Shown: one piece after another, positions 1 to 64,000 of the stretch
How the letters are laid out: each line of letters starts with the position of its first letter
Numbering within the stretch: position 1 is the stretch's first letter
Assembly (NCBI GenBank): GCA_963742955.1
Contig: CAVUOA010000009.1
Coordinates: forward strand, 754,596-818,595
DNA from: Ignavibacteriota bacterium
GTDB taxonomy: Bacteria; Bacteroidota; Ignavibacteria; Tepidaquicellales; OLB5
Length of the DNA stretch: 64,000 nt
Reading direction: 5' to 3'
Notes under the pieces: model-generated
Told to the model about the DNA's origin: nothing
Database searches by the model: none
The model's input: the letters and a program-made list of their open reading frames with translations, nothing else
Program-made: the position numbers and the translations under genes

Positions 1-131
1 GATTTTACATTTACGGTTGAAACACTGTTCAAACGGCTGCCCTGCTCATTTAATTTTAATTGCGGAAGTACCTGTGCGTATATTCCCGAAGCAATAAATA
101 CAACCAATACAGCAGTCACAATTTTATTCAT
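1..131 (-). CDS. 5' end of a secreted-protein gene (continues past window start)
   Basis: ATG at 131 on the minus strand lies downstream of an AGGAG Shine-Dalgarno (rc of 140-144). Translation MNKIVTAVLVVFIASGIYAQ... is a signal peptide. The gene is truncated by the window edge. Confidence 0.45.
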   Translation of the reverse strand, partial: MNKIVTAVLVVFIASGIYAQVLPQLKLNEQGSRLNSVSTVNVK

Positions 132-170
132 GAAGTTTACTCCTTTTAAAGTGCAATATAATATATAGTT

Positions 171-1664
171 TTATAAAATATATCTGCTTAAATCTCTGTT
201 CTTGACGATATCTTTTAATTTATCGTTAACCATTTGTTCAGTCACGGTAATTTTCTTTACCTTTATTTTGTCGGGTGCATCAAATAAGACTTCTTCAAGC
301 AATGTAGTAAGAATAGTATGAAGCCTTCTTGCTCCGATATTTTCAACCTGTTCGTTAACTTCAGCGGCAATTTTTGCTATTTCGCGGATTCCTCCTTCGT
401 CAAATTCGAGTTTTATCCCCTCTGATTCTATCAACGCCGTATATTGCTTTATAAGAGCATTTTCGGGCTGGGTTAATATTTTTACGAAATCATCTTCGGT
501 CAGACTGTTCAGTTCAACTCTAATGGGGAATCTCCCCTGGAGCTCCGGGATTAAATCGCTGGGTTTCGACTGATGGAATGCGCCGGAAGCAATAAACAAT
601 ATATGTTCAGTCTTAACCATTCCGTACTTTGTAGTAACATTTGAGCCTTCAACAATCGGAAGTAAGTCCCTCTGCACACCTTCCCGCGAAACATCCGGTC
701 CCTGTGATTTTGAATCGCCTCCGGCAATCTTATCTATTTCATCAAGGAAAACTATTCCGTATTCCTGTACCCTGTTAATAGCATCTTTAACTACTGCATC
801 CATATCAATCAGTTTATTAGCTTCCTCCAGTGTTAAAGCAACTTTAGCTTCTGCTACAGTCATTTTCCTTTTTTTAACTTTCTTCGGCATCATGTTACCG
901 AATAAGTCCTGCAGGTTAACTCCCATATCCTCCAAACCGATTGGACCCAGCACCTGCATAACAGGAAAACCATCTGATGACACATCAACTTCTATTACAC
1001 GCTCATCAAGCTCGCCAGAGGTAAGCATTTCACGGAATCTTTCCCGGGTTCTGAAGTTATTTTCTTTTTCTTTTTCATATTCAGCCTGAGCCGAAAATCC
1101 AACCTGCGCCTGTGCTGCTTCATCAGTTCCTTTTCTCTTAACAGCAGGAACAAGTATATCAAGTATTCTCTCTTCAGCAAGGAACTCTGCCTTCTTCTGC
1201 ACCTCAGCATTCTTTTCGGATTTAACAACGGTAACGCCAAGGTCAGTCAGCTCGCGTATCATAGATTCCACATCACGCCCCACATAACCCACTTCGGTAA
1301 ATTTCGATGCCTCAACTTTTATAAAAGGAGCGTTCGAAAGCCTTGCAAGACGCCTTGCAATTTCCGTCTTACCTACCCCGGTGGGTCCAATCAGAATTAT
1401 GTTGTTAGGCATAATCTCTTCTTTGATATCACCTTTTACGTTTTTTCGTCTCCATCGGTTGCGAAGCGCAATTGCAACGGATTTTTTGGCATTATCCTGA
1501 CCGATTATAAATTTATCAAGTTCATTTACAATTTGCGATGGTGTTAGTTCTTTTATTTCGCGTGTTACGTCTTTAGGCTGTTTTACTTTCTTTACAACAG
1601 ACTTTTTTGGTTTCTCCTGCGGCATATCACCATTCGTTTCGCTATCAATAATTTCATCTTTCAT
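171..1664 (-). CDS. hslU: ATP-dependent protease ATPase subunit HslU
   Basis: 497-aa ORF with [21 protein letters not shown] and Walker [16 protein letters not shown]. It has the HslU I-domain insertion and lies directly downstream of hslV. Confidence 0.95.
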
Positions 1665-1670
1665 TAAAAT

Positions 1671-2207
1671 TTATAACTCCTCTATTGTTATATGGTTATT
1701 GGTATAAATACAGATATCGGCGGCTACGTTCAATGCTTCTTTAACAATATCAGCTGCCGAAAGGTTCGAATATTTAACAAGCATACGTGCCGCGGCTGTA
1801 GCATAACTTCCGCCGGAACCGATTGCAACTATTCCGTCATCAGGCTCAATTACATCACCGTTACCTGAAATTATGAAGGCATTTTTATCATCCATAACAG
1901 CAAGCAATGCTTCAAGCCGTCTTAAATACCTGTCAGTACGCCAGTCTTTTGCTAGTTCCACAGCTGCGCGGGGCAAATTGCCTTTATATTGCTCAAGCTT
2001 TGCTTCGAATTTCTCAAACAATGTTAACGCATCTGCAGTTGAGCCTGCAAAACCTGCCAGAATTTTATTATTATATATTTTACGGACTTTCTTAGTGTTA
2101 TGTTTCAAAACTGTGTTAGAAACAGTTACCTGTCCGTCACTTCCCATTGCGGCTTTGCCGTCTTTTATTAAGCCGATTACAGTTGTATTTAATATTTTTG
2201 TTTTCAT
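1671..2207 (-). CDS. hslV: ATP-dependent protease subunit HslV
   Basis: 178-aa ORF with the N-terminal TTVIGL catalytic-Thr region and GSGG motif. It is adjacent to hslU. Confidence 0.95.
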
Positions 2208-2221
2208 TTTACAATAATTAA

Positions 2222-3673
2222 TTAAAGCATAATTTTTCTTCTCAGTGTTGCTTTCGGAATCTTCATAGCTTCACGGTATTTTGCAACCGTTCTTCTTGCT
2301 ATAGGGAATCCGGAATCGTTCATCGTTTGTGTAATCTTATCATCACTCAATGGTCTAGCCTTGTCTTCATTATCAATTAAATCCTTGATTTTTTCTTTCA
2401 CAATCTTGCTCGAAACATCTTCCCCGCTATCCATCTGTATAGGGTTGCTGAAAAAGTATTTAAGCTCAAACACGCCAAAATCGGTTTGGACATATTTATT
2501 TCTAACAGTTCTGCTGACTGTGGAAATATCCATATTGATATCCGATGCGATATCTTTTTCATACATGGGTTTCAGATTCTCACCGTTTGAGAAGAAAAAT
2601 TCTTTTTGCCTGTAAACAATTGCATTCATGACTTTAAGCATTGTCTCGCGCCTTGATGCAATTGAATTAAGAAACCATTTCGCTGAATCCAGCCTGTTTT
2701 TTAAAAACTCTTTTGTCTGCTTCTGTGTATTTTTCGATTTGAGCATTTCAATATACCTGCGGCTGATTCTGATAGCAGGGAAATTATCGTTAGTCAGTTC
2801 AACCAAAAGCTCATTACCTGCTTTTGTAATAATAAAATCAGGGTAAATATATTCTCTCTCAGGAACATCTTCTATATCGCCGGGAATAGGATTGAGCTTA
2901 TGAATAATCATAAACAGTTCGTTGATTTTTTCCATCGGTACTTTTAAAAGCCGTGAGAGCTTTTCAAAATGACGGGATTTAAATTCATCGAAATATTCAT
3001 TGACCATCTTAAGGGCTAATTCCTTCGTTTCAGGAACAATTTGCAGCTCTTCAATTTGTACAGAAAGACATTCCTGTAGATTTCTTGAACCTATTCCTAT
3101 TGGGTCAAACTTCTGAATAATCTTCAAAACATTTTCAACGTCCTCAATTGTTATATCAAGAGAATACTGCTTTTTAATATCCTCACGTATATCTTCTAAA
3201 GAATCTTTTAAGTACCCGTCATCACCAAGGCTGCCTAAAATTTCTTCTCCAATGATGACATATTTCTCTTCCAAACCCGACCTGTAAAGCTGGTCAAGAG
3301 GTGTTTCTCTCGGCTTGTATGCTTTATTCAGCAGATAATCGGTTCTGCTTTCGGAATTTATATCTTTAGAATGCGCTATTTCATCAGGCGACTTGTATCC
3401 TTCACCATCATAATCAGAGTAATCATACCATTCTTCAAGGTCATAGGTATCTTCTTTCTCATCATCAATTTTGGCTTCTTCATCAGCTGCTTCGTTATCA
3501 TCAATTTCACTTTGTTCTAACTCGGTTGCGTCTTCCAGCAAGGGATTTGCTTCAAGCTGGAGTTTGATTTCCTGTTCTAATGCCAAAGTGGGTACGGCAA
3601 GCATTAGCTGCGCCTGTATAAGCTGAGGCGATAGCTTCTGCTGCATCCCAAGTATTTGAACATTCTTAAGCAT
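2222..3673 (-). CDS. rpoN: RNA polymerase sigma-54 factor
   Basis: 483 aa with an acidic region II ([18 protein letters not shown]) and the C-terminal RpoN box [15 protein letters not shown]. Confidence 0.95.
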
Positions 3674-3697
3674 TCTTCAGAAAAATCTTTTTTTAGT

Positions 3698-4855
3698 TTA
3701 TGAAATAGTAAACATTTTTCCCGGCAGCTGTCTTACAATTCCCTTGAATTCAAGGTTTAGCAGACAAACCAGGCAATCAGAAATATTTAATTCTGTCGAT
3801 TCTGATATTGTATCAATATGTACCGATTCTTTGTTAGAATATAATAACTCATAAATCAGCTTTTCATTTCCTTTCAAATCAGTCAGTTTTTTTCTGACCT
3901 GCAATCTGCCTTCCGGCTCATCGAAAGGAAGCAAGCCCAGCTTGGTTCTCACTTCCTCCAATATATCATTAACATTCTCTACAAGCTTTGCCTGCCCGTT
4001 TTTAATTAAATCATTCGTCCCTTTGCTGTACTTTGAATTTACATCACCGGGCACAGCATATACTTCTCTTCCCTGGTCTAATGCGCATCTTGCTGTAATT
4101 AAGGCTCCCCCTTCTTTACCGCTTTCTATTACCACAACTCCCAATGACAAGCCGCTTATAATCCTGTTTCTTCTGGGAAAATTCATGCTGTCAGGTTTAG
4201 CAGATATTTCAAATTCGGAAAATATTATTCCATTTTCAACAATGCTGTCATAAAGTTTCTTATTTTCAGGAGGATAAACCACATCAACACCGCATCCGAA
4301 CACCGCTGCTGTTTTACCTTCTGCATTTTTATTTGAGAGAACAGACTTATGCGCCGCAGTATCAATTCCTCTTGCAAAACCGCTCACTACTGTTATACCT
4401 ATTGACGAAAGTTCGTTGGAAAAATATTCGCAAATTTTCCTGCCGTAATCCGTTGGCGTTCTTGTCCCTACGATTCCAATGCAATTATCCAGTCCGTCTT
4501 TCAAAATTTTTCCGGCATTGGCGCCTTTGAAATATAAGACGACCGGAGGGTCATAAATCTTTTTTAAGAGCTGGGGATAATCTTTATCAATATAAGAAAC
4601 AGCTCCTATACCCAGCTTGTCCATTTTTAACTCAAGCTTTTCATAATCCTTTAATTGATTATCAGAATTCCTGCAAAAACGTAAAATCGATTCAGCGTTT
4701 TTTAAGCTTATTCCTTCAACCTGTTTTAATTCATTTGCAGAAGATTCAAATACATTCCTTGCGCTGCCGAATTTATCCAGCAGCTTTTTAATCCTAACAG
4801 AACCAATACCATCTACCTTCGTTAAAAAATAAGTATATTTAAAATCGTCAGCCAA
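3698..4855 (-). CDS. dprA: DNA-processing protein DprA/Smf
   Basis: GIVGTRTPTDYG...VVSGFARGIDTAAH Rossmann-like DprA core, plus an N-terminal HhH-like and a C-terminal winged-helix-like extension. Confidence 0.9.
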   Translation of the reverse strand: MADDFKYTYFLTKVDGIGSVRIKKLLDKFGSARNVFESSANELKQVEGISLKNAESILRFCRNSDNQLKDYEKLELKMDKLGIGAVSYIDKDYPQLLKKIYDPPVVLYFKGANAGKILKDGLDNCIGIVGTRTPTDYGRKICEYFSNELSSIGITVVSGFARGIDTAAHKSVLSNKNAEGKTAAVFGCGVDVVYPPENKKLYDSIVENGIIFSEFEISAKPDSMNFPRRNRIISGLSLGVVVIESGKEGGALITARCALDQGREVYAVPGDVNSKYSKGTNDLIKNGQAKLVENVNDILEEVRTKLGLLPFDEPEGRLQVRKKLTDLKGNEKLIYELLYSNKESVHIDTISESTELNISDCLVCLLNLEFKGIVRQLPGKMFTIS

Positions 4856-4882
4856 ACTTAAATCAAAAATTAACTTTTCGAA

Positions 4883-5968
4883 TTATCTTTTCATTTTGGG
4901 GTCGAATGCATCGCGCAATCCGTCACCTATCAGATTAACCGCAAACACAGTGAGCATAATTGCGATTGACGGAAATACTGCTAATCCCCAGTTAGTACCG
5001 GCAACAATATATTTGTAGCCGTCAAAAACCATCTGCCCCCAGCTTGCAGTCGGCGGCTGAACACCAAGCCCGAGAAAGCTTAAGCTTGCTTCAAAAATTA
5101 TAGCTGTTGCGAGTCCTGCTGTGCCCGTAACAATGATCGGACCAATTGTATTGGGCAGAATATGCTTGAATATTATCCTTCTCGGTTTATATCCTAATGC
5201 ACGGGTGGCTTCAACATATTCGGTTTCTCTTAATGAGAAAAACTGTCCTCTTACAATTCTTGCAATATCAACCCAGCCTGTCAGACCGATTGCTACAAAT
5301 GACTGCCAGAAACCTTTACCGAGCACAACTGATAAAGCAATAATAAACAATATTGACGGGAACGCCCATATAACATTTATAAGCCACATGATAAATGCAT
5401 CCGATTTCCCTCTGAAATATCCCGCCAGCGCACCAAGCATAACACCAATAAAAATTGATATGCTCTCGGAAATTAATCCAACCGAAAGGCTTATTCTGCT
5501 TCCGTAAATCAGGCGGCTTAAAATATCACGTCCGTATCTGTCTGTTCCGAGCAGGTAACGCGGGAGCCTGTGCCACTTGCTCTCATCATTGGATACTAAA
5601 TCAGATTTTGCAATGACAGCATTTTGACCGTTATAATCCACATAATAAACTGAATCAGCATCAGCTTTTAGTAGTTTCTGTATTGGAATAAAATCAGTCC
5701 CTTCGCTTGATGTCCTCACCAGCACATTGCCTTCAAATCCGATGGGTTTAGTTGCAAATTCTAGCGTCTGGTCAATGGGGTCAAAAGGTGAAATTATTCC
5801 GGCTGTTAACGCAATAAGTATAAGAAAAATAATAGTATAAAGACCCGCCATCGCCAATCTATTTCTTTTAAACCGTATCCATGAGTAATACCATAGACTG
5901 TGTGCAGCGCGCGATTTTTCCGCTTCTGTGAAGTGGTCTTTATCCTCAAAATATGGAGATTCTACCAT
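4883..5968 (-). CDS. ABC transporter permease, OppC/DppC-like, with a long periplasmic insert
   Basis: Six predicted TM segments and the EAA-type loop YVEATRALGYKPRRIIFKHILPN. No partner ABC genes lie in the window. Confidence 0.85.
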   Translation of the reverse strand: MVESPYFEDKDHFTEAEKSRAAHSLWYYSWIRFKRNRLAMAGLYTIIFLILIALTAGIISPFDPIDQTLEFATKPIGFEGNVLVRTSSEGTDFIPIQKLLKADADSVYYVDYNGQNAVIAKSDLVSNDESKWHRLPRYLLGTDRYGRDILSRLIYGSRISLSVGLISESISIFIGVMLGALAGYFRGKSDAFIMWLINVIWAFPSILFIIALSVVLGKGFWQSFVAIGLTGWVDIARIVRGQFFSLRETEYVEATRALGYKPRRIIFKHILPNTIGPIIVTGTAGLATAIIFEASLSFLGLGVQPPTASWGQMVFDGYKYIVAGTNWGLAVFPSIAIMLTVFAVNLIGDGLRDAFDPKMKR

Positions 5969-6082
5969 AATTTTGATAAATATACCTAATTAAACTGTGA
6001 GTTTCAAAACATTTGCATAGTATTTGTAGTGATTTTAAAAGGAATTATTATTGCTGGTGACAACACCAACAAGGGGATATTC

Positions 6083-6367
6083 TCATTCCCGCGAAGGCGG
6101 GAATCCAGTCAGCATTTCAAAATTAAAAAAAATTTAAAATTGTTTACTGTGAAAACCAAAGCCGTATCTAACTGATACAGACCTTCAGGAGGATGAAGGA
6201 ATCCGGATGGAGGAATTATAAAGATTTTTATACTCTCACTATCGCAAATATTCTAAAACGCATATAGAGCGTTTATAGGGCTATATATGTATATAGCCTA
6301 TGGCGAATGTATCCTCTGGGGGTTAAAACGTCATCACGGGGCATTTATCGAAGAATTAGAGGTATTG
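6083..6367 (+). repeat. Intergenic repeat element, copy A (GC-rich hairpin plus 137-nt conserved core)
   Basis: Starts with the hairpin cattcccgc-gaag-gcgggaatcc. The core 6231-6367 matches 8378-8513 at about 115 of 137 positions by hand alignment. The core contains hairpins aaacgc/gcgttt and ggctatata/tatatagcc. Confidence 0.7.
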
Positions 6368-6433
6368 GTGAAATCGGTTGAACTGTCATTCGCGGGTTCT
6401 TCAACCAATATGCAAAAATCCAGGCTAAATTAC

Positions 6434-7831
6434 TTATTTCAATAAAATCATTTTTTTAGTTTCAGCGAAATCACCTGCTTTCAATTTGCAGAAGTAAATT
6501 CCGCTGGAGAAACCGGAAGCATCCCAGTTAACGTGATACGAACCGGCTATCATTTCATTATCAACAAGCTTAGCATACACTCTGCCTGTAATATCATAGA
6601 TTACTATCTGAACTCTCATCCCCCCGGCCCCCTTCAAAGGGGGAACATCAAACTTGATAGTCGTAACAGGGTTAAAAGGGTTTGGATAATTTTGATAAAG
6701 TTGAAATTGATTTGGTATAGTTCCAGAAATATTTTTAATTCCAATAGGTGGAAAATTTAAGTTACTATCGCACCTCAGTGCATAAAAATCCCAATGTTCT
6801 GAGGTATCATATCCAGCTTCTCCTAAAAATATCATATCTCCATTTCCAGGAAGCAAGATTTTTTTTAACCTTACATAGCTTGAAAAAGATACAGATTGCG
6901 AATCGAGAATATTACAGAGGGTATCTTCAATATAAATCCTTGTGTAAACCTGCGGCGGTGTTGCGAGATTATTTGTTACCATTACGAATTTGTTATTAGT
7001 AATAAATTGCATATCATATATTCCGTAAGTATAATCTTTCAATACACGCTTTGAAGTAATAACATTTCCTGAGTCATCTATTTTCATATATCCCGCTCCA
7101 CAAAGAACAACGTAATAAGGCAGTTGTTTAATTATTCTGAGGCCGCTTCCAATACTGTCACCCTCGCTAAATGATTTCATCCATTTCATCTGACCGTTGG
7201 TTCCAAACCTCGCCATTACCGATTCATTGTAGTTTATTGCATATTTTCTACCAGCAACTATATAGTCATTTGAATTAGTCTCGTTAACGGCCACGAATCT
7301 GGGATGTAAACCTGGATATGGTATTGTTTTCTGCCATAAGAAATTTCCGAGCGAATCTACTTTCATAATAAAAAGCGAATTATATGAATTGGCGCTTCCG
7401 CAGGTAACATAACCACCGTCAGAACATTGCATAACATCAAATAAATTGGAAATATTATAGGCAGTATAATAATAACCCCAATTTGTATCGCCCATAGAAG
7501 TGAGTTTAGCTATATTTCCACCGGCAACAAATACTGCCCCTCCGTCAGTAGTAGCTGTAATGGCTTGACACCATCGGTTAGTGTAGTTAATCTGCCAAAT
7601 TACATTACCATACTGGTCTATCTTTATGAAAGTTACTCTGCTATATTCTGTTTCGCCACCGAGCAAAAAATTTCCGTCAGTCATCTTGCAAATACCATTG
7701 CCAAAATCATCCTGGTTAAAACCGCCGTCATATAGTCTGTTCCACGTAATAGAAGGCTGGGCATAGCAATCCCGAGTGCTCGGGATTAGCAATAAACAAT
7801 TTACAATAAATAAGTAAAATATTTTTTTCAT
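6434..7831 (-). CDS. Secreted protein with T9SS C-terminal sorting domain (cargo of unknown function)
   Basis: Signal peptide MKKIFYLFIVNCLLLIP and a repetitive beta-rich body. The C-terminus is LYQNYPNPFNPVTTIKFDV...GIYFCKLKAGDFAETKKMILLK. Confidence 0.8.
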   Translation of the reverse strand: MKKIFYLFIVNCLLLIPSTRDCYAQPSITWNRLYDGGFNQDDFGNGICKMTDGNFLLGGETEYSRVTFIKIDQYGNVIWQINYTNRWCQAITATTDGGAVFVAGGNIAKLTSMGDTNWGYYYTAYNISNLFDVMQCSDGGYVTCGSANSYNSLFIMKVDSLGNFLWQKTIPYPGLHPRFVAVNETNSNDYIVAGRKYAINYNESVMARFGTNGQMKWMKSFSEGDSIGSGLRIIKQLPYYVVLCGAGYMKIDDSGNVITSKRVLKDYTYGIYDMQFITNNKFVMVTNNLATPPQVYTRIYIEDTLCNILDSQSVSFSSYVRLKKILLPGNGDMIFLGEAGYDTSEHWDFYALRCDSNLNFPPIGIKNISGTIPNQFQLYQNYPNPFNPVTTIKFDVPPLKGAGGMRVQIVIYDITGRVYAKLVDNEMIAGSYHVNWDASGFSSGIYFCKLKAGDFAETKKMILLK

Positions 7832-8007
7832 AACGTTGAAATATTAATATTAGCTTAACTTAAGTAATCAAGTAAACTAAAATAATAAAAATATATTTAT
7901 GGCCGGTGGCTATCGCGGCGCCTTCTGTGTGGAGTTTTCATTTGCATATCCTTTCTTAAATAGAAATTTTAAAAATTCTATTTTACAGTCAGCAAAATAC
8001 AGCTTGC

Positions 8008-8047
8008 TCCGATTCGTATCGGAATATACTCCGATTTCACATCGGGG
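8008..8047. repeat. Pair of ccgat-N-atcgg hairpin repeats
   Basis: tccgat-tcgt-atcgga (8008-8023) and ccgat-ttcac-atcgg (8031-8045). The same motif family occurs at 53295-53331 and 58622-58700. Confidence 0.5.
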
Positions 8048-8202
8048 CTTTGGAAGGTCTCATTACAAAATTACAGACGGGTTTTAGGCTTGTCAAGACA
8101 TTTCGTAAATAAAAATACGAATTCGCTGAATAGCCTTTTATTAAAGTTCCCGTAAAATTGATAAGATTATGTTTTTAGCACAGGCTGGTATATTACGGCA
8201 GA

Positions 8203-8265
8203 GAATCCGCCACGGCGGACAGGCACCAATAATAAGGGAATCCGCACAAGTCGGACAGGCACCAA
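8203..8265. repeat. Two tandem units gaatccgc-N-cggacaggcaccaa
   Basis: Units at 8203-8229 and 8238-8265, each containing a short tccg(cc)/(gg)cgga hairpin. Confidence 0.5.
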
Positions 8266-8278
8266 CAGAGAGGATTTG

Positions 8279-8513
8279 TCATTCCCGCAAATGCGGGAAT
8301 CCAATCAACATGCAAAAATTAACGGAATAACCCCGGATATAGTCAATCCTCAACATTTCAAAAAACGACCCTACATTTACTCTCATTATTACAACTATTC
8401 TAAAACGCATATAGAGCGTTTATAAGGCTATATATGTGTATAGCCTATTGCAATGTATCCCAGCGGACTGAAAACCTCACCTCGGGGCATTTACGGAAGA
8501 ATTAGAGGCATTG
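8279..8513 (+). repeat. Intergenic repeat element, copy B
   Basis: Starts with gtcattcccgc-aaat-gcgggaatcc and carries the core 8378-8513. It is co-oriented with copy A. Confidence 0.7.
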
Positions 8514-8573
8514 CAGTATGGAGCTGATTGATTGTACCGGACTTGTGGGAATCAGGAACAAAAAAATATGTAA

Positions 8574-9518
8574 TTAACTCCAAACTTCTCCCGGCTTTAT
8601 TTCGTGCCCTCTCAGAAATTCTGCTGAACTCATTCGTTTTTTGCCTTCTATTTGAAGTTCAATAATTTCAAGATAACCATCTTTACATGTTATAAATAAC
8701 TTCCCTTCCTGCAATTTCACCTCACCAAAATTCACCGGCTTGCCGTTTGTCCCGATTGACCTCATATACTTTTTCGTTTTAAAAATCTTAATCAGCTTTC
8801 CTTCCCTGAAAGTATAAGCGCCGGGATATGGTGATAGTCCCCTGATAAAATTATAATTTGTTTCCGTTTCATTATCCCATTTAATCCTGCAGAACTCCTT
8901 GAAAATCTTAGGAGCTTTGGACGCAATTGAATTGTCCTGTGAATAAACCGGAACGTTCCCGCTTGTCATTTCAACCATGTTCACTGTTGAAAGCACTGTT
9001 TTTGCTCCGAGTTCGGCAAGTTTATCGTGCAGTGTCCCTGCATCATCATCTTCGGTAATCTCACATGTGCTTTGAATAATAATATTTCCGGTATCAACTT
9101 TTTTCTCAAGGAAAAATGTTGTTACACCTGTTTCCTTATCACCGTTAATTAATGCCCAGTTAATCGGCGCTGCTCCCCTATATTCAGGCAGCAGTGATGC
9201 ATGAAGGTTAAATGTACCGTATTTAGGGATTGTAAAAATTTCCTCGGGCAGAATTCTGAATGCAACAACAACTATAAGCTCAGGTTCAAGCAATTCAATT
9301 TCACTGATGAAGTGTTGATCTTTCAGATAATCAGGCTGAAGTATGTTAAGCTTATTCTGAACAGCAAATTTCTTAATTGCGCTTTCGGAAATTTTAAGTC
9401 CCCTGCCCTGCGGTTTATCGGGAACGGTAACAACCGATACTATTTCGTGATGAGTTGAGAGTAGAATGTCAAGTGAAGGAACTGCAAACTCCGGTGTGCC
9501 CATGAATATAATTTTCAT
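8574..9518 (-). CDS. fmt: Methionyl-tRNA formyltransferase
   Basis: MKIIFMGTPEFAVPSL and HASLLPEYRGAAPINWALING motifs. It sits downstream of def. Confidence 0.95.
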   Translation of the reverse strand: MKIIFMGTPEFAVPSLDILLSTHHEIVSVVTVPDKPQGRGLKISESAIKKFAVQNKLNILQPDYLKDQHFISEIELLEPELIVVVAFRILPEEIFTIPKYGTFNLHASLLPEYRGAAPINWALINGDKETGVTTFFLEKKVDTGNIIIQSTCEITEDDDAGTLHDKLAELGAKTVLSTVNMVEMTSGNVPVYSQDNSIASKAPKIFKEFCRIKWDNETETNYNFIRGLSPYPGAYTFREGKLIKIFKTKKYMRSIGTNGKPVNFGEVKLQEGKLFITCKDGYLEIIELQIEGKKRMSSAEFLRGHEIKPGEVWS

Positions 9519-9521
9519 GGC

Positions 9522-10112
9522 TTAAATCCTATCAAGAGGGTGATTCTTTGCGGATTTCCTTTCTTTCTTTGGAAGCTCAGCAAGAAGATAACTTGTTTGT
9601 ATACCGCCTTTTTTAATTAAGCTAAGCTGTTCTTTAAAATCATTTTTAACTTCTTTTGAGAGATGGTCAATAAACAGCACCCCGTTCAGGTGGTCAATCT
9701 CATGCTGCGCAACTCTTGCAATAAATCCCTCAAGCTCAACGGCTTGCGGGTTCAAATCCAAATCCTGATACTCAATATACACCGTTTCGGGTCTCTCTAC
9801 TTCCGCCCGTATATGAGGAATACTGAGGCAGCCTTCTTCAATCACAATACTTCCGTTTGAATCTACTATTTTAGGATTAATTAACGTAAGAGGTTTATTT
9901 TCTTCTTCACCTTCAATGTGTGAAACGTCAATCACCGTCATAGCAAGGTCAATTCCAACCTGAGGCGCAGCAAGTCCTATACCGCTTGCTTTATGCATAG
10001 TATAAAACATGTTACCTACAAGTTCTACGGTTTTATCGTCAACTTTAGTAAGACGTTTTGTCTTTCTCCGTAAAACGTCAAATCCGTATGTGTATATTGG
10101 CAGTGTTTTCAA
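9522..10112 (-). CDS. def: Peptide deformylase
   Basis: The three canonical motifs GIGLAAPQVG, EGCLSIP and HEIDHLNG. Confidence 0.95.
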   Translation of the reverse strand: MKTLPIYTYGFDVLRRKTKRLTKVDDKTVELVGNMFYTMHKASGIGLAAPQVGIDLAMTVIDVSHIEGEEENKPLTLINPKIVDSNGSIVIEEGCLSIPHIRAEVERPETVYIEYQDLDLNPQAVELEGFIARVAQHEIDHLNGVLFIDHLSKEVKNDFKEQLSLIKKGGIQTSYLLAELPKKERKSAKNHPLDRI

Positions 10113-10393
10113 TTAATCATGTTATAATTACAAAGATATTTCAACCTAACGGTAAAATCAATTTAAAAAGTCAATTTTTGAATGAAGCAAAAATTCATTC
10201 TTTCAACGGTTTACGGTATGTTACTGAATGAAATTGACAAAAAATATCTATATATTTGCTAATTGTACTAAAATTGGCTATACATGTTAACACAACAGGA
10301 GCGCGGGACAAATGTTCCTCTATACAACATTTACCGGATGAGGATTGGAATTTTACGAGACATGTTTTGCGTTATTAACACATAATTATATAA

Positions 10394-11239
10394 ATGGATA
10401 AATCAAAATCACGTTTAATACCGGTATATATACTTCTTCTGTTAACGTTTTCACTTACCAATCTTATATATTCCCAGGAACCGGAGAAATCTATTAGTTA
10501 CAAACCGCCGAGATTAATATTTGAGATTTGCGGAAACTTTGATGACCCGACCGGTTCTGCAAAAGGTGATGTGAAGGATTACTTTAAATTCTACAACTTC
10601 GGTACTACTTACGGACTCGGATTTCATCTCAACATAAAATATGCGGCAAATAAGAAAGCAACTCTTTATCCTTTTATATCCACCGGTTTTAACCAGCTGC
10701 AGAATGATGACGGCAACAATTGTTACATTGATTCTAATCAGATAACCGGGGGTTATCCTCTTCCGGGCAGCCAGCTGTATAATTCCACAACAGGTCCCTG
10801 TATTATTATATTAAGAAGTTTTTTTGCAGGCGCAGGCTTACAGTATTACTTTAGTAACAAAGGAGGGTTCCTTCCGTTTGCGGGAGCTGAATTAAATTAT
10901 AATTATATATGGGGATTCTACATTCAAAATCCCAGAATAGCAGCCGGAAATACCCCGCCGGTCTCAACAACGTTTGATATAAACCCAACATCAAGATTCG
11001 GCTTCACTATGAACTTAGGCGCTGATTTAAGAATAACAAAAACACTTGGTTTTGTAGTTGGCGCAAATTACAGGTTCCTTAACCTTTTAGGGAAAAAAAG
11101 CGAACGGACAACGGAAGTAAACACAATTAACCTGCTTGATAAAGCCGATACAAGTCTAAACACCAATTTAAACAGCAGCAGGAACCTGGAATATGCTGAG
11201 TTTTATCTGGGCTTCACAATTTTTGCCGGACGGAAATAA
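10394..11239 (+). CDS. Putative outer-membrane beta-barrel protein
   Basis: Signal peptide, alternating hydrophobic beta-strand pattern and Gly/aromatic-rich composition. No specific family recognised. Confidence 0.5.
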   Translation: MDKSKSRLIPVYILLLLTFSLTNLIYSQEPEKSISYKPPRLIFEICGNFDDPTGSAKGDVKDYFKFYNFGTTYGLGFHLNIKYAANKKATLYPFISTGFNQLQNDDGNNCYIDSNQITGGYPLPGSQLYNSTTGPCIIILRSFFAGAGLQYYFSNKGGFLPFAGAELNYNYIWGFYIQNPRIAAGNTPPVSTTFDINPTSRFGFTMNLGADLRITKTLGFVVGANYRFLNLLGKKSERTTEVNTINLLDKADTSLNTNLNSSRNLEYAEFYLGFTIFAGRK

Positions 11240-11300
11240 ATGAAATTTGTTTTGAATTTAATAAATTTTACTTTATTATTACATCAATATTGAATATCAG

Positions 11301-12249
11301 GTGAAAAATATATTACTGAAATCTCTAACCTTTATTGTTATTCTCTTTGTAATATCCGGAAATTCGTATTCCCAGCTGGCTTTATTGAATTCAGACTCAC
11401 GGCTCACAAAATCACCGTCAGATAAAATCGGACTAAAACTGAAACCCGAACCGAATATTTTAAAGGCAGTAAAACCAAAAATAAACATTGTTAAAACTAC
11501 ATCCATTGCTGCATTTACAATAGGCGCAGGAGTATGGCTTCATAATTACCAGCGCAATTCATGGTGGGCAGGACAGCGCGGTCAGTTCCACATACAAAAC
11601 GATTGGGATTATTCAATGTCTGCCGATAAATGCGGTCATTTTTTTGACGGCGCGTTTATACATAAGCTTTTCAGCGGTTCTTTTGAATGGGCGGGATTCG
11701 ATAAAAAAAGCGCTATGTGGCTTGGAGCGCTTTCAAGTCTCGCATATATGACGGATATAGAAGTTGAAGACGGATTTGCAACAAGCTGGGGGTTCAGTCC
11801 CGGTGATGAAGCATGCAATACATTAGGCGCGTTTTATCCTGTTGTTCAATATTATGTTGAGCCTTTGCAGGAATTTAATTTTAAATGGAGTTATTTCCCA
11901 TCTGATGAAATCAGGAATGGTAATAAAAACGGTGCGTTCCTTGATGATTACAACGGGCAAACTATGTGGCTTTCAATCGGTGTATATCACTTTCTTCCAA
12001 AATCGATTAAAAAATACTGGCCTGATTTTATTAATATTGCTCTGGGTTACGGCGTTAAAGATTATACGGATTATGCTAAACAGGTATCAGAACGTTTATA
12101 TTGCCTTAGATTACGATTTCAGAAAGCTGATACCCGGTGATTCTAAATTTATGGTATGGATGAAGGATATACTGAACCATTTCAGAATTTTCCCGATGCC
12201 GGGAATCAGAATCAACAAGCACAGGGTAGAATACGTAATTAATTTTTAA
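11301..12249 (+). pseudogene. DUF2279-like lipoprotein paralogue, frameshifted near the 3' end
   Basis: ORF 11301-12140 and the tail of ORF 11842-12249 (VYIALDYDFRKLIPGDSKF...FPMPGIRINKHRVEYVINF) together align with the intact paralogue 12260-13261. The frame change lies at about 12070-12100. Confidence 0.7.
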
Positions 12250-12259
12250 ATATATTGAA

Positions 12260-13261
12260 TTGAAACGGGCTTTTATAAAATATTTTGTTATATCATTCTT
12301 CATGGCGGCAGTTACTATTAACCTGCAAAGCCAGAACAAAGATGATTTGATGAAATTTGACCTCTCTTTAAAAAATTCTTACAGCAAACAACAATTAAAA
12401 CTGAATGATAAAGAAGATTATAGCCTTTACACATTCCTGTCAGATTCATCAAAAAAAACTGTTTCACAAAAAAATAAAAATCAGTATAAAGTAATTCCCT
12501 GGAGAATCATACTTATGGGCGCAGTTGGCGCAGGGGTTTTTGCAGAAATGCACCACTACTATAAGACTACCTGGTGGAAAGACCAGAGAAAATTTTTCAA
12601 ATTCGCCGAAGACGGCTACTATGCCAGAAATATTGATAAGTTATCTCATATTTTCACAGCAAATGTTTTTACGGTTGGAACTGCTTATGCTTATGAATGG
12701 ACGGGCATATCACCGGAGAAATCTTTGTTATACGGTGCAATCACTGCAATGTCATACGAAACCTATATAGAAATAAATGACGGTTTCGCGCCGAACTGGG
12801 GATTTGATTGGATTGATATGGCTTCAAACTTTATAGGTGCGCTTTACCCTTTCGCCCAAAAAGAAGCGCCTTTACTTGAGAACTTTACTTTCAAATGGAG
12901 TTTCAAGCCTAAATGGCTGAAAGGGAAAATTCAGAATACTGACGATTTACTGGACGATTATACCAATATGACTTTCTGGCTGGGAGTAAGCCCCAAAGGG
13001 CTTCTGCCTAAAAAAATTGCAAAATACTATCCCGGATTTCTTGGATTTGCTTTTGGATTGAGCGTGAAGAATGCAAGCCATGTAAGCGGCAGCACACATG
13101 CCTACAGAGAATGGTATTTATCATTAGATTACGATATAACAAAACTTCCGGGTAATACTGAATTTTTGAAGAAATTAAAGAAGATTCTTAATTTCTATCA
13201 TTTCCCTGCTCCCGCGGTTAAAATAAGTCCTACAGGAGTGTGGTATGGACTTTATTTTTAA
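12260..13261 (+). CDS. DUF2279-like lipoprotein (intact paralogue)
   Basis: Shares WW.(G/K)Q....F....D........DK.(G/S)H.F and the C-terminal LDYD...FP.P blocks with the upstream copy. The family name is from memory only. Confidence 0.6.
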   Translation: MKRAFIKYFVISFFMAAVTINLQSQNKDDLMKFDLSLKNSYSKQQLKLNDKEDYSLYTFLSDSSKKTVSQKNKNQYKVIPWRIILMGAVGAGVFAEMHHYYKTTWWKDQRKFFKFAEDGYYARNIDKLSHIFTANVFTVGTAYAYEWTGISPEKSLLYGAITAMSYETYIEINDGFAPNWGFDWIDMASNFIGALYPFAQKEAPLLENFTFKWSFKPKWLKGKIQNTDDLLDDYTNMTFWLGVSPKGLLPKKIAKYYPGFLGFAFGLSVKNASHVSGSTHAYREWYLSLDYDITKLPGNTEFLKKLKKILNFYHFPAPAVKISPTGVWYGLYF

Positions 13262-13303
13262 TGAATTAAATTGTACATTTGAGACTTAAAATTTTGAAAT
13301 AAA

Positions 13304-13501
13304 ATGGCAAAAGCAACAACATTCGCTGAAAAAGCGGCAAAAAAAGCAAGAAAAGACGCTGAAATAACGTGCCCGGCATGTAATAAGACTGCAAAAGTAA
13401 TTAACGCTAAAGTTGTAAGTTCTGTAAAAACTGAAAAAAATACTTACAAGTTTCTTGAAAAGAACTCAAAGCTTTGCAGTAACTGTCTGGCTGAATTATA
13501 A
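13304..13501 (+). CDS. Small basic zinc-ribbon protein (CPACNK...CSNC)
   Basis: 65-aa ORF with two CxxC pairs, immediately upstream of rpmB. It possibly relates to small DUF4295-type proteins found next to ribosomal protein genes in FCB bacteria (memory-based). Confidence 0.45.
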   Translation: MAKATTFAEKAAKKARKDAEITCPACNKTAKVINAKVVSSVKTEKNTYKFLEKNSKLCSNCLAEL

Positions 13502-13522
13502 ATCATTTAAGAAGCACTCAAA

Positions 13523-13747
13523 ATGTCAAGAGTTTGTCAACTTACAGGTAAAAGACCTTTAACTGGAAATAACGTATCACACGCTCACAACAGAACCAAA
13601 ATGAGGCAAATGCCTAATTTGAAAGTTAAGAAAATCTGGATTCCGGAGGAAAACAAATTTATAAAGCTTAAACTTTCAACAAGAGCGCTGCGCACACTTA
13701 AGAAAAAAGGTTACGCAGCCATGGTTTCCGACCTTAAAAAAAGCTAA
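13523..13747 (+). CDS. rpmB: 50S ribosomal protein L28
   Basis: MSRVCQLTGKRPLTGNNVSHAHNRTKMRQMPNL is the L28 signature. Confidence 0.95.
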   Translation: MSRVCQLTGKRPLTGNNVSHAHNRTKMRQMPNLKVKKIWIPEENKFIKLKLSTRALRTLKKKGYAAMVSDLKKS

Positions 13748-13767
13748 TTACCTTTTGAGGAAATAAT

Positions 13768-14514
13768 TTGCATAGTGAAAAGAAACACTGTGTAATCAGT
13801 GTAATTATTCCTGCCCTCAACGAAGAAAAGCTTATTTCTCAAACATTAGCGCAGTTCACCCCTGAGATAAAAGAAAAATTCAACATTGAAGTTATAGTTT
13901 CAGACGGAGGAAGCACAGATTTAACTCTTGATATTGCTATGAAAGCAGCAGACATTGTTGTGGAAGCAGGTAAAGATGTGCATCAAAATATTCCGCAGGG
14001 CAGAAACCTCGGCGCAAAACATGCTTCGGGAGAATTCTTATACTTCATAAATGCCGATACTTTAATACCCGATTCAGTTAAATTTTTCGAAAAGACCACC
14101 GGGGCGCTTAGAAACCCAAAGAATGCCTCCCTGACGATGAAATTTAAAATTTTCCCAAATGAAGAAAAGCTGTCCGACAAACTTTTTCATACTTGTTACA
14201 ATAATTATGTATTTCTGCTGAACTCAATCGGCATGGGTATGGGAAGGGGTGAATGCCAGATTGTAAAAAAAGAGTTATTCGATAAGCTGGGCGGATACAA
14301 CGAAAATCTGCCCGCTGGTGAGGATTTTGAGTTATATAAGAGATTAAAAAAATTCGGGAAAATAAAATACCTGAGAGAGCTTACTGTTTATGAATCTCCG
14401 CGCAGATACAGGAAATTCGGTTATATGAGGGTTTTCTGGGACTGGACAAAGAACTCTGTTTCAGTTGTGTTAAGAAATAAATCAGTTTCCGATAAATGGG
14501 AAGCTGTAAGATAA
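13768..14514 (+). CDS. Family 2 glycosyltransferase
   Basis: VISVIIPALNEEK...VSDGGSTDLT...FINADT, i.e. a GT-A fold with a DxD-like motif. Confidence 0.85.
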   Translation: MHSEKKHCVISVIIPALNEEKLISQTLAQFTPEIKEKFNIEVIVSDGGSTDLTLDIAMKAADIVVEAGKDVHQNIPQGRNLGAKHASGEFLYFINADTLIPDSVKFFEKTTGALRNPKNASLTMKFKIFPNEEKLSDKLFHTCYNNYVFLLNSIGMGMGRGECQIVKKELFDKLGGYNENLPAGEDFELYKRLKKFGKIKYLRELTVYESPRRYRKFGYMRVFWDWTKNSVSVVLRNKSVSDKWEAVR

Positions 14515-15502
14515 CTAAGCTGATAAATATTTATCTCTTGAAAGATAATTCACTACATAATCCTCAACAGACTTATCAAGACTTGTCATTTCGTTTTCAT
14601 AGCCCGCATTTCTCAGTTTATTAAGGTTTGCTTTGCTGTAATATTGATATTGGTTCTTAAGATTATCCGGCATGTCTACATATATAATATCCGGCTCAAG
14701 CTTCATTGCCTTAAAAACTGCATTAGCCAGTTCATTCCAGCTTGAAGCTCTGCCTGAACCGATATTATATATTCCCGTTTGATCTTTGCCAATGGGATTT
14801 AATAAATCAAAGAAAATTGTCATTTCAACAGCATCTTTCACATAAATAAAGTCCCGTTTCTGTTCACCGTCAGCATATTCTTTCTTATCCGATTTAAACA
14901 GCTTCATTTTGGCGGTCTGTTTTATCTGGTCATATGCTTTGTTTACCATGCTCCGCATATCATTTTTATGGTTTTCATTGGGTCCGAAAACATTAAAATA
15001 CTTTAAGCCAACAAACTTATTTTGGAGGTTATTTTCAAGCACCCACAAATCGAACATCTGTTTCGATAACCCATATTTATTCAGAGGTTTAAGCTGAGGA
15101 ATAAGTTTTACATCATCATCAAAGCCAATGCTCCCGTCCCCGTATGTTGCGGCGCTTGAAGCATAAATATACCTTACGTTTTCTTTTAAGCACCATTCAC
15201 CCAGTATTTTGGAATACTCGTAATTATTCTGCTTCAGGTAATTCATATCATTTTCCGTTGTAGAGGTGCAGGCTCCCATGTGATATAAAGTCTCAACCTT
15301 GCCGGATAATTCGCCAGAACCAAGCTTTTTAAGAAAAGTTTCCTTGTCGATAAATTCGGTATATTTAAGATTTTCAAGATTTCTTTCTTTTGTGCCTTCA
15401 TGGTCGGTATCAACAATTAATAATATCGTTAATTCCCAAAGTATTAAGGCGCCAGCAAATTGCGCTTCCTATAAATCCTGCTCCTCCGGTTATAATTCTC
15501 AT
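14515..15502 (-). pseudogene. hldD: ADP-L-glycero-D-manno-heptose 6-epimerase, N-terminal frameshift
   Basis: ATG at 15502 gives MRIITGGAGFIGSAICWRLNTLGINDI (the Rossmann GxxGxxG). It then runs into TGA, and the reading continues in another frame as LIVDTDHEGTK...YHMGACTS...YASSAATYG...YGLSK. The frame break lies at about 15425-15440. Confidence 0.85.
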
Positions 15503-15692
15503 AGTCTAATATGTATTAAAAGCTGTTCTGAAAGTTTAAATTTATCTGTTTAAAGGTAATTATTCAATTTATTAAATTTTGCCAATTTTAAAAATATGAA
15601 TACTTTAAAAATACGATATAATTGATTATATTAGCTCAAGGGTAATTGCACATCTTTTACATATTTAATACAACTAACTAAAGGAGGTAAAA

Positions 15693-16613
15693 ATGAAAAA
15701 AATATTATATTTACTGTTTTTATCATCTTATTTGCCGGTTCAATTTCTTATTCTCAAATTTACAGAATTAATGAAAGCTTTGAAAGCTATGATTCATTAA
15801 CACTTCCTCCTGGATGGACAGTATGGAATGCAGCAGCATTTCCAATTCAACCATTTACAAATTGGACGGTCAGAGATTCAGGAGTCGGACTTCCAGGTGT
15901 TTCTTCAGGTGTAGCGAGTTTCTCATAGTGGTATTAAAGCAATCGGAGTAAGTTGGTACAGCGGAATTGACACACTAACAAATGTTGATACTATAGCAGA
16001 CGCCTGGCTGGTGACAAAACGGATTACCGGAAACGGAGTTAATGACAATCTAAGTTTTTGGATAGCTGGAGGAACTCCTTCATTTCTTGACAGCTTGCAG
16101 ATATGGGTTAGTACTATTGATTCTATTCCGGCACATTTTAATCATTATATTGAAACTCTGGTAAGAGGACCCGGTACATGGGGACAATTCTCACAGGAAT
16201 TTGTTCCGCTGGATGTATTCGCAGGTCAAACGATATGGATTGGTTTTAGGTACAATATGGATGTATCACACGATGGAGTATTTGTGCACCTTGATGATAT
16301 ACAGGTGTTTGACCCGATTGGAATACGTCCTATAGGAAGTGAAGTCCCTAAAACTTTTGCTTTAAGACAGAACTATCCCAATCCTTTCAATCCTGTGACA
16401 TATATAGAATTTGACCTCCCAAAGACTGAATTTGTTAATATTGTGCTTTATAACACATTGGGTCAGGAAGTGAAAACTTTGCTTAATGAAAACAAAACAG
16501 CAGGCTCTTATAAAATTGATTTTGATGCTTCACGCCTATCCAGCGGCACTTATTTTTACAGAATTACAGCCGGTTCTTTTGTTAAAACGATGAAAATGGT
16601 GCTGGTTAAATAA
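15693..16613 (+). pseudogene. Choice-of-anchor-J-like T9SS cargo protein with two frameshifts
   Basis: AAGGAGG RBS precedes the ATG at 15693 (MKKILYLLF). The frame is lost in the T5 run 15717-15721. The next frame reads IILFAGSISYSQIYRINESFESYDSLTLPPGWTVWN. The original frame is regained at about 15912-15923 and ends in RQNYPNPFNPVTYIEFDL (T9SS CTD). Confidence 0.7.
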
Positions 16614-16637
16614 AACCTGTTTTAAACCTGGTTATTA

Positions 16638-16665
16638 GGCGGAAACTGAAGTTTCCGCCTTTTTT
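16638..16665 (+). terminator. Rho-independent terminator
   Basis: ggcggaaac-tgaa-gtttccgcc followed by a T6 run. Confidence 0.85.
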
Positions 16666-16742
16666 ATTGCTTATCAGGTGTTTACCATTGAATATCATAC
16701 AGTGATTAAATATATTTGTTTTTTACAAAATTTAAGAGAAAA

Positions 16743-19406
16743 ATGGATTACAAAAGAGTTAACCGCATAATTGCAGCAGTAATATTTGTTATTTGTTCAA
16801 TTGTATATCTTACTACAATGCAGCCCAATGTATCATTCTGGGACTGCGGTGAGTTTGTTGCAACTGCCTACACTGTTTCAGTTCCGCACCCCCCGGGAGC
16901 GCCGCTCTGGACTCTTGTAGGAAAACTTGCCACCTTGATGCCGTTCGGAAATAATCCTGCTGTTCGTATGAATGCTGTTGCCGCGGTAAGCTCAGGAGTT
17001 ACTGTAATGCTGCTTTACCTTGTTATAGTTATGGTAATTAAAAATTGGAGAGGAATACCTAAGAACGGATGGGAAATGGTTATGACCTACGGCGCTGCAG
17101 CAATAGGTGCTTTGTCATACGGTTTTACGGATTCATTTTGGTTTAATGCAATGGAATCTGAAGTATACGCCTTAGGAACTATGCTGGTAGCGCTTGGTAT
17201 ATGGCTTATTATGTATTGGCGGGAAATTGCTGACGATAAAGGAAATGAAAAGATTCTTCTTGTAACTGCATATCTGGTAGGACTCTCGCTTGGTATCCAT
17301 TTGCTTGTTGTTCAGGTTATTTTAATTGCAGGGCTGATTTATTATTTCCGCAAATATGAGTACAACCGCAAAACATTTTTTATAGCATTTGTAATCACCT
17401 GCTGCTCATTTATTGTAGTGTACCCGATTATTGTAATCTGGTATCCTACATGGCTCAGCGGCGATATAAGAACATTGAAAATAGATAACAGCTCCGCAGT
17501 ATTCTGGATGGCTGTTTTAATAGTGCCTGCTATTCTTTACGGAATTTACTGGGCTTACAAAAACAAAAAAAGGACATGGGCTTTAGCATTAATAGCTCTG
17601 TTCATGATTTTTTTAGGATATTCAATTTACACAAGCGTTTTGCTCCGAGCTAATGTAGATAACCTGCCTATTAATGAGAATGAACCGAACAATATGGAAA
17701 AACTTGTTTCATACCTAAGCCGTGAACAATACGGTGATGCGCCTTTCTGGCCGAGGAGATATTCGCAGGAACCTATGCACAGACGTACATGGACTAATTA
17801 TACAAGCGATATGGATTTTATGTGGAGATGGCAGATTAACCATATGTTCAACCGTTACCTTGGATGGCAGTACATAGGAAGAGCCGGATACGAACAGGAC
17901 CAGGGTATTGACTGGAGCAAGTTTTACGGGATTCCGTTTCTAATAGGACTTTTCGGTTTATTTTATCATTTCCGGAAAGACTGGAAACTGGGGCTTGTAT
18001 TTTTGTGGGCATTCCTGCTTATGGGTGTGTTCACGGAACTGTTCCAGCGGCAGCAGGACCCCCAGCCGCGTGAAAGAGATTATTTCTATGAAGGTGCATT
18101 CTTTGTCTATTCATTGTGGATAGGAATAGGCACCATGGGTATTATGGAACTTATCAAAGACGGTATAAAAAATAAAAAGGCTATGATGGCAACAGGCGTA
18201 ATCTCGCTGTTTGCCCTGCTGGTATTTATACCCGGCAATATGTACAGGATAAACCACTTCTACCAGGACAGGCACGATAATTATGTGCCGTACGATTATG
18301 CATACAATATTCTGCAAAGTGTAGATAAAGACGGCATTATTTTCACAAACGGAGATAATGATACATTCCCCTTATGGTACCTCCAGGCAATCGGCTTCAG
18401 GCAGGATGTAAGAGTAATAAATTTAAGCCTGCTTAATACAGACTGGTACATAAAAGAACAGAAAAATGAAATGCCCTACGGAGCACTGAAAGTACCTATC
18501 AGTATGAGTGACGCTCAGATAGAAAAAGTCCAGCCTACTCAGTGGAGCGATTATAAAGTTGTCAGTGTGTCCGTCCCGCCGGAAGCATACCCCGATTCGT
18601 TGAGGGCAAAAGGACTGGCTCCTGATAAAATATCATGGCGTATGCCCGCAACAATAAATTACCAGAATATCAAGGCTGTTAAAGTTCAGGATTTAATGAT
18701 TTACGAAATAGTAAAATCCAACAATTGGCAGCGTCCTATATATTTCTCGGCTACTGTAACTGACGATAACTTTATCGGTCTTGACGACTATCTTGTAACC
18801 GAAGGAATGTCTAAAAGACTTGTTCCTTTTAAAGAAGAAGGAAAACAATTTAGAGTCAATGTGAAAAAAACATATGATAATATGATGATTATACCGCAGG
18901 AACATTCCAAGACTCCTCAGGATGGCATGTTTTTCAGAGGATTTAACAATCCTAATATTTTCTTTGACCAGGTACACCAGAACATTGTTCAAAACTACAG
19001 GTCTCAGTACCTCACTTTTGCTTACGCTCTTTATAGTGACAGCAGTGATACAAAAGTTGAGGATGTTCTTGACAAAATGGAGCAGAACCTTCCAAGAAGT
19101 GTTGTACCGATGGATTACAGAATTGAATATGACGTTGCAATGATGTATTTAAGAATCGGGAATAAGAGCAAATTCAATGAGCTATCTGTCGATATTGAAC
19201 AGAAAGCGCTGGCAGACATGCAGAGGAATCCCGGCGATATTTCTACATATTGGAATCCTTATAAGCTGCTTATTGATATTTATGACGGAAGAGGAGAATA
19301 CGGCAAAGAACTTGATATGCTGACTAAACTTGACAGGATTTCTCCGGGAAGCCCCGAGATTAAAGCAAAAATGGAAATGCTGAAATCAAAACTGCAGATA
19401 AAATAA
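16743..19406 (+). CDS. DUF2723-type polytopic membrane protein (GT-C-like glycosyltransferase) with C-terminal TPR-like region
   Basis: Contains WDCGEFVATAYTVSVPHPPGAPLW and more than 10 TM segments. The ATG at 16743 is preferred over the track's TTG at 16716. Confidence 0.8.
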   Translation: MDYKRVNRIIAAVIFVICSIVYLTTMQPNVSFWDCGEFVATAYTVSVPHPPGAPLWTLVGKLATLMPFGNNPAVRMNAVAAVSSGVTVMLLYLVIVMVIKNWRGIPKNGWEMVMTYGAAAIGALSYGFTDSFWFNAMESEVYALGTMLVALGIWLIMYWREIADDKGNEKILLVTAYLVGLSLGIHLLVVQVILIAGLIYYFRKYEYNRKTFFIAFVITCCSFIVVYPIIVIWYPTWLSGDIRTLKIDNSSAVFWMAVLIVPAILYGIYWAYKNKKRTWALALIALFMIFLGYSIYTSVLLRANVDNLPINENEPNNMEKLVSYLSREQYGDAPFWPRRYSQEPMHRRTWTNYTSDMDFMWRWQINHMFNRYLGWQYIGRAGYEQDQGIDWSKFYGIPFLIGLFGLFYHFRKDWKLGLVFLWAFLLMGVFTELFQRQQDPQPRERDYFYEGAFFVYSLWIGIGTMGIMELIKDGIKNKKAMMATGVISLFALLVFIPGNMYRINHFYQDRHDNYVPYDYAYNILQSVDKDGIIFTNGDNDTFPLWYLQAIGFRQDVRVINLSLLNTDWYIKEQKNEMPYGALKVPISMSDAQIEKVQPTQWSDYKVVSVSVPPEAYPDSLRAKGLAPDKISWRMPATINYQNIKAVKVQDLMIYEIVKSNNWQRPIYFSATVTDDNFIGLDDYLVTEGMSKRLVPFKEEGKQFRVNVKKTYDNMMIIPQEHSKTPQDGMFFRGFNNPNIFFDQVHQNIVQNYRSQYLTFAYALYSDSSDTKVEDVLDKMEQNLPRSVVPMDYRIEYDVAMMYLRIGNKSKFNELSVDIEQKALADMQRNPGDISTYWNPYKLLIDIYDGRGEYGKELDMLTKLDRISPGSPEIKAKMEMLKSKLQIK

Positions 19407-19429
19407 ATACCGGAAGAATTTCATCTAAA

Positions 19430-19459
19430 CCTGTCAGGCTCTTACCTGGCAGGTTTTAT
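19430..19459 (+). terminator. Rho-independent terminator
   Basis: acctgtcagg-ctctta-cctggcaggt (10 bp with one G-U pair) followed by tttta. Confidence 0.7.
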
Positions 19460-19493
19460 AATTAAGCAGGATACCCGATAACATTTAAAAGCG

Positions 19494-21506
19494 ATGTCTT
19501 CTAAGAAGTCCTCCAAAAAAAACGTTCACAAAACTGTGAACCCTAAAAAGCAGTCCGATAGCATTAAATATTTCCCGTATATAGCTCTTGTTATACTCGG
19601 GATAATATTTATTTACTACTGCAAAGCGTTTGATTTTGTACAGGACGATTCCTTCATTACATTCCGCTATGTAAAAAATTTCACCGATGGAAACGGGCTG
19701 GTATTCAACATCGGCGAAAAAGTCGAAGGTTATACGTGTTTTCTTTGGGTGTTAACACTTTCCGGGGCAAAAGTTATCGGGACAAATTTTATTTCCGCAT
19801 CACAGACTTTAGGAATTATAGCATCACTTCTGGCATTATTTTTCACGTTCAGAATTTCCACAAACATATTTCCAAAAAATAAACATCCGTTTTTTAATTT
19901 CGTTTTCAGCATGGCTGCCGTTGTAATGCTCGTTTCCAACGGAGCATTTGCCTACTGGTCGGTCAGCGGAATGGAAACGGGGCTCTTTGCTTTCCTTGTG
20001 ACATTGGGTATCTATCTTTACCTGAAAGAGAATAATAATTCAGGCTTATTCCCCTACTCTGCAATTGTTTTTCTATTAGCATCACTCTCAAGACCTGAGG
20101 GCAACCTGATTTTTGCTATTACGGTGCTTCATAAAATAATTATTACCTTTAGAACAGAAAAAAAAGAAGGTGAAAGTAAGATTAAGATACTGGCATCAAA
20201 GAGAAATATAATGTGGATACTCATATATGCCGTCCCTGCATTGATATATATGATATGGAGATACTCATACTACGGTTACTGGCTGCCTAATACATTTTAT
20301 GCCAAAACGGGAACATCAATTGAATATTTTAAAGCGGGGATAGATTATTTCTGGGACTTTTCCAAGACTTACGGATTATACGGTATACTGCCCGCTTTAA
20401 CTTTGCTTAACCTAAAGCAGAAAGAAAAGTTCAGTCAGTATCTTTATTTGCTGATGGTATTTTTTATATTTACATTGTACGTAGTTCTTGTAGGCGGAGA
20501 TGTTTTAAGACCGGGAAGATTCTTCGTACCGCTGCTGCCTGTTTATTATATTCTTATTCAGGAAGCATTTTACAATCTCGTTCAGCTTTGGGAAAATAAA
20601 TCAAAAGTTTCTGCTTCTGTAACCGCAACCATTGTTCTTGCCATTGCAATTGTTTACGGATATTACTCATACACCTCGCAGTATGATACAATAAAACGTT
20701 ACAGCGAGCTCGAAAACGGGCTTGTTCAAAAAATGCAGATTACAGCTAACTGGCTGAAAAATAAACAAACAGCTGAAGGTAAACGGCTTACAGTTGCCGC
20801 AACTACAATCGGAGCAATATCGTATTATTCCGAAACAGAATTAATCGATATGCTGGGGCTTACCGATAAAACCATTGCGCATGACCCGCAGCCAATTGCA
20901 GAAATATCCGCCAACTCTGAAATCGGCTGGAAAGAACGCAATTATAATGTTAACTACGTGCTGTCAAGAAAGCCCGATTATATTTATTTTTCAACGGGAA
21001 TAAAACCAAGCGCTTACGCAGAAAGAGGATTGTTCACATCAAATGAGTTCTTAAAATGGTATTACCCTTCTTATTTTACCATTAAAGAATACTCATTTAC
21101 CGATTGCATTTACAAGCGAAAAACAGATGATGAAGTTAAAGCTGATACTCTTAACCTGCCTCCAAACCCGAATTACAAAAAAACATTTGTAAATTTGTAT
21201 AACCAGGCAATGAATACCTCGCGCGATAAGAGCAAATATCAGGAAGCAATAGAACTTTACAAAAAGACACTGGATGAAGCGCCATCTAACTTCGGAACAC
21301 CCTATTCGATGATTGGCGAACTGTATTTACAGATGAAGAATAAAGACAAAGCCATGGAGAATTACAAAAAGGCAATTGCTATAGACGATTACAACGTAAT
21401 GGCTCATTATTACCTTTACCAGCTTTACCTTGAAAAAGGCGATACCGCAAATGCAGTTAATAATTTTGAGAAAATTCAGAAATATTCACCCGATATGCTG
21501 AAATAA
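19494..21506 (+). CDS. Polytopic membrane glycosyltransferase (GT-C/ArnT-PMT-like) with C-terminal TPR repeats
   Basis: DDSFITFRYVKNFTDGNGLVFNIGEKVEGYT loop after TM1, about 10 TM segments, and C-terminal TPR-like repeats (AIELYKKTL..., MENYKKAIAIDD...). Confidence 0.7.
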   Translation: MSSKKSSKKNVHKTVNPKKQSDSIKYFPYIALVILGIIFIYYCKAFDFVQDDSFITFRYVKNFTDGNGLVFNIGEKVEGYTCFLWVLTLSGAKVIGTNFISASQTLGIIASLLALFFTFRISTNIFPKNKHPFFNFVFSMAAVVMLVSNGAFAYWSVSGMETGLFAFLVTLGIYLYLKENNNSGLFPYSAIVFLLASLSRPEGNLIFAITVLHKIIITFRTEKKEGESKIKILASKRNIMWILIYAVPALIYMIWRYSYYGYWLPNTFYAKTGTSIEYFKAGIDYFWDFSKTYGLYGILPALTLLNLKQKEKFSQYLYLLMVFFIFTLYVVLVGGDVLRPGRFFVPLLPVYYILIQEAFYNLVQLWENKSKVSASVTATIVLAIAIVYGYYSYTSQYDTIKRYSELENGLVQKMQITANWLKNKQTAEGKRLTVAATTIGAISYYSETELIDMLGLTDKTIAHDPQPIAEISANSEIGWKERNYNVNYVLSRKPDYIYFSTGIKPSAYAERGLFTSNEFLKWYYPSYFTIKEYSFTDCIYKRKTDDEVKADTLNLPPNPNYKKTFVNLYNQAMNTSRDKSKYQEAIELYKKTLDEAPSNFGTPYSMIGELYLQMKNKDKAMENYKKAIAIDDYNVMAHYYLYQLYLEKGDTANAVNNFEKIQKYSPDMLK

Positions 21507-21517
21507 AATACACAATT

Positions 21518-22201
21518 ATGGCATTAGTAAAAGACATAAAAATATATTTCAAAATGCTGTTCAGCTATAAGCCAAAGACCTTCTGGAATGAGCTTCTTTC
21601 AAACTCATTTGACCTGCGCGGTGTTGGACATTACAGGCTCAGCAACGAAGAAAATCTGAAAATGTATGAGGAGAAGAAAGAGATAATTGTAACTGAGCTG
21701 AATAAAAGCGGGATAAAGATTGACAACACTTCAAATGTGCTTGAAATCGGATGCGGTGTTGGCTACTGGACGGAGTTTTTTAAAGAGTTTGGTGTAACGC
21801 AATACACTGGAAACGATATAGCGGAAATATCAATAAAAAATCTAAGCGGACAGTACAAAGAATATTCCTTTATCCAGGGAGATATAAGCGAAATTCCGCT
21901 TCCGAAAAATACGTTCGATATTGCTTTCATGATTGACGTTACACAGCACATAACAGATGACGAAAGGTTTAATAAAGCAATAGCCAATATCTGGGGTTCA
22001 ATAAAACCCGGTTTTTATTTTATTGTAACCATTTGGGACCCCGCTAAAAACGTTTATCTTGCAAACAAACTCCGTTTAAACAGAATCGAAAAGCCGAGAG
22101 GAATTGATTTGTATAAAAAAGCCTCCGGAGAAGATTTTGAAGTTCTCTCGAAAGTCGATTTTAACGATAAATTTCTGCTTTTAATTAAAAAGACACAGTA
22201 A
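21518..22201 (+). CDS. Class I SAM-dependent methyltransferase
   Basis: Motif I VLEIGCGVGYWTEFF, with downstream acidic and post-I motifs. Confidence 0.85.
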   Translation: MALVKDIKIYFKMLFSYKPKTFWNELLSNSFDLRGVGHYRLSNEENLKMYEEKKEIIVTELNKSGIKIDNTSNVLEIGCGVGYWTEFFKEFGVTQYTGNDIAEISIKNLSGQYKEYSFIQGDISEIPLPKNTFDIAFMIDVTQHITDDERFNKAIANIWGSIKPGFYFIVTIWDPAKNVYLANKLRLNRIEKPRGIDLYKKASGEDFEVLSKVDFNDKFLLLIKKTQ

Positions 22202-23285
22202 TGAGAATACTGGTAAATGCACTTTCCGGTATAGGTGATGCTGTAATGTTCTCACCCGCTTTAGCCGTGTTGAAGAAGCATCTGCCCGGCGCGCAAATTG
22301 ATATGCTGGTTATGTTCGAGCAGGTTGGTGAAATCTACAAGCTTAATGAAAACACGGCAGAAATTTATTTTATCGATTTTCTTCATCAGTCAAAATTTAA
22401 ATCGCTTAGAGAAATCCGGAATATAAGAAAAAACCGGTACGATATTTCGATTAACGTTTACCCATCGAACAGGAAAGAATATAATCTGCTGAATTATATG
22501 CTGGGCGCTAAGAAGAGAATTGGCACAAAGTATAACAATGTTTCAAAGCGCAAACTGGGATTTCCTGAATACTGATTTAAAACCGGAAGTAAAAGACAGG
22601 CATAATGTACTTGAGAATTTCGACCTTAATCAAAATACTTGCTCCCGATGCAAAAGAAGATGAGCTCCCGGACTTAGAAGTAGATATTTCTCTTGATGAT
22701 GAAATATTTGCCGCCAATTACCTTATTGATAAGCATCTATCGGGAAAAATGCTGGTGGGATTTCACGCCGGCTCGCGCATTGTTTAAAAGGCATATTAAT
22801 AAAAGATGGTCATGCCGGATAAATATGTTGAGCTTGCAAAACAGCTGCATCAAAAACACAATGCTCACATTATGCTGTTCGGCACTGAAAAAGACGTTAA
22901 TCAATATATTAACGATATGACAAAGGGGTTTTCCACAATCCCTGAAACGAAAAACATTATGCAAAGCATTGCATTGATGAAAAAATGCAGCCTGTTTGTT
23001 TCGAATGATACAGCATTAATGCATATTGCGGCAGCATTGAAAATTCCTACAGTGGCAATTTTCGCATATACAAATTATAAAGAACTCGCGCCTTGGCAAA
23101 ACAAACACATAATTGTAAGAAAAGAGCTTGAATGCAGTCCATGCTTTTACAACTCACCACGACCTGTACAATGCATATTCTCAGGCGGGGATGAATTTAA
23201 ATGTATAAAGACGATTGAAATTAACGAAGTAATGGGTGCAGCGGAAAAGCTAATTGAGGAAATACCAGGTAATATTAAATCTTGA
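22201..23285 (+). pseudogene. Family 9 glycosyltransferase (heptosyltransferase-like), four frame changes
   Basis: The pieces MRILVNALSGIGDAVMFSPAL..., DFLNTDLKPEVKDRHNVLENFDL, IKILAP...GFHAGS, ALFKRHINKRW and PDKYVELAKQL...NDTALMHIAAALKIPTVAIF lie in alternating frames. Confidence 0.8.
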
Positions 23286-25263
23286 CCACACGTTAAACAG
23301 CCCGCCCCTATCCATGTAAGGATAAATCCCCGAAGTTATATACAGTCTGTTAAGCAGATTTTCGAAAGTTAAACCGAAAGTTGCTTTATCAATCTTGCCG
23401 ATGATGAAGAAATCGAGTGTTGCATTGGATTTAATTATATAATAATTATAGTTCATTGTTGTTGAATCGAGCAGACGGTTGGAAAAATCATTATAATAAC
23501 CGTTATAGAAGTCAGCATAATAATCTGTCCAGAACCTGGAAGCAAAGCCGATTTTTACTTCAAGCTTGTTTTTAAAGAACAAATTATGATAAGCCAGAAC
23601 TGCATTACCAGAGTATCTTGGATTGGACCCGTCATAAGTTATATTATTTAAAACATGCATCAAATTCCCTTCAAGCTCAATGTTAAAAATACGAAGCTTT
23701 AAGCCAGTTTTTACACCATCATAATTCCATTCTGTAGTCTGATAGTAATAATAATTCCCGTTAATGCTGTTATATATTCTCGATTTATTTACTCCTTTAT
23801 AATATTCAAAAAAAACCTCTCCGTATTTATTTGATATACTTGCACCAGCAGAATAATCGGAATTTGTTTCCTGGCGCGTCAATACTGACTGCAAGGAGGG
23901 AATTCCCGAATATATATAGTTATTAAGAAAATATTGCTGGTATGTAGGAAGCGTATTTGAAAAACTATACATCCCGTATAACGAGACGTCAGCAATATTC
24001 CCGATACTTGTTTTGACAGTTGGTTTAATGCCGTAATCAAAATAAAATTTATTATCAAAATAATCGAACTTATAAGCCTTTGCGTAAGCATTAACATCAA
24101 AATGCTTAGAAAGCAAATCTATGTTTTCGATAAAAAATGCTCTTCCCGATTGGCGGATAGGAATTATATTCGACGTAATAAGGTCTTTATCATATTCAAG
24201 CTCTGTTTTTGTTTGAAAATCAAGCCCTTTGATTAGGCTATATTTCAAGACCTGCTGAAGCTTTACTCCGTAATCAATCCAATGCGAGTTATCGATAAAA
24301 TAAATCCCGTTCGGGGTTGGTCTGTTCTCCTCATCCCTGTATTTTCTGAACGAATTGCTTGTAAAAAGCTGCAATTTTGTAAATGAGTTTCTGTTTTTGC
24401 CGTATGCATAAATAAAACCCAAATCAACATCAAATCTTTCACGGATTTCGTATGCATCAGGGTTTCTCACTATTGCTGTCGTAACATCAAATAAATTTGT
24501 TCTGTCAAGAATTGTTTTTGTGGGGTCAATTCCTCCGTTCAATCCCCGTTGAATCTTTGAATAATTCCCGTATAAGGAAGGCATTAAACTTAGTGTTAGG
24601 AAAATAATTAAAATTAAATCTCCCCTGCCATTTATCAAAATCAGAGTTAGTGTATTTACCGTCAGAAGAATTCTTAGTGATTCCAAAATTAAAATTAAAT
24701 TTTTTAAATATATTCTGGTCGTATGAGCCGTCGAAGTACAGGTTTTCATACCTGTCCTGCCAGTAACTTATTTCAGAATAAGGTCTGTAACGAAATACCT
24801 GGTGATTAATTACATTAATGCCGTTACTGTAATCATATAAAAAATTTCCAAACCCGTTTGTCAATTCCATTTCGGAGATTTCATTTCTTGAAAGCAGATT
24901 AAAATCTACGCTTCCGTCAAGCAGATCGTTCAAAGGTCTGCCGTTTCGCATTAATGCTGTGTAATGATGGTCAAGCTGGTTATAATTAAGCTGGTTGACC
25001 TGTCCTATATCCATAAAGCTTAAATAATACCCCGGCAGATAATTAAACAAATCATCGATTGTTTTTAGCGGATACCAGAGAAACCGTTTGCGTGTTATTG
25101 TATCGGGAGCGTTTGCATTTATATAGTTATACCTGCTTTCGGAAAGGAGAATTACGGGGGCGGCGGTTGAATCTTTTTTTACTTTGAGTGAATCTTGAGC
25201 AAAAGACCATGAGCTCATTAAGAATAATAGGAAAATTGTTATTTGGACTATGTGTCTAATCAA
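23250..25263 (-). pseudogene. Large outer-membrane beta-barrel (putative porin / plug-less TonB-receptor-like), one frameshift
   Basis: The N-terminal ORF 24526-25263 (signal peptide) and the C-terminal ORF 23250-24749 overlap in different frames. The join lies at about 24570-24610. The protein ends in the aromatic ...ITWYFLN. Confidence 0.6.
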
Positions 25264-25275
25264 ATCAAATTTGGT

Positions 25276-25962
25276 TTAACTGTTAACAATTCTGCCATCC
25301 ACCATTTTCAAAGTTCTATCCATCTTAGAGGCAAAAGCCTCATTATGCGTAACAATTACAAAAGTCTGTTTATATTTTTTTCTAAGCTCAAATATTAAAT
25401 TTATAACTTCATCACTGTTCTGTGTATCAAGGTTTCCTGTAGGTTCATCGGCAAGTATTACCTTTGGTGAGTTAATTAACGCCCTTGCAATTGCTACCCT
25501 TTGAGCCTCACCGCCGGATAGCTCTGATGGCCTGTGTTCAAGCCTGCCGCCAAGCCCTACGTCTTCAAGCAGGGTTTTTGCGCTGTCCCTAACCTCAGCA
25601 AGAGATTTACCCGAAATCATTGCTGCAAGCGATACGTTTTCTATTGCAGTAAATTCGGGCAGCAGGTGGTGAAACTGGAACACAAACCCGATTTTGGTAT
25701 TTCTGAATCTCGCAAGCTTATCACTGCTGAGATTGAGTATATTTTCTCCCTCGAAGTAAATTTCTCCTTCTGTTGGTTTATCCAAAGCACCCAATAAATG
25801 AAGCAGCGTGCTCTTTCCTGCACCGGATGCTCCAACTATCGAAACAATCTCGCTGCCGGATATACTGATACTTACTTTGTCTAAAACTCTCAGAGATTTA
25901 TCTTTAGCAATCTTATAATCTTTTACAAGATTCTTGGTTTTTATTATAACGTTATCTTCCAA
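25276..25962 (-). CDS. lolD: ABC transporter ATP-binding protein, LolD-like
   Basis: Walker A GASGAGKST, signature LSGGEAQRVAIARAL and Walker B ILADEPTGNLD. It sits next to a LolC/E-like permease. Confidence 0.85.
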   Translation of the reverse strand: MEDNVIIKTKNLVKDYKIAKDKSLRVLDKVSISISGSEIVSIVGASGAGKSTLLHLLGALDKPTEGEIYFEGENILNLSSDKLARFRNTKIGFVFQFHHLLPEFTAIENVSLAAMISGKSLAEVRDSAKTLLEDVGLGGRLEHRPSELSGGEAQRVAIARALINSPKVILADEPTGNLDTQNSDEVINLIFELRKKYKQTFVIVTHNEAFASKMDRTLKMVDGRIVNS

Positions 25963-26045
25963 TTAGCTTATTATTTTCTTTTGTTTACTTAAAAAATTAT
26001 TTTTCAATCAGTAATTAGTAATTTTTAATTTGAAATTATTCTGAA

Positions 26046-27278
26046 CTACTCCCACCTTATTGCCTGAATCGGCTCCTGCTTTGCAGCCCTGCGTGAAGGA
26101 TAAAGCGAAGCAATAAATGAGAGGAACAAAGATGCAATACTGACATAAACAATATCTGTCCACCTTAAATCAATCGGCAGAGCATCTAAGGGACTGTAAA
26201 CAACTGGGTCAAGCGGAAACAGCTTAAAATGAATCTGCGCCATGCAAATTCCAACGCCCAATACACATCCTATTATCGTTCCGTAAATACCTATTAATAT
26301 TCCCTCGAACATGAAAATTTTAATTACACTTCCGTTAGAGGCGCCCATTGCTTTAAGCACCCCTATATCACGTTTTTTCTCTATAACGGTCATTGTAAGT
26401 GAACCGGCAATATTGAATGTGGCAACTGCAATTATTAATGAGAGAATAACGTAGGCAGTCCATCTTTCAATTTGCATTACCGAGTAAAGGTCTTTGTGAA
26501 GGTCATACCAGGTGCTGATTGTATACCCGTTACCGAGTATACCTGAGAGTTTTTCTTTCACATCTTCCGACCGGTTTAAATCTTTAAGCCTTAATTCAAC
26601 ACCGCTGACAGCGCTTCCCATATCAAAGAGCCTTTGGGAATATTTTATTGAAATAAATGCATAGAGCTTGTCATAATCTCTGTTATTAGCATCATAAATT
26701 CCGCGAACAATAAATCTTAATGATTTGGGCTGTATTATTTGTGTTAATGCTTTTTCCATTCCTGCCGTGCTGAGAACTGTAAGTGTATCTCCCACTCTTG
26801 TGCTCAGCTTGCCGGCAAGACTCAATCCTAATACAATACCACCGTAATCTTCATTGTCTTTGAACTCAAATTCACCTGCCCCGGTTTCATCTTTAACGTT
26901 TGATACTTCACTGATTTTCTTATCATCAACACCTTTCAGAAAAACAAAAGTATTATTTTTACTTGATGAAATAACGGCTTTATTCATAGTATAGGGAGCA
27001 ATTCCCGTAATATCTGATATGGCTTTTACTTTATCCATCACTGTATTATAATCTTCCAGTTTTCCCCCCGAAGATGATTCTATTCTGATGTGCGGGTCAA
27101 AACCCGTTAAAGAAGTTACCTGGAATTTATTGAACCCGTTAAATACGGAGAGCACCGAGATAAGCGCGCCAACGCCCACCGAAATGCCAACAATAGATAT
27201 CAGTGTTATTATTGTAATAAACTGAATCTTTTTCTTGGAAAGGAGATACCTTCTTGCTATAAATCTTTCAAATGCCAT
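26046..27278 (-). CDS. LolC/LolE-family (FtsX-like) ABC permease
   Basis: 410 aa with TM1, a large periplasmic MacB-like domain and three C-terminal TMs. Contains TMTVIEKKRDIGVLKAMGAS. Confidence 0.8.
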   Translation of the reverse strand: MAFERFIARRYLLSKKKIQFITIITLISIVGISVGVGALISVLSVFNGFNKFQVTSLTGFDPHIRIESSSGGKLEDYNTVMDKVKAISDITGIAPYTMNKAVISSSKNNTFVFLKGVDDKKISEVSNVKDETGAGEFEFKDNEDYGGIVLGLSLAGKLSTRVGDTLTVLSTAGMEKALTQIIQPKSLRFIVRGIYDANNRDYDKLYAFISIKYSQRLFDMGSAVSGVELRLKDLNRSEDVKEKLSGILGNGYTISTWYDLHKDLYSVMQIERWTAYVILSLIIAVATFNIAGSLTMTVIEKKRDIGVLKAMGASNGSVIKIFMFEGILIGIYGTIIGCVLGVGICMAQIHFKLFPLDPVVYSPLDALPIDLRWTDIVYVSIASLFLSFIASLYPSRRAAKQEPIQAIRWE

Positions 27279-27340
27279 TTCAGCAATATAACAAACTCAA
27301 ATTTCCTTTTCTGTAGAAAGAAAATGCCCCATATAAATAA

Positions 27341-27367
27341 GAAAGGCGTCTTACTCAGACGCCTTTC
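27341..27367 (-). terminator. Hairpin terminator downstream of the 27384-27818 gene
   Basis: gaaaggcgtc-ttactca-gacgcctttc, a 10-bp perfect stem. A T-rich tract follows on the minus strand. Confidence 0.7.
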
Positions 27368-27383
27368 TTTCAAAACCTAAAAG

Positions 27384-27818
27384 TTAAGCTGTACCTTCTT
27401 TTTTAGCTCCAATTCTTCCGTAAATTAATCCGATTACAAGACCTACTATCAGAGTCATTACCCCCACAATAATTCCGTCAACCAGCGCTGTTTGCCATTT
27501 TATCGGGAATGATGCCCACATATAGAATACATATGGGACACTCGTCAATAATCCGAAATATATACCGAACATAAAGCCCTCTTTGGCAGGCGAACCACCC
27601 TTATAACCTTTCGGGTAAATCCATGCCAAAAAGAACGCCTGAAGTAAGTTCGCAACCGCAATTGCCCAGAGTTTCATATCTGTTTCCGGACGCATAATAT
27701 TTTTGTATGCTTCCTCCATAAATTTCATAAACAGCATACCGTAGAAAACCCAACCCAGAATGAACAACACAATCCCTCCAATAATAGTAGAAAGAATGAG
27801 TTTCATTTTATTCTCCAT
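27384..27818 (-). CDS. Small 4-TM membrane protein (DUF1761-like)
   Basis: 144 aa and hydrophobic. The family assignment is from memory of the DUF1761 pattern. Confidence 0.5.
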   Translation of the reverse strand: MENKMKLILSTIIGGIVLFILGWVFYGMLFMKFMEEAYKNIMRPETDMKLWAIAVANLLQAFFLAWIYPKGYKGGSPAKEGFMFGIYFGLLTSVPYVFYMWASFPIKWQTALVDGIIVGVMTLIVGLVIGLIYGRIGAKKEGTA

Positions 27819-27948
27819 TTAAAATTTATAAAATAGTTTTTTTAAGGAGCAGTTCAGTATCCATGTAATGTTGTTTATAAATATAATGCTTTTTTATGAA
27901 AAAAAAATTAAATACAATTATAATATGAAATGAATATAACAACCGATT

Positions 27949-28671
27949 TCAACGTGTTTTTGCATTTGTCAGTTCATTATATATGTTTTTCGGCTTGGGG
28001 TAACCGTCTTCGACCTGCATAAACATAAGATGTAAATGTGTTGGAGAACGTTTCTTATATGCATTCAGCCCTGTCCTTCCGACATGAGCAATGACATCAC
28101 CCGCCTTAACTATATCACCCGGTTTCACAAAAATTTCGCTGTTATGAGCGTAGTAAAAAATTCCGTCATACGCGGGGTCATAGATATAAATATACTTCCC
28201 GCCCCTCAAATCACTTGAGGGGTCCCAGTCATGCTCGCACGCTATCACAACACCGTTTGAAACAGAAAGAACATTAACAGGTTCTTTTGTATAATCATCA
28301 AGATTATCCTGGTTTTTATCAAGAATAAATATATCGTGAGCAGGATGCCCGCCGTGTTTATTCCCGTCAAAGTAATCGAAACCCTTTGGTTGGTATCCGC
28401 TTCCGTTAATACCGCCAATCGAAGCAGACGTATAGCTCTTCAATGGAAATATCCAGTCCTTATCCGTGGTTTCCGTACCGCCGTTTTGAGAGAAGTAATC
28501 TTTTATTTTAGGAAGAAGCTCCCTAACTTTGTTCACTGCATCATCTCTTGAAATAAGCCCGTCTCTGATTTGAGTATTCAGCTCATTAAACTGGTCACAA
28601 ACATTTGACTGGGCATGGAGAGCCGAAGAAAATAAAATAATGGCCAGGAAAGAAAATAATTTTGATTTCAT
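27949..28671 (-). CDS. M23 family metallopeptidase
   Basis: Signal peptide, HPAHDIF (HxxxD) and PTHLHLMF (HxH) zinc ligand motifs. Confidence 0.85.
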   Translation of the reverse strand: MKSKLFSFLAIILFSSALHAQSNVCDQFNELNTQIRDGLISRDDAVNKVRELLPKIKDYFSQNGGTETTDKDWIFPLKSYTSASIGGINGSGYQPKGFDYFDGNKHGGHPAHDIFILDKNQDNLDDYTKEPVNVLSVSNGVVIACEHDWDPSSDLRGGKYIYIYDPAYDGIFYYAHNSEIFVKPGDIVKAGDVIAHVGRTGLNAYKKRSPTHLHLMFMQVEDGYPKPKNIYNELTNAKTR

Positions 28672-28672
28672 G

Positions 28673-29533
28673 TTATAATATAAAATTTATACCCGCTGAT
28701 GCTAACCAGCCGGGACCGTTAATAATTTCAAATGAAGACCCGATTGTCAATGAAACATTATCAGAAAATAAATACCCAAATCCGGCAAACAGCTGCATTG
28801 TTTCATAATTGAGCTTTAGGTTGTTTGTATAAGCAGTCCCTGTATAAACCGTCAGCTTTTGACCGATATCAAATGCAGGACTGATAGATAACACCAGTTC
28901 GGGTTCAAACTTATAATCATAATTTTTCTTCAAGCTATCAATTGCATTCTGAAGAAGCCTGATATTAAACTGTCTGTCAGGAAAATCCCGGCGCCCGAGC
29001 AAATTAATCTCAGCTCCGATTTCATAACTGAAGCGTCCTGAGTAAAATCCCTCTGCAAGCCCCAAATGATAATCTGTTTTTCCGGTGCCAAGTTCTTCGG
29101 AAGTGCTTGCAGTCGGAATCTTTATAGCGAACTGGAAAACATGAATAAAGTAATCCGATTCCTGCAGCTTAAACTTTAAACCTAAGTGCGCATCACCCAC
29201 TCCGCCTGCTTTATCACCGTTAAATTTATATGTTTGTGTGAACAAAGGGATTCCGGCAATAAGATTAACACTGTTTGAAATACCGTATTCCATATCAACC
29301 GGAAATTCAATAAAATCGTTATTAAATGCTGCGCCTAAATCAATGCTGACTTTCCTTTTTGGTGTTAAATCTGCGTTTATGCTAAAAGATGGTCTGTTAG
29401 CGCTTAAAAGATATGATTTTGCGGTATAACCAAGCGCATCTGTTATTTTTTTCCCGATATGAATCATCTGGGAATAGCTTACTCCCGAACATACAAGTAA
29501 AAGCAAAATAACTGTTAAAATAATCTTTCTCAA
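28673..29533 (-). CDS. Outer-membrane beta-barrel protein
   Basis: Signal peptide, alternating-strand pattern and C-terminal ...AGINFIL. It is probably co-transcribed with the M23 peptidase (a 1-nt gap). Confidence 0.55.
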   Translation of the reverse strand: MRKIILTVILLLLVCSGVSYSQMIHIGKKITDALGYTAKSYLLSANRPSFSINADLTPKRKVSIDLGAAFNNDFIEFPVDMEYGISNSVNLIAGIPLFTQTYKFNGDKAGGVGDAHLGLKFKLQESDYFIHVFQFAIKIPTASTSEELGTGKTDYHLGLAEGFYSGRFSYEIGAEINLLGRRDFPDRQFNIRLLQNAIDSLKKNYDYKFEPELVLSISPAFDIGQKLTVYTGTAYTNNLKLNYETMQLFAGFGYLFSDNVSLTIGSSFEIINGPGWLASAGINFIL

Positions 29534-29550
29534 TAATTATCTATCCTGCC

Positions 29551-29583
29551 CAAAATAAAAAGTTCCGGTATTAATATCTATAA
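29551..29583 (-). terminator. Hairpin terminator downstream of the lipoprotein gene
   Basis: agttccggt-N15-accggaact, with a T-run after it on the minus strand. Confidence 0.6.
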
Positions 29584-29609
29584 CACCGGAACTTAAAATA
29601 AAATTTACG

Positions 29610-30002
29610 TTATTTGGTTATTTCAACTTCACCTGTAGCTATTACTGTACCGTCTTTTTTAAGACAGCTTACTTTGTATTTGCCGGGTTCTTTGAACTCC
29701 ACATCATCAAAATGTATGTAATCCCAGCTTGATTGCACGGTGAAGGGGAATGTATCCACAGGCTTGCCGCTAGATACATCTGTTACATTTATATCAACCG
29801 AGCTTACACCAATGGGTTTGGATAATTTTACCATCACCGTAACATTCCCAACAGGGAACGAGCTTCCTTCACCCACTTCAGTGGTTGTATACTTTTCACA
29901 GAAATAGAGCTTATCGCTCTTTGAAAGATTTTTGATTAACGAACAAGAAACAGCTATTGAAAAAAGAACAAGAAAAGCAGTGAAAATTTTAAGATTTTTC
30001 AT
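29610..30002 (-). CDS. Small lipoprotein of unknown function
   Basis: The likely start is MKNLKIFTAFLVLFSIAVSC (lipobox-like) at 30002, preceded by AAAGGGG. The track's longer ORF (to 30071) is less plausible. Confidence 0.55.
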   Translation of the reverse strand: MKNLKIFTAFLVLFSIAVSCSLIKNLSKSDKLYFCEKYTTTEVGEGSSFPVGNVTVMVKLSKPIGVSSVDINVTDVSSGKPVDTFPFTVQSSWDYIHFDDVEFKEPGKYKVSCLKKDGTVIATGEVEITK

Positions 30003-30088
30003 TTTTTCCCCTTTATATTTAGAAAGTGTTTTGATTGAATGGAATTTGGCAAAATAACTAATAAAAATCAAAAAATAAAGAATTATTA

Positions 30089-30745
30089 TTACTTTTTCTT
30101 CGATTTGTTCGGCTTTACTTTATTATCTTTCCTGAGCTTTTTATCATTAGAAATCAGATTATCCTTTTTTACATCGTTTGGTTCCAGCTGTTTCAATCCT
30201 TCGATATCTCCCCACAAACCTCTTTTGTTATCCCGTGCTTCTTTTTCAGCCTGTATAAACTCATCCAGCTTCGAAACAGGAAATTGCCTGTACGCATTGG
30301 CATAACCATCTTCCACAATTTTTTTGTTTACAAACGTCCCGTCTTCAAGATAAATATACCTAAGAAGCCTGCCGTATTTATCTTTATCTTCATAGTTCTG
30401 TTCAGGTACAAGAATTACTTTTTTCCCTTCTACTAACTTCTTAACATACTCACTTGCAAGCTCACCAAGTTTTTGGATAGTCTTTTTATCCATGCCGGAG
30501 CGCTCTACATCTTTATCCAGTTTCTGTGACTGGAATTTTTCCGGAGTATCTATGCCAAGGAGCCTTACGCGTTCTCCGCCTTCAAGAACAAATGTATCAC
30601 CATCAACAACACGCTGTACAAGCCGGATATCTTTTCCTTTTTGTTCATGTTCGGAAAGCTTGGGGATAATATATATCCATGCGAAATATGCAAACAGGAG
30701 AAGTACACCAATTGTGAAAGTTGCTTTAGTGAAAGTTTTAATCAA
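30089..30745 (-). CDS. Thermonuclease (staphylococcal nuclease, SNase) family protein, membrane anchored
   Basis: VVDGDTFVLEGGERVRLLGIDTPE and GRLLRYIYLEDGTFVNKKIVEDGYA motifs, with an N-terminal TM segment. Confidence 0.85.
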   Translation of the reverse strand: MIKTFTKATFTIGVLLLFAYFAWIYIIPKLSEHEQKGKDIRLVQRVVDGDTFVLEGGERVRLLGIDTPEKFQSQKLDKDVERSGMDKKTIQKLGELASEYVKKLVEGKKVILVPEQNYEDKDKYGRLLRYIYLEDGTFVNKKIVEDGYANAYRQFPVSKLDEFIQAEKEARDNKRGLWGDIEGLKQLEPNDVKKDNLISNDKKLRKDNKVKPNKSKKK

Positions 30746-32063
30746 TTATTTCCGATACCCTTTTCTCTTTTTTCAGTGATGTCTTGATGATATTTCTACT
30801 GGCATTCTTAAGAATTTTCAATGCAGATTCAACTTTATGTTCCTCACTTGCTGCATACAATATAATACATCATTTCCCCTTTTTCAATTTTATCTCCAGA
30901 TTTTTTCATGAATATAATTCCTGAAGCATAATCGATTGAATCGCTTACTTTTTTTCTTCCGCAGCCTAATTAACGGAAGCAATTCCGAATTTTAATGCAT
31001 CAATATGCTGATATATATCCGCGATTTCTCCGCTTTAATTTCTGTGTAATTTTGGGTTTAGTGTATGAACCTGGATTGATAATGTAGGATGTATCACCTC
31101 CCTGAGCTTCAACAATTTCAATAAATTTATTAAAACTTTCACCGTTTTAAAGCTTTTCCTGTGCTATATTAATTCCCTCTTCTATGATTTGCATTTCCCT
31201 GCAAGCATAAGCATAGCCCCGGCCAGTGTCAAAGTTACTTCAATCAAATCGTTTGATAACTCAGACTTTCTCCCGTTTGGATTCATTATCGAAATACACT
31301 CTTCAATTTCAACCCAGTTGCCGATAGCATAACCGAGCGGTTCGTTCATATCAGTCAGTACCGCAATTGCTTTCCTGCCGAAATCTTTGGTAACTCTTAA
31401 CAAGTTATTTGCCAGAATTCTTGAATGGCGGATATCGGGAAGAGTAGAGCCTGAACCGCATTTGACATCATAAACTATGCCCTCTGCTCCTTCAGCTATT
31501 TTTTTGCTGACGATGCTGGCGGTAATCAGACCTATGTTTTCAACAGTGGCAGTAACATCTCTTAAAGCATAGATTTTTTTATCAGCGGGTACAAGGTTTT
31601 CAGTCTGACCTATCATACAGACACCGATTTTAGAAAGAATTTCTTTAAACTCTTTTACAGAAAGATTTACATTAAAACCTTTAATAGATTCCAGCTTATC
31701 TAATGTGCCGCCTGTATGCCCCAATCCCCTTCCGGACATCATAGGCACAACAACATCAAAGCATGCAATTAGCGGTGCAAGAATTAATGAAGTTTTATCA
31801 CCCACTCCCCCTGTTGAATGTTTGTCAATTTTAGGCTTCTTGATAAATGAAAGGTCAACCTGTTCTCCTGAATTTATGTATGCTTCTGTAAAGGCGCGGG
31901 TTTCATCTTCGTTAAGTCCCTTGAAATATATTGCCATAAGCAGGGCAGACATCTGGTATTCTTCAATTTGACCACCAAGGTAGGAGGATATGAACCGGAT
32001 TATCTCGTCTTTGGTTAAAACACCGCCATCACGCTTTTTCTTTATTATTTCAACAGGATTCAT
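30738..32063 (-). pseudogene. pdp: Pyrimidine-nucleoside/thymidine phosphorylase with a degraded C-terminal third
   Basis: The N-terminal 293 codons are intact (HSTGGVGDKTSLILAP, SGRGLGHTGGTLDKLE). The remaining roughly 440 nt read IEEGINIAQEKL-stop-NGESFNKFIEIVEAQGGD..., LGCGRKKVSDSIDYASGIIF... and ILYAASEEHKVESALKIL... in three frames. There is an in-frame TAA at 31147-31149. Confidence 0.85.
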
Positions 32064-32105
32064 ATAAACAAATATAAAAATATATGTTAAGAAATGTAAG
32101 CTAAC

Positions 32106-32123
32106 GATAATTCATCTTCATTC
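32106..32123. promoter_or_regulatory. Weak Fur-box-like AT-rich site upstream of feoAB
   Basis: gataattcatcttcattc partly resembles GATAATGATAATCATTATC. This is an eye match only. Confidence 0.2.
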
Positions 32124-32180
32124 ATGTTAATAGTTTTCACAAAATTTTTCATCATTGTAAATTAACATAAAATTGGACAT

Positions 32181-32204
32181 ATTTAGTCTTATATTAGACT
32201 AAAT
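32181..32204. promoter_or_regulatory. Perfect 9-6-9 inverted repeat (candidate operator) at the feoA 5' end
   Basis: atttagtct-tatatt-agactaaat, flanked by direct aattggac repeats. Confidence 0.35.
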
Positions 32205-32452
32205 TGGACCAGATTACACAAACACGCTCGGTAAAAGACATGGAATGCGGTGAATCCGCAGTTATCAAATCAGTCGGCGATGACTGCCTCGATGTACATT
32301 GTCATTGTTTGCGTCTTCTTGAAATCGGTTTCACACCCGGTCAGGAAATAACAATGATTGCAAAATCACCTTTTAAAGACCCGCTTGCAGTTTCTGTAAG
32401 AGGTACTATTATTGCATTAAGAAGCAGTGAAGCGGAATGCATAAAAATTTAA
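32204..32452 (+). CDS. feoA: Ferrous iron transport protein A
   Basis: Small SH3-like FeoA (GESAVIKSV...LLEIGFTPGQEITMI). The true start may be the ATG at 32240. It overlaps feoB by 16 nt. Confidence 0.85.
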   Translation: MDQITQTRSVKDMECGESAVIKSVGDDCLDVHCHCLRLLEIGFTPGQEITMIAKSPFKDPLAVSVRGTIIALRSSEAECIKI

Positions 32453-34518
32453 CAGAAGAAAAAGAAATAACAGTTTCCTGTCATGACCCCAAACCGGTCA
32501 AAGTGGAAAAGGGTGTTACGTACCCTATCGCTGTGCTTGTAGGACAGCCAAACGCAGGAAAGACAACGCTTTTTAACGCACTCACAGGCTCGAATTTCAA
32601 AACTTCCAATTACCCGGGCGCTACCGTTGAATATTCCGTAGGGAAACTTATACCAAATAACGGGTTCAATGCACTGGTGCTCGATTCACCCGGAATTATC
32701 AGCTTAACACCTAATTCACCGGACGAAGAAGTAACAGTAAACGCACTGTTCAATCATCCTAAATTCGGCTTACCCGATGTTGTGGTGGTAACAGCCGATT
32801 CAACCCAGCTTTCGCGCCAGCTTTATCTTGCCAAACAGGTAATAAATTCGGGTTTTAAGGTTGTTGTAGCAATTACAATGAACGACCTTCTGAAAAAGAA
32901 AAATCTTGAAGTATCTACAGATAAACTCCGCCAAATTCTGGGTACACCTGTTGTAAAAATCGACAGCCGAAACGGGAACGGGATAAATGAGCTTATAAAT
33001 GAAATAAAAAACCTTTATAACGATAACTCATCTAACGGCTATAAATCAAAAATAAAAAAGCCCCCCTTCCCAACTGAACAGGCTATAAAAGATTTATATA
33101 AGTTCACTGAAGAAACCGAACAGGGTGTCATTCATCCGATAAGCAATAAATTAAATATAGATGAAATAAACCGGAAAGTTTTTAAAACCGTAAACAACAC
33201 ACCTGATGAAAACACAGTTAAGCTCGATAAAGTATTTCTTCATCCGTTCTGGGGCATAATAATTTTTGTAATATCGATGGGAATAATTTTTACGTCGATA
33301 TTCTGGCTCGCAAGACCGCTGATGGATTTAATTGATTCAGGATTCAGCTCACTATCAGATTACATCGCAAATGTGCTCCCGCAGAATACGTGGTATAATG
33401 ATCTATTAACTAAAGGACTTATCAACGGAGTCGGTTCGGTTTTACTGTTTCTTCCTCAAATTGTAATCCTTTTCCTTTTTCTTGGTGTACTTGAAGATAC
33501 AGGTTATCTTGCCAGGGCAGCAATGCTTATCGATAAACCGCTTGCAAAATTTGGTTTAAACGGCAGGTCATTTGTGCCAATGATTTCAGGATATGCATGC
33601 GCCATACCCGCAATTATGGCTGCAAGAACTATTACAAACCGTAAGGAAAGATTTCTTACAATTCTTATCATACCGCTAATGAGCTGCAGCGCTCGTCTGC
33701 CTGTCTACGCTTTACTTCTTGCTTTTCTTGTGCCGCCGGATAAACCGTGGATAGCTGGAATTGCTCTTGGCGCTCTCTACCTTTTCAGTATGCTCTCGGG
33801 TGCATTTGTTGCTGCTGTTATAAGTAAATTCAAAAAGACATCAGAGAAATCAACTTTTATGCTTGAACTTCCGGCTTACAGAAAACCCGTGCTTAAACAT
33901 ATTTTTAAAAACACATATCATAAATCAAACGTTTATATTGCAAAAGCGGGGCCTACTATTGTTTTTATATCTATGATTCTATGGGCCTTGACTTATTTCC
34001 CGAATTACGAGCCTGTCACTCCGCCGGATAAAATAAAAGGACTTGATGAAATACAGATTTCCAAACTGGTTGAATCAGAACGGTTAAATTCTTCTTACGC
34101 CTCAACACTCGGCAGCATATTTGAACCGGTTTTGAAGCCGCTTGGCTGGGATTGGCGCGTGGGTGTATCTTTAATCTCCGCTTTCGCCGCGCGTGAGGTT
34201 TTCGTTAGCTCTATGGCTATTACTTTCAGCATCACGGAAGAAAATGAAAACAACATGCAGAAATCAATTATTTCATCGATGAGAAAAGCAAAAAAAGATA
34301 ATACATCCGAGCCGCTGTTTACAACCGCCTCAACTATTGCTTTAATAATTTATTTCATGTTTGCAATGCAGTGTCTTTCTACAGTTGTCGTGGGGCGCAA
34401 AGAAACAGGTTCATGGAAAATTCCGTTAATCCAGATATTTTTATTCACTTCACTGGCTTATATACTTGCTTTTATAGCTTATAACGGACTTCATCTTAAT
34501 AGGAATACAATAACGTAG
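32437..34518 (+). CDS. feoB: Ferrous iron transport protein B
   Basis: G-domain GQPNAGKTTLFNALTG and DSPG, followed by the polytopic FeoB membrane domain. Confidence 0.95.
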   Translation: MHKNLTEEKEITVSCHDPKPVKVEKGVTYPIAVLVGQPNAGKTTLFNALTGSNFKTSNYPGATVEYSVGKLIPNNGFNALVLDSPGIISLTPNSPDEEVTVNALFNHPKFGLPDVVVVTADSTQLSRQLYLAKQVINSGFKVVVAITMNDLLKKKNLEVSTDKLRQILGTPVVKIDSRNGNGINELINEIKNLYNDNSSNGYKSKIKKPPFPTEQAIKDLYKFTEETEQGVIHPISNKLNIDEINRKVFKTVNNTPDENTVKLDKVFLHPFWGIIIFVISMGIIFTSIFWLARPLMDLIDSGFSSLSDYIANVLPQNTWYNDLLTKGLINGVGSVLLFLPQIVILFLFLGVLEDTGYLARAAMLIDKPLAKFGLNGRSFVPMISGYACAIPAIMAARTITNRKERFLTILIIPLMSCSARLPVYALLLAFLVPPDKPWIAGIALGALYLFSMLSGAFVAAVISKFKKTSEKSTFMLELPAYRKPVLKHIFKNTYHKSNVYIAKAGPTIVFISMILWALTYFPNYEPVTPPDKIKGLDEIQISKLVESERLNSSYASTLGSIFEPVLKPLGWDWRVGVSLISAFAAREVFVSSMAITFSITEENENNMQKSIISSMRKAKKDNTSEPLFTTASTIALIIYFMFAMQCLSTVVVGRKETGSWKIPLIQIFLFTSLAYILAFIAYNGLHLNRNTIT

Positions 34519-34586
34519 GAATACAATAACTCTTTTATAGTTCTCAAATTATTAGTATTTTCAGTTAATCTAAACAATTCACTGAC

Positions 34587-34946
34587 ATGAGAACAACTAT
34601 TACACTCCTAAGCTTAGTTATTATTGCATCATCAATTTTATTGACATCAAACGCACCGCAGGCAGTCAGTACAGGTAAAGCTGGATGCGATGCATATCTC
34701 TACATATCCAACAATTCTCTATTTGAAGTAGAGCTTACTGTTGATGGTATCGGAGTAGGTCATCTTCTGGTTGGAAAGAATAAAACGTACAATGTAGAAC
34801 TCTTAAACGATACTCCAAAGAAAATAAAAGTCAAAGTCGCCTGGCAGGACCCGGACTACATTGAACCGAAAACTTTTTATATGGTTACAAAAGAGAAGAT
34901 GGAGTGCGGTCAGTCGGACAGTATGTATATATCGTTTACTAAGTAA
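34587..34946 (+). CDS. Small secreted protein, unknown function
   Basis: 119-aa ORF with a signal peptide (MRTTITLLSLVIIASSILL). Confidence 0.5.
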   Translation: MRTTITLLSLVIIASSILLTSNAPQAVSTGKAGCDAYLYISNNSLFEVELTVDGIGVGHLLVGKNKTYNVELLNDTPKKIKVKVAWQDPDYIEPKTFYMVTKEKMECGQSDSMYISFTK

Positions 34947-34970
34947 AGGGGGAAAATTATCTTCTTGCTT

Positions 34971-35603
34971 TCATTTTGAAGATATAGCCGATTCCAAGTT
35001 TACCGAGGAACATTTGGTTTGTTCTGTCAATCCGCTTGGGTCAAATCCGCCAAAGAGATAGTAGTATGAGCCTTCAGCTGAGAAGAATATCCCGTTATCA
35101 AGAAAATAGTCAGCCCCAATATTTCCGCAAAGATTAGTCATATCTGTATTATAGTCATGCCCGTCCTGAGAATAATTTGTAATAACAAGAGACCTTCCTA
35201 TACCCGCGCTCATTGTAAGAGAAACTCTGCGGTAAAGCAGCCGGTATTTGATTAAAGGACAAAAGTTCAAACCAAATGCTTTTCGGGTAACATCAGACGA
35301 GGTGCTGTCATTAAAAAACTTATCCTTTGAAAACCACCCGTTAAGGTTTAAGCAGGCATAGAAATATTTTCCAAGCGGATATTCTGCAGTTACCTCAGCA
35401 ACACCTCCGGGCGGTATTTCATGGCTGCTGAAAGAGATATCATTCTTGTTAAGAAACTTGTCCCCAGAAGTCATACCTCCTTTTAAAGAAATCACAACTC
35501 CGTAAATACTAAAGTCCCTGTTTGTAATTGTAGGTTTTTCCTGCGAATTTATACCAATAGTCAGCAGAAGAATTATGGAAATTGCTGTAAATGTTCTCTT
35601 CAT
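34971..35603 (-). CDS. Small outer-membrane beta-barrel protein
   Basis: Signal peptide, eight-strand-like alternating pattern and an aromatic-rich C-terminal region. Confidence 0.55.
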   Translation of the reverse strand: MKRTFTAISIILLLTIGINSQEKPTITNRDFSIYGVVISLKGGMTSGDKFLNKNDISFSSHEIPPGGVAEVTAEYPLGKYFYACLNLNGWFSKDKFFNDSTSSDVTRKAFGLNFCPLIKYRLLYRRVSLTMSAGIGRSLVITNYSQDGHDYNTDMTNLCGNIGADYFLDNGIFFSAEGSYYYLFGGFDPSGLTEQTKCSSVNLESAISSK

Positions 35604-35743
35604 TCGTTGATAAATCTTTCTCCGTTACAAATATAGTGAAAATGGAGATGGTTTGCTACATATTCTTCTTTCCCGTGATTTACCATCAGTTTCAAAAATC
35701 GCATTTTCACTTCAATTTCCATATCCCGTCACATTCATTGCAT

Positions 35744-36142
35744 TTAAGTTCTAATTGAGTCAGGAATATACCCGTCAGGCACATTATCGAAAAAATCAAG
35801 ATTATTTAAATCCTCAATAAAAGGAATTGTAAGCTGTTCACCTTTATGAAAAGTACTGTCCTTAATCATTCCTTTTTCCCGTGTGTGAAGTCCCAGCAGC
35901 TCATGCTTATATTTATTGTCAAAAATAATCACGCAGTTTTTACAGTCCTGATTTGAATTATTTGTAATACGGAGTTCAAAAGAGCCCTTAGAGGAGAACA
36001 AGCCATGCCAGTAGCGTCCTTCCATTGTAATTCCGCTGCCGGAAACTGTATCAAGAACATGAAATGTATTATTTCCGCAGGAAGAAAATAGAACCAGAAC
36101 AATAAAAAATGCAGTCTTTTTAAGAAACGTATTCCCTTTCAT
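35744..36142 (-). CDS. Lipoprotein, unknown function
   Basis: Signal peptide ending in the lipobox-like LFSSCG. Confidence 0.5.
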   Translation of the reverse strand: MKGNTFLKKTAFFIVLVLFSSCGNNTFHVLDTVSGSGITMEGRYWHGLFSSKGSFELRITNNSNQDCKNCVIIFDNKYKHELLGLHTREKGMIKDSTFHKGEQLTIPFIEDLNNLDFFDNVPDGYIPDSIRT

Positions 36143-36270
36143 TGCATAATATAACGAAATAATGAGAGTGAATAAATAAACTTATAATTCCTTTAAACTT
36201 CCGGAGTATAATTGATATTTCCTACACTTTACCTTATTTTTGTTAATATCATTAACTTAACATCAAGCCT

Positions 36271-38048
36271 ATGCATCTTATCGACTGGATAATTATTGCA
36301 TTATACTTTGTAATCAGCCTTTCAATCGGATTATATTTCTACAAGCGCGCAGGCGGAAGTACGGAAAACTTTTTCCTCTCCGGCAGGCAACTTGCCGTGG
36401 TGGCTGGCGGGACTTTCGATGGTGGCTACAACGTTCGCGGCTGATACTCCCCTTGCTGTGACCGAGCTTGTAGGGCAAAACGGAATAGCCGGTAACTGGC
36501 TCTGGTGGAATATGCTAATCGGCGGTATGCTTACGGTGTTTTTCTTTGCAAAGCTCTGGCGCAGAGCCGGCATTTTGACTGATGTTGAGTTTATCGAATT
36601 CAGGTATTCGGGAAAATCCGCTTCATTCCTGCGCGGGTTTAAGGCAATTTACCTTGGATTGTTCATGAACTGTATTATTATGGGCTGGGTAAATCTTGCA
36701 ATGGGTAAAATTCTTCTCGGTATGTTCCCGGAATTTGTTAACAGCGGAAATGTAATTTATTTCCTTGCGGGGGCAATGCTGCTGACTGCAATTTATTCTG
36801 CAATTTCGGGGTTATGGGGTGTAGCAGTAACGGATGCATTCCAGTTTATACTGGCAATGACCGGATGTATTATATTGGCTGTCATAGTAATAAATTCGCC
36901 TCAGATTGGCGGAATATCCGGATTACAATCCAAACTCCCAGACTGGGCTTTGAGGTTCACTCCCCAAATTGGGGGAGGTTCTGTTAGCACAACAGGAGCA
37001 GGCGGAATACTGATGATGACAATTTCAACGTTCTTAGCTTTTATCGGAATACAGTGGTGGGCAAGCTGGTATCCAGGTGCCGAGCCGGGTGGCGGGGGCT
37101 ATGTTGCACAAAGAATGATGTCCGCCAAAAATGAGAAACACTCACTACTTGCAACATTATTCTTTCAAATAGCCCACTATTGTATCCGTCCATGGCCGTG
37201 GATTCTGGTAGGACTTGCTGCAATTGTCCTTTACCCTGACCTATCCATGGCTGATAAAGGTCTTGGTTATGTAAAAGCAATGAACGATTTCCTGCCCGTT
37301 GGGTTAAAAGGCTTACTGCTTGCAGCTTTCTTCGGCGCTTATATGTCAACTATTGCAACACACCTTAACTGGGGAACATCATACTTCATAAATGACTTCT
37401 ACAAACGTTTCTTAGCAAAAGATAGAACAGAGAAACATTACGTAAGTATTTCAAGGGTAATGACATTGGTTGTAATGGCAATTTCGGTTTTTATTACTTT
37501 GTTCATGTCAACAATTTCCGGTGTATGGGCATTTGTAATCGAGTGCGGCGCCGGATTAGGTTTGATACTTAATTTTACGGTGGTTCTGGTGGAGAATAAA
37601 TGCGATTAGCGAAATTGTTGCAACAGTCACCCCCTTTGCGGTGTACGGAATTCTTTACTTCGGAAATTTCGGCATTAAATTCCCTGAAACATTATTCATT
37701 ATTGTACCCGTTACAACAATTGCATGGCTTGTAACTGTGTTCATTACAAAACCTGTTGATGAAAGTAAATTAATGAGCTTCTACAAGCGTGTTCATCCGG
37801 GAGGCAAAGGATGGAGAAAAATCTCAGATAAAATGCCGGAGGTTACACCTGATTCAGGTTATGCATATTTATTTTCAAGCTGGGCGCTGGGGATAATTTT
37901 AGTTTATATGTTTCTTTTTGGGATTGGTAAAATCATTCTCGCAGATTATTTTATCGGTGTTATATATCTTGCGCTCGGAACAATTGCAGGAATATTGATT
38001 TTTAAAAATCTGGATAAATTAGGCTGGGAAGTAAATACAGCAGGGTAA
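36271..38048 (+). pseudogene. Sodium:solute symporter (SSS) family transporter with two frameshifts
   Basis: MHLIDWIIIALYF...NFFLSGRQL (from ATG 36271) continues in another frame as PWWLAGLSMVATTFAADTPL (break at about 36388-36393). GLGLIL continues as LRWFWWRINAISEI in a third frame (break at about 37574-37582). Confidence 0.85.
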
Positions 38049-38084
38049 ATAATTTCGTTAAAAAATAATTAATCGGTAACCGGA

Positions 38085-38100
38085 TTCCCGCTTTCGCGGG
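38085..38100. repeat. tcccgc-tttc-gcggga hairpin (cattcccgc REP family) 3' of the SSS gene
   Basis: GC-rich 6-bp stem 37 nt after the stop codon. It has the same core as 6083-6106 and 8279-8303. Confidence 0.4.
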
Positions 38101-38120
38101 AAAGACAAAATATATTTTTC

Positions 38121-38991
38121 ATGAGTCCATCATATTATTTTAAAGAGTTATGGCGTTATATTAAGACCGCAAAGTCATCGGTCATAAGCTCAACCGTTGT
38201 CATAAGCATTGCCGTGCTGCTGCTCGGCATATACCTTACTATATCCATTAACTCAATAAAGCTGCTAAAGACAATCCGTGATAAAGTTGAAATAGATGCA
38301 TACCTTGTAGATAACTTTCCTGAATCGCAGGCAAACAGTTTGGTTAATTCGGTTAAAACCATCGGGGGAGTTAAATCGGTTAAATTCATCTCAAAGGAAG
38401 AAGCCGCCAAAATCTTTGCGCAGGATTTCGGACAGGATATACTTGATGTGTTCGATTATAATCCACTCCCCCCTTCGCTCAAAATATCACTCTATGATGA
38501 ATACAAAACAGTTGAAAGAATGGAAAAAATCAAAACCGAACTTAAGCAGTTTAAAGAAGTTGATGATATAGTTTATGCGCAAAAAAACCTCGAAATACTT
38601 GAACGGAATGCAAATTCATTGGTTTTTCTGAATTTAAGCCTTCTTAGTAATAATTACTTTCGCCTCAATTTTCCTTGTCGGAAATACCATAAAATTGATG
38701 ATTTCCGCAAAGAAAAATACAATTGAGCTTATGAAGCTTGTCGGAGCAAGCAAAGAAACAATCCGAACGCCTTTTCTGCTGGAAGGATTTTTCCAGGGGC
38801 TGGCTGGCAGTATACTTGCAGTATTGATATTACAGCTTTTCTTGAGCTATTTTTATTCAACTTATGCAAATACAGATTTTAGCTTTTCAATAATAGATAG
38901 TGTTTTTCTCATCCTTTTAATAATCTTTGGTACTCTCCTTGGCACCTTCGGAAGTGTTTTTTCAATACGCAGATTCCTCAAATTTTACTAA
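38121..38991 (+). pseudogene. ftsX: Cell-division ABC permease FtsX-like, one frameshift
   Basis: ...ERNANSLVFLNLSLL continues in another frame as VIITFASIFLVGNTIKLMISAKKNTIELMKLVGAS (break at about 38640-38655). Confidence 0.8.
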
Positions 38992-39082
38992 ACCTTAAAA
39001 TTATCATTTAAAACAAATATTTTGCCGGGATATTGCATTTATTAATAAAATTCCTTAGTTTTGGTAAACATATTTTGTTTTA

Positions 39083-39499
39083 ATGCAGGAAATCAAGAAA
39101 TTCGACCAGAGAAACTGGGTTAAAAGTAACCTCAATTACAGGAAAGAAACCGGCAGTAAAGCATGGATTTTACACAGAATTTCCGGTATAGCGCTGATAG
39201 GATATTTATTTCTGCATATTTACTCACTTAGTCCTCTTTCACAGGGAAGGGCTGCATTTGATGAGCACATGAAGGTATTTGCAACCCCCTTTTTCATGAT
39301 ATTAGAATGGCTGCTTTTTGCCTTTGTTCTTTTTCATTCACTTAACGGAGTAAGAATCGTATTGGTCGATTGGGCGGACGGAGCCAGGTTTCACAGGCAG
39401 CTTTTTAAATATTCCGTTGCAATCGGCATAATTCTATTTGTTGCAATGGGTTATGTTATGTTTTCACACGAAATTAATCAGATTTTTGCCAGTTTATAA
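39083..39499 (+). CDS. sdhC: Succinate dehydrogenase/fumarate reductase cytochrome b subunit
   Basis: Three-TM protein with WILHRISGIALIGYLFLHI and HSLNGVRIVLVD heme-ligand regions. Confidence 0.75.
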   Translation: MQEIKKFDQRNWVKSNLNYRKETGSKAWILHRISGIALIGYLFLHIYSLSPLSQGRAAFDEHMKVFATPFFMILEWLLFAFVLFHSLNGVRIVLVDWADGARFHRQLFKYSVAIGIILFVAMGYVMFSHEINQIFASL

Positions 39500-39891
39500 T
39501 GTTTAAATACAATCGTACTTCAGGTTCAGGTTCTTTTAGCTGGATTTTTCAGAGAGCAACCGGTATTGTGCTCGTTATTGTTATGATTGGTCATTATATA
39601 TTAATGCACTATAACCCCCAATCAGGACACACGTATGATGCTGTTTTAGCAAGAATGCAGAGCAACTGGTACAGGGTACTTGACCTTACCTTTGTTGTGC
39701 TTGGCATGTATCATGGATTAAACGGTTTGTGGTCTATTTTCAGAGATTACAGACTTAAACCGTGGCAAACAATAACTGCAATGAGTTTACTGATAATTTT
39801 CGGATTAGCATTTACTCTGTGGGGAATCAAAACCATACTGGATATACCCTACGTTCCAACAACAAATTCGGTGGTAAATCTTGTTAAATAA
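39499..39891 (+). CDS. sdhD: Succinate dehydrogenase hydrophobic anchor subunit
   Basis: FSWIFQRATGIVLVIVMIGHYILMH and YHGLNGLWSIFRDY. Its start overlaps the sdhC stop. Confidence 0.65.
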   Translation: MFKYNRTSGSGSFSWIFQRATGIVLVIVMIGHYILMHYNPQSGHTYDAVLARMQSNWYRVLDLTFVVLGMYHGLNGLWSIFRDYRLKPWQTITAMSLLIIFGLAFTLWGIKTILDIPYVPTTNSVVNLVK

Positions 39892-39941
39892 ACGCCGTTT
39901 TTTTAAATAACTTCTTAAAAACTTTAAAGGGAGACAATTTA

Positions 39942-40136
39942 ATGGAAAAAATTAATGAATTAAAAACAATGCTTGATGAGATGGGAAAAGACATGGAAAA
40001 ATTCTATTCCAAAGGACAAAATTCAGCAGGAACAAGGCTTAGAAAAGCTTTGAACGAACTGAGGAAAAAAGCTCAGGAGGCAAGGAACGAAATTCAATCA
40101 ATCAGGCAGCAGAGAAAGGCTGAAAAAGGCGCTTAG
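39942..40136 (+). CDS. Histone H1-like (Hc1-type) nucleoid protein
   Basis: 64-aa Lys/Arg-rich protein with ...KFYSKGQNSAGTRLRKALNELRKKAQEARNE, resembling the Hc1 family motif. GGGAG RBS. Confidence 0.7.
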   Translation: MEKINELKTMLDEMGKDMEKFYSKGQNSAGTRLRKALNELRKKAQEARNEIQSIRQQRKAEKGA

Positions 40137-40165
40137 TAAACTATTATTACAAGTCTTATGTTTAT

Positions 40166-40205
40166 AAGTAGTGGAGAAGACACTTACTTTTTCACTACTT
40201 ATTTT
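40166..40205 (+). terminator. Hairpin terminator after the Hc1-like gene
   Basis: aagtagtg-N19-cactactt followed by attttatttt. Confidence 0.5.
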
Positions 40206-40231
40206 ATTTTACTCTCCGCATATTAGCATTT

Positions 40232-42028
40232 ATGCAGTCAACTATCAGAAATTTTTGCATCATAGCGCATATTGACCACGGCAAATCCACCTTAGCAGAC
40301 CGCTTACTGGAAACCACAGGCACTATTGCCAAACGGGAAATGATGAAACAGGTTCTTGACGATATGGACCTCGAACAGGAGCGCGGAATTACCATAAAAC
40401 TGCATGCAATCCAGCTAAAATACAAATCAAAAGACAATAACGAATATACTCTAAACCTTATTGATACTCCCGGTCACGTAGATTTTTCTTACGAAGTATC
40501 CCGCTCCCTTGCCGCATGTGAGGGCGCTTTGCTTGTAGTCGATGCAACACAGGGTATAGAAGCGCAGACTGTCAGCAACCTGTATCTTGCAATAGATGCT
40601 AATCTTACAATAATTCCCGTTATTAATAAAATTGATTTACCCAGCGCAGAAATAGAAAGCGTAAAAAAACAAATTATCGAGATGATTGGCTGTGATGAGG
40701 ATGAAATAATCCTTACAAGCGCTAAACAGGATATAGGGACTTCAGAAATACTCGAAGCAATTGTTAACAGGATTCCCCCGCCAACGATTAATATGGATAA
40801 ACCGCTTCGGGCTCTTGTGTTTGATTCTACATTCGATTCGTACAGAGGCATAATTGTTTACATTAGAATTGTCGACGGTGAATTAAACGAAGGTGATAGG
40901 CTTCAATTTTTCGTTACCGGAATTAAAGCTGATGCAGAAGAAGTTGGAATCCTTAGAATGGACCGCGTCAGGACTAAAAAACTTAAATCAGGCGATGTAG
41001 GATACCTTGTATCGGGAATAAAAAATGTAACTGACCTTCTCGTAGGCGATACCATAATTAATCTTGATAATCCCGCCCCCGAACATCTGGAAGGATATAA
41101 GAAGGTAAAGCCAATGGTTTTTTCAGGTGTTTATCCTTCTGCAAGCGATGATTTTGAAAACCTGCGCGAAGCGCTGACTAAGCTCAAGGCAAATGATGCC
41201 TCGCTGATGTTCGAGCCTGAAACTTCTACAGCATTGGGATTTGGATTCAGATGCGGATTCCTTGGTCTTTTGCATATGGAAATTACACAAGAGAGACTCG
41301 AACGCGAATACGACCAGACCATTGTTACAACCGTACCTAACGTTGAATACAAAGTCGTTACTCACAGCCTGGAGGAAATATGGGTTGATAACCCGTCACA
41401 AATGCCTCCGATTGGAGATATTGAGTATATCGAAGAGCCTTTTATTAAAGCTCAGATTATCACACCTGTTGAATTCATCGGCAATATTATGAAGCTGGCA
41501 AGTGACAGGCGCGGGGTGTTTGTTTCAACAAATTATCTCGATTCAACTAAAGTCGATTTGCACTTTGAGTTTCCGCTCTCGGAAATAATATTCGATTTCC
41601 ACGATAAGCTGAAATCTATTTCACGCGGATATGCTTCTCTGGATTATGACTTCCTGGATTACAGGCAGTCTGACCTCGTTAAACTTGATATATTATTGAA
41701 CGGCGAATCGGTTGATGCGCTTTCATCGATTGTGCACCGCTCAAAATCTTTTGAATGGGGAAGGAAGCTCTGCAATAAGCTCCGGAAGCTTATTCCAAGA
41801 CAAATGTTCGAGGTAATAATACAGGCTGCAATTGGCGCAAAAGTTATTGCAAGGGAAACTGTTAAGCCTCTCAGAAAAAATGTGCTGGCAAAATGCTACG
41901 GCGGCGATATTTCAAGAAAAAGAAAACTGCTTGAAAAACAAAAAGAAGGCAAAAAGCGGATGAAACAGGTCGGCAGCGTTCAGGTACCGCAGGAAGCATT
42001 CTTAGCCGTGCTTTCTATGGAAGATTAA
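40232..42028 (+). CDS. lepA: Elongation factor 4 (LepA)
   Basis: [30 protein letters not shown] and NKIDLP motifs, with the LepA C-terminal domain (...[22 protein letters not shown]). Confidence 0.97.
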
Positions 42029-42034
42029 CCTATT

Positions 42035-42058
42035 GTCATTCCTCAAAAGCGGGAATCC
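42035..42058. repeat. Degenerate cattcc...gcgggaatcc REP copy directly after the lepA stop
   Basis: gtcattcctcaaaagcgggaatcc. The left arm is mutated relative to the copies at 6083 and 8279. Confidence 0.35.
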
Positions 42059-42116
42059 ATGAGACATGTTAAAACTGACCGGATTTTATAAATACTCAGT
42101 TTAATAAAGAAATTAT

Positions 42117-43010
42117 TTGGACAAAATAAAAAATACTGATACTCAACAAAAACCAAAAAAATCCAGAACGAGGGAGTATTCCGATGCACTGCTTTTTGCA
42201 GCGCTTGTGGCAATATTTCTTAAAATATTTTTTATTGAAGCATACAGAATACCTACCGGTTCAATGGAAAACACATTACTGATTGGTGATTTCCTTCTGG
42301 TTAATAAATTTGTTTATGGCGCTACCACACCGCGGAATATTCCGTTTACTGATATAAGAATACCTTTTTTGAGGCTACCTGCTTTTGCAAGCCCGCATAA
42401 GGGTGATGTTGTCGTATTTGATTTCCCAGGCAACAGGGATGAAGTTAAATCGCCTGAGGTTGTTAATTACATTAAACGGCTTATAGCCGAACCGGGTGAT
42501 ACAATACAAATAATTAATAAAGTGGTATATGTTAACCATCAGATATTTCCAAATCCGCCAAACGCTTTATTTGATTCAAGAATTGAAAGCAGCAATATAG
42601 TTGACCCCCGTACATTCCCAAAAGGAAGCGGATGGAATGAAGATAATTACGGACCGCTTAGAGTACCTAAAGAAGATGACATAATCAAATTATCACCCGA
42701 TAATCTTGAGCAGTGGAAAATGTTTATCACAAAAGAAGGCCACGATGTTCAGCTCTCTGCAGGCAATGAAATTTTAATTGACGGAAAACCTGCTGCTGAG
42801 TACAAAGTCGAGCAGGATTATTATTTTATGATGGGAGATAACCGCAACAACAGTCTTGACAGCCGTTTCTGGGGCTTTATGCCCAGAGACCATGTTGTAG
42901 GAGAAGCATTATTAATTTACTGGTCATGGGACCCGAGTATCCCGTTTTCAGAATTTGGCAGGCTTATTAAAACAATCAGGTGGGATAGAGTGGGAAAAAT
43001 TATAAGATAA
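42117..43010 (+). CDS. lepB: Signal peptidase I (paralogue 1)
   Basis: Catalytic Ser box PTGSMENTLLIGDFLLVNK, Lys box YIKRLIAEPGD and box E GDNRNNSLDSRFWGF. The start is a TTG. Confidence 0.9.
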   Translation: MDKIKNTDTQQKPKKSRTREYSDALLFAALVAIFLKIFFIEAYRIPTGSMENTLLIGDFLLVNKFVYGATTPRNIPFTDIRIPFLRLPAFASPHKGDVVVFDFPGNRDEVKSPEVVNYIKRLIAEPGDTIQIINKVVYVNHQIFPNPPNALFDSRIESSNIVDPRTFPKGSGWNEDNYGPLRVPKEDDIIKLSPDNLEQWKMFITKEGHDVQLSAGNEILIDGKPAAEYKVEQDYYFMMGDNRNNSLDSRFWGFMPRDHVVGEALLIYWSWDPSIPFSEFGRLIKTIRWDRVGKIIR

Positions 43011-43071
43011 CTTTGATAGCTGTAAAATTTCTTCGGAAAACTTATAAAATAAATTTTTTGTTACATAAAAC

Positions 43072-43959
43072 ATGAAAAACATACTAAGCGCAAAAAAAGA
43101 AAAAAATTCATCAAAATTTTTTAGGTCAGTAAAAGAAATATTAGTTACTCTGATAGTAGTATTGTTTATCCAGTCATTTTTCATTCAGGGCTACAGCACT
43201 CCCACCGGTTCGATGGAAAACACAATTTTAATCGGTGACAGGATGTTTTTTAACCAGTTTATTTACGGACCCAGCACACCGAGAAACATTCCGTTAACAA
43301 ACATCAAACTCCCCTATTTCCGTTTCCCTGCTGTAAAAGAACCCAAACGCGGTGATATAGTAAATTTTGATTTCCCCGGTTTCAGAGATGAAGTAATTCC
43401 TTCGGAAAACGTGCAGTATTTAAAAAGAATCGTAGGCCAGCCGGGAGATGTTGTAGAAGTAAGAGAAAGAGTTCTGTACGTAAACGGAGAAGTTTTTCCT
43501 AACCCGCTGGATGCAGTGTTTATTGGACCCATAAGCCCAAAAGGCGTAAGGAACGATAAAATATTCCCGAAAGGCGAACCATGGAACGAAGACAATTACG
43601 GCCCGCTGCGAATTCCCCAAAAAGGCGATATTGTTACTCTCAATAGTTCAAACTATCAGCAATGGGATACATTTATTAAACGTGAAAACCATCATCCTGA
43701 ACTGCGGGCTGACGGTAAAGTGTATATAGACGGTGTTCAAACCGACAAATACACTGTTGAAAGAAATTATTACTTCATGATGGGTGATAACCGCTGCAAC
43801 AGCCTTGATAGCCGTTACTGGGGATTTGTTCCGAGAGAAAACATAGTCGGCAAAGCGTTAATAACATATTGGTCCTGGGATTCAGAAATTCCGCTCAGTG
43901 ATTTCGGCAGGCTGATGGGCTCAGTCCGCTGGGACAGAATCGGAAAATTAATTAAATAG
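43072..43959 (+). CDS. lepB: Signal peptidase I (paralogue 2)
   Basis: PTGSMENTILIGDRMFFNQ, YLKRIVGQPGD and GDNRCNSLDSRYWGF. Confidence 0.9.
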   Translation: MKNILSAKKEKNSSKFFRSVKEILVTLIVVLFIQSFFIQGYSTPTGSMENTILIGDRMFFNQFIYGPSTPRNIPLTNIKLPYFRFPAVKEPKRGDIVNFDFPGFRDEVIPSENVQYLKRIVGQPGDVVEVRERVLYVNGEVFPNPLDAVFIGPISPKGVRNDKIFPKGEPWNEDNYGPLRIPQKGDIVTLNSSNYQQWDTFIKRENHHPELRADGKVYIDGVQTDKYTVERNYYFMMGDNRCNSLDSRYWGFVPRENIVGKALITYWSWDSEIPLSDFGRLMGSVRWDRIGKLIK

Positions 43960-44062
43960 ACCACAGATTACACTGATTTCTCTGATTTAACAGATGATTA
44001 TAATTTCAATAAATGAATCCCGTATATCTTCCAAATCAGTCTAATCAGAGCAATCAGTGGTC
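43959..44062. repeat. 104-bp MITE-like element with imperfect ~22-bp terminal inverted repeats
   Basis: The left end gaccacagattacactgatttc and the rc of the right end gaccactgattgctctgattag match at about 18/22 positions. The interior is rich in ctgatt motifs. It overlaps the lepB2 stop codon. Confidence 0.5.
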
Positions 44063-44072
44063 ATAATCAACA

Positions 44073-45194
44073 ATGTCAGGCATCTACTTACATATCCCCT
44101 TCTGCGATACAAAATGCATTTACTGTGATTTTTATTCCATTACAAATCATTCAAGGAAAAATGAGTTAATTGATTGCCTCATAAAAGAGATTGAAGATAA
44201 ATCTCTTTCATTAAAAAATAAACATTTCGATACAATATTTTTTGGGGGAGGCACGCCATCTTTACTCAGCTATGATGAATTCATGCATTTGTTCGATTCT
44301 CTTTACTCAAATCTGTCATTATCAAAAGAATCAGAAATTACAATTGAGGCAAACCCCGGCACGTTAAATTCAGATAAGCTAAAGCAACTCAAAAAGCTTC
44401 CGGTAAACAGAATTAGCTTCGGTGTCCAGTCATTTATAGATTCCGAGCTTAAATTTCTGACCAGAATACACTCAAGCCAGCAGGCGATTGATTCAGTTAA
44501 ATCAGCACAGGATACAGGGTTCGAAAATATTAATATCGACCTCATATTTGCCCTGCCAAATCAGTCATCAGAAAATTGGAAGTATAACCTCCAAAAAGCA
44601 ATTGAATTGAACACACAGCACATTGCAGCATATTCACTGATATATGAAGAAGGAACTGTTTTATTTGATATGTATGAAAACAAAAAAGTAACTAAAGCAA
44701 CAGATGAAAACGAGAGACGATTATATGATTTCACAATGGATTTTATGGCTGATAAAGGTTTTAGCCAATACGAAGTATCCAACTACTCAAAGCCGGGGTA
44801 CGAATGCCGCCACAACCTTAAATACTGGGAAAGAAACGAATATATAGGCTTTGGTCCATCAGCCGCATCATTTATTGAGAACAACCGCTGGGTAAATGTA
44901 AGAGATATTAACGAATACATTAAGCGGGTTAACACAAATGTTAAAACATACGATTTTAATGAGGAAATTGATTTAGAAACTTCAATTTACGAATACATTT
45001 TCCTTGGCTTAAGGAGCAAAGGAATCGATTTAAATGAATTTTCACGGAGGTATGATTTTGAATTTTCTCAACGGTATAATGATACACTGGATATACTCAC
45101 CAAAAATAATTTGGCGGTGAATAATAATTCTGTTGTCAAACTGACATCAAAAGGGTATGCTCTTTGTGATGAAATCCTGGCAAACTATTTTTAA
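44073..45194 (+). CDS. hemW: Radical SAM heme chaperone HemW (HemN-like)
   Basis: IYLHIPFCDTKCIYCDF (CxxxCxxC), GGGTPS and a C-terminal HemN_C-like region. Confidence 0.9.
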   Translation: MSGIYLHIPFCDTKCIYCDFYSITNHSRKNELIDCLIKEIEDKSLSLKNKHFDTIFFGGGTPSLLSYDEFMHLFDSLYSNLSLSKESEITIEANPGTLNSDKLKQLKKLPVNRISFGVQSFIDSELKFLTRIHSSQQAIDSVKSAQDTGFENINIDLIFALPNQSSENWKYNLQKAIELNTQHIAAYSLIYEEGTVLFDMYENKKVTKATDENERRLYDFTMDFMADKGFSQYEVSNYSKPGYECRHNLKYWERNEYIGFGPSAASFIENNRWVNVRDINEYIKRVNTNVKTYDFNEEIDLETSIYEYIFLGLRSKGIDLNEFSRRYDFEFSQRYNDTLDILTKNNLAVNNNSVVKLTSKGYALCDEILANYF

Positions 45195-45204
45195 CAATAA
45201 AAAA

Positions 45205-45233
45205 CCCTGTCAGGTTTTGTAAACCTGACAGGG
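45205..45233. terminator. Bidirectional hairpin terminator between convergent genes
   Basis: ccctgtcaggttt-tgt-aaacctgacaggg, a 13-bp perfect stem, with an A-run before and T-rich sequence after. Confidence 0.85.
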
Positions 45234-45241
45234 TTAAACTC

Positions 45242-46968
45242 TTATTTCAACAAAACCATTTTTTTTGTATCTGAAAACGTACCTGCAGTGAGTCTATAAA
45301 AATACACCCCGCTTGTCAAATTTGATGCATCCCATTTCACTTCATAGCTTCCGGCACTTTGCTTCTCATTAACCAATACGTTAGATTCTTTTCCAATTAG
45401 ATTATACACAACCAATGAAACGTAACTTATAATTGGTAACTCGTAACTGATGGTTGTCACAGGATTAAATGGATTAGGATAATTCTGCTCCAGTTTATAT
45501 TGAGAAGGTACTGTTAACGGATTTTGTACCCCGACTAATGATTGGCCTTCAGTAAGCGAATAAATAATATTAGGAGTTACGTTTGCAAACCCCTGAGCTG
45601 TTCCGCTAGGCCATCTGACTATTACACTATCAATAATTGTATTGCTGCCAAGACCAAATTCCACAGGTAATGAGTTCTGCCCTTTTCCTCCCGAGCCTCC
45701 GGAGACCTCGCGAATCATGCTCAGGCTTCCCGCTTTTACCTTTACCCTTGCGCCGATTGCAGAGCGGTTTGAAGGATTTCCCTGCAGTTTAAACTCAACC
45801 CATTTGTTTGAATTGCCGGCATTGTTTTTATAAAGCCTGTTTTCACCGCCGTTCGTGTTTAGGTATACATCCATAAACCCGTCATTATTATAATCACCCC
45901 ATGAAAGGCAGCTTGCATGTCTGGTATCGTTTGTTCCTACAATCGCCGCAACATCAGTAAATGTATTTCCGTCATTACGGTAAAGCTTATCTATAAATCC
46001 GGTGCCGTTAGCAACATACAGGTCAAGGTCACCGTCATTATCATAATCAGCCCACCCGCAGGAATAAGTTTGAGAGGCGTCGGCAACACCGTATTGAACA
46101 CTTACATCGGTAAACGTTCCATCCCCGTTATTTCTGAATAAATTGTTTGCTGCATTTGAATTGCCGGCATAGATGTCTATATTTCCGTCATTGTCAAAGT
46201 CACCCCAGTCTGCATTCCATGAATATCCCATTATAATCAGCCCTGAAGCAGCTGTAACGTCAGTAAAAGTACCGTTGCCGTTATTCCTGTAGAGAAAATC
46301 GGTGCCATGAGAACCCATTGTCTGTGTGCCGCAGAAGATGTCCAAATCACCGTCATTATCATAATCGGCGCATGTGACGGTAAGTGTTGAAGTGCTGTCC
46401 GTTATTCCCGAAGCATACGCTACATTTGTGAAGCTCAAAAGATTATCGTTCCTAAAAAGATAATTGTAATGATACGGAACGCCGTCATTGCCGAAAATCG
46501 CATCAACTTTTCCATCATTATTATAATCGAACCAATTTATGGTTCCTCCCCACCCGGTAAGACTAATTCCGGCAGTCGAAGTATAATTTGTATATGTTGT
46601 GCCTGTGTTCCTGTATAATATCAGCGCAGTATTATAATTACCAATCATTATATCGATATTGCCGTCATTATCAAAATCTGCCGCAGAAACTCCCTGCCGG
46701 GTCCGTTGTAATTAACGCCCCATGCAGCTGCAACATCAGTAAATGTTGTTCCGTTACTATTCTTCCACAGTCTGTTTGCCGTTCCGTTATTATCGAGAAA
46801 TATATCAAGCCATCCGTCATTATCAAAATCAACAAATACGCAGCCCTGGGCATTACCGGGGTCATTAACGCCCAAAGCAGGCGCTACATCAGTAAATGTT
46901 ATCTGTGAAAATACTTTAACGGAGAGTAAAAACAGCAGGAGAAAAAAGAAGGTTGAAAAGTTCTTCAT
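45242..46968 (-). pseudogene. FG-GAP/VCBS-repeat (ASPIC/UnbV, CRTAC1-like) T9SS cargo protein, one frameshift
   Basis: The N-terminal ORF 46648-46968 (signal peptide, FVDFDNDGWLDIF) and ORF 45242-46648 (repeated DYDNDGDLD motifs, C-terminal EQNYPNPFNPVTTISYEL) join as ...GVNYNG..GVSAADFDNDGNIDIMIG. The frame break lies at about 46695-46715. Confidence 0.8.
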
Positions 46969-47068
46969 AGCAGTTACTTTTAAATTGAGAAATGAACTTA
47001 GTGTTTTGGATAAAATCCTACATATTCAATAAATATTCAAGTGAATTTCAGAACAGACAAAACAAAAA

Positions 47069-47090
47069 AGGCAGTCTAAATTGACTGCCT
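47069..47090 (-). terminator. Rho-independent terminator of clpC
   Basis: aggcagtc-taaatt-gactgcct, with a T6 run following on the minus strand. Confidence 0.8.
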
Positions 47091-47113
47091 TTTATTAATT
47101 TATTGATTAATTA

Positions 47114-49618
47114 TCAACTATTCAGTTCATGAGGCTCAACACTGTGATTTTCAACTTCGCCTTCGGTGTTTTCCTCAGAAGCATCAACAAATTCCAGCTC
47201 AAAAGCGCCTTCTTTGTACTTAACTTTTATTTTTGAGCCTTCTTTAAATTTGCCTTTTAGTATTTCTTCCGATACAGGGTCTTCAATATATTTCTGTACC
47301 GCTCTTCTCAAAGGTCTCGCTCCGTAAAGCGGGTCGTAGCCTTTTTCAGAAAGGAACTTCTTTGCGCTCTCTGTTAGCTCAAAGCTGATACCAAGTGAAG
47401 ATATCCTGCTTAACAGCTGTCTTGTAGATATATCAATTATCTTAAATATATCATCCTGTGTAAGCTGTTTGAACGTTATCAAATCGTCAATCCTGTTCAA
47501 GAACTCAGGGCTGAATACCTTGCGAACCGATTCTTCGATGGTTGATTTCATCTTATCATGCCTGTCTTTGTTCTCAATATCGCCAAAGCCGAATGTGCCG
47601 ATTGATTTTATATCTTTAGTTCCGATATTTGACGTCATTATCAATATCGTATTCTTGAAATCAACCCTTCTGCCGAGGCTGTCTGTCAGCATTCCTTCAT
47701 CAAGAACCTGGAGCAGAATATTATATATATCAGGATGCGCTTTTTCTATTTCATCAAGCAATACAACTGAATACGGTTTGCGTCTGACCTTCTCGGTAAG
47801 CTGTCCGCCCTCTTCATAACCTACGTATCCCGGAGGCGCTCCAACTAGCCTTGACACGTTGAACTTCTCCATATATTCGCTCATATCGATTCTGATTAAA
47901 TTGTCCTCGCTGTCGAATAAGAACCTTGCCAATACTTTCGCCATTTCGGTTTTTCCAACGCCGGTAGGACCTAGGAATACAAACGAGCCGATTGGTCTGT
48001 TCGGGTCTTTAAGCCCCGCTCTTGTTCTGCGTATAGCTTTAGATAGTTTTTCAATCGCTTCATCCTGTCCGACAATAAACTTCTTAAGCTCGGTTTCCAT
48101 GGTGACAAGCTTATCCGATTCCGATTGCGCAACACGGTTAACTGGAATACCCGTCATCATCGACACAACGTCAGCTACATTTTCTTCAGTAACTTCGTGA
48201 ACAATGCTCTGCGCCTGTATTTCCCATTCAACTTTAGCCTGTTCAAGGTCATTAATAAACTTCTTTTCTTCATCTCTCAGCTTAGCCGCTTCTTCGAAGT
48301 TTTGGCTTTTTACAACCTGGTTCTTCTGAAGCTTTATTTTCTCTATTTCCTGCTCAAGGTGAAGTATGTTTTCCGGAACAACTATATTGGCAAGGTGAAC
48401 ACGCGAACCCGCTTCATCCATTACATCGATTGCCTTATCCGGCAAATAGCGGTCTGTAATGTAGCGTGAGCTAAGTTTCACTGCGCTTTCAATAGCTTTT
48501 TCCGAATATATTACGTTATGATGCTCTTCGTATTTATATTTAATGTTCATTAGTATCTTCATCGTCTCTTCTTCGGTTGTCGGGTCAACAATTATTTTCT
48601 GGAAACGCCTGTCGAGCGCGCCGTCCTTTTCGATATACTGGCGGTACTCATCAAGTGTTGTAGCGCCAATGCACTGCAGGTCGCCTCTGGCAAGCGCAGG
48701 CTTGAATATATTAGATGCATCGAGCGAACCCGACGCCCCGCCTGCTCCGACTATTGTATGAAGCTCATCAATAAACAAAATTACATCTTTGGCTTTTTCA
48801 AGCTCATTCATCACGGCTTTCATGCGTTCTTCGAACTGCCCGCGGTACTTTGTGCCTGCGACCAATGATGCAAGGTCAAGCGTTACCACGCGCTTATCAT
48901 GAAGCACGCGTGATACTTTTTTCTGTATAATTCTTATTGCAAGTCCTTCAGCGATTGCTGTTTTGCCTACACCCGGCTCGCCAATCAGTACAGGATTATT
49001 TTTCTTTCTGCGGCTTAGCACCTGTGCAACACGCTCAATTTCTTTCTCACGCCCGACAATCGGGTCAAGCTTATCATCTGCGGCAAGCTTGGTTAAATCC
49101 CGTCCGAAATTATCCAGCACCGGTGTTTTTGAGCGGTCTGCCTTTTTCTCTGCAACAGGCTTTACAGGCTGCTGGCTTGATTTACCGCTGAGTATGTTGG
49201 TTAGTTCTTCCTTCACCAGCTCGTATGTTATGCCGAACTGCTGCAGGATTTGCGATGCGAGATTATCATCCTCCCGCAGTATCGAAAGCAAAAGATGCTC
49301 CGTGCCGATTACGTCGGACTTGAATATCTTAGCTTCGAGATATGTTATCTTTAAGACTTTTTCTGCCTGTTTTGTTAAAGGGATATTCCCTACTGTAAGC
49401 GTTGCTCCGGTTTGCCTTACTGTCTCTTCGACGGTTTTCTTAATTTTACCGATATCTTTCCCAAGATTTTTGAAGATTTTGATGGCTATGCCTTCGCCCT
49501 CGCGTATGATTCCCAGCAGCAGATGCTCGGTACCGATATAATCATGTCCAAGCCTGATTGCTTCTTCTCTGCTTAGCCGAATCACATCCTGAACTCTATT
49601 TGAAAAATTACTGTCCAT
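47114..49618 (-). CDS. clpC: ATP-dependent Clp protease ATP-binding subunit ClpC
   Basis: Two Clp_N repeats, NBD1 [15 protein letters not shown], a UVR-like linker ([14 protein letters not shown]) and NBD2 [15 protein letters not shown]. 834 aa. Confidence 0.93.
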
Positions 49619-49756
49619 TTTAACTTATTTCCCCTAATTAAATTACAATTAATTCAACAATTTAGGTCTAAAAATAGTTTCAATTATCAACAAATTACGC
49701 TTTAATTGCATTATTTGCAATGCATGCCCTTAGCGGAGCCGAAGGTAACAACTTAT

Positions 49757-51163
49757 CTATATCAGTTTCTTCCATTTTTCCCGCCATGATTCTGATTTAC
49801 GTTTTCCCTTACTTCCGCGGTCATCTTTTCTGTTGGGGTTCTCATTTCTTTGTTCATCTTTTATGCGGTCATCATTTCTAATAGTGTTTTCATTCCTTCT
49901 TTCACGGTGTTCATCTCTTCTGTTGGAATGTTCATCTCTTCTGCTGGAATGTTCATCTCTTCTGTTTGGTTGTTCCCTTCTTCGCTGCGGTTGTTCATTC
50001 CTTCGCTGCGGCGGTCTGTGACGTGTATCATCGGATATGTTCTGAACGCTCTTCGGCAGGTCAGCAGTATTAACTGTTTTCAATGTAATCACTCCGCGGT
50101 AGGTAAATAAAATCTGTTTGAAGAACTTCTGCTCTTCGCCGCCGGTGACAAGCGATATCGCTTCGCCTTTTTTGCCCGCCCGGGCTGTTCTTCCAACGCG
50201 GTGTGTGTATGATTCAACGTCTTTAGGGATTTCGTAGTTGTAAACGTGAGTGATATCTTCTATATGCAGTCCGCGTGATGCAACATCGGTTGCAATCAGC
50301 ACGCTGATGCGCTTATGGCGGAACGCCTCCGTAACACGCTCACGCTGGCTCTGTGACATATCGCCGTGAAGGCAATCTGCTTTCACTCCGTTATCGGTAA
50401 GCTTCTTTGCAAGCTTGGATGTAGAATATTTTCTGTTGCAGAAAACAAGCGCGAGGTCGCGTTCATGCTTAAGCAAATAAACCAGCAGCGGCAATTTAGC
50501 TTCTGGAGTGGTTTGGTAATATGTCTGATGCAGGAACTCCGGCTTTACGGCGGAATCAAGCTTCACATTCACGGGGTCGGTGAGGTATTTGCGGCTTAGC
50601 TGCGCAATTTCTTTCGATACCGTTGCGCTGAAGAGCATCGTCTGCCTCTTCTGCGGCATAAGCTTTAATATGCGCTCGATATCTTTTATAAAACCCATAT
50701 CCAGCATCCTGTCTGCTTCATCGAAAACGAGGAAGCGGATTTTATCAAGTCTAAGCGCGCGCCGTTCGAGCAGGTCAAGCAGCCTGCCCGGCGTGGCAAT
50801 TACTATGTTTGTACGCCGGAGTTTCCTTACCTGGTTTTCAATCGATACGCCGCCATAGACAGCCGTTACACCGAGATGTTTGCCCGCAGAAAATTTCGTG
50901 AACTCGCCTGTGATTTGCACGCAAAGCTCACGCGTCGGGACAAGTACAAGTGTGGTTAATCCATCACCTGCGGTAGTTGCCTCAATTATCGGAACGGCAA
51001 AACTTATTGTCTTGCCCGAGCCGGTTTCCGATTGCGCAAGTATATCACGCCCCGCGGTTATGGCGGGTATTATTTGTTTCTGTATGGGTGTTGCTACCGT
51101 AATCCCGTGCTTCTCCAGCAGGGATACCATCGGTTTGCTTAATTTAAACGATTCTGATTTCAT
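49757..51163 (-). CDS. DEAD-box ATP-dependent RNA helicase with a basic repetitive C-terminal tail
   Basis: Motif I AQSETGSGKT, VFDEADRML, SAT and HRVGRTARAGKKG. The tail contains RRDEHSSRRDEHSNRRDEHRERR. Confidence 0.93.
   Translation of the reverse strand: MKSESFKLSKPMVSLLEKHGITVATPIQKQIIPAITAGRDILAQSETGSGKTISFAVPIIEATTAGDGLTTLVLVPTRELCVQITGEFTKFSAGKHLGVTAVYGGVSIENQVRKLRRTNIVIATPGRLLDLLERRALRLDKIRFLVFDEADRMLDMGFIKDIERILKLMPQKRQTMLFSATVSKEIAQLSRKYLTDPVNVKLDSAVKPEFLHQTYYQTTPEAKLPLLVYLLKHERDLALVFCNRKYSTSKLAKKLTDNGVKADCLHGDMSQSQRERVTEAFRHKRISVLIATDVASRGLHIEDITHVYNYEIPKDVESYTHRVGRTARAGKKGEAISLVTGGEEQKFFKQILFTYRGVITLKTVNTADLPKSVQNISDDTRHRPPQRRNEQPQRRREQPNRRDEHSSRRDEHSNRRDEHRERRNENTIRNDDRIKDEQRNENPNRKDDRGSKGKRKSESWREKWKKLI
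49908..50010 (-). repeat. In-frame 21-nt tandem repeats encoding the helicase tail
   Basis: Three units gttcatctcttctgytggaat (RRDEHS-S/N) followed by two units ttgttcmyttcttcgctgcgg (PQRR-x-EQ). Confidence 0.8.
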
Positions 51164-51169
51164 TTATTA

Positions 51170-51299
51170 CCTGTATTTTAACTTTCTTTTGTGTCATTGC
51201 GAGCGGAGCGAAGCAATCTCTGCTTAATAAACTTTACAAACTTTATGAACTTTATGAACTTTATGAACTATTTTACTTACACAAGATACTCTTTACTGC
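51170..51299 (+). repeat. Composite repeat module, left copy (DR-L)
   Basis: cctgtattttaactttcttttgtgtcattgcgag-cggag-cgaagcaatctc, then the 9-bp VNTR, then aactattttacttacacaagatactctttactgc. It is a direct repeat of 53111-53268. Confidence 0.8.
51230..51268 (+). repeat. 9-bp tandem repeat AACTTTAYR, about 4 units
   Basis: aactttaca, then aactttatg x3, then a partial unit. Confidence 0.85.
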
Positions 51300-51592
51300 T
51301 TCGGCATACAAGGTGAATGAGTACGGACCGGGTGGAGAGCGTGCTCTTATTAAAGTCTTTTGTCATTCACGCATAGGTTTCAAACATCGCTTTAGATAAC
51401 CTTCGCGGGAATTATAGTGAGAAGATTTGCTTTTCAATATTTACGCTAATTGCTTATATTAAGACTGATTATTTATAAACATCAGTAGGCTTAGGTTAGC
51501 GAAACAGGCTTCGGTACAGCACGCCATATGGTTCAGGTGCAGATACAGTAAATACCTTACTGCTTCCCGAGTTATCGGCAGAAAGGATATAT

Positions 51593-52900
51593 ATGAAACT
51601 ATTACTGGTTTCACCCTGCAGGGATGAAAACATCCGCTTCGCGCATTCACTCCGCATTCCTCAAATTTCACTTAACATTATTGCTTCGCTTACACCGCCT
51701 AATTACGATATAAAAATTGTTGAAGAAGAAGTCGGACCTGTTAACCTCGATGAAGATTGTGATATTGTGGGCATCAGCACAATGACTTCAAACGCTCCGA
51801 GAGCATACCGCATGGCAGATGAGTTTAAAAAGCGGGGCAAAACAGTTATACTGGGCGGCGTTCACCCGACCGTACTGCCCGAGGAGGCAAAACTTCATGC
51901 AGACTCCGTTGTAATCGGCGAAGCGGAAGATACATGGGGCGCGCTGCTGAACGATTTTGAACAGGGCACGCTGCAGAAATTTTATAAATCAAACCACCCG
52001 GATGTTTCGCATTACCCGCTTCCGAAGCGTGAGCTCTCACCGAAAGCTAAAGCATTGTTCGATGTTAAGCCGATTGTAACAACACGCGGGTGTCCGTATG
52101 ACTGCGATTTCTGCGCCGTCCCGAAATTCTTCGGCAGAAAGCTGCGCTCACTTCCTGTTGAAAAAGTCGTTTGCGATATTAAAGCATCCAAAGGGAAAAT
52201 TTTTCTTTTCCTCGATGATAATATTATCGGCTCTCCGAAATATGCAAAGGAGCTGTTCAAAGCAATCGAACCGCTCAATATAAAGTGGGTGGGGCAGGCA
52301 TCCATGTCATTTGTGAAAGATACCGAGCTTATGCGCCTTGCCGCCAAAAGCGGGTGTACGGTGCTCTTCTTCGGACTGGAGTCGGTTTCGACTAAAGCGC
52401 TTAAGCGCATGGGCAAATCAATTAAACAGCTCGAAGCAAACGCAGATGCAATAAAAAAAATTAAGGATTTCGGAATTGTGTTTCATGCGTCCATGGTGTT
52501 CGGTTTCGATGAGGAAGAGAAATCTATCTTTTCTGAAACGCTCGAATTTCTTGTAAAGAATAAAATTGCAACCGTATCATTCAACATTCTTACGCCATAC
52601 CCGGGCACACGGATTTATGACCGCTTTAAAAGCGAGGGCAGGCTGCTCACTGAAGACTGGAAATTCTATGACCATAACTCGGTTGTCTTTAAACCAAAGA
52701 ACATGACGCCCCGGGAGCTTCTTGAAGGACACCTTTGGGCTCGGAAACATTTCTACTCGCTCGGCTCAATTGCAAAACGATTCACAGGAACGCTCCGCCA
52801 TCCACTGCTTTACACTGCGATGAATCTGGGATACAGAAAAAGCATTAAGCTCGATACCGATAACCTTGGTAACGAGATATTGCGGTTACATGCAGCATGA
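51593..52900 (+). CDS. B12-binding-domain radical SAM protein (substrate unknown)
   Basis: N-terminal Rossmann-like cobalamin-binding region (DIVGISTMTSNAPRAY...VILGGVHPT) and the radical SAM cluster motif TTRGCPYDCDFC. It looks visibly GC-richer than its surroundings. Confidence 0.88.
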   Translation: MKLLLVSPCRDENIRFAHSLRIPQISLNIIASLTPPNYDIKIVEEEVGPVNLDEDCDIVGISTMTSNAPRAYRMADEFKKRGKTVILGGVHPTVLPEEAKLHADSVVIGEAEDTWGALLNDFEQGTLQKFYKSNHPDVSHYPLPKRELSPKAKALFDVKPIVTTRGCPYDCDFCAVPKFFGRKLRSLPVEKVVCDIKASKGKIFLFLDDNIIGSPKYAKELFKAIEPLNIKWVGQASMSFVKDTELMRLAAKSGCTVLFFGLESVSTKALKRMGKSIKQLEANADAIKKIKDFGIVFHASMVFGFDEEEKSIFSETLEFLVKNKIATVSFNILTPYPGTRIYDRFKSEGRLLTEDWKFYDHNSVVFKPKNMTPRELLEGHLWARKHFYSLGSIAKRFTGTLRHPLLYTAMNLGYRKSIKLDTDNLGNEILRLHAA

Positions 52901-52936
52901 AATACCGGGCGGAGGATGTCCCAAATTCTCAGGGTT

Positions 52937-52957
52937 ATTCCGGACTTGGTCCGGAAT
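52937..52957 (+). terminator. Perfect 9-bp stem hairpin 37 nt after the radical SAM stop
   Basis: attccggac-ttg-gtccggaat. No clear U-tract follows, so it is either a terminator or a REP-like element. Confidence 0.35.
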
Positions 52958-53027
52958 CCGATTATATATATAATTGTGTTGTATTGGTCCGCGGTTGGCA
53001 GAAAGCCGAAGATAACCATTCCTGAAC

Positions 53028-53096
53028 GCCTGCCTGTCTATCTATCTGCAATAGGCAGACAACAGGTAGACCTGCTGCAGGCAGGGAGTCGAAGGA
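53028..53096 (+). repeat. 69-bp inverted repeat, left arm (IR-a L)
   Basis: gcctgcctgtctatctatctgcaataggcagacaacaggtagacctgctgcaggcagggagtcgaagga. Its reverse complement occurs at 58791-58859 with one mismatch. Internally it can fold (cctgcctg/caggcagg, tctgc/gcaga, cagg/cctg). Confidence 0.9.
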
Positions 53097-53110
53097 CAAT
53101 TCTTACTTTT

Positions 53111-53268
53111 CCTGTATTTTTAACTTTCTTTTGCGTCATTGCGAGTGCAGCGAAGCAATCTCAACTTAATAAACTTTACGAACTTTACGAACTTTACAAA
53201 CTTTATGAACTTTACGAACTTTACGAACTTTATAAACTATTTTACTTACCCAAGATACTCTTTACTGC
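53111..53268 (+). repeat. Composite repeat module, right copy (DR-R)
   Basis: Same architecture as 51170-51299, with the cattgcgag REP at 53135-53162 and a longer VNTR. Confidence 0.8.
53172..53238 (+). repeat. 9-bp tandem repeat AACTTTAYR, about 7 units
   Basis: aactttacg x2, aactttaca, aactttatg, aactttacg x2, aactttata, then a partial unit. Confidence 0.9.
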
Positions 53269-53294
53269 CATGCTATAAGAAGAAGAATTTTTGC

Positions 53295-53331
53295 CACCCC
53301 GATGTTTATCCCCGATGCATACGGGACAGGC
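53295..53331 (+). repeat. ccgat-hairpin repeat (IR-b L)
   Basis: ccaccccgatgtttatccccgatgcatacgggacaggc. Its rc matches 58622-58660 at about 34/39 positions. Confidence 0.6.
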
Positions 53332-53461
53332 TGGGCAGGCACAGAGGAATTTGTAATAGTAAAGTCGCAGGATATTTTACTTTTATAAGTTGTGAGAAAT
53401 GAGTAAATTAGAAATTATTGACCACAAAGACACAAAGGCACAAAGTAAAACACAAAAATAA

Positions 53462-56400
53462 ATGGCTTCACTTGAATCTGCCTACGAAAATGTATCAAAA
53501 CTTGTTGAGGATTTTAAAAACAACGAGCAATACTACATCACACCTAAATACTCAGAGGCACAGGTAAGAAAAGACTATCTCGATAAATTTTTTATTGCGC
53601 TCGGGTGGGACGTTAACCATGATGAACAAAAAGACCCTTACCGGCAGGAAGTAAAAGTAGAAAAAGCTGTTGCAGTTGAAAGTGCATCAAAGCGGGCGGA
53701 TTATGCATTTTACCTTTCACCAAATTTCAGAGAACCGGTTTTTTATGTTGAAGCCAAAAAACCCGCGCATGACCTTCTGAACCCATATTATTATTTTCAG
53801 GCAATCAGGTACGGATGGAATGCAAAACACCTGTGATTATTCTAACCGATTTTGAGGAATTTCATATTATCGATTCAAGATACAAGCCGAATATTAAAAC
53901 TGCCGTTGACAGAAAGCTCCAGCAATATCATTATACCGATTATCTTGATAAAGAGAAATTCGCAAAAATCTATTATTTGTTTTCGCGTGAATCAGTAGAA
54001 AGCAACAGCATTGGAAATTATGCCGATGCGCTTAAAAAAATCAGGGGTAAAGCAATTCGAAAAGGCGCGCTGGCGGGTATTTACAAAAGTATTGATGAAT
54101 CTTTCTTAGAAGAGCTTGATGAAATCAGAGACCACCTTGCAAAAGCGTTCAAAAAAAATCAAACCCCAATCTTGAAAGTGATGAACTTACCGAAGCAGTT
54201 CAAGTTACCATAGACAGACTTGTTTTTATAAGATTCCTTGAAGCAAAACTTATTGAAGGGGAATCTCATATAAGTCACGACGTCTCTAATCATAAGGCGG
54301 CTATTTAAGAAAAGGTACAGTATGGAAAGAATTTTATAACAGACAGCAGAGCGCTTGATGCAAAATATAATGGAATTGTTTTTAAACAGCACAATATAAT
54401 TGATACTGAAGGATTTAATGCACCGGATGACAAAGTTTTCGGTGATATATGCAAGGAACTTTCGCAGGAAGACTCGCCTTATGATTTCAATTTAATTCCA
54501 ATTCATATACTCGGCTCTATATATGAGCGTTTTCTAGGAAAAGTTGTACATGCAACTGATAAACATGTAAAGATTGAAGAAAAACCCGAAGTAAGAAAGG
54601 CAGGCGGAGTTTATTACACTCCGCAGTATATAGTAAAATATATTGTTGATAACACTATAGGTAAGCTGATTGAAGGCAAATCGCCGAAAGAAATTTCAAA
54701 GCTGCGCTTTGCCGATATTTCATGCGGAAGCGGCTCGTTCCTGATTACTGTTTTTGATACACTGTTGAGTACATTGGCAAATGGTATCAATCGCACCCTG
54801 ATACAGCTAAAAAAGACGGCGGCAGATTAAATAACGGGATGTGGGTTTTATCACTTCACCAAAAACGTGACATCCTGCTCAAAAAATATTTACGGTGTTG
54901 ATATAGACTACCAGGCGGTTGAGGTAACACAGCTTTCATTATTTTTAAAACTGCTTGAAGATGAAACACTTGCAACCGCGCAGGAAATGCAAACTTTATT
55001 TAAAGAAAGAATACTGCCTGATTTAAGCAAAAATATTGTTTGCGGCAACTCGCTTATTCGGAACAGATATTTCTTCCGGCTCTCTGTTTGATTCTGATGA
55101 AGAAAGAAAAATTAATGCAAGGGGAACTGAGGATAGGTTCCCCGCATATTTTTCACTCTTATAAAGGGGGCAAGAGAGATGACGGTTCCCCCTTATAAAG
55201 GGGGTCAGGGGGATGGAGCAAACCGAGGTTTTGATGCGATTATAGGAAATCAACCATATGTTAATATTTAGTATGTTGATAAAATTACAAAAGATTATTT
55301 GAAAGAAAAATATAACGTATATGCTGGGAAAGCAGACTTACTATATTTTTTCTTCGAGAAGGCATTAAAGATCTTAAAAAAAGATTCTTTTTTAGGTTTA
55401 ATTACTTCAAGATATTTTGTAGAAGCTACTGATGCAAAACCATTAAGAAAATATATAAAGAAAATGAAAATATTGTAGAATTTATAGATTTTAAAGATCA
55501 TAGTGTTTTCAAAGGTATCGGTATCCATTCAATAATATCAATTATAGAAAAAAATAAAATTAAATTGACAAAAATAAAACTAATAAAGTCAATTATTGAG
55601 CATCCTATTATAGATGAAAAGAATTTTGATATTTTTACGATTACTTTAAATAATGAAGATTGGACGTTTACAAACAAAGTTGAAAAAGTATTGTTTGAAA
55701 AATTAAATACAATATCTAACAGACTTGGAGACCTTGCAACAATAGAACAAGGACAGAAATCAGGTCTTAATCATGTTTTTGGTATTGACTATGAACTTGC
55801 AAATCGGTTGGAAAAAGAACCACTAAGAAAACTTATCAAAAATAGTCATATAAAAAGATATTACGCTAATTACAAAGATATGTATTTGATATATGCAGAT
55901 TCTAATTTTAACTTAGACGACTATCCTAAAATAAAAAATTACCTATTACAATTCAAAAAGGAGCTAATTGCACGTGCAGAAGCTAAAGACTATCTATATC
56001 CGTGGTATAGGTTACAAAGACCACGTGATAAAAAATTGTTTGATGCTAAAGAAAAAATTATCGTTCCATATAGAGCAGAATATAATAAATTTGCGTATGA
56101 TGACAAACAATACTTCAATGACGGGGGTGATATTAGAATAATAGTAATAAATAAGAATGAAGATTATGGAACAAAATTCTGTTTAGGTATCTTGAACTCC
56201 AGACTTAATGAACTTCTATTATCAGTTTATTGGTAGAAGAAAAGGTAAAATGTTAGAATATTTCGTCGAGCCTCTTGCAAAAATTCCAATTATTAAAATT
56301 AATTTTTCTAATCTTGCTCAAAAATCCCAGCACGATAAATTGGTATCACTAGTTGACCAGATGCTTGAGGCAAAGAAGAATCAAATGGAATCAACTACCG

Positions 56401-56522
56401 AGCGCGATAAATCATTTTGGGAAAACAAATGCAGCTCGCTTGATAAGCAAATAGACTCTCTGGTTTACGAGCTTTACGGTTTGACCGAAGAAGAAATAAA
56501 GATAGTGGAAAATAATAACTAA
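53462..56522 (+). pseudogene. Type IIG restriction-modification enzyme (Eco57I/PglX-like), heavily disrupted: N-terminal PD-(D/E)xK nuclease, gamma-class N6-adenine methyltransferase and TaqI-like C-terminal specificity domain
   Basis: Nuclease RADYAF...YVEAKKP and LTDFEEFHIID. MTase motifs AGGVYYTPQYIV (~54600), DISCGSGSFL (~54711), NIYGVDIDYQAVEV, CGNSLI and GFDAIIGNQPY (55227-55259). TRD LGDLATIEQGQKSGLNHVF and tail LVYELYGLTEEEIKIVE. About eight frame changes plus in-frame stops at 54306-54308 and 55269-55271. Confidence 0.85.
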
Positions 56523-56535
56523 AATAAAATACATC

Positions 56536-56871
56536 ATGGCAACAAGAATTTTACATTGCGGAAAAAATATTGAAAATTACAATATTTGTGTGGATGAAAA
56601 AGTTGCTGGGTTCACAGCGGGTGGTCCATCTACTGGTGATTTAATTTATCTGGTTGTAAGAGTTGGAAAAAAATCACTTTGTGGGGCAAGATTCACATTA
56701 AATGAAATTACTGATTATAAGCCTTGGCCAGACTCTGAAAATTACGTTCTGAGTTATACTATACAAAATATTGAATACTGTAAACCATTTGATATTTCAG
56801 TACTGGCTGGACCAGGTGGCCCATTGGGCGTTAAAATACTTGCAAGCAGCAAAAGAAATCAAAGAACATGA
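56536..56871 (+). CDS. EVE/PUA-like small beta-barrel domain protein (possibly the 5' part of a longer frameshifted gene)
   Basis: MATRILHCGKNIENYNICVDEKVAGF...GDLIYLVVRVGKKSLCGARFTLNEI...YVLSYTIQNIEY resembles archaeal/bacterial EVE domains by eye. The domain-like sequence continues in the +1 frame (WALKYLQAAKEIKEHDAVDLL). It starts 14 nt after the RM stop. Confidence 0.45.
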   Translation: MATRILHCGKNIENYNICVDEKVAGFTAGGPSTGDLIYLVVRVGKKSLCGARFTLNEITDYKPWPDSENYVLSYTIQNIEYCKPFDISVLAGPGGPLGVKILASSKRNQRT

Positions 56872-57041
56872 TGCAGTAGACTTACTAAACTCGCAATTCA
56901 ATTCAAATAAAGCAGATATATTTCTTTCCACATGCTGAATCTCCACAACCAGCAGCACCTGAAGAGAACATTTACGAAATTGAAAATGAAAAAGAATTTG
57001 CAAAAGCATTAAAAGAAGATCCTGACCTAAAAATCAACATA

Positions 57042-57776
57042 ATGGGGACTTTCCAGACAATAAATTTTACTAACGAAAATGATATTGTAAGAGGACTCGA
57101 AAAGCTTGTAAATGAAAATTTTTACATGTTATTTCAGCAATTTCCCGAAGATAAATCCATTTTGATACCTGATAACCGGAAGTTTTTTACTCGTCATGTA
57201 AAAAAAGACGAAACGTATGTTGCAGGTGTAAGTGGTATACCAGACGCTTTATTAATATTATTTAACAAAAGAGATCCCATACAAATCAATTTAATTGAAT
57301 ACGAGTGTTATGGTGAGAATAAAACCAGATCATCTGCAAAATCGGATTACTTAAATACGCATATTATACCGCAGCTAATGAGATTTGCGGCAACTTTCAG
57401 TATTATTACCGAGCAATTTACGCGAGACAACGCAATTAAAGACTGGATAAGCAAAATAATAAAATACATTAATGAAAATCCAGATCTTGAAAAGAAGTTC
57501 ACACAATGGGTAAAAGAAATCAATCCCCTTATTAGAGAAAAAGCTATTGATCTCGAAATAACAAAGTTGCTTGAATCGGCTTTCAAAAAAAATCTTCGTG
57601 TCATGCTAATCATTGATGAATTAACATCAGAGCAAAAATCAACTATCAGAAATGTAATAAATTCATTCAAGCTTGGAAACGAAAAAGGCGTTGATTTTGA
57701 AGGATATGTAATAAAACTTATTCAGAGTATAAGGATAAATGATAAAGAAGCTGAGTACGCTTTAACAGTACAATAA
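57042..57776 (+). CDS. Putative PD-(D/E)xK-like nuclease-fold protein, unknown family
   Basis: Candidate core ETYVAGVSGIPD68ALLILFNKRDPIQINLIE86YE88CYGENK94. The reading frame is open for 51 codons upstream of the first ATG (from 56889). Confidence 0.4.
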   Translation: MGTFQTINFTNENDIVRGLEKLVNENFYMLFQQFPEDKSILIPDNRKFFTRHVKKDETYVAGVSGIPDALLILFNKRDPIQINLIEYECYGENKTRSSAKSDYLNTHIIPQLMRFAATFSIITEQFTRDNAIKDWISKIIKYINENPDLEKKFTQWVKEINPLIREKAIDLEITKLLESAFKKNLRVMLIIDELTSEQKSTIRNVINSFKLGNEKGVDFEGYVIKLIQSIRINDKEAEYALTVQ

Positions 57777-57792
57777 TAAAAAATAATATTTT

Positions 57793-58398
57793 ATGATTTT
57801 TGCTTTATATAATTGTTTTCAGTATTATCTTGGTTTAGGTATGTACTCACCAAAAAAACTTCTTGCTCAAGGTGCAATGCTAGCATCACCACATCTTTTA
57901 AATAATCCAGACATGTTTCATACTGGAGATATATATCTACTTCATACTCGTTATTCTTTTTTAAGCTGGCTAGTCATGTATTATGAGCCATCACCTTGGT
58001 CACATACAGGTACAATTTCCCAGAATAAAAATTCCATTGATGCAACAACTTCGGGTGTAATTGAGCATCCAATATCAGATTATTTAGATAATAAATCTTA
58101 CATATTGATATATAGACCTAATGTTAATACAGAAAACTGTGAAAATTCAATAAACAAAATGCGTTCACAATTTCTTGGTATGCAATATGGTTGGAGAACG
58201 GTGTTTTACATATTTTTGGTAACCGTATATAACAAAAAAAGAAGTTACAGAATTAAATACACATTAGATTTTTTATTCATTATTTTTTTAATTAATTTAA
58301 TTTTCCAGAATAATACAATTTTTTGGATTAGTCTAATCTTTTCTGTTTTTAATATTCTAATAATTTTATGGAATGGGTTTAGGGGAAGATATAATTAG
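57793..58398 (+). CDS. Membrane-anchored YiiX-like (permuted papain/NlpC-P60, C92-type) protein
   Basis: GDIYLLHTRYSFLSWLV...PWSHTGTI...ATTSGVIEHPISDYL resembles the His-bearing half of YiiX-family proteins. No downstream CSE-type Cys motif is seen. The C-terminus consists of predicted TM helices and is extremely AT-rich. Confidence 0.4.
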   Translation: MIFALYNCFQYYLGLGMYSPKKLLAQGAMLASPHLLNNPDMFHTGDIYLLHTRYSFLSWLVMYYEPSPWSHTGTISQNKNSIDATTSGVIEHPISDYLDNKSYILIYRPNVNTENCENSINKMRSQFLGMQYGWRTVFYIFLVTVYNKKRSYRIKYTLDFLFIIFLINLIFQNNTIFWISLIFSVFNILIILWNGFRGRYN

Positions 58399-58540
58399 CC
58401 AATATCAGTTCTAAAGTCTTTTTATTTTTCAGTCCCAGCTGAGTCTATCGCAGCCTGTCTGCAAAAGGCAGAAGGACTCAGCGAAAACATACACACTTTG
58501 CCGCTTCGTGCCCTCTCTCCCGGTGTAAAAAAGATTTTCT

Positions 58541-58574
58541 GAGATTGCTTCGGTCGTTCCTCCCTCGCAATGAC
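58541..58574 (-). repeat. cattgcgag...cgaagcaatctc REP, inverted copy
   Basis: gagattgcttcggtcgttcctccctcgcaatgac is the rc of the motif found at 51193-51220 and 53135-53162. Confidence 0.6.
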
Positions 58575-58621
58575 AAATACCTTTTTTGTGTTTTTCCCTG
58601 TGCCCCTGCTGCTCTGTCGGA

Positions 58622-58700
58622 GCCTGTCCCGATATGCATCGGGGCTAAACATCGGGGCGGTTCCATTCGACGGAGTTTATCCCGATATACATCGGGGCTC
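58622..58700 (-). repeat. ccgat-hairpin repeats (IR-b R, two units)
   Basis: gcctgtcccgatatgcatcggggctaaacatcggggcgg, followed by ttatcccgatatacatcggggctc. Confidence 0.6.
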
Positions 58701-58790
58701 AGGATTTTACCTCTCTTTGAGACTGCCGCGCCGCGCATCCATCCCCCTCCGAAGGAGTCCTTTGGACTATCCCCCTTTAGTAAGGGGGAA

Positions 58791-58859
58791 TCCTTCGACT
58801 CCCTGCCTGCTGCAGGTCTACCTGTTGTCTGCCTATTGCAGATAGATAGACAGGCAGGC
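58791..58859 (-). repeat. 69-bp inverted repeat, right arm (IR-a R)
   Basis: Reverse complement of 53028-53096 with 68/69 identity (hand-checked). It is preceded by small hairpins ctcc-gaa-ggag, agtcc-ttt-ggact and ccccctt-tagt-aaggggg. Confidence 0.9.
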
Positions 58860-59611
58860 AATGACACACTTACTATATTTTTTTATACTGTTTTATCAGT
58901 ACCTTATGAAAATAATACTTGACTTTCGGGATTTTCCGTTTTAGATTTATGACCAGGATTATCAGGATTTATCTGATTAATCAGATTAATCAGATTTATC
59001 AAATTGATATTCGCGTTAATTCGTGAAATTCGTGTGAACGGTTCTTTAAAAAACATCAAAAACATGCAAAAAATCAAATGGCGGTATGAAACTGCAATTC
59101 CGGCTTAGAATCGTTATATTTTATTTAGTTACCCCCCTAATTCAGGGGTTTAAACATTTTAAAATCAACCGGTTGGAAAGCTCATAGGTAACTTAGTTAC
59201 CCCCCATACCATATAGTCAGATAGTAAAATGGGTAAACAGATAAATTGATAATTGGAATATAAAATGATTAGAAGATTAAATAATTGGAAGATATGATAA
59301 TGCGTGAATAAATGAAAAAAATATGCGGAATCAATAAAACCGGGTTAATCTGCGGTTCAGACAGTTTTGGAAAACCGCAATTTTGGGGCACTTTCATAAC
59401 TTGTTTTGAGAAAAAGTGCATTTAAAGGTCACTTTCATAACTTAACGTAACTTGAAGTTATGGGGGTGGGGTGTTAAAAACGGTCTGCCCCGGGGATAAA
59501 CTTAAAGAAACCAAAGAACTTTCCAAAAACATGACGTTTATCATTTTAAATACTTAAGAAAATCATTAATATTGTACTGTCCGTTAATCTTATTGAAGGA
59601 GTTACATAACG
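58860..59611. repeat. Gene-free repeat-dense tract
   Basis: ctgattaatcagattaatcagattt repeats at 58965-59000. ttagttacccccc occurs twice (~59125, ~59202). ataattgga occurs twice (~59249, ~59280). cactttcataactt occurs twice (59388, 59429). Hairpin cataactt-N11-aagttatg (59433-59461). No ORF of 60 aa or more. Confidence 0.5.
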
Positions 59612-60019
59612 ATGACATTCAAGGAATTATTAAAAACCAATCTTGATAAAATTTTATTTGACGCAACAGAATTTCTGTCGCGTTCAACACTCGAGCATTA
59701 TAACCAGATGAACGCCGAGCGTCTCCGCGCCAAGCTTGCGCGCCTCTACTACGTTGCCCGCGAGTGCGCCGAATCAGGCAGAATAGAACCGATGAAAAAA
59801 TACATCGGCGAAATTGCGCCTAACAGGTTCGATTCCGGTTTTGAGCTTTATGAAGTACAAACCGCAATTAACATACTTGAAGAATGCTTTTGGAAAAATA
59901 TAGTTGAAAAAGTTGACCCGGCAGAAAAAATGCCGGCTCTTGTAAAGACACAGGAAATTCTGTGCGCAGCAAAAAATACGCTGGCAAAATCATACCTTGA
60001 GTTGAAAAAAGAAGCTTGA
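59612..60019 (+). CDS. Hypothetical cytoplasmic alpha-helical protein
   Basis: 135-aa ORF with a GGAG RBS at 59598-59601. It has GC-richer, coding-like composition. No motif recognised. Confidence 0.55.
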   Translation: MTFKELLKTNLDKILFDATEFLSRSTLEHYNQMNAERLRAKLARLYYVARECAESGRIEPMKKYIGEIAPNRFDSGFELYEVQTAINILEECFWKNIVEKVDPAEKMPALVKTQEILCAAKNTLAKSYLELKKEA

Positions 60020-60097
60020 GACCTTCCATTGCCGGAGTTATGGGAGGCTGTTCCTTCTGCCCGTTCTCCGGCATCAAGCTTCAATATTATAAAAAAA

Positions 60098-60119
60098 GGC
60101 GGTGAGATAAATCGCCGCC
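60098..60119 (-). terminator. Rho-independent terminator of pckG (possibly bidirectional)
   Basis: ggcggtga-gataaa-tcgccgcc, with a T7 run after it on the minus strand. Confidence 0.75.
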
Positions 60120-60144
60120 CTTTGAAAATTAAGCTAAATCTGTT

Positions 60145-61926
60145 CTAATCTTTCGAAAACCTTTTCTCCTGCGCATCAAGCTCTGCAGTGAGTTCCTTCG
60201 GTAAGTGGTCGCCGAAAATTTTGTAGTATTCGCGCATCTCTTCAATTTCACGCAGCCCGTCTTCCTTGTTTACAGAAAAGAGCTTCTGCATCGTTTCACG
60301 TGTTACATCCAGCCCTGTAATGTCGAAGCCGTCAACATCGGGCAGCCTGCCGATTGGAGTTTCAACAAACTTGCCGGCGCCGTTAACACGTTCAAGAGCC
60401 CACTTCAGCGCGCGGATATTATCACCGTAACCCGGCCACATAAATTTACCGTTCTCATCTTTACGGAACCAATTCACATAGAAAATCTTCGGAAGCTTAT
60501 CGGGAGAAGATTTTTTGCCAATCTCAATCCAGTGTTTAAAATAATCTCCCATGTTGTATCCGCAGAAAGGCAGCATTGCAAACGGGTCATGGCGCAGCTT
60601 GCCGATAGTTCCTGCAGCAGCTGCGGTCATCTCCGATGATGAAGACGAACCCATATAGACGCCGTGGTTCCAGCTGTATGACTCGTTAACCAGCGGCACA
60701 ACAGAAGCTCTCCTCCCGCCGAAGAAGAACGCGGAAATCGGAACGCCTTTCGGGTCTTCCCATGCGGGGTCAATCACCGGGCACTGTGAAGCCGGCGCCG
60801 TAAACCTGGAATTGGGATGAGATGATACACGTCCTGCGTCGGGTGTCCAGTCTTTTTTGTTCCAGTCTGTTAAGTGGGCGGGTTTCTCGTCGGTCATTCC
60901 TTCCCACCAGACATCGCCGTCATCTGTATAAGCAACATTGGTAAAAATCGAGTTCTTTGTCATGGAAAGCATTGCATTGGCGTTGGTCTTCATCGAAGTG
61001 CCTGGCGCCACACCGAAGAATCCGTACTCGGGATTAATTGCGTGCAGTCTGCCGTCATCGCCGAACTTCATCCACGCAATATCATCGCCTACTGTTTCAA
61101 CTTTCCAGCCTGGAAGTGAAGGTGTAAGCATCGCGAGATTGGTTTTACCGCATGCAGATGGAAACGCCGCTGCAATATATTTCTTCTCGCCGCCCGGAGG
61201 TGTTAAACCGAGAATGAGCATGTGCTCAGCAAGCCATCCCTCATCACGGGCAAGAACAGATGCGATTCTCAGTGCGAAGCACTTCTTACCGAGCAGCGCA
61301 TTACCGCCGTAACCGCTTCCGTATGACCAGATGCTGCGCTCTTCGGGGAAATGAACAATATACTTTGTTGTGTTACACGGCCATGTTACATCCTTCTTCC
61401 CATCGGTTAACGGGTAGCCAACCGAATGCAGGCACGGAACAAATTCACCGTTGTCACCGAGTACATCAAGGACTTTCTTCCCCATGCGCGTCATGATGCG
61501 CATATTCAGCACAACATAAATTGAATCGGTAAGCTCTACACCAATGTGCGAAATCTTCGAGCCGAGCGGTCCCATGCTGTAGGGAATAACATACATTGTG
61601 CGTCCCTTCATAGAACCGGTAAAATGTTCTTTTAAAATTTTCTTCATCTCGACGGGGTCCATCCAGTTGTTTGTGGGACCGGCATCGATTTTATTTTTTG
61701 CGCAGATGAAAGTTCTGTCTTCAACTCTGGCTACGTCGTTCGGGTCTGAAACAACCCAGTAGCTGTTCGGTCTTTTTTTCAGCGGAACAAACTGTCCGCT
61801 CTTTACTGCCTGGCTGATGAGCCTTTGGTTTTCCTCATCCGAGCCGTCACACCAGTAAACAGAATCAGGCTGGCACATATCTGCCATTTCCTTAACCCAG
61901 TTGAGCAATTTTTGATTTTTTGTCAT
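60145..61926 (-). CDS. pckG: Phosphoenolpyruvate carboxykinase (GTP)
   Basis: 593 aa with [13 protein letters not shown] (P-loop), [13 protein letters not shown] and YFGVAPGTS, typical of GTP-PEPCK. Confidence 0.95.
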
Positions 61927-62151
61927 TTTTAAATCCTTCTGATATAATTTCTTGACTAAATACTAATCCAGCTAAATTTTAATCCAAATACAAACGGGAA
62001 AGCAAATAAATATTATTATTTTCCCGCAAACGAAAAATTACCAAAATATTAGCAAAGAAAAAAACCAAAAATGAAGATAAATGAAGCAATAACAGCAGAA
62101 ATGGATGCCTTCAATAAAAAAGACATCCATTTTTTATAGGAGGCAAAACTC

Positions 62152-62778
62152 TTACTTTACCAGCACCATTTTTTTTACGGCGCTGAAATTATCGGTTGAG
62201 AGTAAATAAAAATATACTCCGCTCGGAAATGCTGATGCGTCCCAATCGTAATTGTAACTGCCTGCATTGAGCTGTCTATCGATTAGCTCTGATGCAACTC
62301 TGCCCTGCACATCGTATATGATAAGCTTAACGTGCGTGTTCTCAGGCAAATCAAACCTGATGTTTGTTGTCGGGTTAAACGGGTTCGGGAAGTTCTGGCT
62401 TAATCCATACACTGCCGGAACTGCCGTTCCAACCGGCTTTATACCGTTGGGGCTTGCATTGATAGTACCGGTCATCCCAAATGACTGGTGCGGAATGCAA
62501 AAATAGTTATAAGTACCCGAATGCGTAATTACTAAAGAAAACGAAGTGTTTGCAGCATCAAGCGGGTTACTCCATGTAAGCGCCCCTCCGGGAATTATAC
62601 CCGATGTAGTTGTATGCGAACCGTCAACCCATACCCATTTTACCGTATCACCGACAACAACCGAAACCGATTGCGGTGAAAACGACATACCCGATGCAGT
62701 AACTGTCCATGTTGTTCCGTAAATTTGAGAAATTGAGAATAACAGGAAGAGGAATAAGAAGAATTTTGAATTTTTCAT
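62152..62778 (-). CDS. Plastocyanin-like cupredoxin with T9SS C-terminal sorting domain
   Basis: Signal peptide. Type-1 Cu ligand pattern GSH...YFCIPHQSFGM (H, C-x2-H-x4-M). C-terminal SQNFPNPFNPTTNIRFDL...GVYFYLL...KKMVLVK. Confidence 0.8.
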   Translation of the reverse strand: MKNSKFFLFLFLLFSISQIYGTTWTVTASGMSFSPQSVSVVVGDTVKWVWVDGSHTTTSGIIPGGALTWSNPLDAANTSFSLVITHSGTYNYFCIPHQSFGMTGTINASPNGIKPVGTAVPAVYGLSQNFPNPFNPTTNIRFDLPENTHVKLIIYDVQGRVASELIDRQLNAGSYNYDWDASAFPSGVYFYLLSTDNFSAVKKMVLVK

Positions 62779-62968
62779 TAAGGTCTCCTTTTATTGTGTT
62801 TTTTAAAAATTACGAGACCTTCACCCTTGAGAAATATACAACCTAATTAGTTTGTATGAGGTTCCTTAAGATAACATTTTTTCTAAAAGACTATTTTATC
62901 TTATTATATGATTGTAAAAGTATGGGATAACAGTTAAATTTGTGAAATTTATAAACTATAAAAATATC

Positions 62969-63859
62969 ATGGCTAACAAAATAACAGGAACAGGCACAGC
63001 ATTAATAACTCCTTTCAAGAAAAACGGCGCGGTGGATGAACATGCGCTAAGGGAACTTGTCGATTGGCAGATTAAAAACAAAGTTGAATTCCTCGTCCCC
63101 TGCGGTTCAACCGGTGAATCCGCTACTATGACACGCGGTGAACGGCGCGCTGTTATTGAAATGGTTTTGGACCAGGCTAACGGGAGAGTGCCGATTGTTG
63201 CAGGAACCGGCACTAACTCAACTACAGATTCAATACACATGACAAAAGATGCCAAACAGATTGGCGTTGATACCGTTTTGCTCGTGGGTCCGTATTACAA
63301 CAAGCCGACACAGGAAGGTTACTACCAGCACTTCAGAAAGATTGCGGAAGAGTGCGATGTGAAAGTTGTTCTGTATAACGTGCCGGGCAGAACTGGAAGC
63401 AATATACTGCCCGAAACAACACTGCGTCTTGCCGAAGAAGTGAAGAACGTAATCGCAGTAAAAGAAGCTTCAAATAACATAGAGCAGATTATGCAGATTA
63501 TTAAGCACAGACCAAAAGGGTTTGCGCTGCTCTCGGGTGAGGATTCATTTACATTGCCAATCATTGCTTCCGGCGGTGACGGTGTAATAAGCGTTGTCTC
63601 GAACGAAGTGCCGAAAGAGTTTAGTGACATGGTAAGATTTGCTTTAGCCGGCAATATGAAGAAAGCGCAGGAGATGCATTACAAGTTGTTCGGATTAATG
63701 AGAGCAAATTTTATTGAATCAAATCCAATCCCTGTTAAAGCGGCGCTTACCATGATGGGAAAAATCGAGGAGTATTACCGCCTGCCGTTAGTGAAAATGT
63801 CGAAAACAAACAGGGATAAGCTGAGGAAGATTTTGAAGGAATTGAAGCTGGTAAAATAG
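62969..63859 (+). CDS. dapA: 4-hydroxy-tetrahydrodipicolinate synthase
   Basis: GTALITPF, CGSTGESATMT, YNVPGRTG and IAVKEAS (Schiff-base Lys). The ATG at 62969 is preferred over the track's GTG at 62942. Confidence 0.95.
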   Translation: MANKITGTGTALITPFKKNGAVDEHALRELVDWQIKNKVEFLVPCGSTGESATMTRGERRAVIEMVLDQANGRVPIVAGTGTNSTTDSIHMTKDAKQIGVDTVLLVGPYYNKPTQEGYYQHFRKIAEECDVKVVLYNVPGRTGSNILPETTLRLAEEVKNVIAVKEASNNIEQIMQIIKHRPKGFALLSGEDSFTLPIIASGGDGVISVVSNEVPKEFSDMVRFALAGNMKKAQEMHYKLFGLMRANFIESNPIPVKAALTMMGKIEEYYRLPLVKMSKTNRDKLRKILKELKLVK

Positions 63860-64000
63860 TACGATTATAATCCCTTGCCTGCAGCAATTCTATTTGGCGA
63901 AAACAGGCAAGTACAAAAGGTGGAAATCTAGTCAGCTGGCTTGTACCCAGCACTTACCACAAAGCCATAAATGATAAATAAATATTTTTTTGATTGAATC

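What the first reader, a model, noticed from the sequence alone, without database searches (positions are those of the whole stretch)
53028..58859. Near-perfect 69-bp inverted repeats bracket a 5.8-kb restriction/defence islet
53028-53096 and the reverse complement of 58791-58859 are identical at 68/69 positions (hand-checked). The single mismatch lies in a central quasi-palindrome. Inside each arm, further repeat modules recur in inverted orientation: the ccgat hairpins 53295-53331 vs 58622-58660, and the cattgcgag REP 53135 vs 58541. Everything between the arms is RM- or nuclease-related and compositionally heterogeneous. The IR itself can fold into a three-stem structure. Such IRs could mark the ends of a non-autonomous mobile element. 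They could also mediate inversion of the segment, or be recombination hot spots where defence cassettes are exchanged. No recombinase is encoded in the window.
Basis: partly seen in the sequence, partly recalled or inferred. Interest (0 to 1): 0.7.

Follow-up and report, generated by a model that had tools for sequence, protein, structure and literature searches.

The report
REP-like repeats flank variable defence islet
The two near-identical 69-base inverted repeats are real, but they are copies of a small palindromic repeat family scattered between genes in Ignavibacteria-type genomes, sitting at the edges of a strain-variable slot holding decaying restriction genes, not the ends of a 5.8-kb transposon.

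Summary
Arms 53028-53096 and 58791-58859 match at 68/69 and fold into a three-stem structure. The ccgat and cattgcgag modules also recur inverted.

The arms are not unique ends of a mobile unit. Their roughly 40-nt core, GCCTGCCTGTCTAC-N2-5-CAGGTAGACCTGC[W]GCAGGCAGG, is a dispersed palindromic family. It has a third, diverged copy in the window (63870-63918) and 38 loci in Ignavibacteria, Chlorobiota and Kapaibacterium MAGs and metagenomes. These copies are nearly all between genes, unpaired, beside ordinary genes and without target duplications. The single arm mismatch is the family's polymorphic W.

Each arm is the outer end of a mosaic repeat cluster (433 bp left, 284 bp right). No target-site duplication flanks the 5.8-kb segment, and the window encodes no recombinase.

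The locus is a variable defence slot. Related species have rSAM followed directly by ORF138, or by a lone methyltransferase. One closer relative has only a 300-bp repeat cluster with no cargo and no 69-mer. Co-occurring strains carry another type IIG allele or an AlwI-type RM set.

The cargo here is decaying: a type IIG pseudogene and a frameshifted gene with a YTH/EVE-like domain.

Verdict: a REP-like family at a defence hot spot, a new member of known kinds, of modest interest.

The parts
53028..53096 (+). Left 69-nt arm. It is a long variant of the roughly 40-nt palindromic family (extra inner hairpin ATCTATCTGCAATAGGCAGAC plus tail GAGTCGAAGGA), with W = T.
58791..58859 (-). Right 69-nt arm, 68/69 identical to the left arm, with W = A. 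It is absent at the same junction in strain L003 and in the near-empty site of L051.
63870..63918 (-). Third, diverged short-form family copy, 11 nt after the DHDPS stop. It has compensatory changes in the outer stem (C-G to T-A) and the inner hairpin. It lies where L003 and the window lose homology again (63855).
53028..53460 (+). Left mosaic repeat cluster: 69-mer, nested element B, ccgat module, and the block GGCACAAAG..AACACAAAAA abutting the RM start codon.
58576..58859 (-). Right mosaic repeat cluster: 69-mer, cccctt hairpin, ccgat single and double modules, and the block GGCACAGGGAAAAACACAAAAAA. With 58860-58866 it forms the 291-bp segment absent from L003, bounded by the 9-bp direct repeat GCAATGACA (58567-58575 and 58858-58866).
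53112..53272 (+). Element B (GTCATTGCGAG repeat, 9-bp tandem AACTTTAYG x8, and a tail). It is a direct repeat of 51170-51300, so the two copies bracket the rSAM gene.
51170..51300 (+). Element B copy with 4 tandem units, starting beside the DEAD-box helicase start codon (51163, minus strand).
58541..58574 (-). GTCATTGCGAG...CGAAGCAATCTC repeat at the inner edge of the right cluster. It is 100% identical over 39 nt to the repeat that directly abuts the flank in L003.
53462..56522 (+). Type IIG (Eco57I/MmeI-like) RM pseudogene with at least 3 frameshifts, several in-frame stops, NPPY changed to NQPY, and a duplicated hairpin repeat at 55152-55215. The allele differs from strain L002: 74% nt identity at the 5' end, 73% in the middle, 70-84% in the target-recognition part, then 100% from about 56400.
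56536..57776 (+). Two fragments (56536-56871 and 57042-57776) of one gene of about 416 aa. The N-terminal domain models as a YTH/EVE-like fold. The gene is frameshifted here and in L002. A role as a modification-dependent nuclease is an inference.
57793..58398 (+). 201-aa ORF of unknown function, with a sub-threshold Peptidase_C92 match. It is identical in L002.
58860..59525 (.). Low-GC (32%) non-coding right flank with its own short repeats. Strains L002, L003 and relative L051 share it, but more distant relatives lack it. It is the constant right border of the variable slot.

Best explanation
The two arms are copies of a REP-like extragenic palindromic repeat. Each sits at the outer end of a mosaic cluster of several small palindromic repeat families. 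This resembles the BIME clusters of enterobacteria, a comparison I make from my own knowledge.

The clusters occupy the long non-coding DNA on both sides of a strain-variable defence slot between the rSAM gene and ORF135/PEPCK, in an Ignavibacteria-type chromosome.

The 5.8 kb between the arms is not a transposable unit. It holds decaying defence genes. I infer that this cargo entered, and is replaced, in two ways: by homologous recombination in the conserved flanks and within the genes, and by illegitimate or short-homology events at the repeat heads.

Shown here:
- The arms belong to a dispersed family.
- The family's copies are extragenic.
- There is no target-site duplication around the 5.8-kb segment and no recombinase in the window.
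- Empty and alternative-cargo states of the slot exist.
- The identity pattern between strains is mosaic.
- The cargo genes are pseudogenes.

Inferred:
- The family spreads by a REP/RAYT-type, hairpin-dependent mechanism that leaves no target duplication.
- The inverted orientation of the two arms is incidental.
- The near-identity of the arms reflects a recent copy or gene conversion.
For: 1. Dispersed family. The 23-nt core CAGGTAGACCTGCWGCAGGCAGG has 6 exact hits in GTDB genomes: three contigs of one Chlorobiota MAG, two Ignavibacteria MAGs and one Kapaibacterium MAG. It has 32 exact hits in JGI metagenome contigs.
2. The unconstrained 5' half GCCTGCCTGTCTAC is conserved in nearly all copies.
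3. A covariance model finds a third, diverged copy in the window at 63870-63918, E = 1e-8.
4. 33 of 35 distinct copies overlap no ORF of at least 120 aa. They lie in any orientation to their neighbours, and many sit at contig ends.
5. Neighbouring genes are ordinary ones such as an NTP transferase, UvrC and MFS/POT transporters.
6. The only other inverted pair (L031) brackets a single ATP-grasp-like gene.
7. Copies carry no flanking direct repeats and are often nested in the loops of other GTCATT-type repeats.
8. The arm mismatch is the family's W position, 18 T against 17 A.
9. The 3' half, GTAG-A-CCTGC-W-GCAGG, fits the published REP definition of GT[A/G]G followed by a palindrome (PMC3686654).
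10. The two ends share three collinear blocks but carry different nested inserts.
11. The repeat blocks are 51% GC. That is nearer the roughly 43-44% of the surrounding chromosome than the 28-37% of the cargo, and far from the cargo.
12. The right 69-mer is missing in L003, where the GTCATT repeat abuts the flank directly. It is also missing in L051, where the cccctt hairpin lies 7 nt from the flank.
13. The slot is empty in relatives, holds only a methyltransferase in others, and holds AlwI-type cargo in L003.
14. Window and L002 are 100% identical over about 56400-60450 but 70-84% identical inside the RM gene, so the recombination end points lie inside genes and not at the arms.
15. No recombinase was found among the ORFs scanned.
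Against: - The full 69-nt variant was seen only as this pair, and as the identical right arm of strain L002. Its genome-wide copy number is unknown because the rest of the 1.17-Mb source contig could not be read.
- The arms are 99% identical while the neighbouring shared modules are 93% and about 80% identical. This could mean selection or concerted evolution acting on the pair.
- The homology break between L003 and the window falls exactly at the outer edge of the right arm, with a 9-bp direct repeat. A second break lies 15 nt from the third copy. The repeats may therefore take part in cargo exchange and not be bystanders.
- No RAYT or other cognate enzyme was identified.
- Copy numbers seen per genome are low, at most 3 exact copies per MAG and 3 in this 64-kb window.
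Confidence: 0.65

Rival explanations
1. The repeat clusters, including the 69-mers, are the working recombination substrates of the hot spot. Cassettes are gained, lost and swapped by recombination between repeat copies or their GTCATT heads, possibly with help from an enzyme encoded elsewhere. On this reading the paired arms matter functionally, even though the 5.8 kb is not a transposon.
For: - The L003/window homology starts at 58858, the outer edge of the right arm. The 291-bp extra segment is bounded by the 9-bp direct repeat GCAATGACA, which is the head of the GTCATT repeat.
- The second L003/window break (63855) is 15 nt from the third family copy.
- The near-empty site L051 already carries ccgat, gagattgc and cccctt modules. 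Its pieces are homologous to both the left and the right clusters of the window, as if cargo had been inserted into a pre-existing cluster.
- The arms are 99% identical.
Against: - Only two junctions could be resolved.
- The break points between window and L002 lie inside genes, far from any repeat.
- Family copies elsewhere sit beside ordinary genes with no sign of variable cargo.
- No enzyme was found.
- Repeats may simply accumulate in long, dispensable intergenic DNA.
Confidence: 0.2
2. The 5.8-kb segment is a non-autonomous, transposon-like RM unit whose 69-bp arms are terminal inverted repeats mobilised in trans, as in the units described by Furuta, Abe and Kobayashi (2010).
For: - Long, near-perfect inverted repeats flank an RM gene.
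- Related genomes have an empty site.
- The cargo is compositionally foreign.
- Such units are documented, with 65-bp and 26-bp inverted repeats (PMC2853133).
Against: - There is no target duplication around the unit: CCTGAAC on the left and AATGACA on the right.
- The inverted repeats are not unique to the unit. There is a third copy in the window and a dispersed family elsewhere.
- The DNA absent from relatives (52901-59525) is larger than the IR-bounded segment.
- The right arm is missing in L003 and L051 while its neighbouring modules are present.
- The repeat blocks have a GC content nearer the chromosome's than the cargo's.
- No transposase is present, and there are no viral or plasmid copies.
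Confidence: 0.08
3. The inverted repeats mediate inversion of the segment, as a phase-variable or shufflon-like switch.
For: A 69-bp near-perfect inverted repeat is enough homology for RecA-dependent inversion (established knowledge; the repeat itself is).
Against: - No invertase or other recombinase is present.
- The other contig covering the cargo has the same orientation.
- All cargo genes are on one strand and are pseudogenes, so inversion would switch nothing.
- No promoter or terminator signal exceeds chance.
Confidence: 0.04

Closest known systems
REP / REPIN elements (repetitive extragenic palindromes mobilised by RAYT Y1 transposases; Nunvar 2013, PMC3686654; Bertels and Rainey 2011, PMC3116915)
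   Same: It is a short palindromic unit with a GTAG head followed by a palindrome. Copies are almost always extragenic, have no target duplication, and lie in any orientation to genes. Two GTAGA heads face each other within the unit, and copies are nested and clustered with other repeats. Contigs often break at copies.
   Different: No RAYT gene was found. The two halves are unequal, so this is not a clean REP doublet. The copy numbers seen are low. The same 23-mer is exact in MAGs labelled Ignavibacteria, Chlorobiota and Kapaibacterium, which is broader than is usual for one REP class. The window pair is a 69-nt variant with an extra nested hairpin.
BIMEs (bacterial interspersed mosaic elements: clusters of REPs with other short motifs in E. 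coli). This comparison is from my own knowledge.
   Same: The intergenic clusters are mosaics of several small repeat families (69-mer, ccgat, cattgcgag, cccctt, a 9-bp tandem). Order and orientation differ between copies, and the clusters lie at polymorphic intergenic sites.
   Different: The organism and the sequences are different. Binding by IHF or gyrase and any effect on mRNA were not tested.
Transposon-like RM units flanked by long inverted repeats (Furuta, Abe and Kobayashi 2010, PMC2853133)
   Same: An RM gene, here type IIG, lies between long inverted repeats, and related genomes have an empty site. The type IIG gene also shows allelic diversity in its target-recognition part.
   Different: In their clear cases the repeats are unique to the unit, and an 8-bp target duplication matches the empty site. 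Here the repeats belong to a dispersed family and no such duplication exists.
Defence-island hot spots: variable defence cargo between conserved core genes. This comparison is from my own knowledge.
   Same: The core flanks are the same (rSAM on one side, ORF135/PEPCK on the other). The slot has empty, methyltransferase-only, type IIG and AlwI-type/PDC states, and the identity pattern between strains is mosaic.
   Different: The slot is very small (0.2-6.7 kb), has no integrase, and is bordered by repeat clusters.

Membership tests
Transposon-like RM unit with terminal inverted repeats (Furuta 2010) | Long inverted repeats flank RM gene(s) | tested here: met
   69-nt arms, 68/69 identical, around a type IIG gene
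Transposon-like RM unit with terminal inverted repeats (Furuta 2010) | The repeats are unique to the unit and are not a multi-copy genomic repeat | tested here: not met
   A third copy lies at 63870-63918. The core occurs in 38 other loci, almost all unpaired.
Transposon-like RM unit with terminal inverted repeats (Furuta 2010) | A short target-site duplication flanks the whole unit and matches the empty site | tested here: not met
   The flanks are CCTGAAC and AATGACA. The only direct repeat, GCAATGACA, bounds a 291-bp sub-segment at the right end.
Transposon-like RM unit with terminal inverted repeats (Furuta 2010) | The empty site in a related genome coincides with the ends of the inverted repeats | tested here: inconclusive
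   Empty sites exist. On the right, L003 coincides with the arm edge. In more distant relatives the missing DNA is 52901-59525. The left junction was not recovered in any strain.
REP / REPIN | A 5' GT[A/G]G tetranucleotide followed by a palindrome | tested here: met
   GTAG-A-CCTGC-W-GCAGG in the 3' half, and GTAGACAGGCAGG on the other strand of the 5' half. The definition is from PMC3686654.
REP / REPIN | Extragenic location | tested here: met
   33 of 35 distinct copies overlap no ORF of at least 120 aa. All three window copies are intergenic.
REP / REPIN | Many copies per genome | not testable with these tools
   Only 64 kb of the source genome is readable, and it holds 3 copies. One MAG has 3 exact copies on 3 contigs. 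MAG assemblies lose repeats.
REP / REPIN | A cognate RAYT (Y1 transposase) gene flanked by the repeats | not testable with these tools
   No such gene was found among the ORFs scanned in the window, nor beside copies in six GTDB loci. A single-copy gene elsewhere in the genome cannot be excluded.
REP / REPIN | No target-site duplication on insertion | tested here: met
   No direct repeats flank the 38 aligned copies.
MITE derived from a DDE transposon | Terminal inverted repeats plus a target-site duplication of fixed length | tested here: not met
   The terminal 8-9 bp are inverted (CCTGCCTG and CAGGCAGG), but no copy has a target duplication.
Invertible segment (invertase or shufflon type) | An adjacent site-specific recombinase | tested here: not met
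   Pfam scans of the ORFs of at least 110 aa, plus the shorter ORFs of the finding's region, found none.
Invertible segment (invertase or shufflon type) | Both orientations present in a population | tested here: inconclusive
   Only one other contig spans the cargo, and it has the same orientation. No reads were available.
Defence hot spot between conserved core genes | The same core flanks with different or absent cargo in relatives, and cargo made of defence genes | tested here: met

The most novel reading that the evidence does not exclude
The roughly 40-nt palindrome may be the recognition site of an unidentified, trans-acting hairpin-specific enzyme (RAYT/HUH-like or other). On this reading, inverted pairs of it delimit units that the enzyme can capture, excise or exchange. 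The 69-mer pair would then mark a defence-cassette docking site, a repeat-guided route for RM turnover with no locally encoded recombinase.
Probability: 0.07. Interest if true: 0.65.

Novelty: new member of a known kind. Interest (0 to 1): 0.3.

Why it matters
The finding gives a concrete sequence definition of a REP-like repeat family in Ignavibacteria-type bacteria, a group in which I know of no such family having been characterised. It is a worked example of a very small defence slot with at least five observed states in nature: empty, repeat cluster only, lone methyltransferase, type IIG alleles, and an AlwI-type set.

It also serves as a caution. A long, near-perfect inverted repeat around RM genes is not by itself evidence of a transposon.

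If the minority reading is right and the repeats are the substrates of cassette exchange, the locus would be a tractable place to study repeat-mediated defence turnover.

Tried and rejected
- **Known RNA family:** Rfam scan of 51000-60200 at E up to 1 gave no hit on either arm. No tRNA or tmRNA genes occur in the window, so a tRNA-linked integration site is excluded.
- **First collection scans:** the 21-mer from the inner hairpin (CTGCAATAGGCAGACAACAGG) gave 0 hits in GTDB genomes and in JGI metagenomes. That hairpin is specific to the long variant. The second scans, with the 3' core, succeeded.
- **Exact-protein look-ups:** rSAM, PEPCK, the DEAD helicase and the copper protein were not on record. 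The source contig itself could not be retrieved, so no genome-wide census was possible.
- **Hypermutation:** I tested this as the cause of the 70-84% identity blocks. Substitutions are balanced, so these are true divergent alleles.
- **Sequencing error:** I tested this as the cause of the fragmented RM gene. It was rejected because there are in-frame stops caused by substitutions, a changed catalytic motif and a 34-nt repeat duplication.
- **Promoter and terminator scan:** counts were at chance.
- **Covariation in the family:** uninformative, because the 3' half was fixed by the search pattern. Only the third window copy offers compensatory changes.
- **Viral contigs and plasmids:** no copies.
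- **Integron attC and integrase att sites:** considered and rejected. Those are direct repeats and need a nearby integrase.
- **Function of the 244-aa, 201-aa and 135-aa ORFs:** PADLOC, NCBIfam, PHROGs and PDB sequence searches gave nothing usable.
- **Paper searches:** several timed out.

Full report
**Observation**

The inverted repeat is real. Arms 53028-53096 and 58791-58859 are 69 nt long, 68/69 complementary and 5694 nt apart. A 48-nt core matches only these two places in the 64-kb window, against none in 100 shuffles. The single mismatch is the centre of CCTGC[T/A]GCAGG. The 69-mer folds as single-stranded DNA into an outer stem with two inner hairpins, with z about -3.

The ccgat modules (53294-53321 and 58633-58660, 93%) recur inverted. 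So does the GTCATTGCGAG repeat (53135 plus strand, 58564-58574 minus strand), which has a third copy outside the arms at 51193.

The order of modules differs at the two ends. An alignment shows three shared collinear blocks, with different nested material between them:
- the 69-mer;
- the ccgat module with GGGACAGGCT;
- GGCACA..AAAACACAAAAA.

The left cluster (53028-53460, 433 bp) contains 'element B'. This is a GTCATTGCGAG repeat, a 9-bp tandem repeat and a tail. It is a 90% direct repeat of 51170-51300, so the two copies bracket the rSAM gene. The right cluster is 58576-58859 (284 bp).

**What lies between and around the arms**

- **53462-56522** is a type IIG (Eco57I/MmeI-like, HSDR_N...TaqI_C) gene broken into pieces. 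Compared with an intact homologue, it has at least three frameshifts, several in-frame stops, NPPY changed to NQPY, and a duplicated 30-nt hairpin repeat at 55152-55215. It is a real pseudogene and not a sequencing artefact.
- **56536-56871 and 57042-57776** are two fragments of one gene of about 416 aa. The gene belongs to a widespread family with no Pfam domain. An AlphaFold model has mean pLDDT 82, and its N-terminal domain resembles YTH/EVE modified-base readers (Foldseek E about 0.01, probability about 1). A role in modification-dependent restriction is an inference.
- **57793-58398** has no assignable function.
- **Flanking genes** are housekeeping: ClpC, a DEAD helicase and a B12-radical SAM enzyme on the left; ORF135, PEPCK, a T9SS-sorted copper protein and DHDPS on the right.
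- **Recombinases:** no transposase, integrase or invertase was found among the ORFs of at least 110 aa, plus the shorter ORFs of the finding's region that were scanned.
- **Composition:** the repeat blocks are 51% GC. That is nearer the 43-44% of the surrounding chromosome than the 28-37% of the cargo.

**The locus in other genomes**

- **Related species** (rSAM 88-89% aa identical; L007 to L012) have ClpC, DEAD, rSAM, a 193-bp spacer, ORF138, an M28 peptidase (seen in L007, L008, L010 and L011), then PEPCK. This is an empty site. Only the last 86 bp of that spacer align to the window (59526-59611). The lineage-specific DNA is therefore about 52901-59525, larger than the IR-bounded segment.
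- **Other relatives** hold only an M28 peptidase (L052) or a 270-aa N6_N4 DNA methyltransferase (L053-L057) in the slot.
- **The closest relative recovered** (L051, rSAM 90% aa) has the rSAM stop, then about 300 bp of ccgat, gagattgc and cccctt repeat modules, then the homologue of window 58870-59246. It has no cargo and no 69-mer. In L051 the cccctt hairpin lies 7 nt from the flank. In the window the 69-mer sits between them.
- **Strain contig L001/L002** (ENA sample ERZ25039495) carries the same cargo with a mostly intact type IIG gene of another allele. Nucleotide identity is 74% at the 5' end, 73% in the middle and 70-84% in the target-recognition part. It is then 100% from about 56400 to 60450, a stretch that includes the right arm.
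- **Strain contig L003** (same sample) has the same right flank at 96% identity but entirely different cargo: PDC-S18, an AlwI-like endonuclease, two D12-class methyltransferases and a PDC-S02-like protein.
- **The L003 junction.** L003/window homology begins at 58858, the outer edge of the right arm. In L003 the GTCATT repeat abuts the flank directly. The window has an extra 291 bp ending in the 69-mer, bounded by the 9-bp direct repeat GCAATGACA at 58567-58575 and 58858-58866. GCAATGAC is the head of the GTCATT repeat family. The direct repeat may therefore be a short-homology junction and not a target duplication.

**The arms belong to a dispersed family**

The inner-hairpin 21-mer had no hit anywhere. 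The 3' core CAGGTAGACCTGCWGCAGGCAGG did. It found 6 GTDB loci (three contigs of one Chlorobiota MAG, two Ignavibacteria MAGs, one Kapaibacterium MAG) and 32 metagenome loci.

The consensus is GCCTGCCTGTCTAC-(N2-5)-CAGGTAGACCTGC[W]GCAGGCAGG. W is T in 18 copies and A in 17, so the arm mismatch is the family's polymorphic site.

A covariance model finds a third, diverged copy in the window at 63870-63918 (E = 1e-8). It has compensatory changes, and it lies where L003 diverges again after DHDPS. The model finds no copy in the more distant relatives' loci.

Features of the copies:
- 33 of 35 are extragenic, in any orientation, and often at contig ends.
- Their neighbours are ordinary genes.
- The single other inverted pair (L031) brackets one ATP-grasp-like gene.
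- They have no flanking direct repeats and are often nested in the loops of GTCATTCCCGC- or GTCATTGCGAG-type repeats.
- Rfam (scanned over 51000-60200, both arms), viral contigs and plasmids hold nothing similar.

The window's 69-mer is a long variant with an extra nested hairpin and an 11-nt tail. L033 carries a similar long form.

**Interpretation**

The 3' half, GTAG-A-CCTGC-W-GCAGG, meets the published REP definition of GT[A/G]G followed by a palindrome (PMC3686654). The extragenic position, the lack of target duplication, and the nesting and clustering also fit REP/BIME-type repeats. A cognate RAYT gene and a high copy number could not be tested.

I compared the segment with the transposon-like RM units of Furuta et al. 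(PMC2853133). Two defining features fail: the repeats are not unique to the unit, and no target duplication brackets the unit. The same paper's allelic diversity in type IIG target-recognition domains is seen here.

The best reading (confidence 0.65) is that the arms are two copies of a REP-like element in mosaic repeat clusters bordering a variable defence slot. Cargo turnover then proceeds by homologous recombination, with end points inside genes, and by short-homology events at repeat heads.

A substantial minority reading (0.2) is that the repeat clusters are themselves the recombination substrates. It rests on two break points adjacent to family copies. A transposon reading (0.08) and an inversion switch (0.04) are disfavoured.

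**Limits**

- The rest of the source genome could not be read, so the copy number and pairing of the full 69-mer are unknown.
- The left junction in other strains was not recovered.
- No reads were available to test orientation.
- Covariation is uninformative, because the search fixed the 3' half.

**Verdict**

This is a new member of known kinds and of modest interest.

Noticed in passing
window 51170-51300 and 53112-53272: A direct repeat of about 130-160 bp ('element B': GTCATTGCGAG repeat, 9-bp tandem AACTTTAYG x4 against x8, and a conserved tail) brackets the conserved rSAM gene. The first copy starts right at the DEAD-box helicase start codon, so it may include that gene's leader. The second copy would then point leftwards into the left 69-mer.
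   Followed up: partly
L002:1550-1600; window 55152-55215: A small palindromic repeat (TTCCCCCTTAnTAAAGGGGG...), of the same family as the hairpin beside the right arm (58770-58790), lies in frame inside the intact type IIG ORF of strain L002 ('NLFPLNKGGTGDV', between motif X and NPPY). It is tandemly duplicated in the window's pseudogene. This recalls the in-frame palindromic element insertions of Rickettsia.
   Followed up: partly
L002:6850-8100 (equivalent to window 60450-61600): In strain contig L002 a 1.1-kb stretch inside PEPCK is only 67-77% identical to the window and to L003, and it is full of frameshifts. The DNA on both sides is 99-100% identical. The cause could be a pseudogenised import, an assembly chimera or something else.
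   Followed up: partly
window 56536-57776; proteins P0123 and P0210: A family of about 416 aa with no Pfam domain is widespread: Ignavibacteria, Bacteroidota, Bacillus, Paenibacillus and cyanobacteria, at 50-68% identity. It has a YTH/EVE-like N-terminal domain and an invariant PD...IEYECYG motif in the C-terminal domain. It may be an uncharacterised modification-dependent nuclease. It is frameshifted here.
   Followed up: partly
window 63855-64000; L003:10866-15358: A second strain-variable region starts right after DHDPS, beside the third repeat copy. There L003 carries a 173-aa ORF and a 1119-aa SF1 helicase with sub-threshold matches to the antiphage proteins ProA and Hhe, followed by another family copy nested in a GTCATTCCCGC repeat at the contig end.
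   Followed up: partly
L053:11486-12298 (also L054-L057): In another related species the same rSAM-PEPCK slot holds a lone 270-aa N6_N4 DNA methyltransferase in place of ORF135/138.
   Followed up: no
window 6231-6367 and 8378-8513: Another direct repeat of about 136 nt (79-91% identical, 2.1 kb apart) lies around the 6434-7831 gene. It is unrelated to the families studied here.
   Followed up: no
window 58860-59611: The 750-bp non-coding, 32% GC right flank has its own short repeats: gattaatc-type tandem units at 58960-59000, and direct repeats at 59105/59173, 59249/59281 and 59371/59412. Strains and L051 share it, but more distant relatives lack it.
   Followed up: no
window 58478-58867 (minus strand); L001:4913-5302: Gene callers annotate a 129-aa ORF that runs entirely across the repeat cluster (peptide ...SLRGRNDRSNL...). 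It is almost certainly spurious.
   Followed up: no
window arms; L031:5509 and 6636: In both inverted pairs seen, the two copies differ at W when read in element orientation. On the chromosome's plus strand they therefore carry the same centre base. The third window copy does not follow this pattern, so it is probably chance.
   Followed up: partly

Follow-up and report, generated by a model that had tools for sequence, protein, structure and literature searches.

A broken gene of an unannotated protein family in an Ignavibacteriota genome as a candidate modification-dependent nuclease

Modification-dependent nucleases are one of the principal defences against phages whose DNA is modified, and they also serve as reagents for mapping DNA modifications. 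In the MspJI family (MspJI, AspBHI, LpnPI), a solitary gene encodes a protein of ~400–450 aa in which an N-terminal SRA/PUA-like base-flipping reader precedes a C-terminal PD-(D/E)xK-type nuclease. The PD-(D/E)xK active site itself varies: BamHI, a type IIP enzyme that is methylation-sensitive and paired with its cognate methylase, carries Glu in place of Lys. The architecture class combining a reader with a PD-(D/E)xK domain has already been described (PMC7641849, PMC6765204). It includes the EVE-PD(D/E)XK class of Bell et al. 2020 (PMC7641849) and the modification-dependent endonucleases YenY4I, TspA15I/VcaM4I and ScoA3IV of Lutz et al. 2019 (PMC6765204), in which an EVE/PUA reader is joined to PD-(D/E)xK or HNH; a structure of VcaM4I is available (PMC7897488). 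In type IV systems, EVE-superfamily domains at the N-terminus of McrB are likewise known to provide specificity (PMC7641849, PMC11090510), and a census of the N-terminal domains of McrBC has been compiled (PMC11090510). According to a citation in PMC11037411, the YTH-like domain of Thermococcus gammatolerans McrB binds m6A DNA.

Here we describe a locus at positions 56536–57776 of the window, i.e., of the whole 64,000-nucleotide stretch of Ignavibacteriota DNA that was analysed. On balance, we favour its interpretation as a recently inactivated, solitary, single-polypeptide type IV-like (modification-dependent) nuclease gene of an unannotated family. Like the EVE/PUA-reader nuclease fusions, the family lacks a cognate methyltransferase and occurs sporadically, consistent with horizontal transfer; unlike them, its sequence matches neither the EVE, YTH and ASCH models of Pfam nor any annotated nuclease family. 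The predicted order of its parts is that of the MspJI family, with which it shares no detectable sequence similarity, and MspJI-family structures were not among the top Foldseek matches of either model. An earlier note on this DNA had suggested an undescribed type IV-like gene; the family is indeed new and unannotated, whereas the kind of enzyme, a reader plus PD-(D/E)xK, had already been described.

One gene across three reading frames

When read through three frames, the locus encodes one protein of ~414 aa, composed of the following parts:

56536–56823, + strand: pseudogene segment 1, frame A; residues 1–96, the beta-barrel part of the predicted PUA-like reader, ending ...AGPGGP
56824, + strand: frameshift 1; a single extra base after the GGP codons and before the codon of the invariant Trp
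56825–56923, + strand: pseudogene segment 2, frame B; encodes WALKYLQAAKEIKEHDAVDLLNSQFNSNKADIF, the final two predicted reader helices, W-ALKYLQAAKEIKEHDAVDLLNSQF...
56915–56930, + strand: frameshift 2; a +1 shift in T-runs (ATATTTCTTTCC)
56928–57038, + strand: pseudogene segment 3a, frame C; acidic variable linker and a short helix (EKEFAKALKEDP)
57039–57776, + strand: pseudogene segment 3b, frame C; C-terminal domain, probably a divergent PD-(D/E)xK nuclease, and stop codon

Alignment to homologues revealed that segment 1 keeps the conserved H-C, N-Y, C, G-F, G-D, C-G-A-R, P-W and C-x-P-F positions. Homologues read GG-x-x-W, with two residues before the Trp, where the window reads GGP/T/W at 56824, so the first frameshift amounts to a net change of −2 (or +1). 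Segment 2 corresponds to helices 88–107 and 113–125 in the AF2 model of the homologue P0001, and the stop codon of frame B lies at 56936–56938. The exact base of the second frameshift cannot be fixed because the start of the linker is poorly conserved. Frame C is open far 5′ of 57042, and 56928–57773 codes for the linker, a low-confidence part of the P0001 model (pLDDT <50 at residues 138–152), and the C-terminal domain. The surviving ORF at 57042–57776 (244 aa) comprises the C-terminal domain only.

The repaired 414-aa sequence was matched at 100% coverage by more than 500 intact cluster representatives of 405–430 aa, the best at 64% identity, and the alignment to intact homologues runs without gaps at both breaks. 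Judged from the sequences, this end-to-end agreement lies far beyond chance. The single protein of ~410 aa over three tiling frames proposed in the earlier note is thereby borne out: the homologues are fused and full-length, and its two predicted breaks, at ~56815–56825 and ~56915–56935, enclose those located here. Three other readings of the locus were considered. The 111-aa ORF was rejected as a stand-alone functional protein, as it lacks the final two reader helices; the 244-aa ORF could be a free nuclease domain, and nothing here supports this; programmed frameshifting or phase variation was rejected because a long repeat tract is absent and the shifts differ in the copy of a relative (contig L010).

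Neither the repaired protein nor its parts had a meaningful match in Pfam, PADLOC, NCBIfam or PHROGs, the intact relatives (>500, 405–430 aa) have no Pfam, NCBIfam, PADLOC or PHROG assignment, and a profile search of PDB sequences returned one spurious match (E 0.9); the family is thus as undescribed as had been supposed. The family comprises several hundred sequence clusters; the gene was detected in 87 of 185,579 species representatives (~0.05%), and its carriers are scattered across Bacteroidota, Ignavibacteria, Cyanobacteria, Bacillota, Treponema and Planctomycetes. A tblastn search of 50,697 phage genomes with a Paenibacillus homologue gave no match, and in the plasmid collection two C. 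botulinum plasmids were matched. The C. botulinum plasmid copy adjoins nucleotide-metabolism genes, and some other copies lie amid housekeeping genes.

Comparison of the window copy with its divergent allele in L010, which occupies the same locus, gave a dN/dS of 0.09 (0.11 in the N-domain, 0.06 in the C-domain; dS saturated), which indicates past purifying selection on the gene. The window copy retains 47 of 47 family-invariant and 83 of 89 near-invariant residues. With all 47 invariant residues kept, the gene was inactivated recently, unless the breaks arose in assembly. The surroundings of the gene are as follows:

53028–53096, no strand: left arm of an inverted repeat; 69 nt, 99% complementary
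53462–56522, + strand: upstream neighbour, a type IIG restriction-modification gene with an HSDR_N nuclease, an Eco57I methylase and a TaqI_C specificity domain
58791–58859, no strand: right arm of the inverted repeat; 69 nt, pairs with 53028–53096

The repeat arms flank a 5.8-kb low-GC island that contains both decaying genes, and homology to the L010 backbone (95.5% identity) restarts at 58858. The upstream ORF ends at 56522 and the gene starts 14 nt later, at 56536; the spacing from a dead methyltransferase gene given in the earlier note is thus correct, and the upstream gene is in fact a whole type IIG restriction-modification fusion. It is heavily degraded, with at least three frame changes, in-frame stops at ~54306, ~54828 and ~55263, and an insert of ~100 bp at 55121–55215. 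As the stops and the insert are inexplicable by indel errors, this decay is real. The L010 copy of the locus is also broken, at different positions, and the broken copies in the window and in L010 both adjoin adenine-methylase genes. A C5-methylase/Vsr pair lies a few kb away in L010; the equivalent position falls past the end of the window at 64000. Within the island, a scan found promoters and terminators to be as numerous as expected by chance.

Could the gene be intact in the organism, with both breaks introduced during assembly or base calling of a metagenome-assembled genome, as indels at short homopolymers or GGCC-type sites? We consider this unlikely. Complete retention of the invariant residues and the lack of in-frame stops in the three frames used speak for such errors, and both breaks are small indels, one of them inside T-runs. 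One L010 break also lies only ~10 nt from the first break of the window, which could mark a systematic error context, and L010 and other related records carry contig names in the style of long-read assemblers. However, the nonsense codons and the inserted element of the adjacent type IIG gene are not indel artefacts, the remaining ~55 kb of the window are densely filled with 46 long intact ORFs, similarly low-GC regions included, and the L010 shifts differ from those of the window in size and number. Judged from its sequence, the locus is best described as a pseudogene in an otherwise decaying region, in agreement with the decay suspected earlier.

The N-terminal reader and the C-terminal domain

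AF2 was used to model P0001 (pLDDT 85 overall, ~90 in the N-domain), and the model was compared with the PDB by Foldseek. The N-terminal ~125 residues displayed a PUA/EVE-superfamily fold, matching YTH (4u8t, Mmi1, YTHDF2), ASCH (5guq) and EVE (2eve, 2ar1, 3eop) structures about equally, with probability 1.0, E-values of 4e-3 to 6e-2 and target-normalised TM-scores of 0.5–0.63. At the level of sequence, the repaired protein matched none of Pfam EVE PF01878, YTH PF04146 and ASCH PF04266 at E<=1, and the three models were absent from the 25 commonest families of 115 members at E<=5. The model thus places the reader among the PUA-like pseudo-barrels at fold level; the EVE-type barrel of the earlier note is supported as a PUA-superfamily fold, not at the level of the EVE family. 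Five aromatic residues (Y16, F27, Y39, W65 and F86) are conserved in every architecture in which the domain occurs, and W99 in most, making them candidates for the lining of a modified-base pocket. The reader also has four conserved Cys and one His (H8, C9, C19, C50, C83), a feature that sets it apart from the EVE/PUA-reader nuclease fusions.

In a profile search, this N-domain also turned up in fusions with McrB-like AAA_5 GTPases, AAA_21/AAA_15 ATPases and OST-HTH, as well as in stand-alone form. The N-domains of the McrB-like proteins matched the family profile with E-values down to 1e-49, and in both of the McrB fusions looked up an overlapping McrC gene (DUF2357 + PDDEXK_7) follows directly. 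By analogy with known systems, the N-terminus of McrB is the position of the type IV target-recognition module. The very same domain family is therefore found on McrB-like GTPases followed by McrC and in the window protein, which, unlike McrBC, has no GTPase or McrC partner and carries the predicted nuclease directly fused to the reader; AAA_5 was absent from the window protein and from the full-length family in Pfam scans.

The C-domain was modelled with a pLDDT of 85. In P0001 numbering, the elements follow the order helix (E190), strand, strand (PD238), strand (ExE), helix (K272, Q283), three-helix insert and strand (D364), and E190, PD238, ExE, K272, Q283 and D364 are all invariant in the family alignment. 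The positions of the putative active site in the window are as follows:

57099–57101, + strand: invariant Glu codon; E20 of the 244-aa ORF, E190 in P0001; first core helix, G-L-E motif
57240–57245, + strand: invariant P67-D68 codons; P237-D238 in P0001; just before core strand 2, candidate metal-binding Asp
57297–57305, + strand: invariant E86-Y87-E88 codons; E258-Y-E260 in P0001; end of core strand 3, in place of (D/E)-x-K
57339–57341, + strand: invariant Lys codon; K100, K272 in P0001; where the long helix that follows strand 3 begins, candidate relocated catalytic Lys

This predicted order is compatible with the alpha-beta-beta-beta-alpha-beta core of the PD-(D/E)xK fold. Foldseek found no significant structural match for the C-domain in the PDB (best E 0.19) or in BFVD (best E 0.012), and no sequence profile tied it to a nuclease family in Pfam scans or in the profile search of PDB sequences. 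The weak PDB matches include the BspD6I small subunit, Bse634I, MspI, Exo5 and Card1, and the named weak matches in BFVD are nearly all PD-(D/E)xK proteins (VRR-NUC, UL24, YqaJ, ExoVIII-like, DUF2726). Because the strand and helix order, the invariant E...PD...ExE...K pattern and the predominance of PD-(D/E)xK proteins among the weak matches coincide, the C-domain is probably a divergent restriction-endonuclease (PD-(D/E)xK) fold. The PD-(D/E)xK core of the earlier note is thus partly supported, by topology, conserved motifs and structural matches that are individually non-significant, and its details change. E58 sits in a low-confidence, non-conserved loop, and E12 and E20 are the upstream acidic residues that are conserved; K94 (K266 in P0001) is ~90% conserved and precedes the invariant K100.

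The motif of the C-domain is D...E-x-E, with Glu where the canonical (D/E)-x-K has Lys. Together with the downstream Lys and the three-helix insert that interrupts the core, this putative active site distinguishes the family from the known EVE/PUA-reader nuclease fusions. In BamHI, as in the window family, an Asp is followed ~20 residues on, in the next strand, by E-x-E; the two share no sequence or significant structural similarity. Within the insert, the uncharacterised DUF7669 was weakly matched by 46 of the 115 members, the sole recurrent match when all of them were scanned, and a literature search found no mention of it.

These features also frame a reading of which we are doubtful, namely that the C-domain is a DNA- or RNA-binding, regulatory or toxic effector other than an endonuclease, or that modified RNA is the target. 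YTH and ASCH domains frequently read RNA, and the structures that match the N-domain best are YTH readers of m6A in RNA together with an ASCH ribonuclease. The non-significant nuclease matches, the Glu in place of Lys, the weak DUF7669 similarity and the placement of some copies amid housekeeping or nucleotide-metabolism genes would also fit such a role. Nevertheless, the invariant acidic and Lys residues fall exactly on the canonical PD-(D/E)xK secondary-structure elements, PD-(D/E)xK proteins dominate the weak structural matches in two independent libraries, D...E-x-E active sites have a precedent in BamHI, and DNA-cutting McrBC systems use the same reader.

Gene neighbourhoods across the family

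To search for partner genes, a Pfam census and all-against-all BLAST were applied to up to three neighbours per side at 80 loci. No neighbour gene was conserved across 69 loci: the largest shared neighbour cluster comprised 5 loci, and the 69 upstream neighbours fell into 83 Pfam families, the 69 downstream ones into 75. At most ~10–13 of the upstream neighbours carried a DNA methylase domain, which belonged to three unrelated classes, as did a few downstream neighbours, likewise of unrelated classes, and a restriction-modification or methylase protein was immediately adjacent in roughly 15–20% of loci. McrC (a neighbour in 1 of 69 loci), GmrSD, ToxN, PemK, integrases and group II introns were also found near some copies, and clearly solitary copies exist among the loci examined. 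A methyltransferase is thus no obligate partner of the family, and the census supports a reader-plus-effector architecture without a cognate methyltransferase.

Accordingly, a conventional type II restriction endonuclease whose cognate methyltransferase is the gene just upstream is very improbable and was rejected: the gene does start a few nt past a co-directional gene for an Eco57I-type methylase in the window and L010, and in prophage-like regions of Paenibacillus, Fontibacillus and Alkalihalobacillus an N6_N4 methylase (229–261 aa) lies 50–100 bp upstream, but most loci have no methylase neighbour, several of the methylases come with a nuclease of their own, as parts of complete type I, type ISP or type IIG systems, and the N-domain has the modified-base-reader fold common to McrB.

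Proposed mode of action and implications

Returning to the favoured interpretation, a modification-dependent nuclease, we hypothesize that the PUA/EVE barrel of the N-terminal ~125 residues would flip a modified base out of the incoming DNA and probe it within a pocket of conserved aromatic residues. An acidic flexible linker would connect this reader to the C-terminal domain, whose divergent PD-(D/E)xK core (E190, P-D238, E258-x-E260 and K272 in P0001) may cut DNA near the recognised site, without the GTP-driven translocation of McrBC. A methyltransferase would be unnecessary, as the host would simply be without the targeted modification.

More tentatively, the YTH/ASCH-like, Cys-rich reader might sense a mark other than 5mC or 5hmC, such as N6-methyladenine, N4-methylcytosine or a phage hypermodified base, although we hold this to be improbable. 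To our knowledge, few compact readers of these three kinds of mark have been reported. An adenine methyltransferase gene lies directly upstream on the same strand in ~10–13 of 69 loci and in the window, which would be awkward for an m6A-dependent enzyme. If such a reader were nevertheless confirmed, it would add a new specificity to those known in defence and might serve as a tool for epigenomic mapping, and the repeated pseudogenisation, here and in L010, could reflect a clash with host methylation.

For the source genome, the consequences are modest: the sequence points to a small decaying defence island in which both defence genes are apparently dead. For the family, the lack of any domain annotation means that defence-system finders currently overlook it, and the reader, common to McrBC and ABC-type ATPase fusions, would constitute a specificity module that has so far carried no label and could find a place in domain libraries.

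Three frames of one broken gene

The earlier note had read 56536-57776 as one protein of about 410 aa running across three frames. This reading is correct, far beyond chance: ORF listing and three-frame translation show that the pieces tile gap-free, homologues are full-length, and a multiple alignment with them crosses both breaks without interruption.

56536-56871, + strand: first piece (ORF)
ending at 56936-56938, + strand: second piece, a +1-frame stretch (three-frame translation)
57042-57776, + strand: third piece (ORF), its frame already open upstream of the ATG
56536-56823, 56825-56923 and 56928-57773, + strand: usable segments from peptide-to-DNA mapping

The first break is a single stray base at 56824, where the window has GGC CCA T TGG and intact homologues have GG-x-x-W; the second is a +1 shift at about 56915-56930, within the T-rich run ATATTTCTTTCC. 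At this GG-x-x-W site, give or take about 10 nt, both the window and L010, a contig of a close relative (ENA ERZ25039495 contig_37189), have one frameshift. The repaired 414-aa sequence was matched by 502 cluster representatives at E ≤ 1e-3. Among the best 120 of these, nearly all are intact fused homologues of 405-430 aa with 100% query coverage, as the earlier note had proposed to look for; the top match among the 120 listed is a 416-aa protein from an Ignavibacteria MAG (64% identity).

Reader and C-terminal domain

Pfam, NCBIfam, PADLOC and PHROG models gave no match to the N-terminal domain. The closest intact homologue was modelled with AlphaFold2 from a 115-sequence alignment (mean pLDDT 85, pTM 0.77), and Foldseek matches of this model in the PDB were confined to the N-terminal domain. 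They comprise YTH (MRB1 4u8t, Mmi1, YTHDF1-3, YTHDC1), ASCH (5guq) and EVE (2eve, 2ar1, 3eop) structures, with E from 4e-3, probability 1.0 and target-normalised TM of 0.5-0.63. On these matches the modelled domain is a PUA/EVE-superfamily fold, the outcome anticipated for this part of the protein; the narrower label of an 'EVE-type' barrel did not hold, EVE being inseparable here from YTH or ASCH.

When 1.84 billion representatives were searched exhaustively with a profile, just 176 proteins matched at E ≤ 1e-3. Among them, besides occurring as stand-alone proteins of about 133 aa, the domain is fused to McrB-like AAA_5 GTPases (P0162, P0196, P0220 and, judged by McrB-like motifs in its sequence, P0229), to AAA_21/AAA_15 ABC-type ATPases (P0201, P0204) and to an OST-HTH protein (P0190). 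The ATPase partners in P0201 and P0204 are AAA_21/AAA_15/AAA_23, OLD/AbiEii-like. In both of the McrB fusions looked up, an McrC gene (DUF2357 + PDDEXK_7) comes next and overlaps the fusion gene.

L091, 1864-6013: McrB-McrC locus with the same reader; McrC unusually long (818 aa)
L092, 252-4278: McrB-McrC locus with the same reader; McrC unusually long (825 aa)

The McrB N-terminus is the target-recognition module of McrBC, where EVE-superfamily domains are the commonest (PMC7641849, PMC11090510), and a YTH-like domain at the McrB N-terminus binds m6A DNA according to work cited in PMC11037411. Use of the same domain at the McrB N-terminus, with McrC next to it, provides the strongest evidence that the window's domain acts as a modified-base reader in restriction. 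Residues H8, C9, N15, Y16, C19, G26, F27, G35, D36, Y39, C50, G51, R53, P64, W65, C83 and F86 (numbering of P0001, an intact homologue) are conserved in all architectures. The four cysteines and one histidine at positions 8, 9, 19, 50 and 83 are unusual for the PUA/EVE superfamily, not being typical of EVE, YTH or ASCH, and could bind a structural metal or respond to redox conditions.

The window's own 244-aa ORF, modelled separately, reached pLDDT 85 and pTM 0.83. The C-terminal domain has no significant structural neighbour in the PDB (best E 0.19) or BFVD (best E 0.012). Despite this lack of significance, the named weak matches of the model point one way: BspD6I small subunit, Bse634I, MspI, Exo5 and Card1 in the PDB, and VRR-NUC (n=3), herpesvirus UL24 (about 10), a YqaJ-like recombinase, an ExoVIII PDDEXK-like protein, DUF2726 and 'PD-(D/E)XK nuclease superfamily' in BFVD. 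The predicted order of elements, from model and alignment, fits the canonical alpha-beta-beta-beta-alpha-beta core with an insertion.

Elements 1-2: helix with invariant G-L-E190; strand
Element 3: strand, invariant P-D238 just before it
Element 4: strand with invariant E258-Y-E260 at its end
Element 5: long helix with invariant K272, N277 and P-Q283
Elements 6-7: three-helix insert; strand, then invariant D364

The motif is D...E-x-E, not E-x-K; in BamHI, Glu is known at the Lys position. We retain the proposed PD-(D/E)xK nuclease core as a likely fold, given the element order and the invariant P-D238 and E258-Y-E260, with the E-x-E variant and without E58, which lies in a disordered, non-conserved loop. 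Pfam DUF7669, on which no literature was found, was weakly matched by 46 of 115 family members (best E 6e-4) over the helical insert (about residues 320-350 of P0001).

The MspJI family has the same order of parts. More generally, an EVE/PUA-superfamily reader with a PD-(D/E)xK or HNH nuclease is an established architecture class (PMC7641849; PMC6765204; PMC7897488). No relationship at sequence level could be detected between the window family and any of these, from which it also differs in its Cys-rich reader, its E-x-E motif and the helical insertion that interrupts the core. It is best regarded as a new family that lacks annotation and falls within a known architecture class.

Distribution and putative mechanism

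Across 185,579 species, each represented by one genome, the gene is present in 87, scattered over Bacteroidota, Ignavibacteria, Cyanobacteria, Bacillota, Treponema, Planctomycetes and Desulfobacterota; it was found in none of 50,697 sequenced phages. Immediate upstream genes (n=69) represent 83 Pfam families and downstream genes (n=69) 75, the largest neighbour BLAST cluster (up to three genes per side) covers five loci, and this census of Pfam families and BLAST clusters revealed no conserved partner gene. A DNA-methylase or restriction-modification protein lies immediately upstream in roughly 10-13 of the 69 loci (mad2/Eco57I-like, 7; type I, 3; type II N6_N4, 3), several being parts of complete type I, type ISP or type IIG systems. 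The neighbourhoods further contain McrC, GmrSD_N, ToxN, PrlF, PemK, PIN, Uma2, integrase, group II introns and transposases, as well as ordinary housekeeping genes. In Paenibacillus and Fontibacillus the gene occupies prophage-like regions, directly after an N6_N4 methylase, and on two Clostridium botulinum plasmids of about 200 kb it lies beside the botR/neurotoxin cluster.

L093, C. botulinum plasmid NZ_CP063966.1, 86855-88171: intact family member, flanked by anaerobic ribonucleotide reductase/dUTPase genes on one side and the botR-HA-NTNH cluster on the other

The pattern is that of a gene that is self-contained, moves horizontally and is loosely tied to defence and mobile DNA. Given the lack of a conserved partner among the 69 loci, it does not fit a type II restriction-modification pair.

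The earlier interpretation as a type IV-like nuclease is largely right in that a solitary gene under purifying selection encodes a two-domain protein with a PUA-like reader, a module common to McrBC; nuclease activity and modification dependence are what we infer. The reader would flip and check a modified base, and the fused PD-(D/E)xK-like domain would then cleave DNA nearby. Double-strand cuts would probably need homo-oligomerisation, to which the invariant tail EYALTVQ at the C-terminus may contribute, and the host would be spared because it lacks the modification. Given the YTH/ASCH-like fold of the model, the modification sensed may be m6A or 4mC as well as 5mC/5hmC, though a general m6A reader would be constrained by how often adenine methylases lie next to the gene.

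Probable inactivation within a variable island

The locus is a variable island with a GC content of 29-33%, against about 38-40% in its surroundings.

53028-53096 and 58791-58859: 69-nt inverted repeat, 99% complementary, bracketing the 5.8-kb low-GC island
53462-56522, + strand: type IIG restriction-modification fusion (HSDR_N nuclease + Eco57I methylase + TaqI_C), directly upstream of the gene under study
55121-55215: inserted element of about 100 bp in the methylase gene, with the GNSLI motif on one side and FDAIIGNQPY on the other
57793-58398: YiiX-like Peptidase_C92 ORF, downstream cargo gene
about 51214-51300 and about 53165-53260: 9-nt tandem runs (CTTTAYRAA)n near the repeat arms
about 58960-59010: similar 9-nt run

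Compared with L010 over window positions 53566-63858, the island copy is 65-77% identical and the flanks 95.5%, with homology to the L010 backbone picking up again exactly at 58858. Gene order is the same, and the downstream cargo differs, L010 having a DUF5677 gene in place of the Peptidase_C92 ORF. Beside each inverted-repeat arm there are additional repeat modules in common (51176-51300 versus 53118-53270), among them 'GTCATTGCGAG...GAAGCAATCTC' and the 9-nt runs; these look like genome-wide small repeat elements marking a recombination or insertion hotspot.

In the window the gene under study is a pseudogene that keeps all 47 family invariants and 83 of 89 near-invariants, its damage consisting of two indels only. 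Assembly error is an unlikely source of these frame breaks, and three observations argue that they are biological. The remainder of the window holds 46 long, tightly packed, intact ORFs, and an ORF survey saw no other fragmented region there. In the type IIG gene the reading frame changes at least three times, stop codons lie in frame near 54306, 54828 and 55263, the NPPY motif reads NQPY, and the insert is present; indel errors are unable to produce these stops and the insert. In L010 the type IIG gene and the family gene are broken too, at different positions and by different amounts, so that both defence genes are broken in both genomes. The type IIG gene, which the earlier note had taken for a dead methyltransferase gene alone, is dead several times over. 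The insert contains a hairpin rich in GC (GGGGAACT...GGTTCCCC) and carries CTTATAAAGGGGG twice in direct orientation; it has no second copy within the window and probably represents a miniature mobile or repeat element.

The window and L010 gene copies share 77% DNA identity, against 95.5% for the flanking chromosome; their synonymous divergence is saturated (dS about 1.8), and dN/dS is 0.09 overall (0.11 in the N-terminal and 0.06 in the C-terminal domain). They are thus old, divergent alleles, each shaped by strong purifying selection and inactivated recently.

L010, 10251-11664: Vsr endonuclease + C5 cytosine methylase genes, a few kb downstream of the island; the equivalent position lies beyond the window's right end (64000)

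As pure speculation, cytosine methylation by the host, if it occurs, could have turned a 5mC-sensing type IV enzyme harmful and favoured its loss.
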